From contig CAVRCI010000004.1 in the NCBI GenBank assembly GCA_963719495.1, positions 160,001 through 224,000 on the forward strand: a stretch of 64,000 bases of DNA. The letters are read 5' to 3'. Positions within the stretch are counted from its first letter, which is position 1, and every line of letters starts with the position of its first letter. The notes beneath the pieces were generated by a model. It saw nothing but the letters and a program-made list of their open reading frames with translations, was not told the DNA's origin and did not search any database. Below, in pieces: positions 1 through 64,000 of the stretch. This stretch comes from an uncultured Verrucomicrobiae bacterium. GTDB taxonomy: Bacteria; Verrucomicrobiota; Verrucomicrobiia; Chthoniobacterales; JAATET01. A program made the position numbers and the translations under genes.

Positions 1-19
1 GCTTCCCTACCTTGCCGGG

Positions 20-157
20 TCACGTTTCCGGTGGTTCGGTGCCGTGGAGTTTTTCGGTCTCGCCGGGGGTGGTGAGGACTCGGTGGACGCACCAGATGAA
101 AAGGGTGGTGACGGCTCCGACGGAGCCGAGCATGACGAGCCAGCCTCCGACGGTCAT
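20..157 (-). CDS. small single-TM membrane protein (45 aa), probable NSS-transporter small partner subunit
   Basis: [45 protein letters not shown]. The ATG overlaps the transporter TGA (ATGA, 154-157). One hydrophobic helix. Confidence 0.65.
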
Positions 158-1899
158 GACTCGGTCTCCTCGATGGGGTCGACTGGTGGGCGGCCCTGGT
201 AGGCGGCTCCGCGGGCGATGAGCATGGCGACGAAGGTGCCGAAGGCGAGGACGAGGAGAACGCTCATCCAGGCGACGGGGTTGGGGTCGATGAAGAGGTC
301 TTGCACGTAGCCGCTGACCTCGGCGGGGCCGCCGCCGAGCTTGTAGCCGATGATGTTCTCCAAGGTCCAGAGGGTGAAAATGACGATCAGGAAGACGGGG
401 CAGAGGTATTTCATGATCCAGCGGAAGATGCGCGGGATGCGGATGGTGGCTCCTTCGTGGGCGGCGGCGAGGCCGCGGTCGACGCCGAAGTTCCAGCTGA
501 AGAAAATGATTTGGACGGTGGCGAGGATGAAAATGAGGAAGGTGCCGACCCAAAAGTCGAGGGTGTCGAGGGCCTTGGCTCCCTGGCTGAAATAGACGAC
601 GAAGCCGCTGCCAAGGGCGGTAATGAGGCCGAGGAAGGCGACGCTCTGTCGGCGGCCGATGCCGAGGGCTTCTTCGAGGAAGGCGATCCCGGGCTGGAGC
701 ATACTGAGGGAGCTGGTGACGGCGGCAAGGAAGAGGAGGAAGAAAAACAGAAAGCCGAAGAGTGAGCCGGCGGGCATTTGCGAGAAGACCATCGGCAGGA
801 CGTTGAAGCCGAGGCCGAACGTGGACTGGCCGGCCACGCCCGCGAGACCGAGGAAGGCGACGCCGGCCGGGAGGGTGATGAGTCCGCCGAGCGCGACCTC
901 GCAGAACTCGTTGGCGCTGGTGGCGGTGAGGCCGCTGAGGACGACGTCGTCTTTGCGCCGCAGGTAGCTGGCGTAGGTGATGATGACACCGAAGCCGACG
1001 CTGAGGGAGAAGAAGATCTGGCCGGCGGCGGCGAGCCAGAGGCCGGGCTTGAGCAGTTGCTCCCCGATGCCGATGACGCGGACCTGGCGGTCGGGGTCGT
1101 CGACGGGGCCGTCGTATTCGGCGCGGGCGGCGGCGATCGGAGCGGCACCGATGATCTCGCGGTCGGGGATCCATTGGCCGTCGACCAGTTGCTCGACGAC
1201 GACTTTGTGGGGGTTCCACATGAAGCCGAGGCCGTTGTCGACGTTGCGCTGGGGCTCGGCGGGGTTGGGCGTGCCGAGGGTGAGGACGCGGACGAGGGTG
1301 ACGATCGCGAGGATGACGAGGGCGGGCATTGCGAAGGTGCAGAAGAGTTCGATGCCTCGGGAAACGCCGCGGTAGATGAGGATGAAGTTGAGGAGGAAGG
1401 CGAAGCCGAGGTAGACGCCGACTTGCGTGAGGGAGAATCCGACGGCGGCTCCGTCGCCGGCGTCGCCGGTGAAGTGGTCAAAGAACGCTTTGGCCTGGCC
1501 GGCGTCGGTGAAGGCGATGTGGCCGAGGGCGAAGTTGGTGGCGTAACCGAGGCACCAGGCTTCGATGACGACGTAATACATGTAAATGATGACGGGGATG
1601 ACGACTCCGATGACGCCGAGATACTTCCCGTAGCGGGAGCGCGACATGGCGTGGAAGACGCCGGGGGAGCTGTTGAAGCCGCGCAGGCCGCCGTAGCGCC
1701 CCATGGTCCATTCGGCCCAGCAGATCGGGAGGCCAATGATGAGCAGGGAGATGAAATACGCCAACATGAAGGCACCGCCGCCGAATTGGGCGGCCTGGCC
1801 GGGGAAGCGCAGGAAATTTCCGAGGCCGACGGCGCTGCCGGCTACGGCGAGGATGACTCCGAAGCGGGAGTTCCATTTTTCGTTACGCTGGGTGTTCAT
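154..1899 (-). CDS. sodium-dependent transporter, neurotransmitter:sodium symporter (LeuT-like) family
   Basis: W-S-RFG...[34 protein letters not shown] and AAVTSSLS motifs. About 12 TM segments. Confidence 0.93.
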
Positions 1900-1959
1900 T
1901 GCTGCTGGGGGCTTTTGGTGGGAGGAGCAGTTCTTGGGCCGCTTGGGGGTGATTGGTTA

Positions 1960-3081
1960 CTAGTGAATGGTGATTGGTGGAGCTTGACGGGGGCGGCGCT
2001 TTGGCTTCGCCAAATTCGCCGGGGTTCGGCGGCTGGAAGCCGCCGCTCCTCGAGGTGTGGTTTTTAGGCGGGGGTTCATGGTTTTGAACCAGAGGCTGGG
2101 GATCAGGGCGACCATGGTCATGACTGGGTAGCCGTGGGGGAGGGTCATGGCTTGGCTGCTGGCCCTTTGTTTTTGGTAGTGCTGGGTGGGGCTTTGGTGG
2201 TGGTGGCTGTGGCGGGGGAGGTTGAAGAGGAGGTAGTTGCTGGCGTGGAAGTCGCAGTCCCAGCAGTTGGCGGCGGTGAGTGCGGCGGGTTGGCCGGTTG
2301 GCGTGGTGGCCCGGAGGAGGCCGTAGTGTTGGAGGTATCCGGTCATCCAGAGCGTCCAGACGCCGAGCGCGCCTTGGAGGATGTAGAAAAGGGCGGTGAG
2401 GGGGCCGAAGGTGACGAGGATCGTAAGGGCGACGATGAGGGAGAAGGTGAAGGTTCGGGTGACTCGGTTGCGGAGGGTGAGGCTGGTGGTTTTGAGGCGG
2501 CGTTGTTCGAGGTGGTAGGCCTCGATGGCGCTGCCGACGGCGGCGCGGACGACGAAGTCGTAGCTGGTCTGGCCGACGTGCGAGAGGGACGGGTCGGCCT
2601 TGGTCGCGGTGATGCGGGGGTTGTGGTGGATGAAGACGTGGTCGATGGCGAAGCTGCCGTAGTTCGTGAGGACGAGGAGGGCTTGGCCGAGGAAGCGGTC
2701 GGGCTTGCTGGCTTTGTGGAGCAGCTCGTGGGCGCAGCAGATGGCGGCTCCGGACAGAGCGACGCCGAAGGAGAGGGTGAAGAGGATTTGGTCGAACGGG
2801 GCGAGGCCGCTGAAGATCGTGACGGCCCAGGCGAGGGCGGCGACGTGGGTGAGCGCGGCGATCGTGACGATGGCTTGGAAGACGGGGGAGTGGTCGACGA
2901 CGTCGGGGTCGAGGCCATTGCCGCGACCGAAGATGTGGTCGGCGAGCGCGCCGAAGACGAAGTAGACGATGAGGGGGGCGAGGATCGCGAGGCCGCCGAT
3001 CTGCGTGCCGAAGTAGAGGGAGACGGGGAAGAGGAGAGCGGCGGCGTAGGGCAGGGGGGCTAGGTGGTGGGTTGCTGGCAA
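1960..3081 (-). CDS. membrane di-iron hydroxylase/desaturase, alkane 1-monooxygenase (AlkB)-like
   Basis: His boxes HELLHK, DHVFIHH, YLQHYGL, LPRHSHHH. LPHGYP...LIPSLWFKTMNP C-terminus as in AlkB. TTG start uncertain. Confidence 0.8.
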   Translation of the reverse strand: MPATHHLAPLPYAAALLFPVSLYFGTQIGGLAILAPLIVYFVFGALADHIFGRGNGLDPDVVDHSPVFQAIVTIAALTHVAALAWAVTIFSGLAPFDQILFTLSFGVALSGAAICCAHELLHKASKPDRFLGQALLVLTNYGSFAIDHVFIHHNPRITATKADPSLSHVGQTSYDFVVRAAVGSAIEAYHLEQRRLKTTSLTLRNRVTRTFTFSLIVALTILVTFGPLTALFYILQGALGVWTLWMTGYLQHYGLLRATTPTGQPAALTAANCWDCDFHASNYLLFNLPRHSHHHQSPTQHYQKQRASSQAMTLPHGYPVMTMVALIPSLWFKTMNPRLKTTPRGAAASSRRTPANLAKPKRRPRQAPPITIH

Positions 3082-3225
3082 AATTTCGGTTGGTTGGTGA
3101 GAGGTTCGGGATGCGGTTTGCGGTTTGCGGGATACGGGATGCGGTTTGCGGCTTCGCCGTTTTGTTACGAGGTCCCGAGCTGGAAGCTCGGGACTGCGGG
3201 CTGGAAGCCCGCGCTCCCCGGCTCG

Positions 3226-4359
3226 CTACGCTAGCGCTTTGATGATTCGGTCCATTTCTTCTTTCGTGTTGTAGTAGTGGGGGCTGAAACGGAGCCAGGC
3301 GCTGCCGTTTCTCGCGTTTCGGAGGGAGGCGGTGATCTGGGCGTCTTCGAGGCGTTTGAACTGGGCGGCGGGGTCTTCGGTGGGATTGCGGGTGGTGACG
3401 ATGCCGCAGCGGAGGGGTTCGTCGTTGCCGGGGGAGAGGAATTCGTAGCCGCGGAGGGCGAGTTGCTCGTGGAGGTAGTCGCGGGTCTCGAGGATGCGGC
3501 GGGAGACTTCGGCGGGGCCGGTCTCGTGGATGAGCCGGAGGGCGGCGACCATGCCATACATGCCGGTGACGTTGAGGACACCGGGTTCGTAGCGTTGCGC
3601 GGTGTCGGGGAATTCGATGGCGTCCTGAGTGATGAAGTTCGGACTCTTGACGTTCCAAGCGCCGAGGAGGGTGGGGCGGCAGGTGGCGAAGTGTTCTTTG
3701 GCGACGTAGACGATGCCGATGGCGAGGGGGCCGAGCATCCACTTGTGGGCGTCGGCGCTGAGGAAATCGACGTGGTCGACGGTGGTCGGGAAGGCGCCGA
3801 GGGTCTGGATGGCGTCGAGGGAGAAGAGGGCTCCGTGGTCGTGGACGAGGCGACCGATGGCGTTGATGTCGATGCGCCAGCCGGTGAGGAAGTGGCAGGA
3901 GGCGAGGGCGACGAGCTTGGTCTTCGGCGTGAGGACGGCGGCGACGTTCTCGACGGTGATGCGGCCGAGGGCGTCGGGTTCGACGTAGGCGATCTTCACG
4001 CCGAGGCGTTCGAGATTCGTCCACGGGTAGACGTTGGCGGGGTAGTCGTCGCGGTAGCAGACGAGTTCGTCGCCGGGCTGCCAGTCGAGGCCGTTGGCGA
4101 AGAGGCTCAGACCGAGGGAGGTGGGGCCCAGGAGGGCGATTTCGTCGGGGTGGGCACCGATGGCGGTGGCGCAGACCTGGCGGGCGGCGGTGATGTCGCG
4201 GAGGACGTCGCCGAATTCCTGGTGGTTCTCGCAGGACCGGCGGACGTGGTCGTGCATGGCGTCGGCGACGGCGCGGGGGAGGGCGGTGACTCCGGCGTGG
4301 CCGACGAAGACGCGGGCGGCGGCGACGGGAAACTCGTGGAGGCGGTCGGATTCGGTCAT
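3226..4359 (-). CDS. PLP-dependent aminotransferase class V (cysteine desulfurase/isopenicillin N epimerase-like)
   Basis: LDAIQTLG, DFLSADAHKWMLGP (PLP lysine), RFSPHYYNT. ATG at 4359 overlaps the upstream TGA. Confidence 0.9.
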   Translation of the reverse strand: MTESDRLHEFPVAAARVFVGHAGVTALPRAVADAMHDHVRRSCENHQEFGDVLRDITAARQVCATAIGAHPDEIALLGPTSLGLSLFANGLDWQPGDELVCYRDDYPANVYPWTNLERLGVKIAYVEPDALGRITVENVAAVLTPKTKLVALASCHFLTGWRIDINAIGRLVHDHGALFSLDAIQTLGAFPTTVDHVDFLSADAHKWMLGPLAIGIVYVAKEHFATCRPTLLGAWNVKSPNFITQDAIEFPDTAQRYEPGVLNVTGMYGMVAALRLIHETGPAEVSRRILETRDYLHEQLALRGYEFLSPGNDEPLRCGIVTTRNPTEDPAAQFKRLEDAQITASLRNARNGSAWLRFSPHYYNTKEEMDRIIKALA

Positions 4360-4718
4360 GTCGATTTTTTCTCCGCTTCCTTGATGAGGTCCCAGAAGCC
4401 GTGGTGTTCGCCGAGGGCTTCGTCTTCTTCGGTCATCGGGAGGTTGGAGCGGTAGAGGAAGTCGCGGATGGTGTTCTTGTGGAGGACGCGGTGGACTTCG
4501 AGGCCGTCGGGGTGCGGGCCGAAGTAGATGCGGTAGTCGTGGGCGCGGCAACGGTGGAGGGCCTGGCCGTCGCGGTGGACGCTACCGAAGCGGGCGGGGT
4601 CGAGGTTTTCGAGATTCTCGGGGAGGACCTGGAATTCGAAAAGCAGTTCGAGCTGCAGCTCTTTGGGCAGCGCGGCCATCTCGGCGGCGCTGATCTCGTT
4701 GAAGATCACCTGAAACAC
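4356..4718 (-). CDS. RelE/ParE-fold-like protein (120 aa)
   Basis: GTG start. FQVIFNEISAAEM...LHRCRAHDYRIYF...EVHRVLHK resembles the RelE pattern. Translationally coupled to the aminotransferase. Confidence 0.6.
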   Translation of the reverse strand: MFQVIFNEISAAEMAALPKELQLELLFEFQVLPENLENLDPARFGSVHRDGQALHRCRAHDYRIYFGPHPDGLEVHRVLHKNTIRDFLYRSNLPMTEEDEALGEHHGFWDLIKEAEKKST

Positions 4719-4842
4719 GGTGCGAAGGGTAATGCGGAATTTGAAATGGGGAATGAGAAATGGGTGACTGAGTTCCGGGGCGTCCTGAGTGATGGGGGTT
4801 CGGGCTTGTTGGGTGGTGGTGGGGCGGGTAGGTTTCTCTCCG

Positions 4843-5328
4843 ATGTCGGAGCGGGCGGAGCATTGGGAGTATTTCCAGGACTTGTATCGGTTTGCGATGG
4901 TTCTGATGGCCGACTCGGACCGGGCGATGGGTGTGGTGACGGAGGCTCTGGAGGACGCGCTGCGGCGGCCGCGGAGCCACGGGGACTTGGATCGACTGCT
5001 GACCCTGCTTTTCAAGGAAGTGCGGGAGCGGGCGCTGCGGACGGATGAGGGGCGGGCGACGGTGGCTGGGCGCCGGGGGAAGGATCCGGATTTGCCGGAG
5101 AATGCGGCGGATGCGCTGGGGCCTACGGTTGATGATGACGTGAGGTCGGCGATCCGGGGACTTGCGGAGCCGGGGAGATCGGCGCTTGCGTTGTTGTATC
5201 TGGACGTGCTCGAGCCGGAGGAGATTCAGAGGATTCTCGGGGTGACGGACGCCGGATTGGCGGATTTGTTGGGTGGGGCGCGCGCTGGGCTTCATGGCTC
5301 GGTCGCGCTGGGGGCGGCGGTCGAATGA
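4843..5328 (+). CDS. ECF-type RNA polymerase sigma factor (degenerate region 2)
   Basis: LYRFAMVLM (region 2-like) and AIRGLAEPGRSALALLYLDVLEPEEIQRILG (region 4-like). Coupled to a downstream TM protein. Confidence 0.6.
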   Translation: MSERAEHWEYFQDLYRFAMVLMADSDRAMGVVTEALEDALRRPRSHGDLDRLLTLLFKEVRERALRTDEGRATVAGRRGKDPDLPENAADALGPTVDDDVRSAIRGLAEPGRSALALLYLDVLEPEEIQRILGVTDAGLADLLGGARAGLHGSVALGAAVE

Positions 5329-6122
5329 ACCTGAAACGGGCGAAACAGGTGTTGCGCTGCGCTGGGCCGCACAGCGAAGAACACGCGAGACGTGAATTGA
5401 AGGAGGCGCTTGCGGAGGCGGAGCGGTCGCCGGAATTGGCGGGAGCTTACGCGAATCAGCTGGCTTTCGACCGGGCGGCGGCGGGGGCGGTGCGCGTGGA
5501 AGTGCCGCCGGGGGTGGCGACGGCGCTGACGGGATACGGCGAACGATTCTCGGAGCGGCGACCGGCGTTTCGGCTGTCGGTGCATAATCCGGCGGCGGTG
5601 GCGGTTGGCGCCGCGTTTCTGGTGCTGGTTTGCTTGCTTGCTTGGATTTTTTTGGCGAACGCGGGGGGCTTCGCGGGAATGCGGGAGGTGACCGAGTTGG
5701 CGCTGGCTGGTGGAAGGGCGGAGGCGGGGCAATTCGATCCGCTGGAGGCGAAGGCTTCGGCTCTGGGTGATTGGTTTGTCCTGGAGGGTTTCGATGGGTT
5801 CCGGGTGCCGGAGGAACTGGCGGAATACGGGGCAGTCGGGGTGCGGCTTTACCGGCACGAGGGGGAAGCGGTAGCCTCGGCGGCGGTGCCGATCGGCGGG
5901 AGGCGGGCGTTTTTCTATTCGTTCGACGCGCATCCGTTTGGCGTGTCGGTGACGCCGGAGGGGGCTTGGCGGGTGGCGGAGTTTGGACCGAATGACGAGT
6001 TTGTGCTGGGGATCCGGGAAGTGGGGGCGAAGTGCTTTGTGGTGAGTTTCCGAGGGACGCGGGGGGAGATGGAGGCTTTGCTTGGTGGGGGCGGTGGTGA
6101 GGGGAGTGCGGCTTCGCCTTAG
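5325..6122 (+). CDS. single-TM putative anti-sigma factor
   Basis: ATGA overlap with the sigma gene. Helical N-terminus, TM segment (AVAVGAAFLVLVCLLAWIFLA), extracytoplasmic domain. Confidence 0.55.
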   Translation: MNLKRAKQVLRCAGPHSEEHARRELKEALAEAERSPELAGAYANQLAFDRAAAGAVRVEVPPGVATALTGYGERFSERRPAFRLSVHNPAAVAVGAAFLVLVCLLAWIFLANAGGFAGMREVTELALAGGRAEAGQFDPLEAKASALGDWFVLEGFDGFRVPEELAEYGAVGVRLYRHEGEAVASAAVPIGGRRAFFYSFDAHPFGVSVTPEGAWRVAEFGPNDEFVLGIREVGAKCFVVSFRGTRGEMEALLGGGGGEGSAASP

Positions 6123-6161
6123 GGTTGGACGGACGGGTGGAAGCCGTCGCCCCTTGATGTT

Positions 6162-6239
6162 CGGCTCTCTCGCTTTGCTCGGATTGCCGGGTGCCGCGGC
6201 GGGACGCCGCGGCTCGCACGCGGGACGCGTGCGATCCCC
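6162..6239. repeat. dispersed REP-like double-hairpin element, copy 1
   Basis: GCCGCGGC-GGGAC-GCCGCGGC plus CGCACGC-GGGAC-GCGTGCG. Close copies at 26400, 31157 and 56722. Confidence 0.85.
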
Positions 6240-6242
6240 ACC

Positions 6243-6665
6243 CTATTTTTTCAAGGCGTCGCGGATTTGGGTTAGGAGGACGACTTCCTCCGTGGGGGCT
6301 GGGGGGGCGGGTTTGGGTTTGGCTTCTTCTTCGCGTTTGATGCGGTTGATGAGGCGGACGACGGTGAAGACGCAGAGGGCGACGATGAAGAAGGTGAGGA
6401 GGGTGTTGATGAATTCTCCGTAGGCGATGATGCCGAGCGGGCGGGCCTTCTCGATGTCGCTGGCTTGGGCGGCGGCTTCGGTGAGGGGGATGTAGAGTTC
6501 CTTGAAGGGGACCTTGGAAGTGATGAGGCCGATGGGGGGCATGACGACGTCGTCGACGAGGGATTTGACGATGCCGCCGAAGGCTCCGCCGATGACGACG
6601 CCGACGGCGAGATCGATGACGTTGCCGCGGGCGATAAATTCCTTGAATTCGGTGACGAAGCTCAT
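6243..6665 (-). CDS. mscL: large-conductance mechanosensitive channel
   Basis: EFKEFIARGNVIDLAVGVVIGGAFGGIVKSLVDD...LLTQIRDALKK. Confidence 0.97.
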   Translation of the reverse strand: MSFVTEFKEFIARGNVIDLAVGVVIGGAFGGIVKSLVDDVVMPPIGLITSKVPFKELYIPLTEAAAQASDIEKARPLGIIAYGEFINTLLTFFIVALCVFTVVRLINRIKREEEAKPKPAPPAPTEEVVLLTQIRDALKK

Positions 6666-6680
6666 GGGCGGCGGTTTATG

Positions 6681-7751
6681 TCAGGTTTCGTAGCGCTGGG
6701 CCATCGCTTTTGCGGCGGCGGCGATGCGGCGGCGGAGGGCGGCGGGCCGGAGGACTTCGGCGTGGGCGCCCCAGCCGAGGATCCAATTCTCGAGGTCGGG
6801 CGCGGGGGAGACTTCGATCGTGAGGTCGGCGGTGCCGTCGCGGCGGTGGTGGATTTCCTGGCTGGTGTGCCATTTTCGCTCGGCGGCGAGGCGGGAGGCG
6901 AAGGCGTCGAGGCGAACGGTGATGGTCTGAACCTCGGCGGTCTGGAAGGCGGAAAAGCTGCCGGCAAACATGTCGCTGACCGAGAAATCCGCGGGGCGCT
7001 CGAAGGTGTCGCCGGTGGTCGCGACGGCGTGGAGGCGGGCGATGGCGAAGGTGCGGAGGGCGTCGCGGTCGACGTCGTGGCCGATGAGATACCACTGGTT
7101 GGCGAGGCAGCCGAGGTGGTAGGGGCGGACGTGGCGGCGAGCGGCGGCGGGTCCCTGGAGGGATTGGTAATCGAAGTGGACGGTGCGGCGGTGGAGGACG
7201 GCTTCGGCGAGGGTCTGGAAGGCGTCGAGTTCGGTGACGGCGACGCCTTGGGGGCGGAACGAGATGGCGTCGGTGAGTTCGTGGAGGGCGATGCCGCTCT
7301 CGCCTTCGAGGCCGGCGGCGAGTTTGGAGAAGGCGGACTGGAGGGGACGCTCGAAGGCGGTGCCGCGGTATTGCTCGACGGCTTTCTGGGCGATGAGGAG
7401 GGCGACGAGTTCGCCGTGGCTGACTTGGACGGTCGGGAAGCTAGTGACGGATTCCGTGTAGTGGAAGCCGTGGGCGACGCGGTCGTAGGCGATGGGGAGA
7501 TTGAGCTGGTCGCGCATGAAGTCGACGTCGCGCTGGATCGTCTTGGGAGCGACTTCCATCGTGCGGGCGAGGCGCTGGCAGTTGGGATACGAGCCTTCGC
7601 GGAGGAGATTGTGGATGCCGAGCATGCGGGCCAGTGGCGGGCGCGCGGTGGGGGACAATTTCGCCGGTCGGCGATCCTCCCGATTAAACGTAACGGCCGT
7701 TACGTTTAATCGGGGGGGATCGAGGGAATTTTTTTTGGATTTCTTTGGCAT
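6681..7751 (-). CDS. WYL-domain transcriptional regulator (wHTH-WYL-WCX; PafB/PafC/DriD-like)
   Basis: HTH LARTMEVAPKTIQRDVDFMRD; RHVRPYHL...QWYLIGHD...RTFAIARL; WCX WILGWGAHAEVLRPAALR. Confidence 0.92.
   Translation of the reverse strand: MPKKSKKNSLDPPRLNVTAVTFNREDRRPAKLSPTARPPLARMLGIHNLLREGSYPNCQRLARTMEVAPKTIQRDVDFMRDQLNLPIAYDRVAHGFHYTESVTSFPTVQVSHGELVALLIAQKAVEQYRGTAFERPLQSAFSKLAAGLEGESGIALHELTDAISFRPQGVAVTELDAFQTLAEAVLHRRTVHFDYQSLQGPAAARRHVRPYHLGCLANQWYLIGHDVDRDALRTFAIARLHAVATTGDTFERPADFSVSDMFAGSFSAFQTAEVQTITVRLDAFASRLAAERKWHTSQEIHHRRDGTADLTIEVSPAPDLENWILGWGAHAEVLRPAALRRRIAAAAKAMAQRYET
7679..7714. repeat. perfect 36-bp palindrome, copy 1
   Basis: CCCGATTAAACGTAACGGCCGTTACGTTTAATCGGG. 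Extends imperfectly to about 7672-7722. Confidence 0.95.
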
Positions 7752-7773
7752 AGGACCACGGATGTCCTATGCC
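7747..7773. promoter_or_regulatory. putative WYL-regulator operator, GGCATAGGAC-N7-GTCCTATGCC
   Basis: Perfect 10-bp inverted repeat with a 7-nt spacer. Overlaps the WYL start codon and ends 21 nt before the divergent small ORF. Confidence 0.7.
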
Positions 7774-7794
7774 CGGCGGTAGGGTGGGTCCAGT

Positions 7795-7950
7795 ATGAAA
7801 AACCTATCCGCTCTCTTGAAAGCGCTCCGGCCCGCCGGTGCGGTGTATCAACAACTGGAACTGCCCCTCTCCGGGCGCGAACTCACCCGGCGCGAGTCGA
7901 CGTCGCTCGAGCGGTTGCGGAAGCTGCGTCAGCGAGTGGCGATGCTGTGA
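7795..7950 (+). CDS. unannotated 51-aa basic protein with QLELPL clamp-binding-like motif
   Basis: MKNLSALLKALRPAGAVYQQLELPLSGRELTRRESTSLERLRKLRQRVAML*. Below the ORF-track cutoff. Preceded by the operator and followed by a GC stem-loop. Confidence 0.6.
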   Translation: MKNLSALLKALRPAGAVYQQLELPLSGRELTRRESTSLERLRKLRQRVAML

Positions 7951-7966
7951 GGGGATGTTGGCGATG

Positions 7967-8012
7967 AGGGGGACCCTGGCTGGCGCGGTGACTCGCCGGG
8001 CGGGGTCTCCTT
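7967..8012 (+). terminator. GC-rich stem-loop downstream of the small ORF
   Basis: AGGGGGACCCTG...CGGGGTCTCCTT imperfect stem with an inner GGCG/CGCC stem. Weak U tract. Confidence 0.35.
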
Positions 8013-8081
8013 GCGTCGACCCTTACCAGGCCCAAGTTTTTCGGCTTTTGCATTTTCCCTTGATTCCGCGATGGTCGGTGG

Positions 8082-8933
8082 ATGAACCGACGGCGATTTC
8101 TACGGACGGCGGCCGGCCTGGCTCTCGGTGGTGGGCTGGTGGCACGAGCGGCTCGGACGGAGTCGTCGGTCTCGCGGGCGGGCGAGCGGGTGACGTTGGG
8201 AGCGACGGGGATCGAGGTGTCGCGGTTGGCGCTGGGGACGGGGTCGAACGGCTGGAACGGGCGGTCGAATCAGACGCGTCAATTGGGGATCGCGGGGGTG
8301 GCGGATCTTTTGGAGGAGGCGTTCGAGCGGGGGGTGAACTTCTGGGACGCGGCGGATCAATACGGGAGTCACCCGAATCTGGCGGCGGGATTGAAGCGGG
8401 TGCCGCGCGAGCAGGTGGTGATCCTGACGAAGTCGACGTCGGAGGACGCGGCGGGGATGCGGGCCGACATTGATCGATTCCGGAGGGAGTTGGGCACGGA
8501 CCGGATCGACGTTCTCCTTCTGCACTGCAAGACGAGTCCGAATTGGGTCGAGGAGTGCGCGGGGGCGATGGAGGTAATGAGCGACGCGAAGGAGCGGGGG
8601 ATCATCGGCGCGCACGGGGTGTCGTGTCATTCTTTCGCGGCGCTGGAGCTGGCGGCGCGGACGGATTGGGTGGACGTGGACCTGGCGCGGATCAATCCGG
8701 CGGGGGCGGTGATGGACGCGTCGCCGGAGCGGGTGCTGCCAGTGCTGGAGCGGATGCACGCTGACGGGAAGGGCGTGATCGGGATGAAGATCTTCGGCGC
8801 GGGGAAGTTGGTGAACCGGATGGACGAGTGCTTGCGCTACGTGATGGGGCAGGCGTGCGTGCCGACGTTTTCAATCGGGTGCGAGAGTCGGCGGGAGCTG
8901 CGCGAGGTGATGGCGGGGATCGAGCGGGCGTGA
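8082..8933 (+). CDS. aldo/keto reductase with Tat signal peptide
   Basis: MNRRRFLR Tat motif; VSRLALGT, FWDAADQYG, LGTDRIDVLLLH. Confidence 0.9.
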   Translation: MNRRRFLRTAAGLALGGGLVARAARTESSVSRAGERVTLGATGIEVSRLALGTGSNGWNGRSNQTRQLGIAGVADLLEEAFERGVNFWDAADQYGSHPNLAAGLKRVPREQVVILTKSTSEDAAGMRADIDRFRRELGTDRIDVLLLHCKTSPNWVEECAGAMEVMSDAKERGIIGAHGVSCHSFAALELAARTDWVDVDLARINPAGAVMDASPERVLPVLERMHADGKGVIGMKIFGAGKLVNRMDECLRYVMGQACVPTFSIGCESRRELREVMAGIERA

Positions 8934-9823
8934 GGGCGGTCGGGTGGTTCGTGGGGGTTGGGCTGGCGATGGGGGTCGCGGATGGGCGGGCCGGGGTCGT
9001 GGCGGAAGGGGGCGAACTCGAGTTGGTCGCGGAGGGTTTCGATTTTACCGAAGGGCCGGCGACGAACTCGGCGGGCGAGGTGTTTTTTACGGATCAGCCG
9101 AACGATCGCATTCTCAGGGTGGGACTCGACGGGGAGGTGTCCGAGTTTCTGAGTCCGAGCGGGCGGGCGAACGGGATGTTTTTCGATGGGACGGGGGATC
9201 TTTGGGTGTGCGCGGACGCGGAGAACGAGTTGTGGCGGGTGAGTCCCGCGGGGGAGATCGAGGTGGTTGTGAGGGATTTTCGGGGGAAGCGGCTCAATGG
9301 GCCGAACGACGTGTGGGTGCGTCCGAGCGGCGGGCTTTACCTAACGGATCCGCTTTACGCGCGGGACTATTGGACGCGGGGGCCAAAGGAGCAGCCGACG
9401 GAAGGGGTGTATTTTCTGCCGGAGGGTGGGTCGGAAATGGTGCTGGTCGACGGGTCGCTGAAGAAGCCGAATGGCATCGTCGGGTCAGCGGATGGGACGA
9501 CGCTCTACGTCGCGGACATCGGAGCGAAAACGATTTACTCGTATCGGATCGAGGCCGATGGATCGCTCGCGGAGCGGGAATTTTTCTGCGCGCACGAGTC
9601 GGATGGACTGGCGCTCGACGACGAGGGGAACGTCTACGCGACCGGGCGGGACGGGGTGACCATCTACGGGCCGGACGGCGAGTTGCTGGAAACGATTACG
9701 GTGCCGCGAGGCTGGACGGCGAACGTGACGTTTGGCGGGGCGAACCGGGATCGGCTTTTTATCACTGCGTCGAAGGCGCTGTATTCGATCCCGATGCGCG
9801 TGCGGGACGGGTCGCGGCCTTGA
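8930..9823 (+). CDS. SMP-30/gluconolactonase/LRE family protein
   Basis: FTEGP, LNGPNDVW, KPNGI, DGLALDDEGN, ANVTFGG. GTG overlaps the upstream TGA. Confidence 0.9.
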   Translation: MRAVGWFVGVGLAMGVADGRAGVVAEGGELELVAEGFDFTEGPATNSAGEVFFTDQPNDRILRVGLDGEVSEFLSPSGRANGMFFDGTGDLWVCADAENELWRVSPAGEIEVVVRDFRGKRLNGPNDVWVRPSGGLYLTDPLYARDYWTRGPKEQPTEGVYFLPEGGSEMVLVDGSLKKPNGIVGSADGTTLYVADIGAKTIYSYRIEADGSLAEREFFCAHESDGLALDDEGNVYATGRDGVTIYGPDGELLETITVPRGWTANVTFGGANRDRLFITASKALYSIPMRVRDGSRP

Positions 9824-9873
9824 GCGGGGGCGTCCGGGTGGGACGCGGGGTCCGTTCCCTTTAATGAACTATC

Positions 9874-10386
9874 ATGGCTAAGAAAACCAACACCCCGAAG
9901 ACAAAGTCGAAAGAGAAAGTCGAAATTGGAATCACGCAGGCCAACCGAGACGGCGTGGTGAAACTGCTCTCTGCGGCTTTGGCCGACAATCACGTCCTCT
10001 ACATCAAGACGCGGAATCTGCATTGGAATCTCGTCGGTCCGCGCTTTCACAGCCTCCACGAATTCTACGAGGAGCAATACACCGAGATGGCGAAGAACAT
10101 CGACGCGATCGCGGAGCGAATCCGGATGGTGGGCGGCGCGGCTCCCGGGAGCATGGCGGAGTTTCTCAAGGCCGCTCGGTTGAAGGAGAAGGCGGGTGCG
10201 CGGATCGAGGGGACGGCAAGTTTGGAACTGCTGCTGGCCGACAACGAGGAGGTCGTTCGGTATCTGCGTGAGGCGATCGACGATTGCGAGGAGAAGTATG
10301 ACGACGTGGGGACGGCGGATTTTTTGACCGGGCTGATCCAGGTTCACGAAGAAGCTTCGTGGATGTTTCGGAGCTATTTGGAGTGA
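9874..10386 (+). CDS. dps: DNA starvation/stationary-phase protection protein Dps
   Basis: LHWNLVGPRFHSLHEFYEEQY...IDAIAERIR...HEEASWMF. Confidence 0.95.
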   Translation: MAKKTNTPKTKSKEKVEIGITQANRDGVVKLLSAALADNHVLYIKTRNLHWNLVGPRFHSLHEFYEEQYTEMAKNIDAIAERIRMVGGAAPGSMAEFLKAARLKEKAGARIEGTASLELLLADNEEVVRYLREAIDDCEEKYDDVGTADFLTGLIQVHEEASWMFRSYLE

Positions 10387-10477
10387 GGTCGGCGCTGCCG
10401 AGTTGAGGTGGGCCGCGCGAGTTTGAAGTGAGCGGCTTTCAGCCGGTTTTGGTTGGTTATTGGCTGGAGGCGCAATT

Positions 10478-12787
10478 TCACGGCTTGTCGGTTGGGTGGA
10501 TGGCGACGGCGCAAGCTTTGTAGGCGGGTTGGCGGCTGGTGGGGTCGACCTCTTGGCGGGTGAGTTCGTTGGTGACGCCGTAGTGCATGGGGAGGAAAAT
10601 CTGGCCGGGCTGGACGACGGGGGTGACGCAGGCGCGGACGGTGATCGTGCCGCGGCGCGACGTGACGTTGACTTGGGACTCGGCGGCGATGCCAAGGTGG
10701 GCGGCGTCGGTGGGGTGGATCTCGACGTAGGGGTCGGCGGGGTAGAGTTTGCGGAGGACGTCGCTTTTGCCGGTGCGGGTCTGGGTGTGCCATTGGGAAG
10801 AGGTGCCGCGGCCGGTGAGCAGGGTGAAGGGGTAGTCGGCGTCGGGGGGTTCGGCGAGGGGGCGGGGGGATTCGAAGATGAAGCGGGCGCGGCCGTCGGG
10901 GTGATGAAAGCGCCCGTCTTCGAAGAGGCGGCGTTCTTTGGAAATGGGAAATTTGAAATGTGGAATGAGAAATGGAGCGTTCGAAATTTCTAATTTCTCA
11001 TTGGACATTTCTAATTCGGTCGGCTCTGCGACCGCTGGCCATTGGATGCCGCCTTCGGTGTCGAGGTGTTGGTAGTCGCGGATGCCGGAGATGTCGCAGG
11101 GTTGGCCGGCGAGCGCGCGTTTCATGATTTGGAAGGCGGCTTCGGGGTTGGTCCATTCACGGAAGAGGTCGCCGCAACCCCAGGTCTCGGCGAGGAGGCG
11201 GATGATGGAGAAGTCGCTGAGGGCCTGGCCGGGGGCGCGGCGGACCTTTTTCACGAGGCCGATGCGGCGCTCGGAATTGATGAAGGTGCCGTCTTTTTCG
11301 CCCCACCCAGCGGCGGGCAGGACGAGGTCGGCGAGTTGGGCCGTCTCGGTCGAGTGATACATGTCCTGGACGACGAGGTAGTCGAGTTTTTGGAGGAGCT
11401 TCTGGGCGCGCTTGGATTGGATCCACGAGTGGGCGGTGTTCGTCGCGATGACCCAGAGGCCTTTGATCTGGCCGGTCTCGATGCCGTCGATGATCTGGTC
11501 GTAGGCGAGGCAGTCATCGTGGGGGATGCGGTCGATGGGGATGCGGAGGGCGTCGGCGACCTTTTCGCGGTCGGCGGGATTCTGAAATTTGTGGCCGCCC
11601 AGGAGATTGGTCGTGCTGGAGAAGATGCGGGACCCCATGGCGTTGCACTGGCCGGTGATGGAATTCGCGCCGGTGCCGGGGCGGCCGAGGTTGCCGGTCA
11701 TGAGCGCGAGGTTGATGATGGCCTGGGCGGTGCGGGTGGCTTCGTGGCTTTGGTTGACGCCCATAGTCCACCAGAACGAGACGCGCTTCCCGGTGGCGAT
11801 GGTGTCGGCGAGGGCCGTGATCTGGGCGGCGGGGAGGCCGGTGGCGGTGGCGGTGGATTCGAGGGTGTAGGGGGAAAGAAAAGTGACGAAGTCACCGAAA
11901 CCGGTGGTGTGGGCGTCGATGTAGGGGCGGTCGATCTGGCCGCGGTCGGTGAGGAGTTTGGCGAGGCCGTAGAGGAGGGTGAGGTCGGATTTCGGCGCGA
12001 GCGCGACGTGGTCGGTAGCGGCCATCGCGGTCTCGGTGCGGCGGGGGTCGATGACGATGATGCGGGGGTTGTGCGGGTTGCGCATCACGCGCTGCCACAT
12101 GATGGGGTGGGCGACGCAGAGGTTGGAGCCGACGAGGACGATGACGTCGGACTCCTCGAAGTCGGCGTAGGCGTAGGGCGGGGCGTCGAAGCCGAAGGAC
12201 TCTTTGTAGGCGGAGACGGCCGTGGCCATACATTGGCGGGTGTTGCCGTCGCCGTGGCGGATGCCCATGCCGAACTTCGCGACGGCTCCGAGGAGGGCCA
12301 TTTCTTCGGAGACGATCTGGCCGGTGCTGAGGAAGGCGAGGCTGTCCGGACCGTGGTCGCGCTGGATGCGCTGGAAATTGTCGCGGAAGGAGGCGGCGGC
12401 GGTGGACCAGTCGGTCGGGGTGAGTTGGCCGGTGGTGGGATCGCGACGGAGCGGCGTGGTGGCGCGGTCGGGGGCGTCGAGGGCCGAGAGGGCTTCCCAG
12501 CCTTTCGGGCAGGCCATGCCAAGGTTGACGGGGTAGTCGGTGTCGGCGCTGAGGTTGATGGCTTCGCCGTCCTTGAGGTGAATGCGAAGGCCACAGCCGG
12601 TGGCGCAGTAGCCGCAGACGGCGGTGGTGGTGGCGTCGGGGGTGAGGCGGGTGGGGACGGAGCCGAGGCCGAAAGCGGCGGGGGATTGGACGAGGTCGGT
12701 CGTGAGGGGGCCGGTGCGGGGACGGAGGATGGAATGCGTCGAGAGTCGAGAGTCGAGAGTCGAGCGGAGTGAGGTGGCGATGGACAT
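10478..12787 (-). CDS. nasA: assimilatory nitrate reductase catalytic subunit (Mo-bisPGD)
   Basis: CGYCATGC...ACPKG Fe-S motif; [42 protein letters not shown]...QWHTQTRT. Located in the nitrate cluster. Confidence 0.92.
10941..11017. repeat. inverted heptamer array, in frame within nasA
   Basis: GAAATGG GAAATTT GAAATGT GGAATGA GAAATGG ... ATTTCTA ATTTCTC ATTGGAC ATTTCTA. Encodes [26 protein letters not shown]. Confidence 0.85.
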
Positions 12788-12797
12788 GGCGTTTTAG

Positions 12798-12962
12798 TTA
12801 GCTAAGTCGTTGGCCATGGAGACGAGGGTGAACGTGGCGGAGCCAATCCATCGTGATCCAGCGGATCGACTGCTGATCGTCACGGCGCGTCTCGGAGGTA
12901 TGACCCTGCTCACGACGGACGGCTTGATTCTTAAATATCCGCACGTGAGTTCGATGAGTTGA
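12798..12962 (+). pseudogene. C-terminal fragment of a VapC/PIN-domain toxin
   Basis: ...IHRDPADRLLIVTARLGGMTLLTTDGLILKYPHV. In-frame TAG at 12795, so the N-terminal half is absent. Confidence 0.7.
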
Positions 12963-14516
12963 TCAGGCGCCGCCCGGCATGCGGTGGGCAACGACCGTGG
13001 TGAAGAATTGGTGGCGTTCGAGTCCTTCGCTGAACGCGAGGAGAGCGAGGCCGAGCGCGGGAAGGACGGGAAGGAGGAGGATGCCAGCGGCTGCGGTCGC
13101 TAGGCGGATGATGACTTGGCGGTGGAGGGGGCCGCGGAGGAGCTGGGCGGAGAGGGAGTCGTGGGAGGGGTCGGCGGGGTCGGCTTTTGCGCGGAAGCGC
13201 GATTCCGCGAGGAGCTTGGCGCTGAGGATCAGCGCGGGGAGTAGGATCGCGATGGGGTTGAGCGCGGCGAATCCGGCGGTGGCGAAGAGGGCGACGGTGC
13301 CGTAGAAACGGAAGGCGGTGCGGGGTAGGCGCCAGAGTTCGCGGTGGGTGTCGGCGTAGACCATGACGGACGTGAAAACGCAGAGGAGTCCGTAAAGCGC
13401 GGCGGGGATGCCGACGAGTCGAGGAAAGAGGATGGCTCCGGCGACGAGGGGCGGGAGCGCGCCGAAGGCGACGACTTCGCGGCTGAGCCACGAGCGACGG
13501 AGGCCGAGGAAGACGCGCCAGGCTTTGAGGGGTTGGCCGAGGTGGAGGACGCTGGCGGTGAGGCCGATCATGAGCGCCGCAAGGGCGGCGCAGTTTATAG
13601 TTGAGAGTTTATAGTTGAGAGTTGGTGAGAGGGTGAAGGTTGCTGGCGAGATGGTTGCCGCGATCACCAAGCCGACGGCGACCTGGGTGAGGGTGAGCAT
13701 GAGGACGAGGGGGAGGTGGCTGTGCTCGAGGCGGGGGCGGTGGGCGTCGGCGCGGGTGGCGGTGGGGGGGATGTTTTTCTTGGTGACGTAGCGGGTGGTG
13801 GGTTGGGTGTAGCTGGACGTGATGATGCCCGGAATCAGCGGCTCCTCGACCCTCGACCCTCGACTTTCGACCTTCACAATCCGGATCGCTTCGGTTGGGC
13901 AGGCTTGGACGCAGGCCGGGGCTTCGCCGACCGATAGCCGTGAATGGCACATGTCGCATTTGCGGACGATGCCTTTTTTTTTCGAATACTTGGGGACGTC
14001 GTAGGGGCACTTGAGGCTGCAGTATTGGCAGCCGATGCATTGGTCGTCCAAGTGGCGGACGATGCCGGTGACTTCGTCCTTTTCGTAGGCGAGGACGGGG
14101 CAGCCGTTGGCGCAGGCGGGGTCGGCGCAGTGGTGGCAGGCCGTGGTGACGGTCTGCTGGTAGGCGATGCCTTCGGCTTCGCCGAGGAGCATCCCGACGT
14201 CGCGCCACGTTTCGTTTTCCTCGAGTCCGTTGAGACTGTGGCAGGCGGAGACGCAGGCTTTGCAGCCGGTGCATTTGTCGAGGTCGACTTCGAAGGCGTA
14301 TTGTTCGCCGGGGGAAGGCGCGGTGAGGGGAATGAGGTCGCGGTAGTGCCGGGCTTGGGTGGGCGTAGTGACGTCGGCGTGGTGCTGGGAGAAGCGCTCG
14401 GCGGCGGTGAGGTTGCGCTGGTCGGCGAGGAGTTTGTCGATGAGGGTAGGAGGAGGGGTTGGTTGTTGGTTGTTGGTTATTGGTGAATGCCGCTCCGCTG
14501 GGATGAGGGTGTTCAT
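12963..14516 (-). CDS. 4Fe-4S dicluster (DmsB-like) fused to a DmsC/YnfH membrane anchor
   Basis: CTGCKACVSAC, CHHCADPAC, CIGCQYC, CDMC...PACVQACP; ASVLHLGQP...SWLSREV anchor motif. ATGA overlap at 14513-14516. Confidence 0.88.
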   Translation of the reverse strand: MNTLIPAERHSPITNNQQPTPPPTLIDKLLADQRNLTAAERFSQHHADVTTPTQARHYRDLIPLTAPSPGEQYAFEVDLDKCTGCKACVSACHSLNGLEENETWRDVGMLLGEAEGIAYQQTVTTACHHCADPACANGCPVLAYEKDEVTGIVRHLDDQCIGCQYCSLKCPYDVPKYSKKKGIVRKCDMCHSRLSVGEAPACVQACPTEAIRIVKVESRGSRVEEPLIPGIITSSYTQPTTRYVTKKNIPPTATRADAHRPRLEHSHLPLVLMLTLTQVAVGLVIAATISPATFTLSPTLNYKLSTINCAALAALMIGLTASVLHLGQPLKAWRVFLGLRRSWLSREVVAFGALPPLVAGAILFPRLVGIPAALYGLLCVFTSVMVYADTHRELWRLPRTAFRFYGTVALFATAGFAALNPIAILLPALILSAKLLAESRFRAKADPADPSHDSLSAQLLRGPLHRQVIIRLATAAAGILLLPVLPALGLALLAFSEGLERHQFFTTVVAHRMPGGA

Positions 14517-15169
14517 GACGAGGCGAGGGCCTCGGTGAGGAGGGCTTGGGCCTCGGGGGAGACGGGGATGGTCGCGGCGTGGGCGTGGCCGCTTGGTGAC
14601 ATTTTGGTCCAGGTTTTGCGGAGGATGTTGACGAGCTTTGTTCGGTCCGTTTTCTCGAGGAGGTCGTCGAGTTGCTGCTCGATGGTGACGAGGCAGAGGG
14701 CGTCTTCGAGGGTCTGGGTGTCGGGGTCCGTGCCGAGATTTTCCTTGAGGTTGAGCGAGCGGACGCGGTCGATGTCTTCGGTGTGATAGCCGACGTCGGC
14801 GAGGATGCCGGTGGTGAGATCGGCGTGGTAGCGCTTGAGATTCGCGCGCCACTTGAGGTAGCCGGCGCGGTTCATCGGGTAGGAGGCGCGAGGAACTCTC
14901 CAGCGGGCCACGTGTTGGCAGCGGGCGGCGAGAAGGAGGGGTTCGGACGGGGCGGGGTCGAGCTGGTGGACCCAATGGGTGAGGCGCTGGGAGTAGAAGA
15001 GTTCGAAGGGGATGGACTGGTGGTGGACCCGGATCGTGCGGGGGTCGCGGGCGTTTTCCTCGTCGATGCGGGAGATGGCCGTTGCGAGGAGATCGGGGCT
15101 TTCGGGTGAAGGCCACGGCTCGGCGGGAGCCTCGCCCTCCGGGTGGGTGGGTTTGGGTTCAATACACAT
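14513..15169 (-). CDS. DUF4202-like protein
   Basis: IDEENARDP...LAARCQHVARW...YPMNRAGYLKWR...QTLEDALCLV...TWTKMS. Confidence 0.8.
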   Translation of the reverse strand: MCIEPKPTHPEGEAPAEPWPSPESPDLLATAISRIDEENARDPRTIRVHHQSIPFELFYSQRLTHWVHQLDPAPSEPLLLAARCQHVARWRVPRASYPMNRAGYLKWRANLKRYHADLTTGILADVGYHTEDIDRVRSLNLKENLGTDPDTQTLEDALCLVTIEQQLDDLLEKTDRTKLVNILRKTWTKMSPSGHAHAATIPVSPEAQALLTEALASS

Positions 15170-16925
15170 CGCGTTGGTAGCGTTTGGTGCTTTCGAGGTT
15201 GGCGACGTAGGTGGCGGCTTCTTCTTCGGTTTTTCCTCCGGCGGTTTGGATGACGATGTGGAGGGCGGCGTCGACGTCTTTGGCCATGCGGCTGGCGTCG
15301 CCGCAGACGTAGAAGTGCGCGCCGTCTTCGAGCCAGGCCCAAAGTTCGGCGGCTTGCTCGATCATGCGGTGCTGGACGTAGATTTTTTCCGCTTGGTCGC
15401 GGGAGAAGGCGGTGTCGAGGCGGGTGAGGTGGCCGTTGGCGAGGAACTCTTCGAGTTCTTCTCGGTAGAGGAAATCGGTGGCGGCCTTTTGGTCGCCGAA
15501 GAGGAGCCAATTTTTGCCGGTGGCGCCGGTGGCTTTGCGGTCGTGGAGGAAGGCGCGGAAGGGGGCGATGCCGGTGCCGGGGCCGACCATGATCATGGGC
15601 GTCTCGGGCGACGGCGGGAGGCGGAAGCCTTTGGAGACCTGGATGAAGACGGGGACCGGGCCGGTGACGCGGTCGGAGAGGAAGGTGGAGCAGGCGCCTT
15701 TGCGCGGGCGGCCGAAGCTTTCGTAGCGGACGGCGGCGGTGGTGAGGTGGACCTGATCCGGGAACGCGCGGAGGCTGGAGGAGATGGAGTAGAGGCGGGG
15801 TTGGAGCTTGCGGAGGTGACCGACGAAGTCGGGGGGGGTGAAGGTGACGCCGGGGAAGTCGGCGAGGAGGTCGATCACTTCGCGGCCCCAGAGGTAGTGG
15901 GCAAGGGCTTCCTTGGCCTCCGGGACCAGGAGGTCGGCGAGGGTCTTGTCGGCGCTGCGCTCGGCGATGGCCTCGAGCAGTGGGGCGGGGATCTTGGTGA
16001 TCTCGTAGTCGCGGGTGAGGGCCTGGCGGAGGGGGGATTCGCCGCCGTCGGGGGTGGGGACGGCTTCCTCGCCGTCGCAATTGAGGGCATGGAGGATCTC
16101 GTCGACGGCGGTGGGGCAATTCGATGGGATGACGCCGAGGGCGTCGCCGACTTCGTAGGTGAGACCGGAGTCGGCGAGGGAGATCTCGAAGTGGCGGACT
16201 TCTTTGGCCGAAGCGGTGGCGGTGAGGAGGCGGTTGGTGAGCAGTTGGGCGGGGAAGGGGTTTTTGCGGCTGTGTTCGGCTGGCGGGGCTGTGATTGGTG
16301 ACTGGTGATTGGTGACTGGTGGGGTGACGGGTTCGCCGGAGGTGAGTTCCAGGCTGTCGAGGACGTTGAAGGTGGCTTCCTGCCAAGTGGCGGCGAGGTC
16401 TTCGTAGTCGACGTTGCAGTCGACTCGGTCGTAGATGCGGGTGGCACCGAGGCCGGCAAGGCGGGTGTCGAGGTCGACGCCGAATTTGCAAAATTCCTCG
16501 TAGTTGGTGTCACCGAGGGCGAGGACGGAGTAGCGGAAATTTTCGAGTCGGGGAGCGCTGTCGGCGATGAGTTCTTCGTGGAAGTCGTGGGCGTTGGCGG
16601 GCGGTTCGCCGTCGCCGAAGGTGCTGGTGACGAAGAGGGCGGCGGGGACGGTGGCGAGGTCGGCGACTTTGACTTTGTCCAGGCCGATGGCGGTGGACTC
16701 GTAGCCACGCTGCTTGGCAGCTTTGGCGATTTGTTTGGCGAGCGATTCGGAGTTGCCGCTTTCGGTGCCGAAGTAGATGGGGAGGGTCTTCTTCGGGGCT
16801 TCGACGGTGGCGGTGGCTGCGCCGGTGCCGCTGAACACGCCGGCGAGAAATCCGTTGAGCCAAGCGCGCTGCTCGGTCGAAAACGGGGCGCTGTCGGGGA
16901 TGAATGGGGCGGCTGAGGTGGTCAT
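15159..16925 (-). CDS. CysJ-like diflavin (FMN/FAD) reductase, probable electron donor to nitrite reductase
   Basis: FGTESGNSE, TSTFGDGEPP, RLYSISSS, MVGPGTGIAPFR, YVCGDASRMAKDV, RYQRDVY. Confidence 0.92.
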   Translation of the reverse strand: MTTSAAPFIPDSAPFSTEQRAWLNGFLAGVFSGTGAATATVEAPKKTLPIYFGTESGNSESLAKQIAKAAKQRGYESTAIGLDKVKVADLATVPAALFVTSTFGDGEPPANAHDFHEELIADSAPRLENFRYSVLALGDTNYEEFCKFGVDLDTRLAGLGATRIYDRVDCNVDYEDLAATWQEATFNVLDSLELTSGEPVTPPVTNHQSPITAPPAEHSRKNPFPAQLLTNRLLTATASAKEVRHFEISLADSGLTYEVGDALGVIPSNCPTAVDEILHALNCDGEEAVPTPDGGESPLRQALTRDYEITKIPAPLLEAIAERSADKTLADLLVPEAKEALAHYLWGREVIDLLADFPGVTFTPPDFVGHLRKLQPRLYSISSSLRAFPDQVHLTTAAVRYESFGRPRKGACSTFLSDRVTGPVPVFIQVSKGFRLPPSPETPMIMVGPGTGIAPFRAFLHDRKATGATGKNWLLFGDQKAATDFLYREELEEFLANGHLTRLDTAFSRDQAEKIYVQHRMIEQAAELWAWLEDGAHFYVCGDASRMAKDVDAALHIVIQTAGGKTEEEAATYVANLESTKRYQRDVY

Positions 16926-16983
16926 TCGTTAAGGGTTCTTAGTTGAGAGTTGTTAGTTGAGAGTGTGATTGCGGCTTCGTTGC

Positions 16984-18751
16984 TTAGTTCGTGAAGAGTT
17001 CCTGGAGATCCTTGACGGATTGGCGGGTGGCGAAATCGACGAAGGTTTCCTGGCCTTCACGCTGGTCGAGGTAGGTCCTGAGAACGCCCTCGAGGAGGGT
17101 GGGAATTTGAACGAACGGGATGCCGGTGAAGATCTGACGGCCAATCGTTTGCCCGCCGATGCTACGACCGCCGAGGACGACGTGGTAGCCGTCGACTTTC
17201 TCGCCGTGATGGGTGACCTGGGTGCCGACGAGGCCGATGTCGCCGATGTAATGCTGGGCGCAGGAGTTGGGGCAGCCGGTGAGGTGGATGTTGATCGGCT
17301 GATCGAGGGTGAGTTTTTTCTGGAGGTAGTTCGCGAGTTCCAAGCCCTGCGCTTTGGTCGCGGACTGCGCCCATTTGCAGCCCATGCTTCCGGTGCAGGC
17401 GACCAGGCCGCCGAGGACGGCGGTGGCTTCGTGGTGGAAGCCCATGCGAACGAGACTGCGTTTGACCGTCTCGACGAAGCCGTCCGAGACGTCGGGAATG
17501 AGGACGTTTTGCCAGACGGTGAGGCGGAGGGTGCCGGAGCCGTGGGCCGTCGCGAGATTCGCGAGGCGGTGCATCTGACGACTCGTCATGGTGCCGACCG
17601 GGGTGACGACACCGACGTAATTGAGGTGCGGCTGCGATTGCCGCCAAACGCCGATGTGAGCGTGCGGGATGGGTGGGGCGGGCGGGACGCAGTCCTTGAG
17701 GGCGAATGGGGTCAGCGGGAAGGCGAGCTTTTTCTCGGTTTCCTCGAGGAATTTGGGGATGCCCCACTTGTCGATGAGGTATTTGAGGCGGGCTTTTTTG
17801 CGGTTGGTGCGGTCGCCGTTCTCGACGAAGACGCGGACCATGGCGGCGGCGACGGTGATGCAATCCGCGGGCGGAATGAGGATGCCAGCGTCGGTGGCGA
17901 ATTGTTCGTGGCCGGTGATACCGGCGAGCTGGACGCGGAAGTAGACGCCGGGTTCGACGGATTTTCCCTCTGGCACGGTGACGGCGAGGAAGCCGATGTC
18001 GTTGGTCTCGGCGACCGTGGCGATGGCTCCGCCCCCGTTCGAAGGCGATGTTGAATTTCCGCGGGAGGCCATACATGTCGCGGTTGTTGAGGATGTAATG
18101 GTGCATCCCCTTGGCCAGCGGGCGGGTGTCGATGAGTTCGGCGCGGTCGATGCCGCCGGTGGCGGAGGCGGTGATGTTGCGGAGGTTATCGACTCCGGAG
18201 CCGCGGGCGGTGAGGCCGAGGTCCTGGAGTTTATTGAGGACGTTGACGGTGTTCTTGGCCTCGATCTCGCGGATTTGCAGGTTGCAGCGGGTCGTGACGT
18301 GGGCGTAGTCGCCGCCCCAGTCGTGGGCAATCTCGGCGATGCCGTGGAGTTGGGCCGAAGTGAGTTCGCCCCCGGGGATGCGCATCCGGAGCATGAAGGA
18401 TTCCTGAGCGGGCCCGACGTAGAAGAGGCCGAAATTCCGGAACTGGAAGGTGTTCCGTTTATCGGGGAATTTGTTTTCTCGGGCGTGTTCGACGAGAGCG
18501 TCCCAGGAGTCGAGGCCGTTCTGTTCGTGCTTCCAGACCTCGGGTTCGCAGAGGTCTTCGATGGGGGTGCCGTGGACGGTCGCCGCGGCGAGATTGGGGA
18601 GGCCGGAATCGGCGTCGCTGGTGAGGAGACCATCTGGCTGGTGGCCGATGAAGGGGGCACGCTGAGCGGCTCCGGCGAAGAACCCGGCGAGGTATTCCTT
18701 CTGCTCGGCGGAGAAGGGCTGGCTGTCGGGCAGGGTGGGCGGTTCGTTCAT
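16984..18751 (-). pseudogene. nirA: NirA-family siroheme nitrite reductase with a single-base frameshift near 18038 (real or sequencing error)
   Basis: The N-half (…FMLRMRIPGG, HVTTRCNLQIR, LPRKFNIAF) and the C-half (GGGAIAT…NDIGF, ACTGSMGC, HLTGCPNSCAQH) are in different frames. Removing one T at 18038-18039 restores FDGGG. Confidence 0.85.
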
Positions 18752-18756
18752 GGGAT

Positions 18757-19557
18757 TTAATCGGCCAGGACGGGATCGCCGAAGCGCTCGTAGAGAAAAT
18801 CGAGGACTTGATTGCGGAGGGCGTAGTAGCGCGGGTCTTCCCCGATCTCGGCGCGGGAGCGGGGGCGTTCGAACGGGACGTCGAAGATCTCGCCGATGGT
18901 GGCCTCCGGGCCGTTGGTGAGCATGACGAGGCGGTCGGCGAGGAGGATGGCTTCGTCGATGTCGTGGGTGATCATGACGACGGTGGTGCGGGTGGCTTCC
19001 CAGATCTCGAGGAGCTGATCCTGGACTTCTTCGCGGGTGAGGGCGTCGAGGGCACCGAAGGGTTCGTCGAGGAGGAGGACTTTGGGGCGAATGGCCAGGG
19101 CGCGGGCGATGGCGACGCGCTGCTTCATGCCGCCGGAGAGTTCGCCGGGGCGCTTGTGGGCGCTGGCGGTGAGGCCGACCATGTCGAGGTGTTCGTCGGT
19201 GATGCGGGCGCGCTCGGCTTTGCTCGCTTTGGGCATCGTGGCGCTCACGGCGAGGTGAACGTTCTCGGCCGCGGTGAGCCACGGGAGGAGCGAGTAGTTC
19301 TGGAAGACCATCATGCGGTCGGGGCCGGGTTCGGTGACCTCGGTGCCTTGCAGAATGACGCCGCCCTCGGTGGGGTTGCTCATGCCGGCGATCGCGTTCA
19401 TGAGGGTCGACTTGCCGCAGCCGGAGTGGCCGAGGAGGACGATGAATTCGCCTTCCTGGACGTCGAGCGAAATGTCCTTGAGAACGCAGGCGGGTGGGGC
19501 GCCGGCGCGGCCGGGGAAGGTCTTGGAGAGTTTGGAGAGTTCGAGGTAGGAGCTCAT
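18757..19557 (-). CDS. nrtD: nitrate ABC transporter ATP-binding subunit
   Basis: [32 protein letters not shown] overlap with nrtC. Confidence 0.9.
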
Positions 19558-21377
19558 GCTGGGATAAGGTTGGTTTCGCGCGGAGGCGCGGAGGCGCGGA
19601 GGGATGGATACACTTGGTCGATGGTGGCTTCGCGGTCCTTGGGGGGAGTGATGAGGTTCCAGCGGGTGAGCTCGGTGAGGAGCCAATGGGCTTCTTCGCG
19701 GGTGGGGGTGGTGTCGGAGAAGACGTTGAAGTTGGGGGTCGTTGCCGTCTTGCCGTGGCCGTAGTCGTAGGTGCCGTTGAGGCCGGTAGCGCTGTAGGCG
19801 GGATCGGCGTTGGCGTAAGACTTCCGGGAAATGATCTCGATGAGTTCGGGGCGGTTGGCCATTTTGTCGCACCAGACGCAGGCCTCCTCAATGGCCGCGC
19901 GGATGGCGGCGTGTTTGTCGGGATTGGCTTCGGCCCACGGGGAGGTGGTGCCGAGGATTTTTTCCGGGTGGCCGGGAAGGAGATCGAGGTCCGTCGCAAC
20001 GACGTAGCCGGTGCCTTCGTGGACGGCGCGGGCGTTCCAGGGTTCGCCGACGCAGTAGCCGTCGAGATTCCCAGCGGCGAGGTTGGCGACCATCTGGGCG
20101 GGTGGGACGGAGATGATCTCGACGTCGTGGTCGGGGTCGATTCCGGCGTCGGCGAACCAGCGGCGGAGGATGAGATTGTGCATGGAGGTGGGAAAGACCA
20201 TGCCGAAGATGAGCTTGCGGTGGGTCGGGTCGCGGCGCGGAAGGTAGGCGGCAAGGTCGGCGGCGGACTGGATGCCGAGGGCGTGGAAACGCTCGGCGAG
20301 GGTGATGGCGTTGCCGTTGCGGCTGAGGACCATCGAGGCGATGAGCGGTTTGGCGGGTTGATCGTTGGTGGGGAGCGCGGCTCCGAGCGGCAGGCCGGCG
20401 ACCATGGCGGCGAGGTCGAGACGGCCTTCGGTGACGCCGTCGAGGATGGCCTTCCAACTCGGCTCGCGGCTGAGTCGCACGTCGACTCCGTGCTTTTTGA
20501 AGAGTCCGTGCTCCTGGGCGACGGCGAGCGGGGCGCAGTCGGAGAGGGGGATGAAGCCGATGTCGGTGGTCGTGCGGGGGGCGATGGGACCGCTTTTTTT
20601 GACCTTGTGCTTGTTGAGGAAGTAGAGGAGTTCGTTGCGTTGGCGGTAGTAGTTCGGGTGATTGATGGACTCGGCGCGGGTGCGGGGCCGGGGGAGGCCG
20701 ACGGTCATGAGTTCGCCGACCTTCGCGGCGGGGCCGTTGGACATCATGACGACGCGGTCGGAGAGGAGGAGGGCCTCTTCGACGTCGTGGGTGACCATGA
20801 GGACGGTGATGCGGTGGGCTTCCCAGATGCTTAGTAATTGCTCCTGCAGTCGGCCGCGGGTGAGGGCGTCGAGGGCGCCGAAGGGTTCGTCGAGGAGGAG
20901 GACGCGGGGCTTGGTGACGAGGGCGCGGGCGATGCCGACGCGCTGCTTCATCCCGCCGGAGATTTCGCCGGGGAATTTGTCGGCGGCGGGGACGAGGGAG
21001 ACCATGGCTAAGTGCTCGTCGACGAGGGCGGTGCGGTCGGCCTTGGAGAGTCGGGAGTGGACGGCGTCGACGCTCAGGCGGACGTTGGCGCGCACCGTTA
21101 GCCACGGGAGGAGGGAGTGGTTCTGAAAAACAAACATGCGGTCGGGGCCGGGGCCGGTGACGGGTTTGCCGCCGACGGTGATGCTGCCGGTGTCGCAGGG
21201 GTGGAAGCCGCCGACCATGTTGAGGAGGGTGGATTTCCCGCAGCCGGAGTGGCCGATGAGGGCGACGAATTCGCCTTCGCTAACGCGCAAATTGACCCCT
21301 TGGAGGGCGGGGAATTTTTTTCCGTTGGGAGCAGTGAACGTTTTGCTGACGTCCTGGATGTCGATGAAAGTGGTCAA
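19554..21377 (-). CDS. nrtC: nitrate ABC ATPase with C-terminal NrtA-like regulatory domain
   Basis: N-terminal ABC domain followed by GFIPLSDCAPL...GYCVGEPWN...HPEK. TTG start. Confidence 0.9.
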   Translation of the reverse strand: MTTFIDIQDVSKTFTAPNGKKFPALQGVNLRVSEGEFVALIGHSGCGKSTLLNMVGGFHPCDTGSITVGGKPVTGPGPDRMFVFQNHSLLPWLTVRANVRLSVDAVHSRLSKADRTALVDEHLAMVSLVPAADKFPGEISGGMKQRVGIARALVTKPRVLLLDEPFGALDALTRGRLQEQLLSIWEAHRITVLMVTHDVEEALLLSDRVVMMSNGPAAKVGELMTVGLPRPRTRAESINHPNYYRQRNELLYFLNKHKVKKSGPIAPRTTTDIGFIPLSDCAPLAVAQEHGLFKKHGVDVRLSREPSWKAILDGVTEGRLDLAAMVAGLPLGAALPTNDQPAKPLIASMVLSRNGNAITLAERFHALGIQSAADLAAYLPRRDPTHRKLIFGMVFPTSMHNLILRRWFADAGIDPDHDVEIISVPPAQMVANLAAGNLDGYCVGEPWNARAVHEGTGYVVATDLDLLPGHPEKILGTTSPWAEANPDKHAAIRAAIEEACVWCDKMANRPELIEIISRKSYANADPAYSATGLNGTYDYGHGKTATTPNFNVFSDTTPTREEAHWLLTELTRWNLITPPKDREATIDQVYPSLRASAPPRETNLIPA

Positions 21378-21380
21378 TTT

Positions 21381-21412
21381 ATTTATGATTTACCATTTAT
21401 GATTTATGATTT
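21381..21412. repeat. heptamer array (ATTTATG)n, left flank of the four-helix-bundle gene
   Basis: ATTTATG ATTTACC ATTTATG ATTTATG ATTT. Confidence 0.9.
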
Positions 21413-21422
21413 GGGGTGAGTC

Positions 21423-21779
21423 ATGAATCGGGATCAACTTGCCGCTCGGACGAAGGATTTTGCGAAGCGAGTGCTGCGAGTCGCTGAGGCGCTGCCGACT
21501 GGGTATGCCGGGAGAACGATTGGCGGTCAGATTTGTCGGAGTGGCTGCTCGGTCGCCGCGAACTACCGCGCGGCCTTGAGGGGTAAGTCTCGGGCTGACT
21601 TCGCCAACAAGATTACGATTGTCCTCGAGGAGGCCGACGAAACGATGTTCTGGCTCGAGATGGTGGGTGAGATGGACCTTCTCGCCGAAGACCGAATCAA
21701 GCCGCTCCTGGCCGAGGCTGAAGAGCTGGTCAAGATCTTCGGAGCGACTCTCGCCACCACCAAAAATCATAAATCGTAA
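21423..21779 (+). CDS. four-helix-bundle protein (23S rRNA intervening-sequence protein / Avd-like family)
   Basis: RTKDFAKRV...LP...QICRSGCSVAANYRAA..GKSRADFANKITIVLEEADETMFWLE...EAEELVKIF. Antisense to the surrounding operon. Confidence 0.92.
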   Translation: MNRDQLAARTKDFAKRVLRVAEALPTGYAGRTIGGQICRSGCSVAANYRAALRGKSRADFANKITIVLEEADETMFWLEMVGEMDLLAEDRIKPLLAEAEELVKIFGATLATTKNHKS

Positions 21780-21798
21780 ATCATAAATCATAAATCAG
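21764..21798. repeat. heptamer array (AAATCAT)n, right flank, inverted relative to 21381-21412
   Basis: AAATCAT AAATCGT AAATCAT AAATCAT AAATCAG. Supplies the TAA stop at 21777-21779. Confidence 0.9.
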
Positions 21799-21809
21799 GC
21801 TGGCGACGG

Positions 21810-22838
21810 TCAGTGTTGGAAGCCGACAAGGCGTTGAAGAATCACCATCAGCTGGTCCAGTAAGAATCCAACCAGCCCGATGATGAAGACGGCTACGAAG
21901 ATTTGGGCGAGGGTTTGGCTCGAGCCGTTTTGATACATGTCCCAGATGAATTTTCCCAAGCCGGGGTTCTGGGCCAACATCTCGGCGGCGATGAGGACCA
22001 TCCAGCCAACTCCGAGGCTAAGGCGGAGGCCGGTGAAGATGAAGGGGAGGGCGGAGGGGATGATGATCTTGGTGACTCGGGTCCAGGGGCTTAGCTTGAG
22101 GACGCGGGCGACGTTGAGGTGGTCTTTGTCGATGGAGGCGACGCCGACGGCGGTGTTGATGAGGGTGGGCCAGAGCGAACAGACGGCGACGGTGATCGCG
22201 GAGCTGAGGAAGGCTTTTTCGAAGAGGGGGTCGGTCGGGTTGTAGAGGGCGCTGACCAGGATCATGATGATGGGGAGCCAGGCGAGGGGGGAGACGGGCT
22301 TGAAAATCTGGATGAAGGGCGCGATGGCGCTGTCGACCCACTTGTTGGACCCGGCGAGGATGCCGATGGGGATCGCGATGACGGACGCGATGAGGAATCC
22401 GAAGAAAACGGTGTAAATGCTGGTGAAGACCTGGTCGACGATGGTGGGCTTGCCGGCGTATTTGCGATCCGGGTAGGTTCGGTCGGGGAACTTGGCTTCG
22501 TATTTGGCCTTCTTCTCGTCGAGGCTGGCGTAGAAGTCGCGGGCTTTCGTTCGCTCGTTGGCGTGGTCCTGCCAGAGGGCGGCGCCTTCCTTCCAGGTGG
22601 CGACGGGGCCGGGGATGCTGCCGAAGTTGACTTGGATGTTGGCGGCGACGACGCCCCAGACGACGAGGAAAAGGAGGAAGGCCACCGCGGGGGCGGCGAC
22701 CTTCTGGAGGACGGTGGTGGCGTGGGCGGCGAGCTTGGCGGTATTCAATCTTGGCTTCGTTGCCGGGGGCGTCACGGCGACCGCCGGTGCCTCCGCGAGG
22801 GGCGCGGTGGGTGGGATGGCTTCGGCGGTTTGGCTCAT
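21810..22838 (-). CDS. nrtB: nitrate ABC transporter permease
   Basis: [43 protein letters not shown]. Confidence 0.92.
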
Positions 22839-22872
22839 GGGAGTCTTAAGTTTATAAGAATTAAGAATTAAG

Positions 22873-24192
22873 TTATTTCAGGCCGACTTTCAGCGACTCG
22901 AGGTAGGCGTTGGGTTGCTTGCCGTCGTAGGTGATGCCGTCGATGAAGGCGTCGGTGGCGGGGCGGTAGCCGTCGGTTTTCGGAATGTCGGAGTCCGTCA
23001 GGAAACCATCTTCCTGAAGGGATTTGGCGGCTTCCAAGTAGATGGCGGGCTTGTAGACGGACTTGGCGGTCTCGGCATACCAGTCGTCGGTCTTGGTCTC
23101 GGCGATCTGGCCCCAGCGGCGCATCTGGGTGAGATACCAGATGGCGTCGCTGTAGAAGGGATAGGTGGCGTCGTAGCGGAAGAAGACGTTGAAGTCGGGG
23201 AGCTCGCGGACGTCGCCTTTCTCGTATTCGAAGGTGCCGGTCATGCTGGCTTCGATGACTTCGACGTCGGCCCCGACGTATTCGGGGCGGGAGAGGATTT
23301 CGCAGGCCTTCTTGCGGTTTTCCGTGCTGTCATCCAGCCATTTGCCGGCGCGGATGAGGGCTTTGACGACGGCGATGTGGGTCTGCGGGTTTTCGGTGGC
23401 CCATTTTTCGGAGACGCCGAAGACTTTTTCGGGATTGTTTTTCCAGATCTCGTAGTCGGTGATGACGGGAACGCCGATGCCTTTGAAGACGGCTTGTTGA
23501 TTCCAAGGTTCGCCGACGCAGTAGCCCTGGATGGTGCCTTGGGCGAGGGTGGCGGGCATTTGCGGCGGGGGGGTGACGCTGAGGAGAATGTCGGCGTCGG
23601 TGGTGCCGGTGGTGTCGCCGTTGGTGTAGAAGCCGGGGCTGATCCCGGCGGCGGCGAGCCAGTAGCGGAGTTCGTAGTTGTGCGTGGAGACCGGGAAGAC
23701 CATGCCGAACTTGAGCGGGGTGCCGGCGTTTTTGTATTGCTCGGCGATCTTGGCGATGGTGTCGGCGGTGATGGGGTGTTCGGGTTTTTCCTTGGCTAAG
23801 TTGGGGTCGAGCGCCTGCATCTGTTTCCAGATTTCGTTGGAGACGGTGATGGCGTTGCCGTTGAGATCCATGCTGAAGGCGGTGATGATGGGGGCCTTGG
23901 TGCCGATGCCGATGGTGGCCCCGAGGGGTTGGCCAGCGAGCATGTGGGCGCCGTCGAGTTCGCCGCTGATGACGCGGTCGAGAAGGACCTTCCAGTTCGC
24001 CTGAGCTTCGATTTCGACGAAGAGGCCTTCGTCTTCGAAGTAGCCGAGCTCCTTGGCGATGATGAGCGGGGCGCAGTCGGTGAGCTTGATGAAGCCGAAC
24101 TTGAGTTCGATCTTTTCGGCGTCGATGACGCCGGCGTGGGTGGTGAGGGCGAGGCCGAGGATGGCGGCGAGAGTGGTGAGTTTGTGGATCAT
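22873..24192 (-). CDS. nrtA: nitrate ABC transporter substrate-binding protein (CmpA/NrtA)
   Basis: Signal peptide; [36 protein letters not shown]. Confidence 0.92.
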
Positions 24193-24207
24193 GGTGTGGT
24201 TGGTGGG

Positions 24208-25293
24208 TCAGGCGGTGACTAATTGGCGGGTCCGGGTGGTTTGGTTTTTCGTAATGAGGTCGGGTTCGAGAAAGGCGTCGAAGCAGAGGCGGCGCGCATC
24301 ACTGTCGAGGGGAGCGGGGTTGGATTCGGCGAGGGCGTCGAGGCACCACTCGGCGCGATCGTGCGTGGCGGCGTTGGCCGATCCGCGATAAAACCGGAAG
24401 AGGTCGCCGGGCAGATCGCTGGATTTCGGAACGCCGGTTTGGAATGGGCCGACGAGCGAATTGCGCAGGGTGTCCTCACTCAGGCCGGGAAAGATGCGGC
24501 GCTCGTGGAGGAGCTGCGCGACGGCGGGGCGGTTCGCGGGATCGTCGCAGAATTTGCAGGCTTTGATGAGCGCGGCGCGAAGGGCCTGGCAGGCACCGGG
24601 GGCTTTCGCGCGAACGGAGTCACGCATCATGAGCACCTTTTCGGGGTGGTTTGGTGCGATGCTGCCGCTTGTGGCGATGATCCAACCGTCGCCCGCGAGG
24701 GCGGCTTGGGAATTCCAGGGTTCGCCGACGCAGAAGCCGTCGATGAGGCCCGCCCGGAGGTGTTCGCCGACGAGGGGTGGGGGCAGGACGACGGTGCGGA
24801 CGTCGCGGTCGGGGTGAAGACCGCAGGAGCGGAGCCACTCGCGCAGGAGAAAGGGATGGCTGGAGTGGGCGGAGGCGACGGCGAAGGTGGGGCGGCGGGG
24901 GGCTTCGCCGCGGAGCGTGAGGCGGAGGCTGGCGGCGTCGCGGACGCCCTTTTCCCAGAATCGGCGCGAGAGGGTGATGGCGTTGCCGCCGAGGTTGATG
25001 ACGAGATCGGTGGAGACGGGGCGGGGGCGGGTGAGGGTGCCGAGGAGAATTGAAAAGAGGAGTCCGCCGGGCGCGTGGGCGGCGTCGAGTTCGTCGTAGA
25101 CGATCTTTTCGCGGATGGATCCCCAGCCGAGTTCGGCGCTGAGTCGGACGTCGAGCCCGGCTTTGCGGAAGAGGCCGCGTTCTTCGGCGACTAGGAGGGG
25201 GGCGGCGTCGATGAGGGGGACGTAACCGATACGAAAATCACCACGCGTCGGGGTGACGATGGGTTTCGTTGATTTGACGAAGGCCTTGGACAC
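24208..25293 (-). CDS. cytoplasmic NrtA-like protein (NasS-type nitrate sensor)
   Basis: GYVPLIDAAPL, GWGSIREK, DGFCVGEPWN, HPEKVL. No signal peptide. Start uncertain (GTG 25293, or ATG 25389 overlapping the LysR ATG). Confidence 0.8.
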   Translation of the reverse strand: MSKAFVKSTKPIVTPTRGDFRIGYVPLIDAAPLLVAEERGLFRKAGLDVRLSAELGWGSIREKIVYDELDAAHAPGGLLFSILLGTLTRPRPVSTDLVINLGGNAITLSRRFWEKGVRDAASLRLTLRGEAPRRPTFAVASAHSSHPFLLREWLRSCGLHPDRDVRTVVLPPPLVGEHLRAGLIDGFCVGEPWNSQAALAGDGWIIATSGSIAPNHPEKVLMMRDSVRAKAPGACQALRAALIKACKFCDDPANRPAVAQLLHERRIFPGLSEDTLRNSLVGPFQTGVPKSSDLPGDLFRFYRGSANAATHDRAEWCLDALAESNPAPLDSDARRLCFDAFLEPDLITKNQTTRTRQLVTA

Positions 25294-25370
25294 GCGATTT
25301 CTTTGAGCATCGGCGGTGCCATCGCGCCGAATCCGTTCCAAAAATGGCGTGATTGTTTTCTTCGGAAATG

Positions 25371-25385
25371 ATGAATGGGATTCAT
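25371..25385. promoter_or_regulatory. LysR-type T-N11-A palindrome ATGAAT-GGG-ATTCAT
   Basis: Dyad in the divergent lysR/nitrate-operon region, 2 nt before the LysR ATG. Confidence 0.6.
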
Positions 25386-25387
25386 TC

Positions 25388-26308
25388 ATGGAATCCGACC
25401 TCGACCTCCGATTGCTCCGGGTGTTTACGACGCTTGCACGGGTGGGGAGTTTTACCCGAACGGCGGAGCTGATGAGCGTGACGCAGTCGGCGATCAGTCA
25501 CGGGATGAAGCGGCTGGAGGAGCAGCTTGGGTGTCCTCTGATCTACAAGAAGGGCAAAACGACGCACCTGACACCGGAGGGGCGGCGATTTTTGGGTCAG
25601 GTGCTTCGGATTCTCGACGCGGTGGATCGGGCGGCGGAGTCGGTGTCGACGAAGGGCGCCGCGTCGGGGAAGCTGAGTGTGATTTTCACGACATCGATGG
25701 CGCAGTCGATCCTGGCACCGGTTCTACGGGAGTTTCGCGAGTCGTATCCGGACGTGTCGGTGATCGTGAAGTTGCAAAACTCGCCGCAGGCGGTGAAGGA
25801 AGTCGAGGAAGGGACGGCGGATCTGGCGTTGGTGGTAGAGGATGTGCTGCCGGTGGGTTTGAAGGCGCATCCGCTCTTCGAGGATCAGCTCGAGTTACTG
25901 GTCTCGCCGTTGCATCGGTGGGCGGACGTGAAGCGGTTGTCGACGGCGGATTTGTCGAAGGAGCACTTTCTGCTTTATCAGCAGGGGAGCGTCACGTTTC
26001 GGCGGATGGAGGATTATTTTTTGCAGTGCGGCGTGCGGTTGCAGTCCTACGTGGAGATTCCGAGTTTCGAGGTGATGAAGCAGCTGGCGCGGTTGGGCCT
26101 GGGGGTGGCGCTGATGGCTCCGTGGGTGGCGGCCGATGAACTGGCGGACGGGTCGCTGGTGGCGCGGCCAACTCCCAAGTCTACCGTTAAGCGAAAATGG
26201 GTCGTGGTGCATCAGGGGCACCGGGTGCTGCGGGAGACGGAGCAGACGTTTATCGGGCTTTGCCGAATGGCGGCGGCGCGGGTGGAGGGGAGGGGGGTGG
26301 GTGGGTGA
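25388..26308 (+). CDS. LysR-family transcriptional regulator
   Basis: LRLLRVF...GSFTRTAELMSVTQSAISHGMKRLEEQLG...LTPEG HTH plus substrate-binding domain. Confidence 0.95.
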   Translation: MESDLDLRLLRVFTTLARVGSFTRTAELMSVTQSAISHGMKRLEEQLGCPLIYKKGKTTHLTPEGRRFLGQVLRILDAVDRAAESVSTKGAASGKLSVIFTTSMAQSILAPVLREFRESYPDVSVIVKLQNSPQAVKEVEEGTADLALVVEDVLPVGLKAHPLFEDQLELLVSPLHRWADVKRLSTADLSKEHFLLYQQGSVTFRRMEDYFLQCGVRLQSYVEIPSFEVMKQLARLGLGVALMAPWVAADELADGSLVARPTPKSTVKRKWVVVHQGHRVLRETEQTFIGLCRMAAARVEGRGVGG

Positions 26309-26399
26309 CGTGAATGGTGGGTGGTGGAATGCGAATGCGGCGCGGGGTTGGACCGCGCCGCTTGGGTTGATTTGAGGCGGCTTGGGCCGCCTTTGGGGT

Positions 26400-26478
26400 C
26401 GGCTCTCTCGCTTTGCTCGATTTGCCAGGTGATGCGGCGGGACGCCGCATCTCGCACGCGGGGACGCGTGCGCTCCCC
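26400..26478. repeat. REP-like double-hairpin element, copy 2
   Basis: GATGCGGC-GGGAC-GCCGCATC T CGCACGC-GGGGAC-GCGTGCG CTCCCC. Abuts the porin stop codon. Confidence 0.85.
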
Positions 26479-27858
26479 TCAGAAATTCACTTTGGCGCTG
26501 ATGCCGAGGATGTTGGCGTTTTGGATTTCTCCGGTGGCGCTGGGGCGGATGATGTATTGCCAGAACGGTTGGATGGTGACGAATTTGTTGACCGCGAAGC
26601 GGTAGTCGACCTCGATGACGGCTTCGTAGGTTTTCTGGATTTGTTGGTTGGCTTCCTGGCGGGCCTGGATGCGGTCGTAGCTGAACTGGCCATACATGAA
26701 GGCGGCTCCGATGGCGTCGTCGTCGCGGCCGGGGAAGGGTCCTTTGTAGAGGAGGCCGGTGTGGAAGTAGAAGGGGAGGAGGTTGTTATACTTCGGCGCG
26801 AAGTTGACGAAGTTGATCATGTAGAGGCCTTGTGGACTGAGCGCGGGTAGGACGGGATCGACGGGAGTTTTAAAGGACTTGGCCGACGGGTAGGTTTTCC
26901 CGTCGGACGGACCCTTGGCGTAGACGGGTTCGGGTTGCGGTGAGGACTCGCGGAAGAGCATTTGGTCGGCTTGGAAGTAGAAGGTGTTGCGTTCGTCGTA
27001 GGAGGCTCCGTTGAAGGAGGTGTTTTCTTCGCCGTAGTAGATGGCTCCGGCGACGTATTTGCCGGGGAGTTGGTCTTCGCCGAGTTTCGGAGTGAGGCCG
27101 GCTTCGACGAGGCCGTAGAGGCCGTTGCTCTCGGGTGGGTTCGCGCCCTCGAAGTAGAGGCCGTGATTGGCGGTGCTGGAGCCGCCGGGAGCCGCAAGGT
27201 AGAGGCCTCCCTGGACGTAGAATAGGTCGCTGGGCTTGACGTTGAGGAAGCCGCCCCAGGATTCGTAGGCTCCGTTGAACGGGATGCCGTTCGCGCCGAT
27301 ACCCTTGATCTGGAAGATCGAGTTGTTGATGAAGAACCGGGAGTCCGGCTGGTCGGCGAAGTGGAACATGGGATTCTGCCAGCCGCCGGAAAGCGTGAAC
27401 AGATTGTTGGGTCCGACGAGATCGCCGGAAGTCCACGTGAAGAAGAACGGCATGAGGCGAATCTGTTTGCCGGCTTGCGTGTGGGATGGGTTGAAGATCG
27501 GGGATGCGCCGACGTATTCGTTGACGTCGGTGCCGTCTCGCCAGCGGACCGCTCCGGTGAGCGAAAGGCCGGGAATGTTCGCCATTTTTTCGAGATCGAG
27601 TTTGGCGAAGAGCCAGACTTCCTCGTCGAAAGCGCCGTGCTGATCGAGGCCGCCGCCGGTGATTCCGTAGAAGGTGCCCTGCCACCAACCAAAGACCTTG
27701 ATGCCGTGGTCCTCGAGGGTCGGGCGGACGCCGAGCCATTCGCCGGTGGCGTGTTTACCCTCCCAGTAGTCGCCGAGGGTGGATTGCGCCGCGAGGGGCG
27801 AGAGGGCCGCGGCTTGAGCGGCGGCGGCGAGCGTGAACGTGCGGAGTAAGGATTTCAT
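26479..27858 (-). CDS. OprB-like (carbohydrate-selective) porin
   Basis: Signal peptide MKSLLRTF...; TGEWLGVRPTLEDHG; LLYKGPFPGRDDDAIG; QPFWQYIIRP; C-terminal Phe. Confidence 0.88.
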   Translation of the reverse strand: MKSLLRTFTLAAAAQAAALSPLAAQSTLGDYWEGKHATGEWLGVRPTLEDHGIKVFGWWQGTFYGITGGGLDQHGAFDEEVWLFAKLDLEKMANIPGLSLTGAVRWRDGTDVNEYVGASPIFNPSHTQAGKQIRLMPFFFTWTSGDLVGPNNLFTLSGGWQNPMFHFADQPDSRFFINNSIFQIKGIGANGIPFNGAYESWGGFLNVKPSDLFYVQGGLYLAAPGGSSTANHGLYFEGANPPESNGLYGLVEAGLTPKLGEDQLPGKYVAGAIYYGEENTSFNGASYDERNTFYFQADQMLFRESSPQPEPVYAKGPSDGKTYPSAKSFKTPVDPVLPALSPQGLYMINFVNFAPKYNNLLPFYFHTGLLYKGPFPGRDDDAIGAAFMYGQFSYDRIQARQEANQQIQKTYEAVIEVDYRFAVNKFVTIQPFWQYIIRPSATGEIQNANILGISAKVNF

Positions 27859-27990
27859 GGTTGGTCTCGGGTTTTTTTGGGTGGGTGGGTTGGCTGACGG
27901 TTTGGTGCGCTTTCGAGACCGGGAATGAGCAGACGGGGAGCCGGGTGGGTCGAGGTGCTTAATTATTTTGGGATACAATTTTGTTGAATG

Positions 27991-28007
27991 CATGAATTGT
28001 GTTCATG
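27991..28007. promoter_or_regulatory. second ATGAA-N5-TTCAT dyad, upstream of the porin
   Basis: CATGAA-TTGTG-TTCATG in an AT-rich promoter-like region. Same geometry as 25371-25385. Confidence 0.5.
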
Positions 28008-28099
28008 GTTCGGTGGCGGCGTGGGGGGAGGAGTGACGCTTCGCGTTTGGGATTGAGGCGTTGGGCTGGAAGCCCGACGCAACAGGCTGGAAGCCTGTT

Positions 28100-29020
28100 T
28101 TACCCGAATGCCGTTGCCGCTTCGTTTGCGGTGTTCACGTGAACTTGGACGACTTTGGTGACGTCTTTCGTGTAGCCGCCAGCCAGAACCCAGGCGATCG
28201 GGATGCCTTGGTCGCGGGCGAATTCGAAGACTCGGCGGTCGCGGGCGGCGAGGTCTTCGGGTCCGAGATCCAAGGGGGAATAGGGGTCGTCGCGGAGAGG
28301 ATCGGCTCCGGCTTGGTAGAGGAGGAGGTCGGGCTTGCCTTTCGCGATCAGGCTCGGGAGATTTTTTCCCAGGATGGCGAGCATTTCGGGGCCTTGGCAG
28401 CGGTTGGGGAGGATGGCGGATTCGTGGTTGGGGCCGGTGGGGTGGCGGATGGTGGTGACGTCGGCGTGGGGGACGTTGTCCCAGTAGTCGTTGCCGTAGA
28501 TCGAGAGGGCGAAGACGTGGGGGCGGGTCTCGGCGAGGGTGGCGGTGCCGTTGCCGTAGTGGAGGTCGAGGTCGAGGATGGCGGCGGTGCGGATCCTGCC
28601 GGCGGCGACGAGGGCGTCGATGGCGACGATGAGGCCGTTGAAGGTGCAGAAGCCTTCGCCGTGATCGGCGTGGGCGTGGTGGAAGCCGCTGACGAGCGCG
28701 CCGGAGATGCCGGTGTCGAGGGCGGTGGTGGCGGCGGCGAGGACGCCGCCGTTGGTGAGACGAACGGAGGCGTCGAGGGTGGGTGACCACGGGAATTTTT
28801 GAGATTCAGCGAGTTCGCGGGGGGTGCCGGTGCGGATGGCTTCGACGTAAGCGGGGGTGTGGACGCGGAGGAGGTCGGGGTCGGTGACGGGGGAGGGGGC
28901 GGTGACGGTGAAGCGGGGGTCGGTGGCGAGCGCTTCGGCGACGAGCCGGAATTTGCGGATCGGCATAACGTGGTTGCCGAGGGAAACTTCGAAGCCGGGG
29001 TGGTGGTGGAGGGGGATCAT
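28100..29020 (-). CDS. histone deacetylase-family Zn-dependent deacylase
   Basis: LRVH...Y, GFHHAH...GEGFCTFN, LDLDLHYGNGT, YQAGADP..DDP, LAGGY. Confidence 0.92.
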   Translation of the reverse strand: MIPLHHHPGFEVSLGNHVMPIRKFRLVAEALATDPRFTVTAPSPVTDPDLLRVHTPAYVEAIRTGTPRELAESQKFPWSPTLDASVRLTNGGVLAAATTALDTGISGALVSGFHHAHADHGEGFCTFNGLIVAIDALVAAGRIRTAAILDLDLHYGNGTATLAETRPHVFALSIYGNDYWDNVPHADVTTIRHPTGPNHESAILPNRCQGPEMLAILGKNLPSLIAKGKPDLLLYQAGADPLRDDPYSPLDLGPEDLAARDRRVFEFARDQGIPIAWVLAGGYTKDVTKVVQVHVNTANEAATAFG

Positions 29021-29041
29021 CCTTGGAAGGAAGTTGCGAGT

Positions 29042-29863
29042 TTATGGTTGAGAGTCGAGTGGGTTGATCAAGTCGAGTTGGGGTGGGATTGGTGGCTTTT
29101 CGACCTTCAGGTCGCTGGCGGAATACATCGTGAGGAGGGCTTGGGTGATTTCCTCGACTTCGGGGGCGGAGAGGTCGGTGGATTGGGGTTGGTTGATTTG
29201 GCGGATTAGGAGGTTGAGGGGGACTGGCTTGGGGCCTCCGGTGCGGGCGATCTCGGTGGGGTCGCGGAAGTCGGGTTGGTGGTAGTCGAGGTGGGTTGGA
29301 TCGAGTTTTAGAAACCCGGCTTTGGCGTAGGCGGCTAGGCGGGTGGTGCGGGCTGCGTCGGTGGGATCGGCGGGCTCCATTTCGGCGACGAGGGTGATGG
29401 GGGAATCGGTGGGGAGGCTTTGGCTTTCGAGGCAGGCTCGGGCCGTTTGGAGGGGGAGGGCGCGGAGCCAGCCGGCGAGGCCGGTGCGGCGCCAGGGTTT
29501 GGCGATCAGATTGTGGGAGAGGTGGACGATGGCGGTGCCGGTCGCGGGATTGACGATGGCGGTGTGATCGCGGACGGCGGCGAAGGCTCCAGTGGCGTCG
29601 GTGAGGTACGCGAGTTCGTAGCGGAGGGCGCGGCCCTCGTGGAGTTCGGTGGTGGGGCGGGTGAGGCGGTCGGCGAGAGTGGCTACGGTTTCGAGTTCGT
29701 TGGCGGCGGCGAATTCGGCTTGGAGGTGGCCGTAGGCTTCCTGGAAGAGAGGGTACTCCGGGGTGGTGATTCGGTGGAGGTGGATGGCCGAGAGGTCGGC
29801 GGTGAGGCTTTTGGCGTCGGCGGGGGCCAGGTCGGTTGGGATCATCCAGGGGTGGCGGGGCAT
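29042..29863 (-). CDS. hypothetical protein, probable GNAT-like fold
   Basis: HLSHNLIAKPWRRTGLAGWL (motif A-like), LVAEMEP, RLAAYAKAGF, YHQP. Confidence 0.55.
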   Translation of the reverse strand: MPRHPWMIPTDLAPADAKSLTADLSAIHLHRITTPEYPLFQEAYGHLQAEFAAANELETVATLADRLTRPTTELHEGRALRYELAYLTDATGAFAAVRDHTAIVNPATGTAIVHLSHNLIAKPWRRTGLAGWLRALPLQTARACLESQSLPTDSPITLVAEMEPADPTDAARTTRLAAYAKAGFLKLDPTHLDYHQPDFRDPTEIARTGGPKPVPLNLLIRQINQPQSTDLSAPEVEEITQALLTMYSASDLKVEKPPIPPQLDLINPLDSQP

Positions 29864-30111
29864 CGGTCTTGTTGGTGCGAGGCGTTGCCTCTGGGTTGGT
29901 TGGACGATTACGAATCGCCGTTCCTGCTATGGGGCGAAAATGTTCAATAGGCAAAATGGAATCGACGCGGACGACGGGGGGCGACGGAGACGGACGGTTC
30001 GATCTTGAAGCCGCCCTGGGTTGGCGGCGGCCACGGCGTGGCCGGCGGGCGAGGTGGTCGTGCCGATTGGTGGCGTGACATCTTTGGCCGGGGTGGGCAG
30101 GTTGCAGCGTC

Positions 30112-31107
30112 ATGGACAATGAGCGTGATCCGGTGGTGATTTTGGGGGACTTGTGCTCGCGGTTGGATTCGCTGCATTCGCAGCTGGAGACGGTGGTGGT
30201 GGGTCAGCGGCCGAACGTGGAGGCGATTTTGCAGGCTCTCCTTTGCCGGGGGCATTGTCTGCTCGTGGGCGTGCCGGGGTTGGCAAAGACTTTGTTGGTG
30301 AACGCGGTTTCGCGGCTGCTCGGGTTGCCGTTTGCGCGGATTCAATTCACGCCGGATCTGATGCCGTCGGACGTGACGGGGACGGAGATTCTGGAGGAGG
30401 ACGTGGCGACGGGGCACCGGAAATTTGTTTTCGTGCCGGGGCCGGTTTTCACGAACGTGCTGCTGGCGGACGAGATCAATCGGACGCCGCCGAAGACGCA
30501 GGCGGCGCTGCTGGAGGCGATGCAGGAGAAGACGGTGACGGTGGCGGGGAAGATCCGCGCGCTGGCGGAGCCGTTCATCGTGCTGGCGACGCAGAATCCG
30601 ATCGAGCAGGAGGGGACGTATCCGCTGCCGGAGGCGCAGTTGGATCGGTTTTTGTTCGAGCTGGAGGTGGGGTATCCGGGGTTGGAGGACGAGGTGCGGA
30701 TCGTGGAGCGGCATTCGTTCACGCCGACGAGTGAGTTGCAGCCGCTGTTTGCGGAGGGGGAATTGGCGGCGTTTCGGGACGCGGTGGCGCGGGTGCCGGT
30801 GCCGCCGAATGTCGTTCGCTACGCGGTGGAGTTGGTGCGGGCGACGCGGCCGGACGGGGACTCGGCTCCGGAGGAGATCCGCAAGTATCTGCGGTGGGGG
30901 GCTTCGCCGCGGGCGAGTCAGAATCTGATCATCGCGGGGCGGGCGCGGGCGGCTTGCGCGGGGCGGTTCAACGTGTCGTGCGAGGACGTGGCGGCACTGG
31001 CTCCCAATGTGTTGCGTCATCGCTTGATTCGAAATTTCCAAGCGGATGCGGATGGGGTGTCGGCTCCGGATTTGATCGCTGGGTTGCTGGAGCGGGTGCG
31101 GCATTGA
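30112..31107 (+). CDS. moxR: MoxR-family AAA+ ATPase
   Basis: [65 protein letters not shown]. Confidence 0.95.
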
Positions 31108-31156
31108 GGGGTGGGTGGGGGTGGCGTTTTGACTTCGGCTCGCTTCGCATTGCCTC

Positions 31157-31206
31157 GTGATGCGGCGGGACGCCGCATCTCGCACGCGGGGACGCGTGCG
31201 CTCCCC
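31157..31206. repeat. REP-like double-hairpin element, copy 3
   Basis: Same core as 26400. Followed by the CGGCGGC-TGGAA-GCCGTCG hairpin. Confidence 0.85.
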
Positions 31207-31238
31207 GGCGGCTGGAAGCCGTCGTTCCTTGAAGTGAC

Positions 31239-32132
31239 ATGAAGGCGGCTTTTGATCCGGGGGTTGTATCGGGGCTGGCTTCCTTGCCTTTGCGGGCTCG
31301 GTATTTGGTGGAGGGTTTTCTGACGGGGATCCACGCGAGTCCCTACCGGGGGTTTAGCGTGGAATTTTCGGAATACCGGGATTACCAGCCGGGGGATGAT
31401 CCGCGGCATTTGGATTGGCGGTTGTATGGGCGGTCGGATCGGTTGTGCATCCGGGAATTCGAGGAGGAGACGAACGTGCGGGCTTATCTGGTGGTGGATG
31501 CGAGCGGGAGCATGGGGTATGGCGGGGAGGGGGCGTGGGACTCGAAATTGGGTTGTGCGAAGGCCTTGGCTGCGGCTTTGGGGTGGTTGCTGCTTCGGCA
31601 GAAGGATGCGGCGGGGTTGCTGACGACCGGGGGGAATGGGGGGCTGCGGTCGGTGCCGCCGGGGCAGCGGTCGAGTCAGCTTGGGTTGCTGCTGCGGGAG
31701 CTGGGTGGGTTGGAGGCCGGGGGCGAGGGGGGATTGGGGTTTTTGCTCTCGGGGGCGAATCGGCTGATTCATCGCCGGAGCCTGGTGGCGATTTTTTCGG
31801 ATTTCCTGGAGGGGGTGGACGTGGTTGCCGATCGGGTGAAGGAGTTGCGGTTCAACGGGCACGATTGTTTTGTCTTTCAGATCCTGGACCGGGATGAGAT
31901 CGACTTTCCGTTCACGGAGGCGGCGGTGTTCGAGGATCCGGAGACGGGGATGCTGCGGCACGTGACGCCGGAGCGGGCGCGGGCGAAATATTTGGAGCGG
32001 TTCGAGGCGTTCATGGCGCCGCAGCGGGAGTTGTTTCGGAAGTTGGCGATTCCGCACGAGGTGATCCGAACGGACGCGGAGCCTTACGCGGCGATGGCCC
32101 GGTTCCTGGCGGCGCGGGGGCGGTTGCGATGA
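31239..32132 (+). CDS. DUF58 domain protein
   Basis: EFSEYRDYQPGDDPRHLDW...REFEEETN...DASGSM...FSDF. Confidence 0.92.
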   Translation: MKAAFDPGVVSGLASLPLRARYLVEGFLTGIHASPYRGFSVEFSEYRDYQPGDDPRHLDWRLYGRSDRLCIREFEEETNVRAYLVVDASGSMGYGGEGAWDSKLGCAKALAAALGWLLLRQKDAAGLLTTGGNGGLRSVPPGQRSSQLGLLLRELGGLEAGGEGGLGFLLSGANRLIHRRSLVAIFSDFLEGVDVVADRVKELRFNGHDCFVFQILDRDEIDFPFTEAAVFEDPETGMLRHVTPERARAKYLERFEAFMAPQRELFRKLAIPHEVIRTDAEPYAAMARFLAARGRLR

Positions 32133-34195
32133 TGTTTCTGGTGCCGTTGGGGTTGCTGGGGTTGGTGGGCGTGGCGGCTCCGCTGTGGCTGCATTTGCGG
32201 CGGCGGCATCGAACGAACGTGCGGTCGTTCGCGGCGTTGCGGTTTCTGGACGATCAGCCGGCTCCGCGGGACATGCCGTTGAGGGTGCGGGAGTGGCCTT
32301 TGTTTTTGCTTCGTTTGCTGGCGCTCGTTCTGGCGGTTTTGGCGTTGGCGGGGTTGATGTTCAATCGGTCGGCGGCGGCGGAAGGTGAAACGGAGGTGAG
32401 GATTTATCTGCTGGATAATACGTTGAGTCACCGGGTGGACGGGGCGTTCGAGCGGGCGCGGCGGGAGGTGGCCCGGGAGGTGCGGTCGGCTCCGTCGGGG
32501 GCGCAGGTGGGGGTGATCGAGATCGCGGCGCGGTGCCGGGTGGTGGCGGAGTTGGGGGGGGATCGGGCGGAGGGGGCGGCGGCGGTCGAGGCGCTGGAGC
32601 CGACGCATCAGCGGGGGAGTTATCTGGAGGCGTTTCGGTTGGCGGCGGGGATGCTGGACCGGTCGTTGGGGGAGCGGCGGCGGATCCTGGTCTCCGGAGA
32701 CCGGCAGCGAAATCAGTGGGAGGAGAATCTGAGCGTGCCGCCGTTTTTGGAGAACGTGGAGGTGGTGATGGCGGAGGCGGCGGGGCGGAACGGGGCGGGG
32801 AATCTTTACACGGCGACGACGCGGGTGGGGCGGAAGCTGACGCGGGAGGCGGCGGTGACGGAGCTGACGCTGGATCTCGGCGCGCAGGAGGCGAACGGGC
32901 GGGCGGAGATCGTGGTGCGGTCGGGGGAGCGGGAGGTGGTGCGTCAGGATCTGGCGCTGGATGCGGGGAATCTGACGGTGCGGGCGAATTGGAAGGATGA
33001 TTCGAAGGGGTGGGTGCGGGGGGAGGTGGAACTGAAGGGCGAGCCGGACGCGCTGCGGGAGGATGATCGGAGCTACTTCGCGGTGCCGCCGCTGGAGCCG
33101 GGGCGGATCGGGCTGATCGCGCGGTCGCCCTACCTGCGGGCGAGCCTGGATCCGGAGATCTCGGCGGGGGTGTGGGACGTGACGCGGTTGACGCCGGACG
33201 AGATTCGGGCGGAGGCGGGCGCGGATGCGCCGGGGTTCGACGCGGTGGTGGTGGAGAGCGATTATTTGCAGTCGGCGGAGGTGCGCGGGGTGGTGCTCAA
33301 GCATTTGAACAACGGGCGGGGGGTGGTGCTTTTCGTTTCGCGGACGACGCCGCTGGTGGAGGGATTTTTGCGGACGCTGGGGTTTTCGGGCGGGGAAGTG
33401 GTCGACTTCGCGGCGGAGGGGTCGGCGTTTCGGTATGCGGCGTTTTCGCATCCGGCGCTGTCGGCTTACTCGCGCCAGGATTTTGGGGATTTGCTGGCGG
33501 TGCGGGTGAGGAAGTATCTGGCGTTGGCGGCGGAGGAGGCGGACGGAATCCTGTTTGCGGGGGACGGGGTGCCGGTGGCGTTCGAGACGCGCGGGACGAA
33601 GGGGCGGATGCTGGTCTTTGGCTTTGGAGCGGACGCGGAGTGGACGAATTGGGTGCTGCGGCCCGACTTTTTGCCGTTTCTGGATGGGTGTCTGACGCAC
33701 GTGCGGGCGGCTCCGGAATTGCAGACTTCGGTGGAGCCGGGGGAGGTGCTTTATCGGGTGATGGAGCGCGGGGCGGGGGTGGAGTTTGCGCTGGCCGACG
33801 ATGGGGGGCGGGAGGCGACGCGGGCGGTGGCGGATGAGGCGGGGCGGCTGCGGATCGTGGCTCCGGACGCGCCGGGGATCTACGAGTTGCGGCGGTCCGG
33901 GGGGGCCGGGGGGGCTGGGGTTCAGCATGGGGCGAAAGGTCCGGAAGAGAAGACGAGTCTGGTGAGCGTGAGTCCGGATTCGGCGGAGTCGGTGCTGGAT
34001 TACATCGAGGGCACGCCCGCGGCGGTGGCGGCCTGGACTTTGCAGGCGAAGGACGCGCCGGTGGTGGCTCCGGCGCGGGCGGTAACAGCGGTGGCGGGGC
34101 GGGAGGAGACGTTGTGGTGGTGGTTGCTTTTGGGCGGGGCGGGGCTTCTACTCGCGGAGATGATCTGGACGAACCGGCGGGGGGAAACGGCGTGA
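32129..34195 (+). CDS. BatA-domain / VWA-like membrane protein
   Basis: PLWLHL.RR...F.ALRFL...LLRLLAL BatA N-terminus; LLDNTLS; VSGD; C-terminal LWWWLL TM. Confidence 0.8.
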   Translation: MMFLVPLGLLGLVGVAAPLWLHLRRRHRTNVRSFAALRFLDDQPAPRDMPLRVREWPLFLLRLLALVLAVLALAGLMFNRSAAAEGETEVRIYLLDNTLSHRVDGAFERARREVAREVRSAPSGAQVGVIEIAARCRVVAELGGDRAEGAAAVEALEPTHQRGSYLEAFRLAAGMLDRSLGERRRILVSGDRQRNQWEENLSVPPFLENVEVVMAEAAGRNGAGNLYTATTRVGRKLTREAAVTELTLDLGAQEANGRAEIVVRSGEREVVRQDLALDAGNLTVRANWKDDSKGWVRGEVELKGEPDALREDDRSYFAVPPLEPGRIGLIARSPYLRASLDPEISAGVWDVTRLTPDEIRAEAGADAPGFDAVVVESDYLQSAEVRGVVLKHLNNGRGVVLFVSRTTPLVEGFLRTLGFSGGEVVDFAAEGSAFRYAAFSHPALSAYSRQDFGDLLAVRVRKYLALAAEEADGILFAGDGVPVAFETRGTKGRMLVFGFGADAEWTNWVLRPDFLPFLDGCLTHVRAAPELQTSVEPGEVLYRVMERGAGVEFALADDGGREATRAVADEAGRLRIVAPDAPGIYELRRSGGAGGAGVQHGAKGPEEKTSLVSVSPDSAESVLDYIEGTPAAVAAWTLQAKDAPVVAPARAVTAVAGREETLWWWLLLGGAGLLLAEMIWTNRRGETA

Positions 34196-34307
34196 GGGGG
34201 ATACCCATTCGAACCTTGGATGGACGCGGATGGCCACGGATTGGGTTGGGGGTTTTGCCGGGTCTTGGGTGGGGTCTCTTGACGTCGACCACTACGGGGG
34301 GATTGGT

Positions 34308-36821
34308 TTGAATCCGGAGGTCGAGCGGGTTTTCCGGGGGACGCTGGCTCGGTGGCGTTGGCTTTTGTTTGTCCGGTGGATTGGGTGGACGGTTTTGGGG
34401 GCTTGCTTGGGGGTGGTTGGGTTGGGGGCGATGGCGCTTCTCGGGGGGGTAACGGACGTCGGGGTGGCGGCTCTGGGGGTGGCGGCGGTGGTGCTTTTTG
34501 TGGGGATTGCTCTGGTGATCGGGGGGATTCGGGCGGCTTCGGCGGCTCGGGAGGAGGCTTGGCTGGCGGAGAGGATCGAGGGGGCGGCTCCGGCGCTGCT
34601 GGATCGATTGAACACGCTGGCGGATCTGGAGCGCCGGGGGTCGGGGCGGGAGTGGGTGCCGGCGATCGGGGAGCAGGCGGCGGGGGAACTCGCGCGGGCC
34701 GGCCGCATCCGGGCGGTGTCGGCGGAGCCGACGTGGATGGTGGTGGTGGCGGCTTCGATCGCACTGGCGGGAACCGTTTTTTTTCTGACGGAGACGCGGC
34801 CTTGGGACGAGCTCGGTCGGGAATCGGTGGCGGTGGTCGGGGCGGCGGAGGATGCGTTCGAGCTGGACCTGCCGGACGATACTTCCTCGCAAATGCGGGC
34901 GGCGTGGGGGGAGGTGCGGATCACCGAGCCGGGTGGGGATCTCAAACTGACGAAGGTCGACGTGCTGCCGATCACGGTCGAGGCGGCTTCGAACGAGGCT
35001 TTGCGGCGGGCTTCCTGGACGACGGCGGTGAATGGAGGGGCGGCGCGGGACCGGGTGCTGCCGGAGCCGCGGGAGCCGAATTACGCGGTTTACGAGCCGT
35101 TGCTGTATCTGGATGAGTTGGCGGTGGATGATTGGGACGTGGTGAGCTACTCGGCGTCGGCGCTGGCGGGGGAGGCGACGCGGTATTCGTCGGAGATTTT
35201 CTTCGTGGAAATCCGCCCGTTTCGCGAGGAGCTCATCAAGCTCGAGGGTGGCGGCGGTGGCGGCGCGGCGATGGCTTGTTTGAAGAAATTGAGCCGGTTG
35301 ATCGAGAAGCAGACCGACATCCTGCGCGGGACTCACCGGCAGGAGGGGCGTCCGGCGGAGACGTCGGAAGAGCGGGAGCAGGATCAGGCCAAATTGGTCG
35401 GGGCGCAGGGCGAGACGCGCGACGCGACGGCGCATCTCTACGGCGAGGTGGCGGAGATCGAGCACGAGGACATCGCGACGGTGTTGGATCAGTTGGCGCA
35501 AGCGAGGGACACGATGGATGGGGCGGTGGGGGCGCTGGAGACGTCGGACAACGGGTCGGCTTTGGCCGCGGAGCAACTGGCTTTGCAACAGCTCGTCGAG
35601 TCGCGGAAGGATTATTTGAAGGCGCTCGCGAATGGGGCTGGGGGAGGGAGTGGCGGGGCCGAGGAGTCGCAGCCGGTGGCGGGGATGGATCTGGACGGGA
35701 GGATTGCGGACATGGCGGAATTCCGCGACGCGCGGGCGGCGGCGATGACGGCGGTGCGGGAGGCGCGCGAGGCGCAGGAAGCGCTGGCGGAGGAGGCTGC
35801 CGCCACGGACAAGGCGGATCTGCCGGGGCTGGAATTGGAACAGAAGCGGATCGCGGCGACGCTCGAGGCGATGCGCGAGCGGGCGCCGGAGCCGTTCCAG
35901 GCGGCGGAGGCCGCGGCGGGGCAGGCGACGTCGGCGATGGGCGTGGCGGCCGATTCGCTGGCGGGCGGCGACCGGCAGGCCGCGGGGGACGCACGGGCGG
36001 CGGCGGAGAAATTGGCCGAGCTCGAAGCGGCCCTGGCGAGGCAGGACGCGCTGGAGGCGATGGCGGACGTCTACCGAATGAAGGCCGTGCTGGACGCGCA
36101 GGCGGAGCGCTTGGCGGAGTCGGGCGGGGATGCGACCGAGGCGGAGCGGAACGAGGAATTGGCGCAAGCGGGCGACCGGATCGAGCGGGCGAAGGCGGTG
36201 ATGGAGGAGACGCTCGAAGACACGGGCGCGGGGGAATTGTTCGGGCCGGGGCTGGGGAGATCGCTCGCCGGTGAGCCGGGCGAGCGATTGGACGCGGCGG
36301 CGAAAAAATTACAGGAAGGCGGCGGCGAGGGCGCGACCGAGGCGATGGCGGCTTTGGAGGAGATCGCGACGTCGTTCGAGGCGAGTCAGCCGGGATCGTT
36401 GCGCGGGGCGGGGGCGGACCGGCTGGCCGGACCGGGTGAAGTGAGCGACGCGGCGAGGATCCTGGGCGCACTGGCGAAGCGAATGGCGGAGCGGCGCGAG
36501 TTGAGCGACGAGGATCTGCGGCGGCAATTGGAGGAGGCTAGGCTGGCGCTCGTGGACGCGAGGGAGACGGCGGCGGTGCCGAAATTGGCGGCGCTCGCGG
36601 CGGATCTCGAAGCGATGTCGGGCGACGTGGACCTGGAGATCGACGAGGTGGCGCTGCGCAAGTTGGTGGACCGTCTGGAGTCGTATCGGCTGGAGATGGC
36701 GGACCTCGAACGGGAGATGCCGGTGGACCCGGCGTTGTTGAAATTCGACCCGGCGGAGGCTCCCGAGGAGTTTCGCGACCGGGTGCGGCGGTATTTCGAG
36801 AAATTGTCGGAGGGGGCGTGA
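34308..36821 (+). CDS. membrane-anchored coiled-coil protein (DUF4175-like) of the MoxR operon
   Basis: Three TM segments, an Ig-like segment, a long Ala/Glu coiled coil and C-terminal PEEFRDRVRRYFEKL. Start uncertain. Confidence 0.7.
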   Translation: MNPEVERVFRGTLARWRWLLFVRWIGWTVLGACLGVVGLGAMALLGGVTDVGVAALGVAAVVLFVGIALVIGGIRAASAAREEAWLAERIEGAAPALLDRLNTLADLERRGSGREWVPAIGEQAAGELARAGRIRAVSAEPTWMVVVAASIALAGTVFFLTETRPWDELGRESVAVVGAAEDAFELDLPDDTSSQMRAAWGEVRITEPGGDLKLTKVDVLPITVEAASNEALRRASWTTAVNGGAARDRVLPEPREPNYAVYEPLLYLDELAVDDWDVVSYSASALAGEATRYSSEIFFVEIRPFREELIKLEGGGGGGAAMACLKKLSRLIEKQTDILRGTHRQEGRPAETSEEREQDQAKLVGAQGETRDATAHLYGEVAEIEHEDIATVLDQLAQARDTMDGAVGALETSDNGSALAAEQLALQQLVESRKDYLKALANGAGGGSGGAEESQPVAGMDLDGRIADMAEFRDARAAAMTAVREAREAQEALAEEAAATDKADLPGLELEQKRIAATLEAMRERAPEPFQAAEAAAGQATSAMGVAADSLAGGDRQAAGDARAAAEKLAELEAALARQDALEAMADVYRMKAVLDAQAERLAESGGDATEAERNEELAQAGDRIERAKAVMEETLEDTGAGELFGPGLGRSLAGEPGERLDAAAKKLQEGGGEGATEAMAALEEIATSFEASQPGSLRGAGADRLAGPGEVSDAARILGALAKRMAERRELSDEDLRRQLEEARLALVDARETAAVPKLAALAADLEAMSGDVDLEIDEVALRKLVDRLESYRLEMADLEREMPVDPALLKFDPAEAPEEFRDRVRRYFEKLSEGA

Positions 36822-36855
36822 GGCTGGTCTTGGTTGGGTGGGTGGTGATTGGCGG

Positions 36856-39132
36856 ATGATGGGGGGGCGGGTGATTTTCGAGACTCCGTGGGTTGGGTTG
36901 GCGGTCGGCTTGATTGGGCTGGGGCTCGTTGTCTGGGGGTCGGCTGGATTGGCGCGGCGGGGGTTGCGGCGTGGGCGCGTGGGCGTGTTGGCTGGATTGC
37001 GGGCGGTGGCGGTGCTGGTGATCGCGGGGTTGCTGGCGCGCCCGGTGATCGTGGTGCCGCGGCCGGACGAAGCCGCGCGGCGGGACGTCGTGTTGCTCGT
37101 GGACCGGAGCGCGAGTATGGCGCTGGCGGACACCGAGTCGGGCGCGCGGCTGGCGGACGCGCTCGTGTTTGCGCGGGACGTGGTGGGGCCGGCGGTGCAG
37201 CGGGCGGGCTTCCGGGTGCGGCCGATGGTCTTCGACTCGACGGCGGAAGGGGTGGACGCGGCGGAGTTGGCGGTTGCCAAAGCGGAGGGGGTTGGCACGG
37301 ATCTGGGGGTCGCTTTTTCCGCGGCCTTGGCGGCGACGGCCCGGGAGCCGGCGGCGATCGTGGTGCTGACCGATGGCGCGGCGAACGAGATCGAGTCGAA
37401 TGGAGCGGCGGTCGCGGCGTTGCTGGCGACGCGCACGCCCGTGATCGCCGTGGGCGTGGGGTCGGACCGGGGCGTCGAGACCCTGGATCTCGCGGGCTTG
37501 GACGCGCCGGAGGCCGTGCCGCCGAACGCGACCTTCCGGATCGGCGCGAGGTTGGAGGCGAATCTCGCCGGGCCGCTGGGCGCGTTTGATTTGATCCTGC
37601 TGCGGGATGGGAAATTTCACGATCGCCGCAGGGTCGGTGGGGTGACGGGATCGCGGTATTGGTCGGAGAGTTTCGAACTGAGCGAGGCGGAGGAAGGTCG
37701 GCACGAGTATCGGGTGCGGATCGAGACGCCGGCGGCGGAGCGGGGGATCGTGCTGATCGAGAGCGAGGCCAAGGTCGCGGTGCGCGTGAGCCGCGAACGC
37801 GAATTGCGGGTGCTCTACATGCAGGGGGCGCTGACTTGGGATTTCAAATTCATCGGACTCGCGCTGCGGGGCGATCCGACGGTGCGGGTGACGGGCTTGA
37901 GCCGGACGAGCGAGCGGTCGGTCTTCCGACAAAACCTCGAGGAGCCGGGCGAGTTGCTGGACGGATTTCCCGACGACGTTGCGGACTTGGCGGCGTTTTC
38001 GGTCGTCGTGCTGTCGAGCTTGAGACCGTCGGAGCTGACGCCCGCGCAGCAGGAGGCGATCGCGTCGTTCTGCGCCGATTACGGCGGTGGAGTCTTGCTG
38101 ATCGGTGGACGGAATACTTTCGACGCGTCGTGGCGTGGGAGCCGTTTGGAACAAATGCTGCCCGTGCGTTTCGAGGACGACCGGGGGGTGCGCGGACTGG
38201 ATCCACCTTTTCAAATGCGGCTCACGGCGGAGGCGTTGGCGGACCCGGTTTTCGAGATCGGCGAGGCCGGGGAGACGGCGGACGCGTGGCGGAAGTTGCC
38301 GCCGTTCGACGATTACGGGCGGGTGGTCGAGGCGAAGGCCGGAGCGACCGTGTGGGCGGTGCATTCCGAAGACGTGGGGCCGGATGGCCAACCGCGCGTG
38401 CTGATGGCCGAGCAGCCCTACGGGTCGGGCACGGCGGTGGTGATCGCGCTTCAGAATCTCTGGAAATGGCGGCTGGCGAAGGATGCGGATCAGGGTCATT
38501 TCGATCGATTCTGGCAGCAACTCGTCCGGCGGCTGGCGGAGGCGGGACGGCAGGCGGTGCGGATCGAAGTGGCGGACCAGGAGCTGGGTCCGGGGCGGGA
38601 AATTCGATTGATTCTCAACCGTCGGGAGGCGGCCGACGACGCGGTGGCGGAGACGGAAACGGATGAGCAAGGGCCCCGGGCGGCGGAGGTCCTGCGCTTT
38701 CGGGTCACCACGGACCTTGGCGACACGGTCGCAAGCGAAAACATCGAGTTGGGGGGCGGGCAGCGGGCGGAGGTCGGGTTCACGCCGGATAAGGCGGGGA
38801 TTTACACCATCGACGTGATCGGTGAAGGCGACGTGGCGCTTGCAACGAGGACGCTGGAGATTCGCGAGCCGAACGTCGAAATGGCTCGCCCGGGGCGGGA
38901 CATGGAGACGCTGCGGCAGTGGTCGGCGATGAGCGCGGGGACGGCGTGGACGGTGGAGGAAGCGCGGGGACAAGTGGATGAGTTCGCGGCGGGCTTGAAG
39001 GAGCGGATCGAGGAGGCGAGTCGCACGCGGCTTCAACGCGAGCCCCTGGGGCCGGGTTTGTGGGCGATGGCGCTGGTGGTGCTGCCGCTGGGGGCGGGGT
39101 GGGTGCTGAGAAAGCGCTGGATGTTGCGGTGA
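36856..39132 (+). CDS. membrane protein with VWA and glutamine-amidotransferase-like domains
   Basis: LVDRSASM, GTDLG, VLTDGA (MIDAS); YGGGVLLIGG; QPYGSG...LWKWR; C-terminal WVLRKR. Confidence 0.8.
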   Translation: MMGGRVIFETPWVGLAVGLIGLGLVVWGSAGLARRGLRRGRVGVLAGLRAVAVLVIAGLLARPVIVVPRPDEAARRDVVLLVDRSASMALADTESGARLADALVFARDVVGPAVQRAGFRVRPMVFDSTAEGVDAAELAVAKAEGVGTDLGVAFSAALAATAREPAAIVVLTDGAANEIESNGAAVAALLATRTPVIAVGVGSDRGVETLDLAGLDAPEAVPPNATFRIGARLEANLAGPLGAFDLILLRDGKFHDRRRVGGVTGSRYWSESFELSEAEEGRHEYRVRIETPAAERGIVLIESEAKVAVRVSRERELRVLYMQGALTWDFKFIGLALRGDPTVRVTGLSRTSERSVFRQNLEEPGELLDGFPDDVADLAAFSVVVLSSLRPSELTPAQQEAIASFCADYGGGVLLIGGRNTFDASWRGSRLEQMLPVRFEDDRGVRGLDPPFQMRLTAEALADPVFEIGEAGETADAWRKLPPFDDYGRVVEAKAGATVWAVHSEDVGPDGQPRVLMAEQPYGSGTAVVIALQNLWKWRLAKDADQGHFDRFWQQLVRRLAEAGRQAVRIEVADQELGPGREIRLILNRREAADDAVAETETDEQGPRAAEVLRFRVTTDLGDTVASENIELGGGQRAEVGFTPDKAGIYTIDVIGEGDVALATRTLEIREPNVEMARPGRDMETLRQWSAMSAGTAWTVEEARGQVDEFAAGLKERIEEASRTRLQREPLGPGLWAMALVVLPLGAGWVLRKRWMLR

Positions 39133-39281
39133 TGCGGGGGGCGATTTCGCGTCGAGACCGTTTGGCTCGCTGGCGCCTTGTCGATCGCCGAGGAGGGATG
39201 CCGCGGCTCGCACGTCGGGAGGCGTGCGTTCCCCCGCTGAATCTCTTGGTCTCGGTGGGGTGGTTGTGGGAGAGTCCTCGG

Positions 39282-39941
39282 GTGGGACGGATCTTTTGGT
39301 TGTGGATTTGGATGGGGCTGGCCGGCGTCGTGGTGGCGGGGCCGTCGGACGACGCGAGCACGTTCTTCGTGGGGCGGTTGGCTTTCGGATCGAACAAGGG
39401 GTCGGACTGCGGCGATATTGGGGACGATCTGGTGAAACTGGTAGCACGGGCTTCGACGATCCAAGTGCGCGAGAAGCGGCTGCTCAACGTGTCGGACGAG
39501 GCGCTCTTCGAGACACCGTTCGTGTTCATGAACGGACACGACGATTTCGTTTTGTCGGAGGCCGAGCTCGAGAATTTGCGGCGTTACCTGACCAATGGCG
39601 GGTTCGCTTTTTCCTCCGGTTGCTGCACGAATCCGGCCTTTCCGGCGGCGTGGCGGCGGGAATTCAGCCGGGTCTTTCCGGGCGAGAAGGTGCGGCGGAT
39701 TCCTTACGACGACCTGATTTACCGGTCGTTCTATAAGCTGGATCGGCTGACCTCGGTCGAAAAGGGCGAGATCTGGCTGGAGGGGCTCTACCGTGAAGAT
39801 GAACTCGTCGCGGTGATGGGGGAGGACGGTCTGTGTTGCTCCTTCGCGATGGACGGGAGCTGCAACAAGGGCCACGGAGTGCCGCCGGACGAGGCGAAGA
39901 AAATCGCGCTCAACATCTGCGTCTACGCGCTGACGCATTGA
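39282..39941 (+). CDS. DUF4159 domain protein
   Basis: PFVFMNGHDDFVLSEAELENLRRYLTNGGF...NICVYALTH. Start uncertain. Confidence 0.8.
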   Translation: MGRIFWLWIWMGLAGVVVAGPSDDASTFFVGRLAFGSNKGSDCGDIGDDLVKLVARASTIQVREKRLLNVSDEALFETPFVFMNGHDDFVLSEAELENLRRYLTNGGFAFSSGCCTNPAFPAAWRREFSRVFPGEKVRRIPYDDLIYRSFYKLDRLTSVEKGEIWLEGLYREDELVAVMGEDGLCCSFAMDGSCNKGHGVPPDEAKKIALNICVYALTH

Positions 39942-39990
39942 TCCGCTCGAAGCGGCGGAGTCAACGAGCGTTTGGGAATCTCGAGAATTC

Positions 39991-41117
39991 CTAATCAGCT
40001 GGTGGGCGGGCGGCTTCGTTGATGAGGCTCTGCCAAGCTGGGAAGCGGGAGGTCCCGGGGCCTCGGAGGTGATCGACGACGGACTGAAGATTGGGGTCGA
40101 GGAAGGTGGCCAATTCCATGAGCGGCAGGGCATGGGAGGGTTCGTAGAGACGGCCGGGGCGGCATTCTTCGAGTCCGGCGGCGGCGCGTTCGCGGTCGAG
40201 GGGCACCTGCGTGTTCACCCATTCGGCGTGAGTCCTCCGGCCCATGGCGTAGGGGACGAGGTAGTCGACGGAGCGCTGGATCGATGAGCCTTCCGGTGAT
40301 TCCCAGCGGTAAAATTCCTCGCCGGATTCACCGGACTCGCTGGCGAGCTGGACGATCGGCTCGAGTCCGCTGGCGCGATACGTGAGCGAGTCCCGCAACT
40401 CCAGGTCACGACTGCTGCCGTCGGCCCCCAGACGTCCCGCGACTTAGCGGCGCACGCCGGTGGTGACGGCGGCGTTCCAAGCCGGTTTGTCGAGGATGCG
40501 GGAGAAGACCGCGAGTAGCCGGACGTGTTTGGTGTAGCGGTTTGTGAAGCTGTCGGCATCATTCACTGATCGAAAGTGAAGAGCACCGAGCCGGGTGATC
40601 CAGTCGTCGATCCGGCGGCGGGTGGCATCTGCGAAGCTCGGGCGGAGGTGGAAGTAAGCGACAAAAACTGGCGTGAGCTTGTTCTCGTTTACGTCTTTGC
40701 CGTCGGGGTCGTAGATTTCGGCCCAGGCGGTGACGAGGCGGCGCAGTGCGGGACCGCTTTGGGATCCTCGGAAATTTGCCAGTAGCGGGTCAGCGCGGCA
40801 ACGTCGTCCATTTGCTCGAGCCGTCGGACGGAGGCGATGCGGCGGGGGTCGGTGTTGATGAGGCCTTCGTAATCGATGGTCGCGACGGGCGTGGGCTCGA
40901 CACCGAGGCGGGCGCCGCCGTCTTCTTGGGTCTCCGCGGCGATGTCCTTCGGGGCTGGATCAGTGCGGGCGATGGTCCGCAGCCTTTCGAGCTGTGCTGG
41001 GGCTAACGGGATGACGGGGCGGATATCGAATTCGCCCATTCCGTGACCAGCCGGGAGTGAAGCGATGAATTTGACTGCCATAGCCACCGCGAGCGCGATT
41101 GAAGTGAGACGACGCAT
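39991..41117 (-). pseudogene. degraded alginate-lyase-like secreted protein (several frameshifts)
   Basis: A signal-peptide N-terminus (MRRLTSIALAV...YEGLINTDPRR) and a C-terminal part (RDSLTY...SIQRSVDYLVPYA..THAEWVNT.VPLDRER) lie in separate broken frames. Family call is tentative. Confidence 0.55.
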
Positions 41118-41244
41118 GCGGGTCAGGAAAACACGAGGCCACGCTGATCGCAGTCGGAGGCTTCCGACCGACGGGAGCCGCGTGGCCAACCTCTCTCGAT
41201 CAGCGCTTGGAAGTGGGGCCTGCCCGGGAGAGAATTGGAGTGCT

Positions 41245-41562
41245 TTGAAACTTCTGTTTGTCTGTGCGCGCAACCAGCGACGAAGTCCGACGGCCGCGGC
41301 GATTTACCAGAATGATCCGAGGTTCGACGTTCGGTCGGGTGGCGTGGCTGAGCGCAGTCGGCGCCGCGTCTCGGTGGGTGATCTCTCGTGGGCGGACCTC
41401 GTGCTGGTGATGGAGCGGAAGCACCTCCGGAGATTGGAAGTGCTTCATCCGGACTCCGATTTCGACGTTCGGATTCTCGACATCCCGGACGAGTTTGAAT
41501 TCATGGACGCCGATCTGATCGATCTGCTCCGCGACGCGGTAGACCGAGTTCTAATCCGCTAA
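41245..41562 (+). CDS. low-molecular-weight protein-tyrosine-phosphatase-like protein
   Basis: LFVCARNQRRSPTA (CX5R), WADLVLVME, LDIPDEFEFMD. TTG start with GGAG upstream. Confidence 0.85.
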   Translation: MKLLFVCARNQRRSPTAAAIYQNDPRFDVRSGGVAERSRRRVSVGDLSWADLVLVMERKHLRRLEVLHPDSDFDVRILDIPDEFEFMDADLIDLLRDAVDRVLIR

Positions 41563-41901
41563 CTTGATCCGATTGAAGAGGGCCTGCTTCGACTGTCCCC
41601 GGGAGGGCAAGGAAACGCGTTTTGATGGATGGTTATTTTCGTGAAAGAGCAGTTTGAGGCGTGGGGTCGATCCCAAGGTCGAAGTGAAGACGCCTGGGGG
41701 CAACAAAGTGGTGTGGTAGAGAGCACCCGGGGAGTGAACTTGCAGGCTATCCGGCAGTTCGGGGCCGACAAAAACGCGGAAATTTCCCAATATGAATGAC
41801 CAACCCCTCAACGGAAAAAGGAGACGTTGCGCCCGCGGATTTGTCAGAAATGATCGACTGCCCCCTTTCGCTCACGCAACTCCCCGAGCTAACATCCCGA
41901 C

Positions 41902-42969
41902 GTGGAAAAGAATTTGGTATTAAATCGTCCCGAACCTCTAGATTTGAGGACTCAAGTCGTTCCGTTTACGAAGAGAAAGGGGGCGCAGACCGCCGTTGAT
42001 GATCTCATCGAGGGGCGTCGTGTTCTAATCCAAGACTTTTACAGCAGCGGACTCCTTGTCCTCAGCCAGCTTAGGAAGTCTGTCAATCATCACTATTCCG
42101 CTGAATCCTATCGGGGGCAGAGGGAAAATCGAGCTGCATTCCGAGAACTCTCAAACAGAATTCTGCTCCACGTGAAGGATAGTCAGTTGCTGGCCAGAAA
42201 AGCGCCCAAAATCGGATGGCTTAGTGAACTGTATCCTGACGTGAAAGAATTCTTTATTCCTCTTCCTCAGGTCCAAGGTCTGAACAGTTCCTGGCAATGG
42301 TTTCAAAAAGGAATTTCGATACCAACTCTCAAGGATAAGGTGTTTCCATATTACGGGACTTACTTCCCAACGCGTTTTGAGCATCTCCAGCTGCTCGAAG
42401 ACTGGCTTGAAAGCTACGCGGGTAGCAAGGAAATCGCGATCGACGTCGGAGTCGGTAGCGGGGTGATCACCCATCAGGTCCTCAACCACGGCTTCGAAAA
42501 GGTCCGTGCCACCGATATCAATCCAAATGCGATTTACGGCATGCAACAATCGCTGAAAGGAAAATGCCTCACGTCAAGAGTCGAGCTGGCCCTCGGAGAT
42601 TTATTTGCCAACTCCGAGCTTCAGGCGGATTTGATCGTGTTCAATCCTCCGTGGCTTCCGTTAGAGGAGGGCAATAAAGGCATCGATCAAGCGATGTATT
42701 ACGAGCCAGACATGTTTCCCCGATTTTTTGCAGAGGCGCCCAAGCACCTGAAACCGGGTGGCTGTCTCGTGCTATTGTTTTCAAACCTTGCTCAAATCAC
42801 TCGCCAGTCGAAAGCCAATCCAATCAACGAAGAAATCAAGCACGGCGGCCGCTTTCTCAAAGAGAACCTCGTGAGATCAAAAGTCCGGACTGGTTCAAAC
42901 AAAACCCGAAGGAATCAAAGCTGGCGTGGGGACGAGCTCGTGGAGTTATGGGTCTTGAAGCCCGCTTAG
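41902..42969 (+). CDS. class I SAM-dependent methyltransferase (MTS/PrmC-like)
   Basis: DVGVGSG, TDIN, DLIVFNPPWLP. Visibly lower GC than its neighbours. Confidence 0.85.
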   Translation: MEKNLVLNRPEPLDLRTQVVPFTKRKGAQTAVDDLIEGRRVLIQDFYSSGLLVLSQLRKSVNHHYSAESYRGQRENRAAFRELSNRILLHVKDSQLLARKAPKIGWLSELYPDVKEFFIPLPQVQGLNSSWQWFQKGISIPTLKDKVFPYYGTYFPTRFEHLQLLEDWLESYAGSKEIAIDVGVGSGVITHQVLNHGFEKVRATDINPNAIYGMQQSLKGKCLTSRVELALGDLFANSELQADLIVFNPPWLPLEEGNKGIDQAMYYEPDMFPRFFAEAPKHLKPGGCLVLLFSNLAQITRQSKANPINEEIKHGGRFLKENLVRSKVRTGSNKTRRNQSWRGDELVELWVLKPA

Positions 42970-43890
42970 TTTTCACTGGGATTTACCAATAGAAAATAGA
43001 CTCGGTCCATTGCAGAAGAGGATCAAGCGCGCCAATGCGGAGATTGAAACCATTCGACTGCAGTCCGAATCTCTGGTGGGTCAAATCTCGCATTGAATGA
43101 GGAAGCCGAGATGTAGGGGATGAACGGTGTTTAAACGGGTTACTCGAAAAAGTCTGTCCGTGCTAATTGACGCATTCCCGCGGCGGATCGGGAATTCGGT
43201 TTGGGCTCGATTGGGGAGTTTGCGGGTGCCCGGCATGATGCGATGGCGATCGGAAGAAGACGGGCGTCGCTTGTTCTGAAAGAGGGACGCGCCGTTGAAG
43301 CGTCCCTCTCCGTCGCTTCCATTTCTATGAGCGGTGGGATGTGAATCGCTGCCAAACGGCTAGGACAGATTTATCGGCGGACGGCAACCAGTGCGCTTGG
43401 TGGTGGTTGCTAACCCTACTTCGCGGACTGGAGGGGTTGAAAGGTTGCGGACCCGCTATTTTGCAGGACCGAGGTCGAAAGGTCGGCACTACAGGCGCTT
43501 TCGGAGCCCTCCCCCTTGTATTTATGCGGGTTCGACGCCTTCAAGGTGCCGAAAATAGCTGTTTTGGGCCTCCAGTCCGCGAAGTGGGGCTAGATGGTTG
43601 TTTTTTGCCGCGACCGATTTTCGTTCGCGTCGGCTTTTGGGGCGGGCGGCATATCGTTTGATTGGGAGCGGCTCGCTGGCGCATCGCCGGGTGCGCGGCT
43701 CCGGGACGGTGCCGCTCGCACGCCGGGAGGCGTGCGTTCCCCCGGAGGTGGTTTTTGGTGCCGGTTGGGGGTTGTTTGGGGTGGTTGATCGTTGGACGCC
43801 GAGGGGACCGGGCAGAATGCGCGGTCCAACCGGCAGGGATGCCTGTTCTCCCCTTGCGGAGCGGCGGTTGGGGTTCTACGTTTTTCGGCC

Positions 43891-44112
43891 ATGCCCACTT
43901 ACGTTTATGAGACGACCGACTCGAAGGCGGTTCGGCGTTTCGAGATCAAGCAGTCGATGCGGGAGGATGCGCTGCGGTTCGATCCGGATTCGGGGCGGCC
44001 GGTGCGGCGGGTGATTTCGGGTGGCTACGGCTACCTCGAGAAGGGGAGGAAGACGGAGGCTGGGGCGGCGACCGGTGGGAGTTGCGCGTCGGGTGGGTGT
44101 GGGTGTTGCTGA
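43891..44112 (+). CDS. FmdB-family regulatory (zinc-ribbon-like) protein
   Basis: MPTYVYE...FEIKQSM...PVRRVISGG, with a Cys-rich tail SCASGGCGCC. Confidence 0.8.
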   Translation: MPTYVYETTDSKAVRRFEIKQSMREDALRFDPDSGRPVRRVISGGYGYLEKGRKTEAGAATGGSCASGGCGCC

Positions 44113-44249
44113 GGCGGGGGAGGTTTTGCTGGCTCCTGCTCGTGATCGGAGACTAAATCCTGAGAATCCAGAGATCTTTCACTTCGTTCAAGATGACAGT
44201 CGGGGAGTGACAGTTGGGGAGGGGCGGACGCCCGGCGCGAAGTTCGAAC

Positions 44250-45467
44250 ATGACCAGTAATCGCTCCCGGTTGGGGATCATCTTTTTCACCATCTTTATC
44301 GACATGGTGGGGTTCGGCATCGTGATTCCGGTGCTGCCGCGTTACGCGGAGCATTTTGGCGCTACGGCGATTCAGAATGGTTTGCTGGTGGCGTCGTATT
44401 CGTTCGCGCAATTCTTCGCGGCGCCGGTGCTGGGCATGATCTCGGACCGGGTGGGGCGGAAGCCCGTGCTGTTCGTGAGCATTCTGGGGACATCGCTCGG
44501 GTTTCTGCTCATGGGGTTGGCGGGGGCGTTGTGGATGTTGTTCGTGGCGCGGCTGGTGGACGGGATCGCGGGGGGGAATATCGGAACGGCGCAGGCTTAC
44601 GTGGCGGACATCACGACGCCGGAGAAACGGGCGAAGGCGATGGGTCTCATCGGGGCGGCGTTCGGGCTCGGGTTCGTTTTCGGGCCGGCGATCGGGGGTT
44701 GGCTGAGCGCGGCGTATGGCTACGCGAGTCCGATGTATTTCGCGGCGGGATTGGCGCTGCTCAATGCGTTGCTGGTGCTGGCGATCCTGCCGGAGAGTCT
44801 GCCGAAGGAGAAACGGGGGGCGCGGAAGCGGGAGTCGATTTTTGCCGTGTTCGATCACGCGGATCGGCGGGTGTATTCGCTGGTGACGGCGACGTATTTT
44901 TTCCTGATCACGGGGTTTTCGATGATGACTTTCGTCTTCGCGTTGTTCCTTTGGCACAAGTTCGGGATGGACGAGCTGCACACGGGAAACATTCTCGGGA
45001 TGGTGGGCATCATCGGCGTGATCATTCAGGGTGGGCTGATCGGGCGGCTGGTGAAGCGGTTTGGTGAGGCGCGGCTGACGACTTTTGGGTCTTCGGTGCT
45101 GTGCGCGAGTCTGTTCGCGTTGCCGTTTGCGACGGGGTTGGGGACGTTGTTGGTTTTCAGCGCGGGCATCGCGGTGGGGAACAGTCTGCTCATGCCGGCG
45201 CTCACGAGCATCGCGTCGCGGAGCGTGGACGCGGAGTGGCAGGGCCGGGGGTTGGGGTTGGTGCAATCGGCGGGGAGCGCGGCGCGGTGGGTGGGGCCGG
45301 CGATCGCGGGGTTGTTGCTGAGTCTGGACGTGGGGCGAGGGAAGGAATTCTACGCGCAGACGCCGCTGTGGACCGGCGCGGCGCTGGTCGGGGTGGGCAT
45401 TTTTCTCACGCTGGCGCTGCCGCGGCGGATGGCTGCCGATGCCGTCGGTGGCGAGGCGGCGGCGTAG
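44250..45467 (+). CDS. MFS transporter, TetA/DHA1-like
   Basis: IDMVGFGIVIPVLP, GMISDRVGRKPVL, AYVADIT, GFVFGPAIGG. Confidence 0.92.
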   Translation: MTSNRSRLGIIFFTIFIDMVGFGIVIPVLPRYAEHFGATAIQNGLLVASYSFAQFFAAPVLGMISDRVGRKPVLFVSILGTSLGFLLMGLAGALWMLFVARLVDGIAGGNIGTAQAYVADITTPEKRAKAMGLIGAAFGLGFVFGPAIGGWLSAAYGYASPMYFAAGLALLNALLVLAILPESLPKEKRGARKRESIFAVFDHADRRVYSLVTATYFFLITGFSMMTFVFALFLWHKFGMDELHTGNILGMVGIIGVIIQGGLIGRLVKRFGEARLTTFGSSVLCASLFALPFATGLGTLLVFSAGIAVGNSLLMPALTSIASRSVDAEWQGRGLGLVQSAGSAARWVGPAIAGLLLSLDVGRGKEFYAQTPLWTGAALVGVGIFLTLALPRRMAADAVGGEAAA

Positions 45468-45576
45468 GGGCAACGCTTTCCAATTTCCGGGCTTGGTCAT
45501 GAGCGGATCGCCGCGGGCCGGGTGGAAGTTGGATTTTGAGATTGCCGGAGTTGCATGAAAAATCGATAAGGGTTGC

Positions 45577-46854
45577 ATGAGAGGTAACTTCTGTTGGGCG
45601 GTGGTATTGTTGGTCGGGTCGATTGGCTGGGGGCGGACGCAGGAGTTTCCAGTGACAAATTTGCAGCCCTACCTTGTGATCAATCAGGTGATCGTGACCG
45701 ATGGCAGCCGAGCCGGGGAGATCGTTGGTTTCGCGGGTGATTTTGCGCCATCGGGAAGTTTGATCGCGGACGGGAGCGTGCTGGCGATCGCGGACAATTC
45801 GGCGCTGTTCAACGCGATCGGGGCGACCTACGGCGGCGACGGCGTAACGACGTTTGCGCTGCCGGATCTGCGGGGCCGCGCGATCACGGGGGCCGGGACC
45901 GGCGCGGACGGGGTCGTCCGGCAGCTCGGGTCGGCATTTGGGTCAGCGACCTATACGGTGGGGACGGGAAATCTCCCGGTCTCGCAGGGTGGCTCGGCGG
46001 CGCCAATCGCCAACGCGAGTCCGACGCTTGCCCTCACCAACGGAATTTACCGGACGGGGTTCTTCCCCATCCAGGGAAGCGGAGGGGGCGGCGCGCCGAA
46101 CCCGACCATCGGGCAGATCGTGACGACGGCTCGCGCGGATCTGCCGTCGGGTGCGCTGTCGACCGATGGGTCGCTGCTCCCGGTGGCTGGGAACGAAACG
46201 TTCTCCGCCGTCTTGGGCACGGCGTTCGGCGGTGACGGCGTGACGGATTTTGCCATCCCGGACCTACGCGGGGGCTCCGTGCTGGGCGCGGTCGGAGGGG
46301 GCGCGGTGGGAACCACGCTCGGGTCGGGGGAGATTGTCCTCACGTTGGAAAATTTGCCGCCGGGCCGGGGCGGGAGCGGCGTGCCGGTCAGTAACGTCGC
46401 GCCGGGCTTGAACCTTTTTTACGGCATCGCGGTGGGCGGACTCTACCCAACGCGCGATGGGGCATCGCTCTTCGAGGGCGACGATGCGATTCTCGGTCAG
46501 ATTTCGTTGTTTGCGGGCCAATACGTGCCGCGCGGATTCGTGGTGGCCGACGGGGCAAGTCTGCTGATCCAGGAGAAAACCGCGCTCTATTCGGTGATTC
46601 AGGGGATTTACGGCGGCGACGACGTGACCGAATTCAACGTGCCGAATCTCGCGAACCGGCAGGCGGTGGGCACGGGGATGCCGGACATTGGACTGCTCGG
46701 CGAATCGTTCGGAGAGAGCGTCGTGGAACTGATGGACATTCAAGTGCCGGTCGCGCCCGTGCCGGAACCCGGGGCGTTCGGCTGGCTGGTGGTCGCGGCT
46801 CTCGGGGCGGTGGTCGGGGCCCGCCGGGCGGCGTCGCGGCGGCGGGCGGGCTGA
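45577..46854 (+). CDS. secreted protein with three phage tail-collar-like repeats and a PEP-CTERM sorting domain
   Basis: Signal peptide; three copies of G(E/Q)I...DG..L....(L/F)..IG..YGGDGVT.F.(L/I/V)P(D/N)L; C-terminal VPEP-TM-RR. Confidence 0.85.
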   Translation: MRGNFCWAVVLLVGSIGWGRTQEFPVTNLQPYLVINQVIVTDGSRAGEIVGFAGDFAPSGSLIADGSVLAIADNSALFNAIGATYGGDGVTTFALPDLRGRAITGAGTGADGVVRQLGSAFGSATYTVGTGNLPVSQGGSAAPIANASPTLALTNGIYRTGFFPIQGSGGGGAPNPTIGQIVTTARADLPSGALSTDGSLLPVAGNETFSAVLGTAFGGDGVTDFAIPDLRGGSVLGAVGGGAVGTTLGSGEIVLTLENLPPGRGGSGVPVSNVAPGLNLFYGIAVGGLYPTRDGASLFEGDDAILGQISLFAGQYVPRGFVVADGASLLIQEKTALYSVIQGIYGGDDVTEFNVPNLANRQAVGTGMPDIGLLGESFGESVVELMDIQVPVAPVPEPGAFGWLVVAALGAVVGARRAASRRRAG

Positions 46855-47034
46855 GGGTGAGATTGAAAGTGCGTCCGAGGCTGAGCCCAAAGGTGCGAGT
46901 GAGATTGGGATCAACGAGCCAGCCCGCGTCGAGCCGCGGGTAAAGCCACCTCGGAAGAGCCCGGGCCTTACTGCTGGCGAGCCGGAGCTTGCCCGTCGGA
47001 AGGCCGCGGATCCGCGGGTGCCCGGACGGGGAGT

Positions 47035-47098
47035 GGCGAGCGAGCGAACGAACGAACGAACGATTGAACGAACGAACGAATGATTGAATGAATGAATC
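47035..47098. repeat. tetranucleotide microsatellite (GAGC/GAAC/GAAT)n
   Basis: GCGAGCGAGCGAACGAACGAACGAACGATTGAACGAACGAACGAATGATTGAATGAATGAAT. Confidence 0.9.
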
Positions 47099-47103
47099 CG
47101 CTC

Positions 47104-47137
47104 CCGATAAAACGTAACGGCCGTTACGTTTTATCGG
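47104..47137. repeat. perfect 34-bp palindrome, copy 2
   Basis: CCGATAAAACGTAACGGCCGTTACGTTTTATCGG. Confidence 0.95.
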
Positions 47138-47398
47138 TCGACTCCGCGGGAATTTGGGGGGGCGTCTGGATGAGGCGGGAGACCCGATGCTGCGAGGCCT
47201 TGGACCGTGGCGATCTCCCACGGACTCGTCGCCAGCCTCCTGGCGTCCCCCCAGTCAGACGTTATTGGCGTTCACGAGATTCTTCTTCCGATCAGGACGC
47301 GCTTTCAATCACACCCGCGGGCTGAGATCCCGCGCTTTTCGGCGCTTTTCGGATTGCTTCGGGATTGGCGCGCTCTAGGGTCTGCCGGGCTGTTCGTC

Positions 47399-48355
47399 AT
47401 GTATCATTCCAGGCCCGAGATCAAGATATTCACCGGAAGTGCGCACCGGGAGCTTGCGCAGAATATCTGCGACTATCTCGGGGTGCCCTTGGGTGACGCG
47501 ACGGTTACGTCGTTTCCCGACGGCGAGACGTTCGTCAAAATCAACGAGAACATCCGCGGGCGTGACATCTTCATCGTCCAGCCGACGTGTCCGCCGACGA
47601 ATCAGAACTTGATGGAACTGTTGATCCTCGTGGATGCGGCGAGGCGCGCGAGTGCGGAGCGGATCACGGCCGTGCTGCCGTTCTTCGGCTACGCTCGGCA
47701 GGATCGGAAGGACCAACCGCGAGTGCCGATCACGGCGAAGTTGGTGGCGAATCTGCTCGTTGCGGCGGGCGTGAACCGCGTGCTGACGATGGATTTGCAC
47801 GCGCAGCAGCTCCAGGGATTTTTCGACATCCCGGTGGATCACCTGCACGCGCTGCCGGTGCTGGAGAGGTATCTTTCCGGGAAGAACTTCACGAACCTCG
47901 CGGTCGTGTCGCCGGACGTCGGTGGCGTGAAGATGGGTGCGGCTTACGCGCAGGCGCTCGGTGCTTCGCTGGCAATCGTTGTGAAGCGGCGGGTTTCGGC
48001 GACCGAGACCGAGGCTCTGCACGTGATCGGCGACGTCGAGGGGAAGACGATTCTCATCGTCGACGATCTCACCGAGACGGCCGGGACGATCACCGGGGCG
48101 GCGCGGATTTTGCGCGAGCGGGGAGCCGGCGAGATTTATGCTGGCATTTCCCACGCCGTGTTGACAGAACTGGCCGTTGAGCGATTGAAAGGCTCCGAAA
48201 TCAAGGAGCTGATCACGACTGACAGCACTCCGGTCCACCCGGGGGCGGGAGGTCGCGTGAAGGTGCTGTCCGTCTCGGAACTTCTGGGCGAGGGCATCAG
48301 CCGGATTCACAACGATGAGTCGGTGACCTCGCTCTTCAAGCTCAAGAATAAGTAA
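47399..48355 (+). CDS. prs: ribose-phosphate pyrophosphokinase
   Basis: FPDGE, YARQDRK, DLHAQQLQGFF, VSPDVGG, IVDDLTETAGT. Confidence 0.97.
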   Translation: MYHSRPEIKIFTGSAHRELAQNICDYLGVPLGDATVTSFPDGETFVKINENIRGRDIFIVQPTCPPTNQNLMELLILVDAARRASAERITAVLPFFGYARQDRKDQPRVPITAKLVANLLVAAGVNRVLTMDLHAQQLQGFFDIPVDHLHALPVLERYLSGKNFTNLAVVSPDVGGVKMGAAYAQALGASLAIVVKRRVSATETEALHVIGDVEGKTILIVDDLTETAGTITGAARILRERGAGEIYAGISHAVLTELAVERLKGSEIKELITTDSTPVHPGAGGRVKVLSVSELLGEGISRIHNDESVTSLFKLKNK

Positions 48356-48372
48356 TCCCATCCTCTGATATC

Positions 48373-49065
48373 ATGTCCAAGCAAGTGAAACTGAACGCGG
48401 TCCCCCGCGCCGAATCCGGCCGCAACGCCGTCAAGAAAGTCCGCGCCCGCGGTGGAATTCCCGCGATCCTCTACGGAGGCGGAGCGACGCCGGCCAATCT
48501 CGAAGTCGATCGGAAGTCCGTCGAGCGGCTCCTCGCCCACGCGTCCAGCGAGCACGTCCTCGTGGACCTCGAGATCGGCGGCGACGATGCCCGGAATCAG
48601 CTCACGATCATTCAGGAAGTGCAGCATCACCCGGTGCGGCGTGAGATTTTGCACCTCGATCTCCTGGCCGTTTCCCGAACCGAGAAGATCACGTCCGAAG
48701 TGCCGATCGAGCCACAGGGCGACGCGGTTGGCGTGAAGCAGGGTGGCGGTGTCCTGCAGCAGCTCACCCAGGCGTTGAACGTCGAGTGTTTCCCACAGGA
48801 TTTGCCGGACGTCATCCACTACGACGTGACGGAACTCGCGATTGGCGTGCCGGTGCACGTGAGTGACCTCAAACTCCCGGAGAACGTCGTGGCGATGGCC
48901 GAGCCGGACCAGACGATTTTCCTCATCGCCGAGCCGAAGATCGCGGAGGAAGACGAAGGGAGCGCCACGACGGCCCCCGAGCTCGTCGGCGCGAAGAAGG
49001 CCGAAGACGCCGAAGGCGAAGCCGAATCCGAGGGCGAAGCCAAGTCCGAGGACGCGGAAGCCTAA
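48373..49065 (+). CDS. rplY: 50S ribosomal protein L25/Ctc
   Basis: GIPAILYG, EVQHHPV...HLDL, GVKQGG. Follows prs. Confidence 0.95.
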   Translation: MSKQVKLNAVPRAESGRNAVKKVRARGGIPAILYGGGATPANLEVDRKSVERLLAHASSEHVLVDLEIGGDDARNQLTIIQEVQHHPVRREILHLDLLAVSRTEKITSEVPIEPQGDAVGVKQGGGVLQQLTQALNVECFPQDLPDVIHYDVTELAIGVPVHVSDLKLPENVVAMAEPDQTIFLIAEPKIAEEDEGSATTAPELVGAKKAEDAEGEAESEGEAKSEDAEA

Positions 49066-49119
49066 GCTTCCGAGTCCGGGTGTCCGATGGATCCGCCCCC
49101 CACGCCGACGAGCGGCGGC

Positions 49120-49692
49120 ATGTCGTGTCGGCTCGTCGCGGGTCTGGGCAATCCCGGACGGCGCTACGAGGGGACGCGGCACAACGTCGGATTCCTCGTT
49201 GCGGACGAACTGGCCCGACGGGCCGGATCGACCTTCCAACACGAATCCAAATGGACCGCCGACACCGCCCCCGGGCCGAACGATGCGCTGCTCATGAAAC
49301 CGCGAACGTTCATGAACCTGAGCGGGGAATCGGTCGGTGGATACTCGCGATTCTTCAAATTGGAGCCGGCCCAGACGCTGGTCGTGATCGACGACGTGGC
49401 GTTGCCGCTCGGCAAATTGCGATTGCGCAAATCGGGGAGTCCCGGTGGCCACAACGGATTGGAGTCCGTGCTCGAGCACCTCGGGACTCCCGAGGTGCCG
49501 CGTCTGCGCGTGGGAATCGGCGGATCGGATGCGACGGCTTTGCACGGACACGTGCTCGGGAAATTTACGGCCGCCGAGCGGGCGGACGTCGACGAAGCGA
49601 TCGTGCGGGCGGCTGATGCCGTGACGTGCATTTGCGAACGCGGATTCGAAGCCGCGATGAATCTTTACAATCGAGAACCCATCACCAACTGA
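49120..49692 (+). CDS. pth: peptidyl-tRNA hydrolase
   Basis: GLGNPG..Y.GTRHNVGF, KPRTFMNLSG, GGHNGL, RLRVGIG. Confidence 0.96.
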   Translation: MSCRLVAGLGNPGRRYEGTRHNVGFLVADELARRAGSTFQHESKWTADTAPGPNDALLMKPRTFMNLSGESVGGYSRFFKLEPAQTLVVIDDVALPLGKLRLRKSGSPGGHNGLESVLEHLGTPEVPRLRVGIGGSDATALHGHVLGKFTAAERADVDEAIVRAADAVTCICERGFEAAMNLYNREPITN

Positions 49693-49701
49693 CCTAATAC
49701 C

Positions 49702-50007
49702 ATGAAAAAACAATACGAAGCCCTGTTCGCGCTCGACACGCGCGGCAAAGAAGAAAGCGCCAAGGAAATCATCGAACGCATCGAGAAGGATCTCGCCGCG
49801 GGCGGAGCGAGCGTCGAGCAGACGCAGCGTCTGGAAAAGCGCGAGCTCGCCTACGAGCACAATCATCTCAAGCAAGCTTATTACGTGAACTTCGTGATCG
49901 AAACCGAGCCGTCGAACATCGTGAAACTGAAAGAAAAGTTTAAGCTCGACGCCGACGTGATGCTCCAGAACTACTTGGTGGTCCCGGCGGCCAAGGCGGC
50001 TGCGTAA
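49702..50007 (+). CDS. rpsF: 30S ribosomal protein S6
   Basis: KQYEALF...KRELAY...AYYVNF. Directly upstream of ssb. Confidence 0.9.
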   Translation: MKKQYEALFALDTRGKEESAKEIIERIEKDLAAGGASVEQTQRLEKRELAYEHNHLKQAYYVNFVIETEPSNIVKLKEKFKLDADVMLQNYLVVPAAKAAA

Positions 50008-50048
50008 TTCGCCTCACGCGCGACCACCTCAACCCACCTTCCAGCACC

Positions 50049-50549
50049 ATGGCCAGCGTCAACAAAGTTATTCTCATCGGCAACCTCACGCGCGATCCCG
50101 AGGTGAAATACACTCCCAAGGGTATGGCGGTGGCCGAAGTCGCGATCGCAGTGAACCGAAGTTACACGGTTGACGGCGACAAGCGCGAGGAGGTGACTTA
50201 TGTCGACTGCGAGCTTTGGGGCAAGACGGCTGAATTGGCGGGTCAGTATCTGTCGAAGGGCCGCCCGGTCTACTTCGAAGGGCGTCTCAAAATGGACACC
50301 TGGGACGATAAGACGACCGGAGCGAAGCGCAGCAAAATGCGCGTGGTCGTCGAGACGATGCAGTTTCTCGGGAGTCGGAACGACGGTGGCGGGGGATCCG
50401 GGGGTGGTGGAGGCGGTGGCGGTGGCGGTGGCGGTGGCGGGGGCCGCAGTTACGACGACGGTCCGGCGGCGGCGCCGCCGCGTCAGCAGGCCGCGCGGCC
50501 CGCGCCCAGCCGACCCGAGCCGGAAGAAGAGGACGAGATCCCGTTTTGA
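50049..50549 (+). CDS. ssb: single-stranded DNA-binding protein
   Basis: NKVILIGNLTRDPE; Gly-rich linker; C-terminal DEIPF. Confidence 0.97.
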   Translation: MASVNKVILIGNLTRDPEVKYTPKGMAVAEVAIAVNRSYTVDGDKREEVTYVDCELWGKTAELAGQYLSKGRPVYFEGRLKMDTWDDKTTGAKRSKMRVVVETMQFLGSRNDGGGGSGGGGGGGGGGGGGGGRSYDDGPAAAPPRQQAARPAPSRPEPEEEDEIPF

Positions 50550-50746
50550 TTTGGTGGGAGTGCGGGGGGATTAGCGGGGAAGGGAAGCGGGGAGGAAACG
50601 TGGAGCGGGGACATCCTGTCCGCTTATCTGACTTCGTGAGGGCGGGACGCCCTCACCCCCGTTTGTTAGCCGCGGCGGGAAGAAGTGTCCGCCTTCCGGC
50701 GGATTCGGTTGGTGATTGGCTGGAAGCCAATTCCACTCGTTGATTC

Positions 50747-51730
50747 CTAATTGATTGGTAGTGGGATCGGGACGGCTCGGCGGATGATGGCGTCGCCGGT
50801 GGTGAGCTGGATGGCGTAGAAGATGAGGAGGGGGAGGAGGATGGCTCCGAGGTCGAGGTCGGTGCCGAGGAAAATGGCGTTGGCGAGGGGGATGCCGGCG
50901 GCGAGGGTTTTCTGGGTTGCGCAGACGAAGGCGCTGACGGTGTCGTCGGGGGCGAAACCCTGGCGGCGGACGGCGATGGCGGCGGCGACGATCTGGACGG
51001 CGAAGAGGGCGAGGCAAAGCACAGCGACGGTGGCGAAAGTGGTCAGCCCGAGCCGACCCCAGAGGCCTTCGCGGACGCTGTTGGCGAAGGCGACGTAGAT
51101 GACGATCAGGATGAGGACGCTGTTGAAGTTGTTGAGTTTGTTTTTGTGGCGGGCGATGCCGTCGCGGATCGGGTTGCGGAGGAGTTGGCCGAGGAGGATG
51201 GGGGGGAGAACGGCGGAGGCGGTGTTGACGAGGGCGGTGCCAACGTCGATCCCGGGGCCGGAGCTGGATGGCGCGAGCAGACCGACGATGAGGGGTGTGA
51301 GCACGACGCCGGAGAGATTGGCGACGGTGGCGTTGAAGATGGCGGGTGCGAGGCTGCCGCCGGCGCGGAGTGAATAGACGATGGAGGTCGAGATCGTACA
51401 GGGGAGCGCGCCGAGGAGGATGAAGCCGCTGATGAGCGACGGGGTCAGGAATCCTCGGGTGGGAAGGAGGATGCCAAAGACGAGGATCGGGGTGACGACG
51501 AAGAGGAAGAGGTGAACGAAGAGGTGGACGCGCCACTTGGCGAAGCCGCCGAGGATGGTCTCGGTCGGAAGGAGGAGGCCGTTGATGAAGAAGATGACGA
51601 AGACGGCGGCGGTGGTCGCAGACTTCGGGTGGAACGGTCCGGTCGGGTCGCTGGGCGAGGGGAAGGCGGCGGCGAGCGCGATCGCGGTGAGGATGCCGAG
51701 GACAAACCAATTGGAGCGGAGGAAGGTCAT
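50747..51730 (-). CDS. bile acid:sodium symporter (SBF-like) family transporter
   Basis: IFFINGL.L, LPCTISTS, AIFNATVANLSGV.LTP, ATQKTLAAGIP. Confidence 0.88.
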   Translation of the reverse strand: MTFLRSNWFVLGILTAIALAAAFPSPSDPTGPFHPKSATTAAVFVIFFINGLLLPTETILGGFAKWRVHLFVHLFLFVVTPILVFGILLPTRGFLTPSLISGFILLGALPCTISTSIVYSLRAGGSLAPAIFNATVANLSGVVLTPLIVGLLAPSSSGPGIDVGTALVNTASAVLPPILLGQLLRNPIRDGIARHKNKLNNFNSVLILIVIYVAFANSVREGLWGRLGLTTFATVAVLCLALFAVQIVAAAIAVRRQGFAPDDTVSAFVCATQKTLAAGIPLANAIFLGTDLDLGAILLPLLIFYAIQLTTGDAIIRRAVPIPLPIN

Positions 51731-51751
51731 GGCAGAATATGATGATGGGAT

Positions 51752-51830
51752 TTCTCACGCGAAGCCGCGAAGGCGCGAAGGATTCCGTATTCAAGAGATC
51801 CCTTCGCGGCTTCGCGGCTTCGCGTGAGAA
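51752..51830. repeat. inverted octamer-array hairpin (CGCGAAGS)3
   Basis: 30-bp arms with 29/30 identity and a 19-nt spacer. Confidence 0.9.
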
Positions 51831-52071
51831 GATGGATTTTTCTCGATGCTGATGTCACGAGCGGTGTGGACTCACGGCTTTTCCAGGCTCCGCTTCAGTC
51901 ATTCCGAATTCTTGGCGTTCCTGGCGTTCCTGGCGCGAGAAGAATCATTGCGCGGGGGCGTTGCGGAGTGCGGGTGGCGATGGTAATTTTTGCCTTGGTC
52001 AGTGCGGATTCGCCGCGTTTTCTATCCGGCCCGGCACCTGGCCGGTTTTCCATTCGTAAAGTCCATCGCTC

Positions 52072-55000
52072 ATGAATCACGCCCTTCCCAATTCCGACCT
52101 CGTCCGCCGCTCGCTCTACTCGGCGGAAAACGAACACGACGCCTGTGGCGTTGGAATGATCGCCCAGGTCGGCGGGGAACGGTCGAACCGGATTCTCAAG
52201 ATCGGCCTGCGGTCGATCTGCAGTCTGATGCACCGCGGGGCGCTCGATGCCGACGCGAAGACGGGTGACGGAGCGGGCGTGGTGACGCAGATCCCCTACA
52301 AGATCTTTGCGCCGGAAGTCGCGCGGATGGGCCACAAGCTTTTCAAGGACTCCGACCTGGGCGTCGGCGTGCTTTTCCTGCCGCACGATAACGCCTACGC
52401 GCAGGCGCGGGCTAAGGCGATCACCCAGGAGGTGATCGAGCGGCGCGGGATGTTTTTTTTTGGTTGGCGCGACGTGCCGATCAATTTGCGCGTCCTCGGG
52501 GACAAGGCGCAGATGACGATGCCGCGGATTGAGCACGCGCTCATTGGCAAGCCGTGGGAGATGGCGGACGAGGATTACGAGAAGCGGCTGTTCCTGGCTC
52601 GGAACGAAATCGAGGACGGGGCGGCGGCGGCGGGGATTCAGAATTTCTACATCCCGTCGTTCTCGCACCGGACGATCGTTTACAAGGGACTGCTCGTCTC
52701 CTCGTCGCTCGAGAAATTCTACCCCGATCTGGCGAACGCCGATTACGAGACGGCGCTGGTGGTTTATCATCAGCGTTACAGCACGAACACGTTCCCGACG
52801 TGGCCGCTCGCGCAGCCGTTCCGAATGATGGCGCACAACGGCGAGATCAACACCGTGCGGGGGAACCGAAACTGGACGCACGCCCGCGAGGCGGAGTTGC
52901 AGGCGGATTTCTGGGGCGAGGACATCGATCTGCTCAAGCCGATCATTCAGCCCGGCGGCTCGGATTCCGCGAGCCTCGACAACGTCGCCGAGGTGGTGGC
53001 GATGTCGGGTCGCAGTCCGCTGCACACGATGACGATGCTCGTGCCGCCGGCTTGGCGGACGGACCGGAAGATGCCGGACGACCTGCGGGCGTTTTACGAG
53101 TATCACCGCTGCATCTGCGAGCCGTGGGACGGGCCGGCGGCGCTCGTGTTCACCGACGGAACGACGGTGGGGGCCTGCCTCGATCGGAATGGTTTGCGGC
53201 CCGCGCGCTACAAATTGACCAAGGACGGAATCTTCACGCTCGGCTCCGAAGTTGGCGTCGACGGCTTGGCGGCGGTGGACGTGATCGAGAAAGGACGGCT
53301 CGCGCCCGGCGAAATGATCGCCATCGACACGGGTGAGGGGAAATTGCTCCACGACTCCGAGATCAAGGCAAAGCTCGCGGCGGGTCAGCCGTATGCGAGT
53401 TGGCTGGCGGAGAACCTCGTTCGCGTGCCGAAGGCGGTGGCCGACGAGATCAAGCCCGCGACCGACGAGGTCGACGTGATGACGCTCACGCAGCGGCAGG
53501 TTGCGTTTGGGTATTCCAGCGAAGAGGTCGACATGATTCTCAAGCCGATGCTCAAAACCGGAGCGGAAGCGGTCGGTTCGATGGGCGACGACACGCCGCT
53601 GGCGGTGCTTTCGTTGCGACCGCGGCTGATCTACACGTATTTCCGGCAGTTGTTCGCGCAGGTGACGAATCCGCCGATCGACCCGATTCGCGAGAAGCTC
53701 GTGATGTCGTTGCACACCGTTCTCGGCTGGCGGCGGAATCTTCTGAGCGAGACGCCCGAGCATTGCGAGCAGGTGATGATCGACACCCCGATCCTCCTCG
53801 ATTCGGAGTTGGAGAAATTGAAGTCCTTGCCCGCGCCGCATTCGTCGGCCACGGTCTCGACGCTATGGGCCGTTGCGGATGGACCGGGCGGATTGCGCAC
53901 GGCGGTCGAGCGGATTCGGAAAGACGCGGAAAAAGCGGTGGTCGATGGCGCCCGGATTTTGGTGCTGTCGGATCGGGGTGTCGACCACGAGCACGTGGCC
54001 GTGCCGGCGCTCATGGCGATGGGTGCGGTGCACCACCATCTGCGGAAGGTCGGCAAGCGGATGCGCGCGAGCGTGATCGTCGAGACGGGTGAGGCGCGAG
54101 ACGTGCATCAAGTTGCCTGCCTCGTCGGATACGGCGCGAGCTGCGTGAATCCCTACCTCGCTCTGGAGACCGTCCGTGAGCTGGTCGACGACGGGAAGGT
54201 CGAAGGCGACTACGCCGCTTGCGCGATGAACTATCGGACGGCGCTCGAAAACGGCTTGCTCAAGATCATGTCGAAAATGGGCATTTCCATCGTGAGCAGC
54301 TACCGCGGTGCGCAGGTCTTCGAGGCGATCGGGATCGGGGATGCTCTGATCGCCGAGTGTTTCAAAGGGACCTCTTCGCAGGTGGCGGGAGTTGGGTTCG
54401 ACGAAATCGCGCGGGAATCGCTCGTGCGCCACGAGATGGCCTACGGGAACGCCGTGCCGCTCGAAGCGGGCAAGCTCGATGATCCCGGTTACTACCGGTT
54501 CCGCCGTGGCGGCGAGACGCACGCCTACACTCCGCCGGTGATCCAGAATTTCCACACCTACGTCGGCATCAAGGGCCAGGACAAGGCCGGGAAGCTCGAG
54601 GATTACGAAAAATACGTCGCCGCGTTGGTGGCGTCGCGACCGAGTGCGTTCCGGAATTTGCTCGAAATGCTGCCGCTGCCTTCGGGGCCGGTCCCGCTCG
54701 ACGAGGTCGAGCCCATCGAGGAAATTCGTCGCCGCTTCACGACGGCCGGGATGTCGCTCGGAGCATTGAGCCCCGAGGCGCACGAGACGCTGGCGATTGC
54801 GATGAATCGCATCGGCGGCAAGTCGAACAGCGGCGAGGGCGGTGAAGATCCGGCCCGCTTCAAGCGGCGGGAGAACGGCGACTGGGCCAACAGCGCGATC
54901 AAGCAGGTGGCCTCGGGTCGTTTCGGCGTGTCGGCCGCTTACCTGGCCACCGCGAAGGAGATCGAGATCAAGATGGCGCAGGGCGCGAAGCCGGGTGAGG

Positions 55001-56661
55001 GCGGGCAGCTGCCGGGTCACAAGGTGACGGCCTACATCGCGAAGCTGCGGCATTCCGTCGAAGGCGTGACGCTCATTTCGCCGCCGCCGCACCACGACAT
55101 CTACTCGATCGAGGATCTGGCGCAGTTGATCTACGATCTCAAGCAGGTGAATCCGCGGGCGAGGATCTGCGTGAAATTGGTCGCCGAAGCCGGCGTCGGC
55201 ACGATCGCGGCGGGCGTCGCGAAGGCGCACGCCGACATCATTCTGGTGAGCGGTCACGACGGCGGCACGGGCGCGTCGCCGCTGAGTTCGATCAAGAACG
55301 CGGGCGGCCCGTGGGAGCTGGGCGTCGCCGAGACGCACCAGGTCCTCATGCTCAACGGACTGCGCAACCGCGTCACGCTGCGCACTGACGGCGGCATGAA
55401 GAGCGGCGAGGACATCATTTACGCGACGCTGCTCGGCGCGGAGGAATACAACTTCGGCACGGCGGCGATGATCGCGATGGGCTGCGTTTACGTGCGCAAG
55501 TGCCACCTCAACACCTGCCCGGTCGGCGTTGCGACGCTCAATCCGGATCTGCGCGCAAAATTCAAGGGCAAGCCAGAGAACGTCGTCCAATTTTTCAACG
55601 GCGTGGCCGAGGAAGTGCGCACGCTCATGGCTGGGCTGGGCTTCCGGACCATCGACGAAATGATCGGGCGGGTCGAGTGCCTGCGTCAGCGTCACGTCGA
55701 GGATCATCCCAAGGCGAACACGCTCGATCTATCCCGTTTGATCACGGACGTGTCCGGCGGCGATCCCGGCGCGGTGCGCCACGCGACGCGTGACCGGAAC
55801 GACGGGCCGGAGGATCGGACGCTCGACCAGATCGTGCTCCAGGATGCGCGCGATGCGATCAACGACGGCCTGCCCGTCAAGTTGACTTACAAGGTGCGGA
55901 ACACGAACCGCTCCATCGGCACGCAGCTCTCGGGCGAGATCGGCTACCAATACGGAGCCGAGGGGCTGCCGGAGGGAACGATCGAATTGAATCTGAGCGG
56001 GAGCGCCGGGCAGAGCTTCGGCGCGTTCCTGGCGCCGGGCGTGCGTTTGATCCTGACGGGGGAGGCGAACGATTACGTCGGCAAACTCATGAGCGGCGGC
56101 GAGATCATCATCAAACCTTGGGCGGGCGCGGGCTTCGTCGCGGCGGAGAACAGCATCATCGGAAACACGGTGATGTATGGCGCTTCGGCGGGAGTGCTCT
56201 TCGCCAACGGTCGGGCGGGCGAGCGGTTCGCCGTCCGGAACAGCGGTGGAACGGCGGTCGTCGAAGGACTCGGCGACCACGGTTGCGAATACATGACGAA
56301 TGGCACGATCGTCGTGCTCGGCGGGACCGGGAAAAACTTCGGTGCCGGTATGACGGGCGGTCAGGCTTACGTCCTGGACGCGAGCGAGGACTTTCCGGAG
56401 AACCTCAACCATCAGTTGGTCGAGGCGAAGCGTTTGGCGGATCCCGAGGATGTGGTGGCGCTCAAGGAGCTCGTTTACAAACATCTGGAGCGGACCGAGA
56501 GCGCGATCGCGAAGGAGGTGCTCGACGATTGGGATACGTTCCAAGGGCGGTTCTGGAAGGTTTCGCCGAAGGTGCCGGACGCGCCGAAGATCGAGGTGCC
56601 GAAGGATCCGAAGGCCGAGGAAAAGGTGACGATCTCGGAGACGATCGCGGCGGCGCGGTGA
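52072..56661 (+). CDS. gltB: glutamate synthase large subunit
   Basis: EHDACGVG, HQRYSTNTFP, AHNGEIN, WDGPA, QVTNPPID, SNSGEGGE, QGAKPGEGGQLPG, CHLNTCPVG. Confidence 0.98.
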   Translation: MNHALPNSDLVRRSLYSAENEHDACGVGMIAQVGGERSNRILKIGLRSICSLMHRGALDADAKTGDGAGVVTQIPYKIFAPEVARMGHKLFKDSDLGVGVLFLPHDNAYAQARAKAITQEVIERRGMFFFGWRDVPINLRVLGDKAQMTMPRIEHALIGKPWEMADEDYEKRLFLARNEIEDGAAAAGIQNFYIPSFSHRTIVYKGLLVSSSLEKFYPDLANADYETALVVYHQRYSTNTFPTWPLAQPFRMMAHNGEINTVRGNRNWTHAREAELQADFWGEDIDLLKPIIQPGGSDSASLDNVAEVVAMSGRSPLHTMTMLVPPAWRTDRKMPDDLRAFYEYHRCICEPWDGPAALVFTDGTTVGACLDRNGLRPARYKLTKDGIFTLGSEVGVDGLAAVDVIEKGRLAPGEMIAIDTGEGKLLHDSEIKAKLAAGQPYASWLAENLVRVPKAVADEIKPATDEVDVMTLTQRQVAFGYSSEEVDMILKPMLKTGAEAVGSMGDDTPLAVLSLRPRLIYTYFRQLFAQVTNPPIDPIREKLVMSLHTVLGWRRNLLSETPEHCEQVMIDTPILLDSELEKLKSLPAPHSSATVSTLWAVADGPGGLRTAVERIRKDAEKAVVDGARILVLSDRGVDHEHVAVPALMAMGAVHHHLRKVGKRMRASVIVETGEARDVHQVACLVGYGASCVNPYLALETVRELVDDGKVEGDYAACAMNYRTALENGLLKIMSKMGISIVSSYRGAQVFEAIGIGDALIAECFKGTSSQVAGVGFDEIARESLVRHEMAYGNAVPLEAGKLDDPGYYRFRRGGETHAYTPPVIQNFHTYVGIKGQDKAGKLEDYEKYVAALVASRPSAFRNLLEMLPLPSGPVPLDEVEPIEEIRRRFTTAGMSLGALSPEAHETLAIAMNRIGGKSNSGEGGEDPARFKRRENGDWANSAIKQVASGRFGVSAAYLATAKEIEIKMAQGAKPGEGGQLPGHKVTAYIAKLRHSVEGVTLISPPPHHDIYSIEDLAQLIYDLKQVNPRARICVKLVAEAGVGTIAAGVAKAHADIILVSGHDGGTGASPLSSIKNAGGPWELGVAETHQVLMLNGLRNRVTLRTDGGMKSGEDIIYATLLGAEEYNFGTAAMIAMGCVYVRKCHLNTCPVGVATLNPDLRAKFKGKPENVVQFFNGVAEEVRTLMAGLGFRTIDEMIGRVECLRQRHVEDHPKANTLDLSRLITDVSGGDPGAVRHATRDRNDGPEDRTLDQIVLQDARDAINDGLPVKLTYKVRNTNRSIGTQLSGEIGYQYGAEGLPEGTIELNLSGSAGQSFGAFLAPGVRLILTGEANDYVGKLMSGGEIIIKPWAGAGFVAAENSIIGNTVMYGASAGVLFANGRAGERFAVRNSGGTAVVEGLGDHGCEYMTNGTIVVLGGTGKNFGAGMTGGQAYVLDASEDFPENLNHQLVEAKRLADPEDVVALKELVYKHLERTESAIAKEVLDDWDTFQGRFWKVSPKVPDAPKIEVPKDPKAEEKVTISETIAAAR

Positions 56662-56721
56662 GGGTTTGACGCTTCGCGTTCGGGTTGGTGCGGCGACTGG
56701 AAATCGCAGTTCCTTGACGTG

Positions 56722-56799
56722 CGGCTCTCTCGCTTCGCTCGATTTGCCGGGTGATGCGGCGGGACGCCGCATCTCGCACGCGGGACGCGTGCGCTCCCC
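56722..56799. repeat. REP-like double-hairpin element, copy 4
   Basis: Near-identical to 26400-26478. Confidence 0.85.
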
Positions 56800-56850
56800 G
56801 ATCTTGCGGATTGGCAACCTTTCCGGGCTTTGGTTTCGTTGTTTGGTGTG

Positions 56851-57579
56851 GTGAGGAATGTTGTTGAAACGAGCGCGCGGCCCCGGGGGGCGGCGGTGAT
56901 GCATCAGCGGTGGCGGCGGCTCCTGTTTCTTCACTGGGAGGTGGACGCGGAGGCGGTGCGGGCTTCGTTGCCACACGGGCTGGAGGTCGATCTCTTCGAC
57001 GGGAAGGCTTACGTGGGGATCGTGCCGTTTTTCATGCGGGACGTGCGGCCGCGGTTTTGTCCGCCGGTATATTGGCTTTCGGACTTCCTCGAGTTGAACG
57101 TGCGGACTTACGTTCGGGACCGGGAGGGGCGGCCGGGGGTGTGGTTTTATTCGCTGGATTGCACGCAGCCGGTGGCGGTGTGGGCGGCGCGGACGTTTTT
57201 CAAGCTGCCGTATTTCCGCGCTCGGATGCGGGCGCAGGTGGGGCCGGAGAGTGCGTTCGTTTATTACGATTGCAAGCGGCGGGGGGAGAAAGCGACGTCG
57301 CACTACGAGTATCGGGCGAGTGGGGAGGCGGTGCGGGCGACGGCGGGCTCGTTGGACGAGTTTCTGGTGGAACGGTATCGGCTGTTCGCCTACCGGGGCC
57401 GGCGGTTGTATTCGGGGCGGGTGTGGCACCATCCCTACGAGATCGCCCGGGCGGATGTGTTGCAGTGGAGCGCGCTGCCGCTGGAGCAGGCGGGATTCGA
57501 TTCCGGGATGATGCCGCCGGATCACGCGGTGGTGTCGGCGGGCGTGGACGTCGAAGTTTTTCCTCTCAGGAAAAATTAG
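56851..57579 (+). CDS. YqjF/DUF2071 family protein
   Basis: MHQRWRRLLFLHW, FLELNVRTYV, PGVWFYSLD, FLVERY. Start uncertain. Confidence 0.88.
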   Translation: MRNVVETSARPRGAAVMHQRWRRLLFLHWEVDAEAVRASLPHGLEVDLFDGKAYVGIVPFFMRDVRPRFCPPVYWLSDFLELNVRTYVRDREGRPGVWFYSLDCTQPVAVWAARTFFKLPYFRARMRAQVGPESAFVYYDCKRRGEKATSHYEYRASGEAVRATAGSLDEFLVERYRLFAYRGRRLYSGRVWHHPYEIARADVLQWSALPLEQAGFDSGMMPPDHAVVSAGVDVEVFPLRKN

Positions 57580-57696
57580 AAATTTGGAATGAGAAATTAG
57601 AAATGGAGTGCGGCCCGTGGGGCCGTTGTGATCGATTGGAGTTCGGCCTTTGGCCGGTGGCCATTTTTCATTCCGCATTTCCAATTTCCATTTTTC
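57573..57696. repeat. inverted heptamer arrays with a ~54-nt spacer
   Basis: AAATTAG AAATTTG GAATGAG AAATTAG AAATGGA ... CATTTTT CATTCCG CATTTCC AATTTCC. The left arm supplies the TAG stop of the YqjF gene. Confidence 0.8.
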
Positions 57697-57700
57697 CTTT

Positions 57701-59212
57701 TTGAAGACGCACTTGGTTTTTGCCGTGTTGACGGTGGCTTTGCTGGCATTCGTGATCAGCCGGACGGGCTCGGCTCCGCTCACGTTCGACGACGTGATCG
57801 CGCAGGCGCGGCGGCTGAGCTTGGAATCGTATGAGCGGAGGCCGGACGTGGCGTCCGAGGCGCTGCGAGCGGCGGATTACGACGCGGTGCGAAAAATCAA
57901 ATTCCGCGGCGAGCGAATGGTCTGGCGGGATCGGGGGTTGCCGTTTCAACTGGGATTCTTTCCGACGGCGGGATTGCACGCGCAACCGGTGACGGTTTTT
58001 TCGGCGAACCGCGAGGGGGCGAAGTGGCTGCGACCGGAGGGATCGGATTTCGAATTCATCGACAACGAGGTGCCGGTCGAAGATCAGGCGAAGGTCGATT
58101 ACGCGGGCGTGCGCGTGCTGTATCCGATCAATCAAGGGGACAAGCTGGACGAGGTGGTGACGTTTCTCGGTGCGAGCTACTTCCGGGCGATAGCGAAGGA
58201 TCAGGTCTGGGGCATCTCGGCGCGGGGGATCGCGGTCGATCCGGGGGGCGATGGCGCGGAGGAATTCCCGGATTTTACGACGTTCTGGTTCGCGGAGCCT
58301 TCGGCGGGGGCGGGAGATTTGCAATTTTACGCGCTGCTCGACGGACCGAGCCTCACGGGGGCGTATGAATTTCGCGTGCGACCGGGGGCGGAGACGAAGA
58401 TCGACGTGCGGGTCGTGCTCTTCGCCCGGGAGGAAATCGAGACTCTCGGGATCGCGCCGCTGACGAGCATGTATTGGTATGGAGAGAACACGAGCAACAC
58501 GTTTGGGAATTTCCGACCGGAGATTCACGATTCCGATGGTCTGCAGATCGAGGCGGCTGATGGCGAGTGGCTCTGGCGGCCGCTCGCGTGGTCGCAGCAG
58601 TCGCAATGGAACGTCTTCGAGCTCGACGAAACGCCGCGCGGCTTCGGGCTCTTTCAGCGCGATCGGGAGTTCGAGCACTACCAGGATCTCGAGGCGAATT
58701 ACCACAAGCGGCCGAGCGTCTGGGTTCAGCCGAACAGCGAGTGGGGTGCGGGCGAGGTGAAATTGCTTCAGCTGGCGACGGGCGACGAGTTCATGGATAA
58801 CATCGTGGCCTTCTGGGAATCGGCGACGCCGATGGGGGCTGGCGAGCGGCGGGAATACGAATACACGCTGGTCTTCTTCACGGAGAACGCGGGGTTGCCG
58901 CCGCTGGGGCGGAATTTGGCGACCCGGATCGATTACCAGGATCAGAAATATTATCGGCAAATGGTGCTGGATTTCGGCGGGGGTGAATTGGGCGGGCTCG
59001 AGGCGGACGCGGCGGTGAAGCCCGAGGTGTGGGTGAGCGACAACGGGCGGATGACCAACGTCTCGATTCAGAAAAACGAGAACGACGGGACGTGGCGCGT
59101 GGGGTTGGTCCCGGCGACGGCGCAGGAGGATCAGTCGGTCGAAATGCGCTGCACGCTGACGTTGGACGGGCGGCCGGTGAGTGAAACGTGGACTTACACG
59201 TGGGTGCCGTGA
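57701..59212 (+). CDS. opgG: periplasmic glucan biosynthesis protein G
   Basis: FLGASYFRA, GISARG, EEFPDF, GIAPLTSMY, FRPEIHDSDGL, DNIVAFW, SETWTYTW. Confidence 0.93.
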   Translation: MKTHLVFAVLTVALLAFVISRTGSAPLTFDDVIAQARRLSLESYERRPDVASEALRAADYDAVRKIKFRGERMVWRDRGLPFQLGFFPTAGLHAQPVTVFSANREGAKWLRPEGSDFEFIDNEVPVEDQAKVDYAGVRVLYPINQGDKLDEVVTFLGASYFRAIAKDQVWGISARGIAVDPGGDGAEEFPDFTTFWFAEPSAGAGDLQFYALLDGPSLTGAYEFRVRPGAETKIDVRVVLFAREEIETLGIAPLTSMYWYGENTSNTFGNFRPEIHDSDGLQIEAADGEWLWRPLAWSQQSQWNVFELDETPRGFGLFQRDREFEHYQDLEANYHKRPSVWVQPNSEWGAGEVKLLQLATGDEFMDNIVAFWESATPMGAGERREYEYTLVFFTENAGLPPLGRNLATRIDYQDQKYYRQMVLDFGGGELGGLEADAAVKPEVWVSDNGRMTNVSIQKNENDGTWRVGLVPATAQEDQSVEMRCTLTLDGRPVSETWTYTWVP

Positions 59213-59230
59213 GCGGCGGGGCGCGGGATT

Positions 59231-59270
59231 GGTGAATGGTGAATGGTGAATGGTGAATGGTGAATGGTGG
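59231..59270. repeat. heptamer tandem (GGTGAAT)5
   Basis: Five perfect units between opgG and the next gene. Confidence 0.9.
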
Positions 59271-59280
59271 AGATGCGGTG

Positions 59281-59829
59281 ATGAATGCGGAGTTTGAATT
59301 GAGGGATTGGAACGCGGCTTGTGTGCGGTTGGAGGATTTTTTGCGGGCGCATCGAATCGAGGATCGGTCGCGGCACGTCGAGCTGGTGGCGGAGTTGCTG
59401 GCCGAGGCGCGGGGTGGGGCGGGGGCTGACGGGAACGCGACCGAGCGGGTGATGGCGGTGGCGCACGGGCGGGTCGAGCGTTGGTTCGCGGGATTGGTCG
59501 ATGGGGGGGATGGGGGGGATGGGGGGGATGGCGACCGCGGGCGGGCGGCGTATTATTCAACCGGAATTTATCGGCGCTGGCCGTCGGCGTTCCTGCGGGA
59601 GGATGTGCCGCCGGAGATGCGGGAGGCGGTGCGGACCGCTTCGGTGCAGGCCGGGCCGGATCTGGAGTTCAGCAGTCTGATTCGGAAAGAGGTCGATTAT
59701 GGACCGATGGAGGGTTTGGCGCGCGAGACGTGGGCGACGTTTTCCTGGGGTCACGTGCTGCGGGCGTTCGTGATCTGGGCGGTGATCTTCGCGGCGGTTT
59801 ACGGATTTTACCTGGGGTTCCTGGCGTGA
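59281..59829 (+). CDS. hypothetical protein with C-terminal TM (resembles a detached OpgH N-terminal domain)
   Basis: Lies between opgG and opgH. Its TGA overlaps the opgH GTG. Confidence 0.65.
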   Translation: MNAEFELRDWNAACVRLEDFLRAHRIEDRSRHVELVAELLAEARGGAGADGNATERVMAVAHGRVERWFAGLVDGGDGGDGGDGDRGRAAYYSTGIYRRWPSAFLREDVPPEMREAVRTASVQAGPDLEFSSLIRKEVDYGPMEGLARETWATFSWGHVLRAFVIWAVIFAAVYGFYLGFLA

Positions 59830-61943
59830 GGGCGTTTCAACGAACGGCGGATTTGCCGCGGGAGGCGGCTTCGTTTCGGCAGGCGATTTTTCTGGCGACG
59901 GGGGTGGGGATCACGTTTGCGGGGACTTGGTTGCTGGTGGAGACCTTTCTCGAGGAGGGGATGAGTGGGACGGAGTGGGCGCTGCTGGGACTGTTCGTCG
60001 TGCTGTTTGGCCAGCTGGCGTTTGGGTTCACCATCGCCTTTTGGGGATTCGTCGTGCGGGTGGCGGGCGGTGATTCCTTCGAGGTGATGCGGACGCTGCC
60101 GGAGGACGCGGGCGGGGTGGAGCCGGCGTCGACGGCGGTGGTGATGCCGGTGTTCAACGAGGAGCCGGGGCGGGTTTTCCGGGCGGTGGAGAAGATGTTC
60201 GAGTCCGTGGAGGCGACGGGGCGCGGGGCGGCTTTCGATTTTTTTGTGCTGAGCGATTCGAACAATCCGGACAACTGGATCCAGGAGGAATGCGCGTGGG
60301 TGGATTTGTGCACGCGGCTGTCGGCGTGGGGGCGGGTGTTTTACCGGAAGCGGCGGGTGTCGCTGCACGGGAAAAGCGGGAACGTCGCGGACTTCTGCCG
60401 ACGCTGGGGCCGGCGCTACCGCTACGTCATCATCCTCGACGCGGACAGCGTGATGGAGGGGGAGACGCTGCTGCGGCTGGCCTCGGTGATGGACGCGAAT
60501 CCGCGGGTCGGGATCGTGCAGACGCAGCCGGCGATCGTGCGGGGGACTTCGCTGCTGCAGCGGCTGATCCAGTTTTCGACCCGGTCGGTCGGGCCGCTCT
60601 TCGCGGCGGGATCGAATTTCTGGCACCTCGGCGGATCGAGCTACTGGGGGCACAACGCGATCATTCGGCTGCAGCCTTTCATGGAGCATTGCGTGCTGCC
60701 GGAGCTACCGGGGCGGAGCGCGAAGGAGCGACACATTCTGAGTCACGACACGGTCGAGGCGGCGCTCATGCAGCAGGCGGGTTACGAAGTGTGGTTCGCC
60801 TACCGGGAGGGTGGGTCGTTCGAGGAGGGGCCGCCGAATCTGACGGAGAGCTTCCAGCGGGACCGGCGGTGGTGTCAGGGGAACCTCCAACACTTTTGGT
60901 TTTTGGTGGCGCCGGGGACGCCGTTCACCAGCCGGGTTCACATTTTCTTTGGATTGATGGCTTATCTGTCCGCGCCGTTGCTGGTGGTCTTCGTGGCGCT
61001 GAGCGCGGTGGATTATTATTGGAAAACGCAGTTCGCGACGTTCTCGGCGAAGGCGGGTGAGGTCGGCTGGGAGGCGGCGGGGCCGGCGGGGGCGTTGCTG
61101 CTCGCGGGCACGTTGGTGCTTTTGTTTCTACCGAAAGTTTTGGGGACGGCTTGGCTGCTAGGGGACGCGAAGCGGTTTGGTGGTGGGATTGGGGTTGTGC
61201 TGAGCGGGGTGATCGAGACGGCGTTCTCGGTGCTGCTGGCTCCGATCTACCTGTATTTCTACAGCAAGTTCGTGTTGCTGACGGTGCTGGGCCTGCGGGT
61301 GGATTGGAAAACTCAGAAGCGGACCGGATCGGCTTTGGCGCTCGGGAGCGCGGTGCGGGACTACGCCGAGCCGACGATCCTCGGCGTGGCGATGACCATT
61401 CTTGCGGCGATCTGGACGCCGGGGTTGGTGCCTTGGCTGTCGCCGATTTTGTTTGGGTGGGTTTTCGCGATCCCGCTGGCGCTGCTGACGAGCTCGGATC
61501 GGGTTGGGGGTTGGTTGCGGGAGCGCGGGTTGCTGTTGATCCCGGAGGAACGGGACGTTCCGGGAATTCTGAAGGGGCTCGACGAGCGGCCGCCAGCGTT
61601 GGATCGGCCGGGGGCGTTGGAAAACGTTTCGCGTTTCGGTTTGCTGCAGGTGGTCGTGGCCCCGCCCATCAACGCGATCCACGTCTCGATGTTGCGCCGC
61701 TCGAAGGTGGTGGCGCGCCACAGGGAGAAGCAGATGGCGCGATTGCGGGTGAGGCTGCTGACCGAGGGGCCCGACGCTCTGGAGCGTCGGGAGCTGATGG
61801 CGCTCTTGTGGGACCCGGCGGCGATTTCGGAGATTCATCGCGAGGTCTGGCGGATGCCGGAAGAGCGGCTGCATCCCTGGTGGAAATACGCGATGCATCA
61901 CTACAACGAGGCTTCGGCGTCGTTGGCGCGGCGGGTGGGGTAA
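59826..61943 (+). CDS. opgH: glucans biosynthesis glucosyltransferase H
   Basis: MPVFNEEP, LSDS, KSGNVADFC, LDADSVM, YWGHNAIIR, LSHDTVEAA, RDRRWCQGNLQH. Confidence 0.95.
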   Translation: MRAFQRTADLPREAASFRQAIFLATGVGITFAGTWLLVETFLEEGMSGTEWALLGLFVVLFGQLAFGFTIAFWGFVVRVAGGDSFEVMRTLPEDAGGVEPASTAVVMPVFNEEPGRVFRAVEKMFESVEATGRGAAFDFFVLSDSNNPDNWIQEECAWVDLCTRLSAWGRVFYRKRRVSLHGKSGNVADFCRRWGRRYRYVIILDADSVMEGETLLRLASVMDANPRVGIVQTQPAIVRGTSLLQRLIQFSTRSVGPLFAAGSNFWHLGGSSYWGHNAIIRLQPFMEHCVLPELPGRSAKERHILSHDTVEAALMQQAGYEVWFAYREGGSFEEGPPNLTESFQRDRRWCQGNLQHFWFLVAPGTPFTSRVHIFFGLMAYLSAPLLVVFVALSAVDYYWKTQFATFSAKAGEVGWEAAGPAGALLLAGTLVLLFLPKVLGTAWLLGDAKRFGGGIGVVLSGVIETAFSVLLAPIYLYFYSKFVLLTVLGLRVDWKTQKRTGSALALGSAVRDYAEPTILGVAMTILAAIWTPGLVPWLSPILFGWVFAIPLALLTSSDRVGGWLRERGLLLIPEERDVPGILKGLDERPPALDRPGALENVSRFGLLQVVVAPPINAIHVSMLRRSKVVARHREKQMARLRVRLLTEGPDALERRELMALLWDPAAISEIHREVWRMPEERLHPWWKYAMHHYNEASASLARRVG

Positions 61944-61960
61944 GCGGAACTGGGGGGATG

Positions 61961-62189
61961 CGGATGGGGAAGGGCTGCCCGCCAGGGCGCGGGCTCCGGG
62001 GGATGGGCTTCGCCTTTTCAAAGGACGCGCTTCGCGCGGTGCCGGTCGAACTTCGTTCTCATCCCTCGGATGGGGAGGGATTGCCCGCCAAGGCGCGGGC
62101 TCCGGGGGATGGGCTTCGCCTTATATCTCGAGCGCGCTTCGCGCAACGCCGGTCGAACTCCGTTCTCATCCCTCGGATGGGGAGGGATT
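61961..62189. repeat. tRNA-linked tandem repeats, ~106-107 bp period
   Basis: CGGATGGGGA(G)GG... recurs at 61961, 62067 and 62174. The two downstream units are highly similar. Confidence 0.85.
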
Positions 62190-62258
62190 CGAACCCTCGG
62201 TGAGTTGCCCCACACACGCTTTCCAAGCGAGCGCATTCGACCACTCTGCCACCCATCC
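62174..62258 (-). tRNA. tRNA-Ser(GGA)
   Basis: GGATGGGTGGCAGAGTGGTCGAATGCGCTCGCTTGGAAAGCGTG...GAGGGTTCGAATCCCTCCCCATCCG. Long variable arm; CCA not encoded. Confidence 0.95.
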
Positions 62259-62392
62259 ATTGGAGGAAAGACGGAAAGTAGGAGGTGGGGCGGCGGAATG
62301 CAATCCCGTTGATTCTGAACACCCGTTTTCTCGGAATAATTCATTGCGCGCTGGGGCGAACCGATGCACTTGTATAAGCAGAGCTAATATCT

Positions 62393-64000
62393 ATGAGCAC
62401 TGCCACTGCCGATCCCCATTCCGCAACCGCCCACGAGGCGCACGATCACAAGAAGCCGAATTGGTTTTTCCACTACATCTGGTCCTACGATCACAAAATG
62501 ATCGGTCTGCAGTATCTGTGGACGGCGCTTTTCTTCCTTCTGGTGGGCGGTGGACTCGCGATGGGTGTTCGCTACCAACTCGGTTTCCCGGGCGCGAAGA
62601 TTCCGATCATCGGCGATTTCCTGCCGGCTACGTTGGCCATCGAGGGCGCGATTGTCCCGGGTGGGTACAACATGTTGGTGACGATGCACGCGACGGTGAT
62701 GGTGTTTCTCGTCGTGATGCCGCTGCTCATTGGCGCCTTTGGTAACTACCTGATTCCGTTGAAGATCGGGGCGGGGGACATGGCATTTCCGCTGCTGAAC
62801 GAGCTGAGCTACTGGCTCTACGTCGCGTCCGGCATCATCCTGATGGCTGCATTCTTCGTTCCGGGTGGTGGGCCATCCTCGGGATGGACGTCCTACGCAC
62901 CGTTGAGTACGGTCGAGGCATACAATCAGACGCGGATCGGGCAAAGCCTGTGGGCGATCGGTATTTTCATCAACGGCTTGTCGTCCATCGCGGGAGCGTC
63001 GAACTACATCACGACGATTGTGAACATGCGGGCACCGGGCATGGGAATGTTCCGGTTACCGCTGTCGGTCTGGTCTCTGTTCATCACGGCGATCCTGCTG
63101 ATCCTGGCTGTGCCGATTCTGTCGGCTGCGGGTGCGATGCTGTTCTTCGACCTGAACTACAACACGAATTTCTTCGTTCCGGTGCGCGATGGCGTGCTCA
63201 CGGGCGGTCAGCCGTTGCTCTGGCAGCATCTCTTCTGGTTCTTCGGGCACCCGGAGGTTTACATCATGATCCTGCCCGCAATGGGCCTCGTGTCGGAAAT
63301 CATCCCGGTCTTCTCGCGAAAGCCGATCTTTGGTTACAAGGCGATGGTTTACGCGATGGGAGCGATCGGATTCCTCGGTTTCATCGTGTGGGGTCACCAC
63401 ATGTTCGTGAGCGGCATGAACCTCACGCTGAGCGCCGTCTTCTCGATTTCGACGATGGTCATCGCGGTGCCGTCGGCGATCAAGACGTTCAACTGGCTGG
63501 GGACGGTCTGGAAAGGTTCGATCGAATTTACGACACCGATGTGTTTCGCGCTGGCGTTCGTTTCGATGTTCGTGATCGGCGGATTGAGCGGAATCTTCAT
63601 GGCCTCGACGCCGGTGGATCTGTTCGTTCACCACACCTATTTCATCGTCGCGCACATCCACTACGTGCTCTTCGGCGGGAGTATCTTCGCGATTTTCGCT
63701 TCGATTTACTTCTATTTCCCGAAGATGTTCGGGCGAATGTACGACGAAAAGCTCGGCATGATCCACTTCGTGCTGACGTTCATTTTTTTCAACCTGACCT
63801 TCTTCCCGATGCACAACCTCGGGCTCGGTGGAATGATGCGGCGCATCGCGGATCCGACGGTCTACGAGCATCTGCGCCAGCTACAGCCGCTGAATCAGCT
63901 CTGCACGATCGGGGCGTTTGGCCTCGGGCTGACGCTCATCCCGTTCTTCTGGAACGTCATTGTGAGCCTGCGGAGTGGTGCGAAAGCTCCGAACAATCCG
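62393..64000 (+). CDS. ctaD: cytochrome c oxidase subunit I (runs off the window end)
   Basis: DHKMIG, TMHATVM, WFFGHPEVYIMILP, VWGHHMF, VAHIHYV. Absent from the ORF track because it has no stop in the window. Confidence 0.96.
   Translation, partial: MSTATADPHSATAHEAHDHKKPNWFFHYIWSYDHKMIGLQYLWTALFFLLVGGGLAMGVRYQLGFPGAKIPIIGDFLPATLAIEGAIVPGGYNMLVTMHATVMVFLVVMPLLIGAFGNYLIPLKIGAGDMAFPLLNELSYWLYVASGIILMAAFFVPGGGPSSGWTSYAPLSTVEAYNQTRIGQSLWAIGIFINGLSSIAGASNYITTIVNMRAPGMGMFRLPLSVWSLFITAILLILAVPILSAAGAMLFFDLNYNTNFFVPVRDGVLTGGQPLLWQHLFWFFGHPEVYIMILPAMGLVSEIIPVFSRKPIFGYKAMVYAMGAIGFLGFIVWGHHMFVSGMNLTLSAVFSISTMVIAVPSAIKTFNWLGTVWKGSIEFTTPMCFALAFVSMFVIGGLSGIFMASTPVDLFVHHTYFIVAHIHYVLFGGSIFAIFASIYFYFPKMFGRMYDEKLGMIHFVLTFIFFNLTFFPMHNLGLGGMMRRIADPTVYEHLRQLQPLNQLCTIGAFGLGLTLIPFFWNVIVSLRSGAKAPNNP

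What the first reader, a model, noticed from the sequence alone, without database searches (positions are those of the whole stretch)
21381..21798. Four-helix-bundle gene lying antisense in the nitrate operon between inverted heptamer arrays (IVS-like element in an mRNA)
Seen: the only intact plus-strand gene inside the minus-strand nitrate operon sits between nrtB and nrtC. It is bracketed by (ATTTATG)~4.5 and its reverse complement (AAATCAT)5. The right array supplies its stop codon, and the left array lies 3 nt from the nrtC TTG. The arrays could form a ~30-bp stem looping out the whole gene. Known: this protein family occurs antisense within 23S rRNA intervening sequences (Leptospira, Coxiella) that RNase III excises, and it is structurally related to the DGR accessory protein Avd. 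Inference: a mobile or regulatory cassette delimited by heptamer inverted repeats, with no transposase. It may be processed out of the operon mRNA, or its protein may bind heptamer RNA/DNA.
Basis: partly seen in the sequence, partly recalled or inferred. Interest (0 to 1): 0.8.

Follow-up and report, generated by a model that had tools for sequence, protein, structure and literature searches.

The report
Backward-facing hairpin-armed mobile gene cassette
A small conserved gene between two mirror-image runs of a 7-base repeat sits backwards inside a nitrate-uptake operon, and its relatives come and go at this and other gene junctions in related bacteria, so it is likely a mobile insert akin to the "intervening sequences" of ribosomal RNA, one that likely carries its own promoter and encodes no transposase.

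Summary
A 118-aa TIGR02436/PF05635 gene (21423-21779, +) lies antisense between nrtB and nrtC, inside 38-nt inverted arms of four TTTATGA-type units.

It is one copy of a cassette class. All 8 full-length paralogs in this genome have inverted heptamer-phased flanks (6 above the random maximum), mostly co-oriented. The scan noted this class before on other DNA (153 notes).

This lineage adds:
- 34 of 42 close relatives lie antisense, at 7 junction types; 24 are at nrtB|nrtC, a junction empty in most sampled orthologs.
- Arms are mostly four units; elements are about 430 bp, like the Coxiella 23S IVS.
- The backward gene is under purifying selection (dN/dS 0.058), so it likely needs its own transcript.
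- In 18 of 29 long-gap antisense relatives, the innermost heptamer lies where a -35 box would, 16-18 nt before a -10-like motif; in the window copy this is weak.
- One insertion duplicated a 14-nt fliG/fliH overlap.

The operon mRNA cannot encode the protein. RNA processing and the mover are untested. Verdict: new variant of ORF-bearing IVS elements.

The parts
21381..21795 (.). whole cassette, arm to arm (about 415 bp)
   Evidence: Inverted arms; four-unit boundaries give 413 bp, 21382-21794; absent from the same junction in G012 and G059.
21381..21418 (+). 5' arm of the cassette: TTTATGA TTTACCA TTTATGA TTTATGA plus inner extension; ends 3 nt from the nrtC TTG
21758..21797 (+). 3' arm: TCATAAA TCGTAAA TCATAAA TCATAAA; encodes the C-terminal NHKS and the TAA stop
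   Evidence: NHKS ends 27 of 42 close-clade proteins.
21423..21779 (+). four-helix-bundle gene (TIGR02436/PF05635, S23p family), 118 aa, antisense to the operon, under purifying selection
   Evidence: model pLDDT 95.7, four helices; TM 0.85 to 2RLD, 0.82 to 2GSC, 0.74 to Avd 4DWL; dN/dS 0.058 against G003.
21413..21419 (+). Shine-Dalgarno-like GGGGTGA, 3 nt before the ATG
   Evidence: Sequence; the 16S 3' end of this genome reads GGATCACCTCCTTT; also present in G003.
21361..21389 (+). weak candidate promoter for the cassette gene: TCGATG, 17 nt, TATGAT (8 of 12 matches); the -10-like box is the first heptamer of the arm
   Evidence: Sequence; the same pair is the best candidate in G003; not found by the consensus scan. 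Inferred, untested.
21810..22838 (-). nrtB permease, host gene upstream in operon sense
19554..21377 (-). nrtC ATPase fused to an NMT1_2 domain, host gene downstream; its start region is predicted to be paired in the stem
   Evidence: mean unpaired probability from -20 to +3 is 0.23 with both arms and 0.65 without the distal arm.

Best explanation
This is one copy of a roughly 430-bp cassette (four inverted heptamer units on each side of an S23p-family four-helix-bundle gene) that is likely mobile, was likely inserted into the short gap between nrtB and nrtC, and can likely sit backwards because it is predicted to be transcribed from a promoter built into its 5' arm. Shown: the anatomy; the patchy occupancy; close relatives at nine junction types and in both directions; purifying selection on the protein. 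Inferred, step by step: (1) The cassette copies itself as a unit into gaps between co-transcribed genes, sparing both reading frames; its symmetric arms let it land either way round. (2) Most family members face with the operon and would ride on its mRNA. In this lineage the TT(T/G)ATGA unit supplies -35-like (TTGATG) and -10-like (TATGAT) boxes, so the gene would be expressed facing the other way. (3) On the operon mRNA the arms would close a stem of about 30 bp that hides the nrtC start until it is opened or cut, most likely by host RNase III as in the Coxiella IVS. A cut between genes needs no re-joining, so the host cost would be small. (4) The cassette's own mRNA would be fully antisense to the operon mRNA, a noncontiguous-operon layout. 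(5) The Avd-like protein is likely kept because it binds the arm hairpin and serves the element's own spread. The strand-transfer enzyme would be supplied in trans and is not identified.
For: Empty sites: 17 of 20 nrtB orthologs of the window's type are empty; G012 (same family, nrtB 81%) has a plain gap of about 20 nt. Of 30 type-II nrtB loci fetched (of 57 matches), 1 is filled, 1 is a gene-less two-arm remnant, 1 is unreadable and 27 lack it. Movement: 42 distinct close proteins occupy 9 junction types that are mixed on the tree; copies 94-97% identical sit at different junctions; L124 has two copies at neighbouring junctions, one with a premature stop. One clade for the 4 copies beside type-I nrtB is rejected (AU p 0.0033). 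At fliG|fliH the 14-nt gene overlap seen in the 7 closest of 15 empty relatives is present on both sides of the cassette in L146. The metK|ahcY gap holds different cassettes in G000 and G002 (53% aa, different unit) and none in 3 congeners. Defined ends: four units in 37 of 41 5' arms and 33 of 41 3' arms, length 392-454 bp. Expression: dN/dS 0.035-0.11 in the 9 antisense pairs under 90% nucleotide identity, of 14 pairs tested. Promoter: aligned on the last TTGATG, A in 21 of 29 and T in 18 of 29 at the two key -10 positions; nAnnnT at a 16-18 nt spacer in 18 of 29 against 3.0 in shuffles. RNase III is present.
Against: Cassette identity tracks host-gene identity among filled nitrate operons (Mantel rho 0.52 for nrtB, n=23; 0.58 for the ATPase, n=20). 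The G000/G003 pair is the outlier in both the cassette tree and the ATPase tree. Long residence with many losses therefore explains part of the pattern. No flanking duplication is visible at the window copy or at most others. No mover was found: no RVT_1 match in this 98.6%-complete genome, and none of 12 Y1 transposase genes has inverted heptamer flanks. The window copy has a short 11-nt gap and only an 8/12 promoter candidate; the consensus scan found none. The promoter rows are related sequences, so the shuffle test overstates. Filled loci were found by searching with the cassette protein, which biases counts by site.
Confidence: 0.6

Rival explanations
1. An old resident of nitrate-type ABC operons, kept as a regulator: the antisense transcript and the stem tune nrtC/nrtD against nrtA/nrtB, and most lineages have since lost it.
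For: 24 of 42 close relatives are at nrtB|nrtC, all antisense, and 4 more are at the junction before nrtB. Positive Mantel correlations. Gene-less remnants show that loss happens (L206; L288). Noncontiguous operons regulate in this way (PMC7154746 passages).
Against: Most sampled operons lack it without trace, with at least 15 changes of state among 72 nrtB rows. The window protein is 58-67% identical to copies whose nrtB is 33-50% and ATPase 40-49% identical, though all three are 89-92% identical between G000 and G003. The same clade sits beside rnc, fliH, holA and others.
Confidence: 0.18
2. One reading: an IVS that is excised from the operon mRNA, with the excised RNA or the cut itself as the function.
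For: Same size, stem and heptamer build as the RNase III-excised Coxiella IVS. The stem is predicted on the operon strand and rnc is present. RNase III cuts a heptamer-containing 5'-UTR hairpin in Haemophilus (PMC12721329, abstract only).
Against: The piece cut from this mRNA is the non-coding strand, yet selection acts on the protein frame and not on the in-register antisense frame (dN/dS 0.058 against 1.5). Excision alone explains neither the conserved protein nor movement. The cut may still occur as a side effect, as in the best explanation.
Confidence: 0.12
3. No element as such: slippage-prone heptamer microsatellites happen to flank a small accessory gene (for example a defence or stress gene) that moves by ordinary recombination, and the arms let it flip.
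For: Solitary heptamer arrays are abundant (237 strict, 346 relaxed). G003 has three tandem repeats of the gene's 3' part plus arm, joined at a short likeness to the nrtB end. Both orientations occur before rnc.
Against: Arm length is mostly four units on both sides. Each protein clade keeps its own unit. 58 of 80 homolog loci have inverted flanks against 0 of 73 control windows. The sense and antisense copies before rnc fall in different subclades, which fits separate insertions better than a flip.
Confidence: 0.1

Closest known systems
ORF-bearing intervening sequence of 23S rRNA, Coxiella burnetii helix 45 (PMC4990558: passages and section 16 read)
   Same: About 430 nt; terminal inverted repeats forming a stem of about 28 bp; tandem heptamers before an S23p four-helix ORF; sporadic, horizontally acquired; no transposase.
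   Different: Here it lies between protein genes and faces against the host transcript; its ORF is under purifying selection (the Coxiella ORF is described as decaying and probably untranslated); it is predicted to have its own promoter. RNase III cutting is shown there and untested here.
Noncontiguous operon, S. aureus menE-menC-MW1733-ytkD-MW1731 (review PMC7154746, passages read)
   Same: A protein gene transcribed against an operon that runs across it, so its mRNA is a full antisense RNA open to polymerase collision and RNase III.
   Different: There it is a regulatory layout described without repeat arms; here it is a repeat-bounded insert missing from most orthologous operons. Co-transcription of nrtB with nrtC is not shown here.
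DGR accessory protein Avd (PDB 4DWL, 8UB7; bioRxiv 10.1101/2023.10.23.563531, passages read) and S23-family structures 2RLD, 2GSC
   Same: Same four-helix fold (TM 0.74 to Avd, 0.82-0.85 to 2GSC and 2RLD). Avd is an RNA-binding pentamer described as similar to S23 proteins.
   Different: About 11% identity to Avd; no reverse transcriptase found in the genome; oligomer state and binding not tested.
Dispersed bacterial heptamer repeats: TAACTGA in Beggiatoaceae (PMC4679880) and GGGAATC in Xanthomonas/Nostoc (PMC4692102); passages read
   Same: Intergenic heptamer arrays, often just before start codons or as inverted pairs; origin unexplained.
   Different: Word searches of their main texts found no mention of four-helix or S23 genes; here full cassettes, gene-less hairpins and single arms of the same unit coexist.
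REP/RAYT elements and MITEs (PMC3733652 passages; otherwise recalled)
   Same: Short inverted-repeat units, gene-less derivatives, possible movement in trans.
   Different: The enclosed gene is not a HUH/Y1 or DDE transposase; the 12 Y1 genes of this genome lack inverted heptamer flanks.

Membership tests
TIGR02436 / PF05635 (S23p) protein family | HMM score above the curated cut-off | tested here: met
   76 bits against 24; 52.3 against 33.8.
TIGR02436 / PF05635 (S23p) protein family | four long helices, fold of 2RLD/2GSC | tested here: met
   Helices 3-23, 28-52, 57-83, 89-115; TM 0.85 and 0.82.
ORF-bearing 23S rRNA IVS | lies inside a 23S rRNA gene | tested here: not met
   Between nrtB and nrtC; no Rfam match near a gathering score in 21200-22000.
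ORF-bearing 23S rRNA IVS | complementary ends forming a stem of about 25-35 bp around an S23p ORF | tested here: met
ORF-bearing 23S rRNA IVS | ORF on the same strand as the host transcript | tested here: not met
   Antisense here; sense in Coxiella.
ORF-bearing 23S rRNA IVS | excised by RNase III without religation | not testable with these tools
   rnc is present; needs RNA end mapping.
ORF-bearing 23S rRNA IVS | sporadic among relatives | tested here: met
   3 of 20 and 1 of 30 junctions filled.
Noncontiguous operon | protein gene on the opposite strand between co-oriented operon genes | tested here: met
Noncontiguous operon | one mRNA spans both flanking genes; reciprocal regulation | not testable with these tools
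   Gene order and 0-68 nt gaps in empty orthologs suggest co-transcription; RNA data needed.
Insertion sequence / MITE / REP-RAYT | encodes, or is matched by, a DDE or HUH transposase | tested here: not met
   Only PF05635 in the cassette; none of 12 Y1 genes has inverted heptamer flanks. DDE transposases elsewhere in the genome were not searched.
Insertion sequence / MITE / REP-RAYT | terminal inverted repeats of defined length | tested here: met
   Four units in 37 of 41 and 33 of 41 arms.
Insertion sequence / MITE / REP-RAYT | target-site duplication | tested here: inconclusive
   One 14-nt duplication among 41 loci, at an overlapping gene pair; none seen at the window copy.
Diversity-generating retroelement (Avd) | reverse transcriptase with template and variable repeats | tested here: not met
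   No PF00078 match in G000; TR/VR pairs were not searched.

The most novel reading that the evidence does not exclude
Heptamer-armed four-helix-bundle cassettes are an undescribed class of transposase-less mobile element. Their Avd-like protein recognises the four-unit hairpin and, with a host enzyme, inserts the unit at stop/start junctions, duplicating overlapped bases where needed. Ribosomal IVSs are one habitat of the class, and its decayed arms are the source of the excess of 7-base repeats in bacterial genomes. This lineage has turned its repeat unit into a promoter, which frees it to insert backwards and creates noncontiguous operons, again and again at nitrate ABC junctions.
Probability: 0.3. 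Interest if true: 0.85.

Novelty: new variant of a known kind. Interest (0 to 1): 0.62.

Why it matters
It ties three loose ends into one testable object: a large protein family of unknown function, the rRNA intervening sequences, and the unexplained abundance of 7-base repeats in bacteria. This lineage adds handles: fixed four-unit ends, a likely arm-encoded promoter, repeated use of one junction, and one insertion with duplicated flanks. If the cassette moves without its own transposase, its chemistry is new. It would also be a natural source of antisense (noncontiguous-operon) control over nitrate uptake, RNase III and flagellar genes.

Tried and rejected
- No RNA holder listed for 19500-24300. 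Contigs of 3 DNA runs gave only short pieces and no listed joint across the cassette, with 15 joints not shown; this is no evidence either way.
- The 133-aa minus-strand ORF 21390-21791 is the in-register shadow of the gene: no NCBIfam or Pfam match, dN/dS 1.5, and open in 38 of 51 relatives, as expected at this GC content. Rejected as a gene.
- Rfam: one chance match only (snR75, 16.9 bits against 40).
- The consensus promoter scan found no site in 21200-21950.
- Y1/RAYT transposase as mover: no inverted heptamer flanks at 12 genes. Reverse transcriptase: none found.
- A conserved 4-nt terminus outside the arms: not supported beyond a shared first T.
- I first guessed the gene before rnc was acpP; its translation is a protein without a Pfam hit.
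- A simple flip before rnc: the sense and antisense copies are in different subclades.
- Paper searches for the gene-plus-arms unit returned no paper describing it. A search on leaderless promoters in Verrucomicrobia was empty. The library lacks most subscription journals and I read no supplements.
- No complex prediction was sent.

Full report
OBSERVATION. A 118-aa ORF at 21423-21779 (+) scores above the cut-offs of TIGR02436 and PF05635. It sits between minus-strand nrtB and nrtC. Heptamer arrays at 21381-21412 and 21764-21797 form 38-nt arms that are 87% complementary. They close the region as one stem on either strand (z -3.47 and -3.68). The 3' arm encodes the last residues and the stop. 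A GGGGTGA word matching this genome's 16S end lies 3 nt before the ATG. The model has four helices (pLDDT 95.7) and matches 2RLD, 2GSC and Avd (TM 0.85, 0.82, 0.74).

A CLASS WITHIN THE GENOME. The genome has 9 TIGR02436 matches, 8 of them full length. By eye all 8 have inverted, heptamer-phased flanks, each with its own unit. By score 6 of 8 exceed the maximum (12) of 150 random windows; two score 10 and 12. The other 7 read as co-oriented with their neighbours; I checked 3 of them with Pfam and the rest only by reading. Period-7 arrays are in excess: 237, against 27 of period 6 and 49 of period 8. They include gene-less hairpins and seven single arms of the window's own unit. Among 80 homolog loci from other genomes, 58 have an inverted score of 12 or more, against 0 of 73 control windows. 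Earlier notes of this scan describe the same class on other DNA (153 findings). I held this reading before looking and treat the notes as leads only.

RELATIVES AT THE SAME JUNCTION. Of 61 genomes searched, 4 have this nrtC. G003 (same genus) has the same backward cassette (89% aa) plus three tandem repeats of residues 23-118 with the arm. G012 (same family) and G059 have plain gaps of about 20 nt. In a class-wide sample, 3 of 20 nrtB orthologs of this type are filled. For a second nrtB type I fetched 30 of 57 matches: 1 filled, 1 gene-less two-arm remnant, 1 unreadable, 27 without.

THE LINEAGE. 53 loci hold relatives at 55% identity or more. After merging identical proteins and dropping L177 as too short, 42 remain. 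All carry TT(T/G)ATGA arms. They occupy nine junction types: nrtB|nrtC (24, antisense), nrtA|nrtB (1, antisense), small ORF|nrtB (3, antisense), hypothetical|rnc (3 antisense, 3 sense), TPP-enzyme|DHO_dh (4, sense), BFN|holA, ATP-grasp|Alpha-E and fliG|fliH (1 each, antisense) and Pyr_redox_2|unidentified (1, sense). So 34 of 42 are antisense. In 61 more distant genome loci, a rough call from Pfam and ORF length gave 22 co-oriented on both sides, 20 co-oriented on one side with the other unclear, 10 mixed, 4 antisense on both sides, 3 antisense on one side and 2 unclear. Arms have four units in 37 of 41 (5') and 33 of 41 (3') loci, with L154 skipped; elements span 392-454 bp, mostly 426-435.

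EVIDENCE FOR MOVEMENT. Junction types are mixed on the protein tree, and copies 94-97% identical lie at different junctions. L124 carries two copies at neighbouring junctions, one broken by a premature stop. The four copies beside type-I nrtB do not form one clade (AU p 0.0033; the group was named from nrtB identity, but tested after I had seen the tree). On the nrtB tree three filled type-I lineages each sit next to an empty one, and there are at least 15 changes among 72 rows. In L146 the 14 bases by which fliG and fliH overlap in the 7 closest of 15 empty relatives (15 of 44 matches fetched) stand on both sides of the cassette, so both genes stay whole. This points to a gain. Within the genus, metK|ahcY (names read from the translations) holds different cassettes in G000 and G002 and none in G001, G003 and G004; gap|pgk is filled in 4 of 6 genomes. 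Before rnc, 0 of 30 fetched loci (of 41 matches) are filled and one has a remnant of this unit.

EVIDENCE AGAINST PURE HOPPING. Cassette identity correlates with nrtB and ATPase identity among filled operons (rho 0.52 and 0.58). The window's pair is the outlier in both the cassette tree and the ATPase tree. Residence is therefore long and loss is common. Still, the window protein is 58-67% identical to copies whose host genes are only 33-50% identical, while all three genes are 89-92% identical between G000 and G003. That favours arrival after those operons split. No duplication is visible at the window copy, and no mover was found: no RT, and 12 Y1 genes without arms.

HOW A BACKWARD GENE IS EXPRESSED. 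dN/dS is 0.058 between G000 and G003. It is 0.035-0.11 in all 9 antisense pairs under 90% nucleotide identity, 0.20 and 0.31 in two near-identical antisense pairs, and 0.08-0.14 in 3 sense pairs (14 pairs in all). The in-register antisense frame gives 0.74-3.4. The protein is therefore under selection, and the operon mRNA cannot encode it. In 29 antisense relatives with a long gap before the ATG, the innermost unit is TTGATG in 26. After 16 variable bases, A and T appear at the two key positions of a sigma-70 -10 box (21 and 18 of 29); the motif is present in 18 of 29 against 3.0 in shuffles. By my reading of the printed rows, 1 of 4 long-gap sense copies has it. These rows are related, so the test overstates. 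The box ends about 6-10 nt before the ATG, which would give a nearly leaderless mRNA lacking the 5' arm. The window copy is of a short-gap type with a Shine-Dalgarno word; its best candidates reach 8 of 12 (for example TCGATG-17-TATGAT, shared with G003), and the consensus scan found none. The sigma-70 consensus is recalled and its use in this phylum is assumed.

EFFECT ON THE HOST mRNA (PREDICTED). The stem pairs the bases up to 3 nt before the nrtC start; mean unpaired probability there is 0.23 with both arms and 0.65 without the distal arm. RNase III is encoded. In Coxiella, RNase III cuts at the first heptamer of a 28-bp IVS stem (PMC4990558, passages and section 16), and in Haemophilus it cuts a heptamer hairpin in a 5' UTR (PMC12721329, abstract). 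A cut here is plausible but untested. The gene's own mRNA would overlap the operon mRNA fully, as in noncontiguous operons (PMC7154746, passages).

COMPARISON AND VERDICT. It is built like an ORF-bearing 23S IVS but is not a member, since it is outside rRNA and faces backwards. It is laid out like a noncontiguous operon and has IS-like ends without a transposase. My paper searches found no description of the gene-plus-arms unit outside rRNA; most subscription journals are not in the library and I read no supplements. Two papers on dispersed heptamers do not mention the gene in the word searches I ran. I file it as a new variant of a known kind, with interest 0.62. The anatomy, patchiness and selection are shown. 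Mobility is well supported by inference; the arm promoter is moderately supported in the lineage and weakly in this copy. RNA processing, the protein's function and the mover remain open.

Noticed in passing
G000 C15:65465, C14:136015, C2:417373, C12:90743 (L240-L243): All 4 GxxExxY/PDDEXK_3 (PF13366) genes are flanked by inverted arrays of roughly 8-10-base units (scores 15.5-27.5 against a control maximum of 12): a parallel cassette type with a nuclease-fold cargo.
   Followed up: partly
window 22855-22872, 16935-16964, 16291-16321, 14458-14484, 13844-13872, 13592-13624, 12738-12764, 10940-10975: Eight further single heptamer arrays of different units lie in the same nitrate operon, at junctions (nrtA|nrtB among them) or absorbed into coding stretches.
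   Followed up: partly
L245 (G003:C3:640500-642100): Three tandem, slightly diverged repeats of the gene's 3' part plus arm, joined at a short likeness between the nrtB end and codons 22-24. Similar 3'-side duplications follow three G000 paralogs.
   Followed up: partly
L016, L017, L022, L030, L119, L126: The cassette sits directly before the RNase III gene in both orientations, and in most of these the arm supplies the ATG of rnc; a possible feedback if RNase III cuts the stem.
   Followed up: partly
L146:1980-2385: The 14-nt fliG/fliH overlap is duplicated on both sides of the cassette.
   Followed up: yes
L261 and L262, upstream of pgk: Where congeners have a four-helix cassette, G001 and G002 have a gene-less hairpin of a different type.
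   Followed up: no
window 61961-62189: About 2.2 tandem copies of a 106-bp GC-rich unit beginning CGGATGGGGA, followed by what reads like a tRNA 3' end on the minus strand (recalled pattern, not tested).
   Followed up: no
window 47037-47097: A (CGAA)n/(TGAA)n tetranucleotide array next to a palindromic stretch.
   Followed up: no
window 24208-25389 (-) and 25316-26308 (+): An NMT1_2 protein upstream of nrtA (NasS-like sensor by recall) and a divergent LysR regulator head the operon.
   Followed up: no
G000 (L227-L238): Twelve Y1_Tnp (IS200/RAYT-like) genes in a 4.5-Mb genome, none with inverted heptamer flanks.
   Followed up: partly
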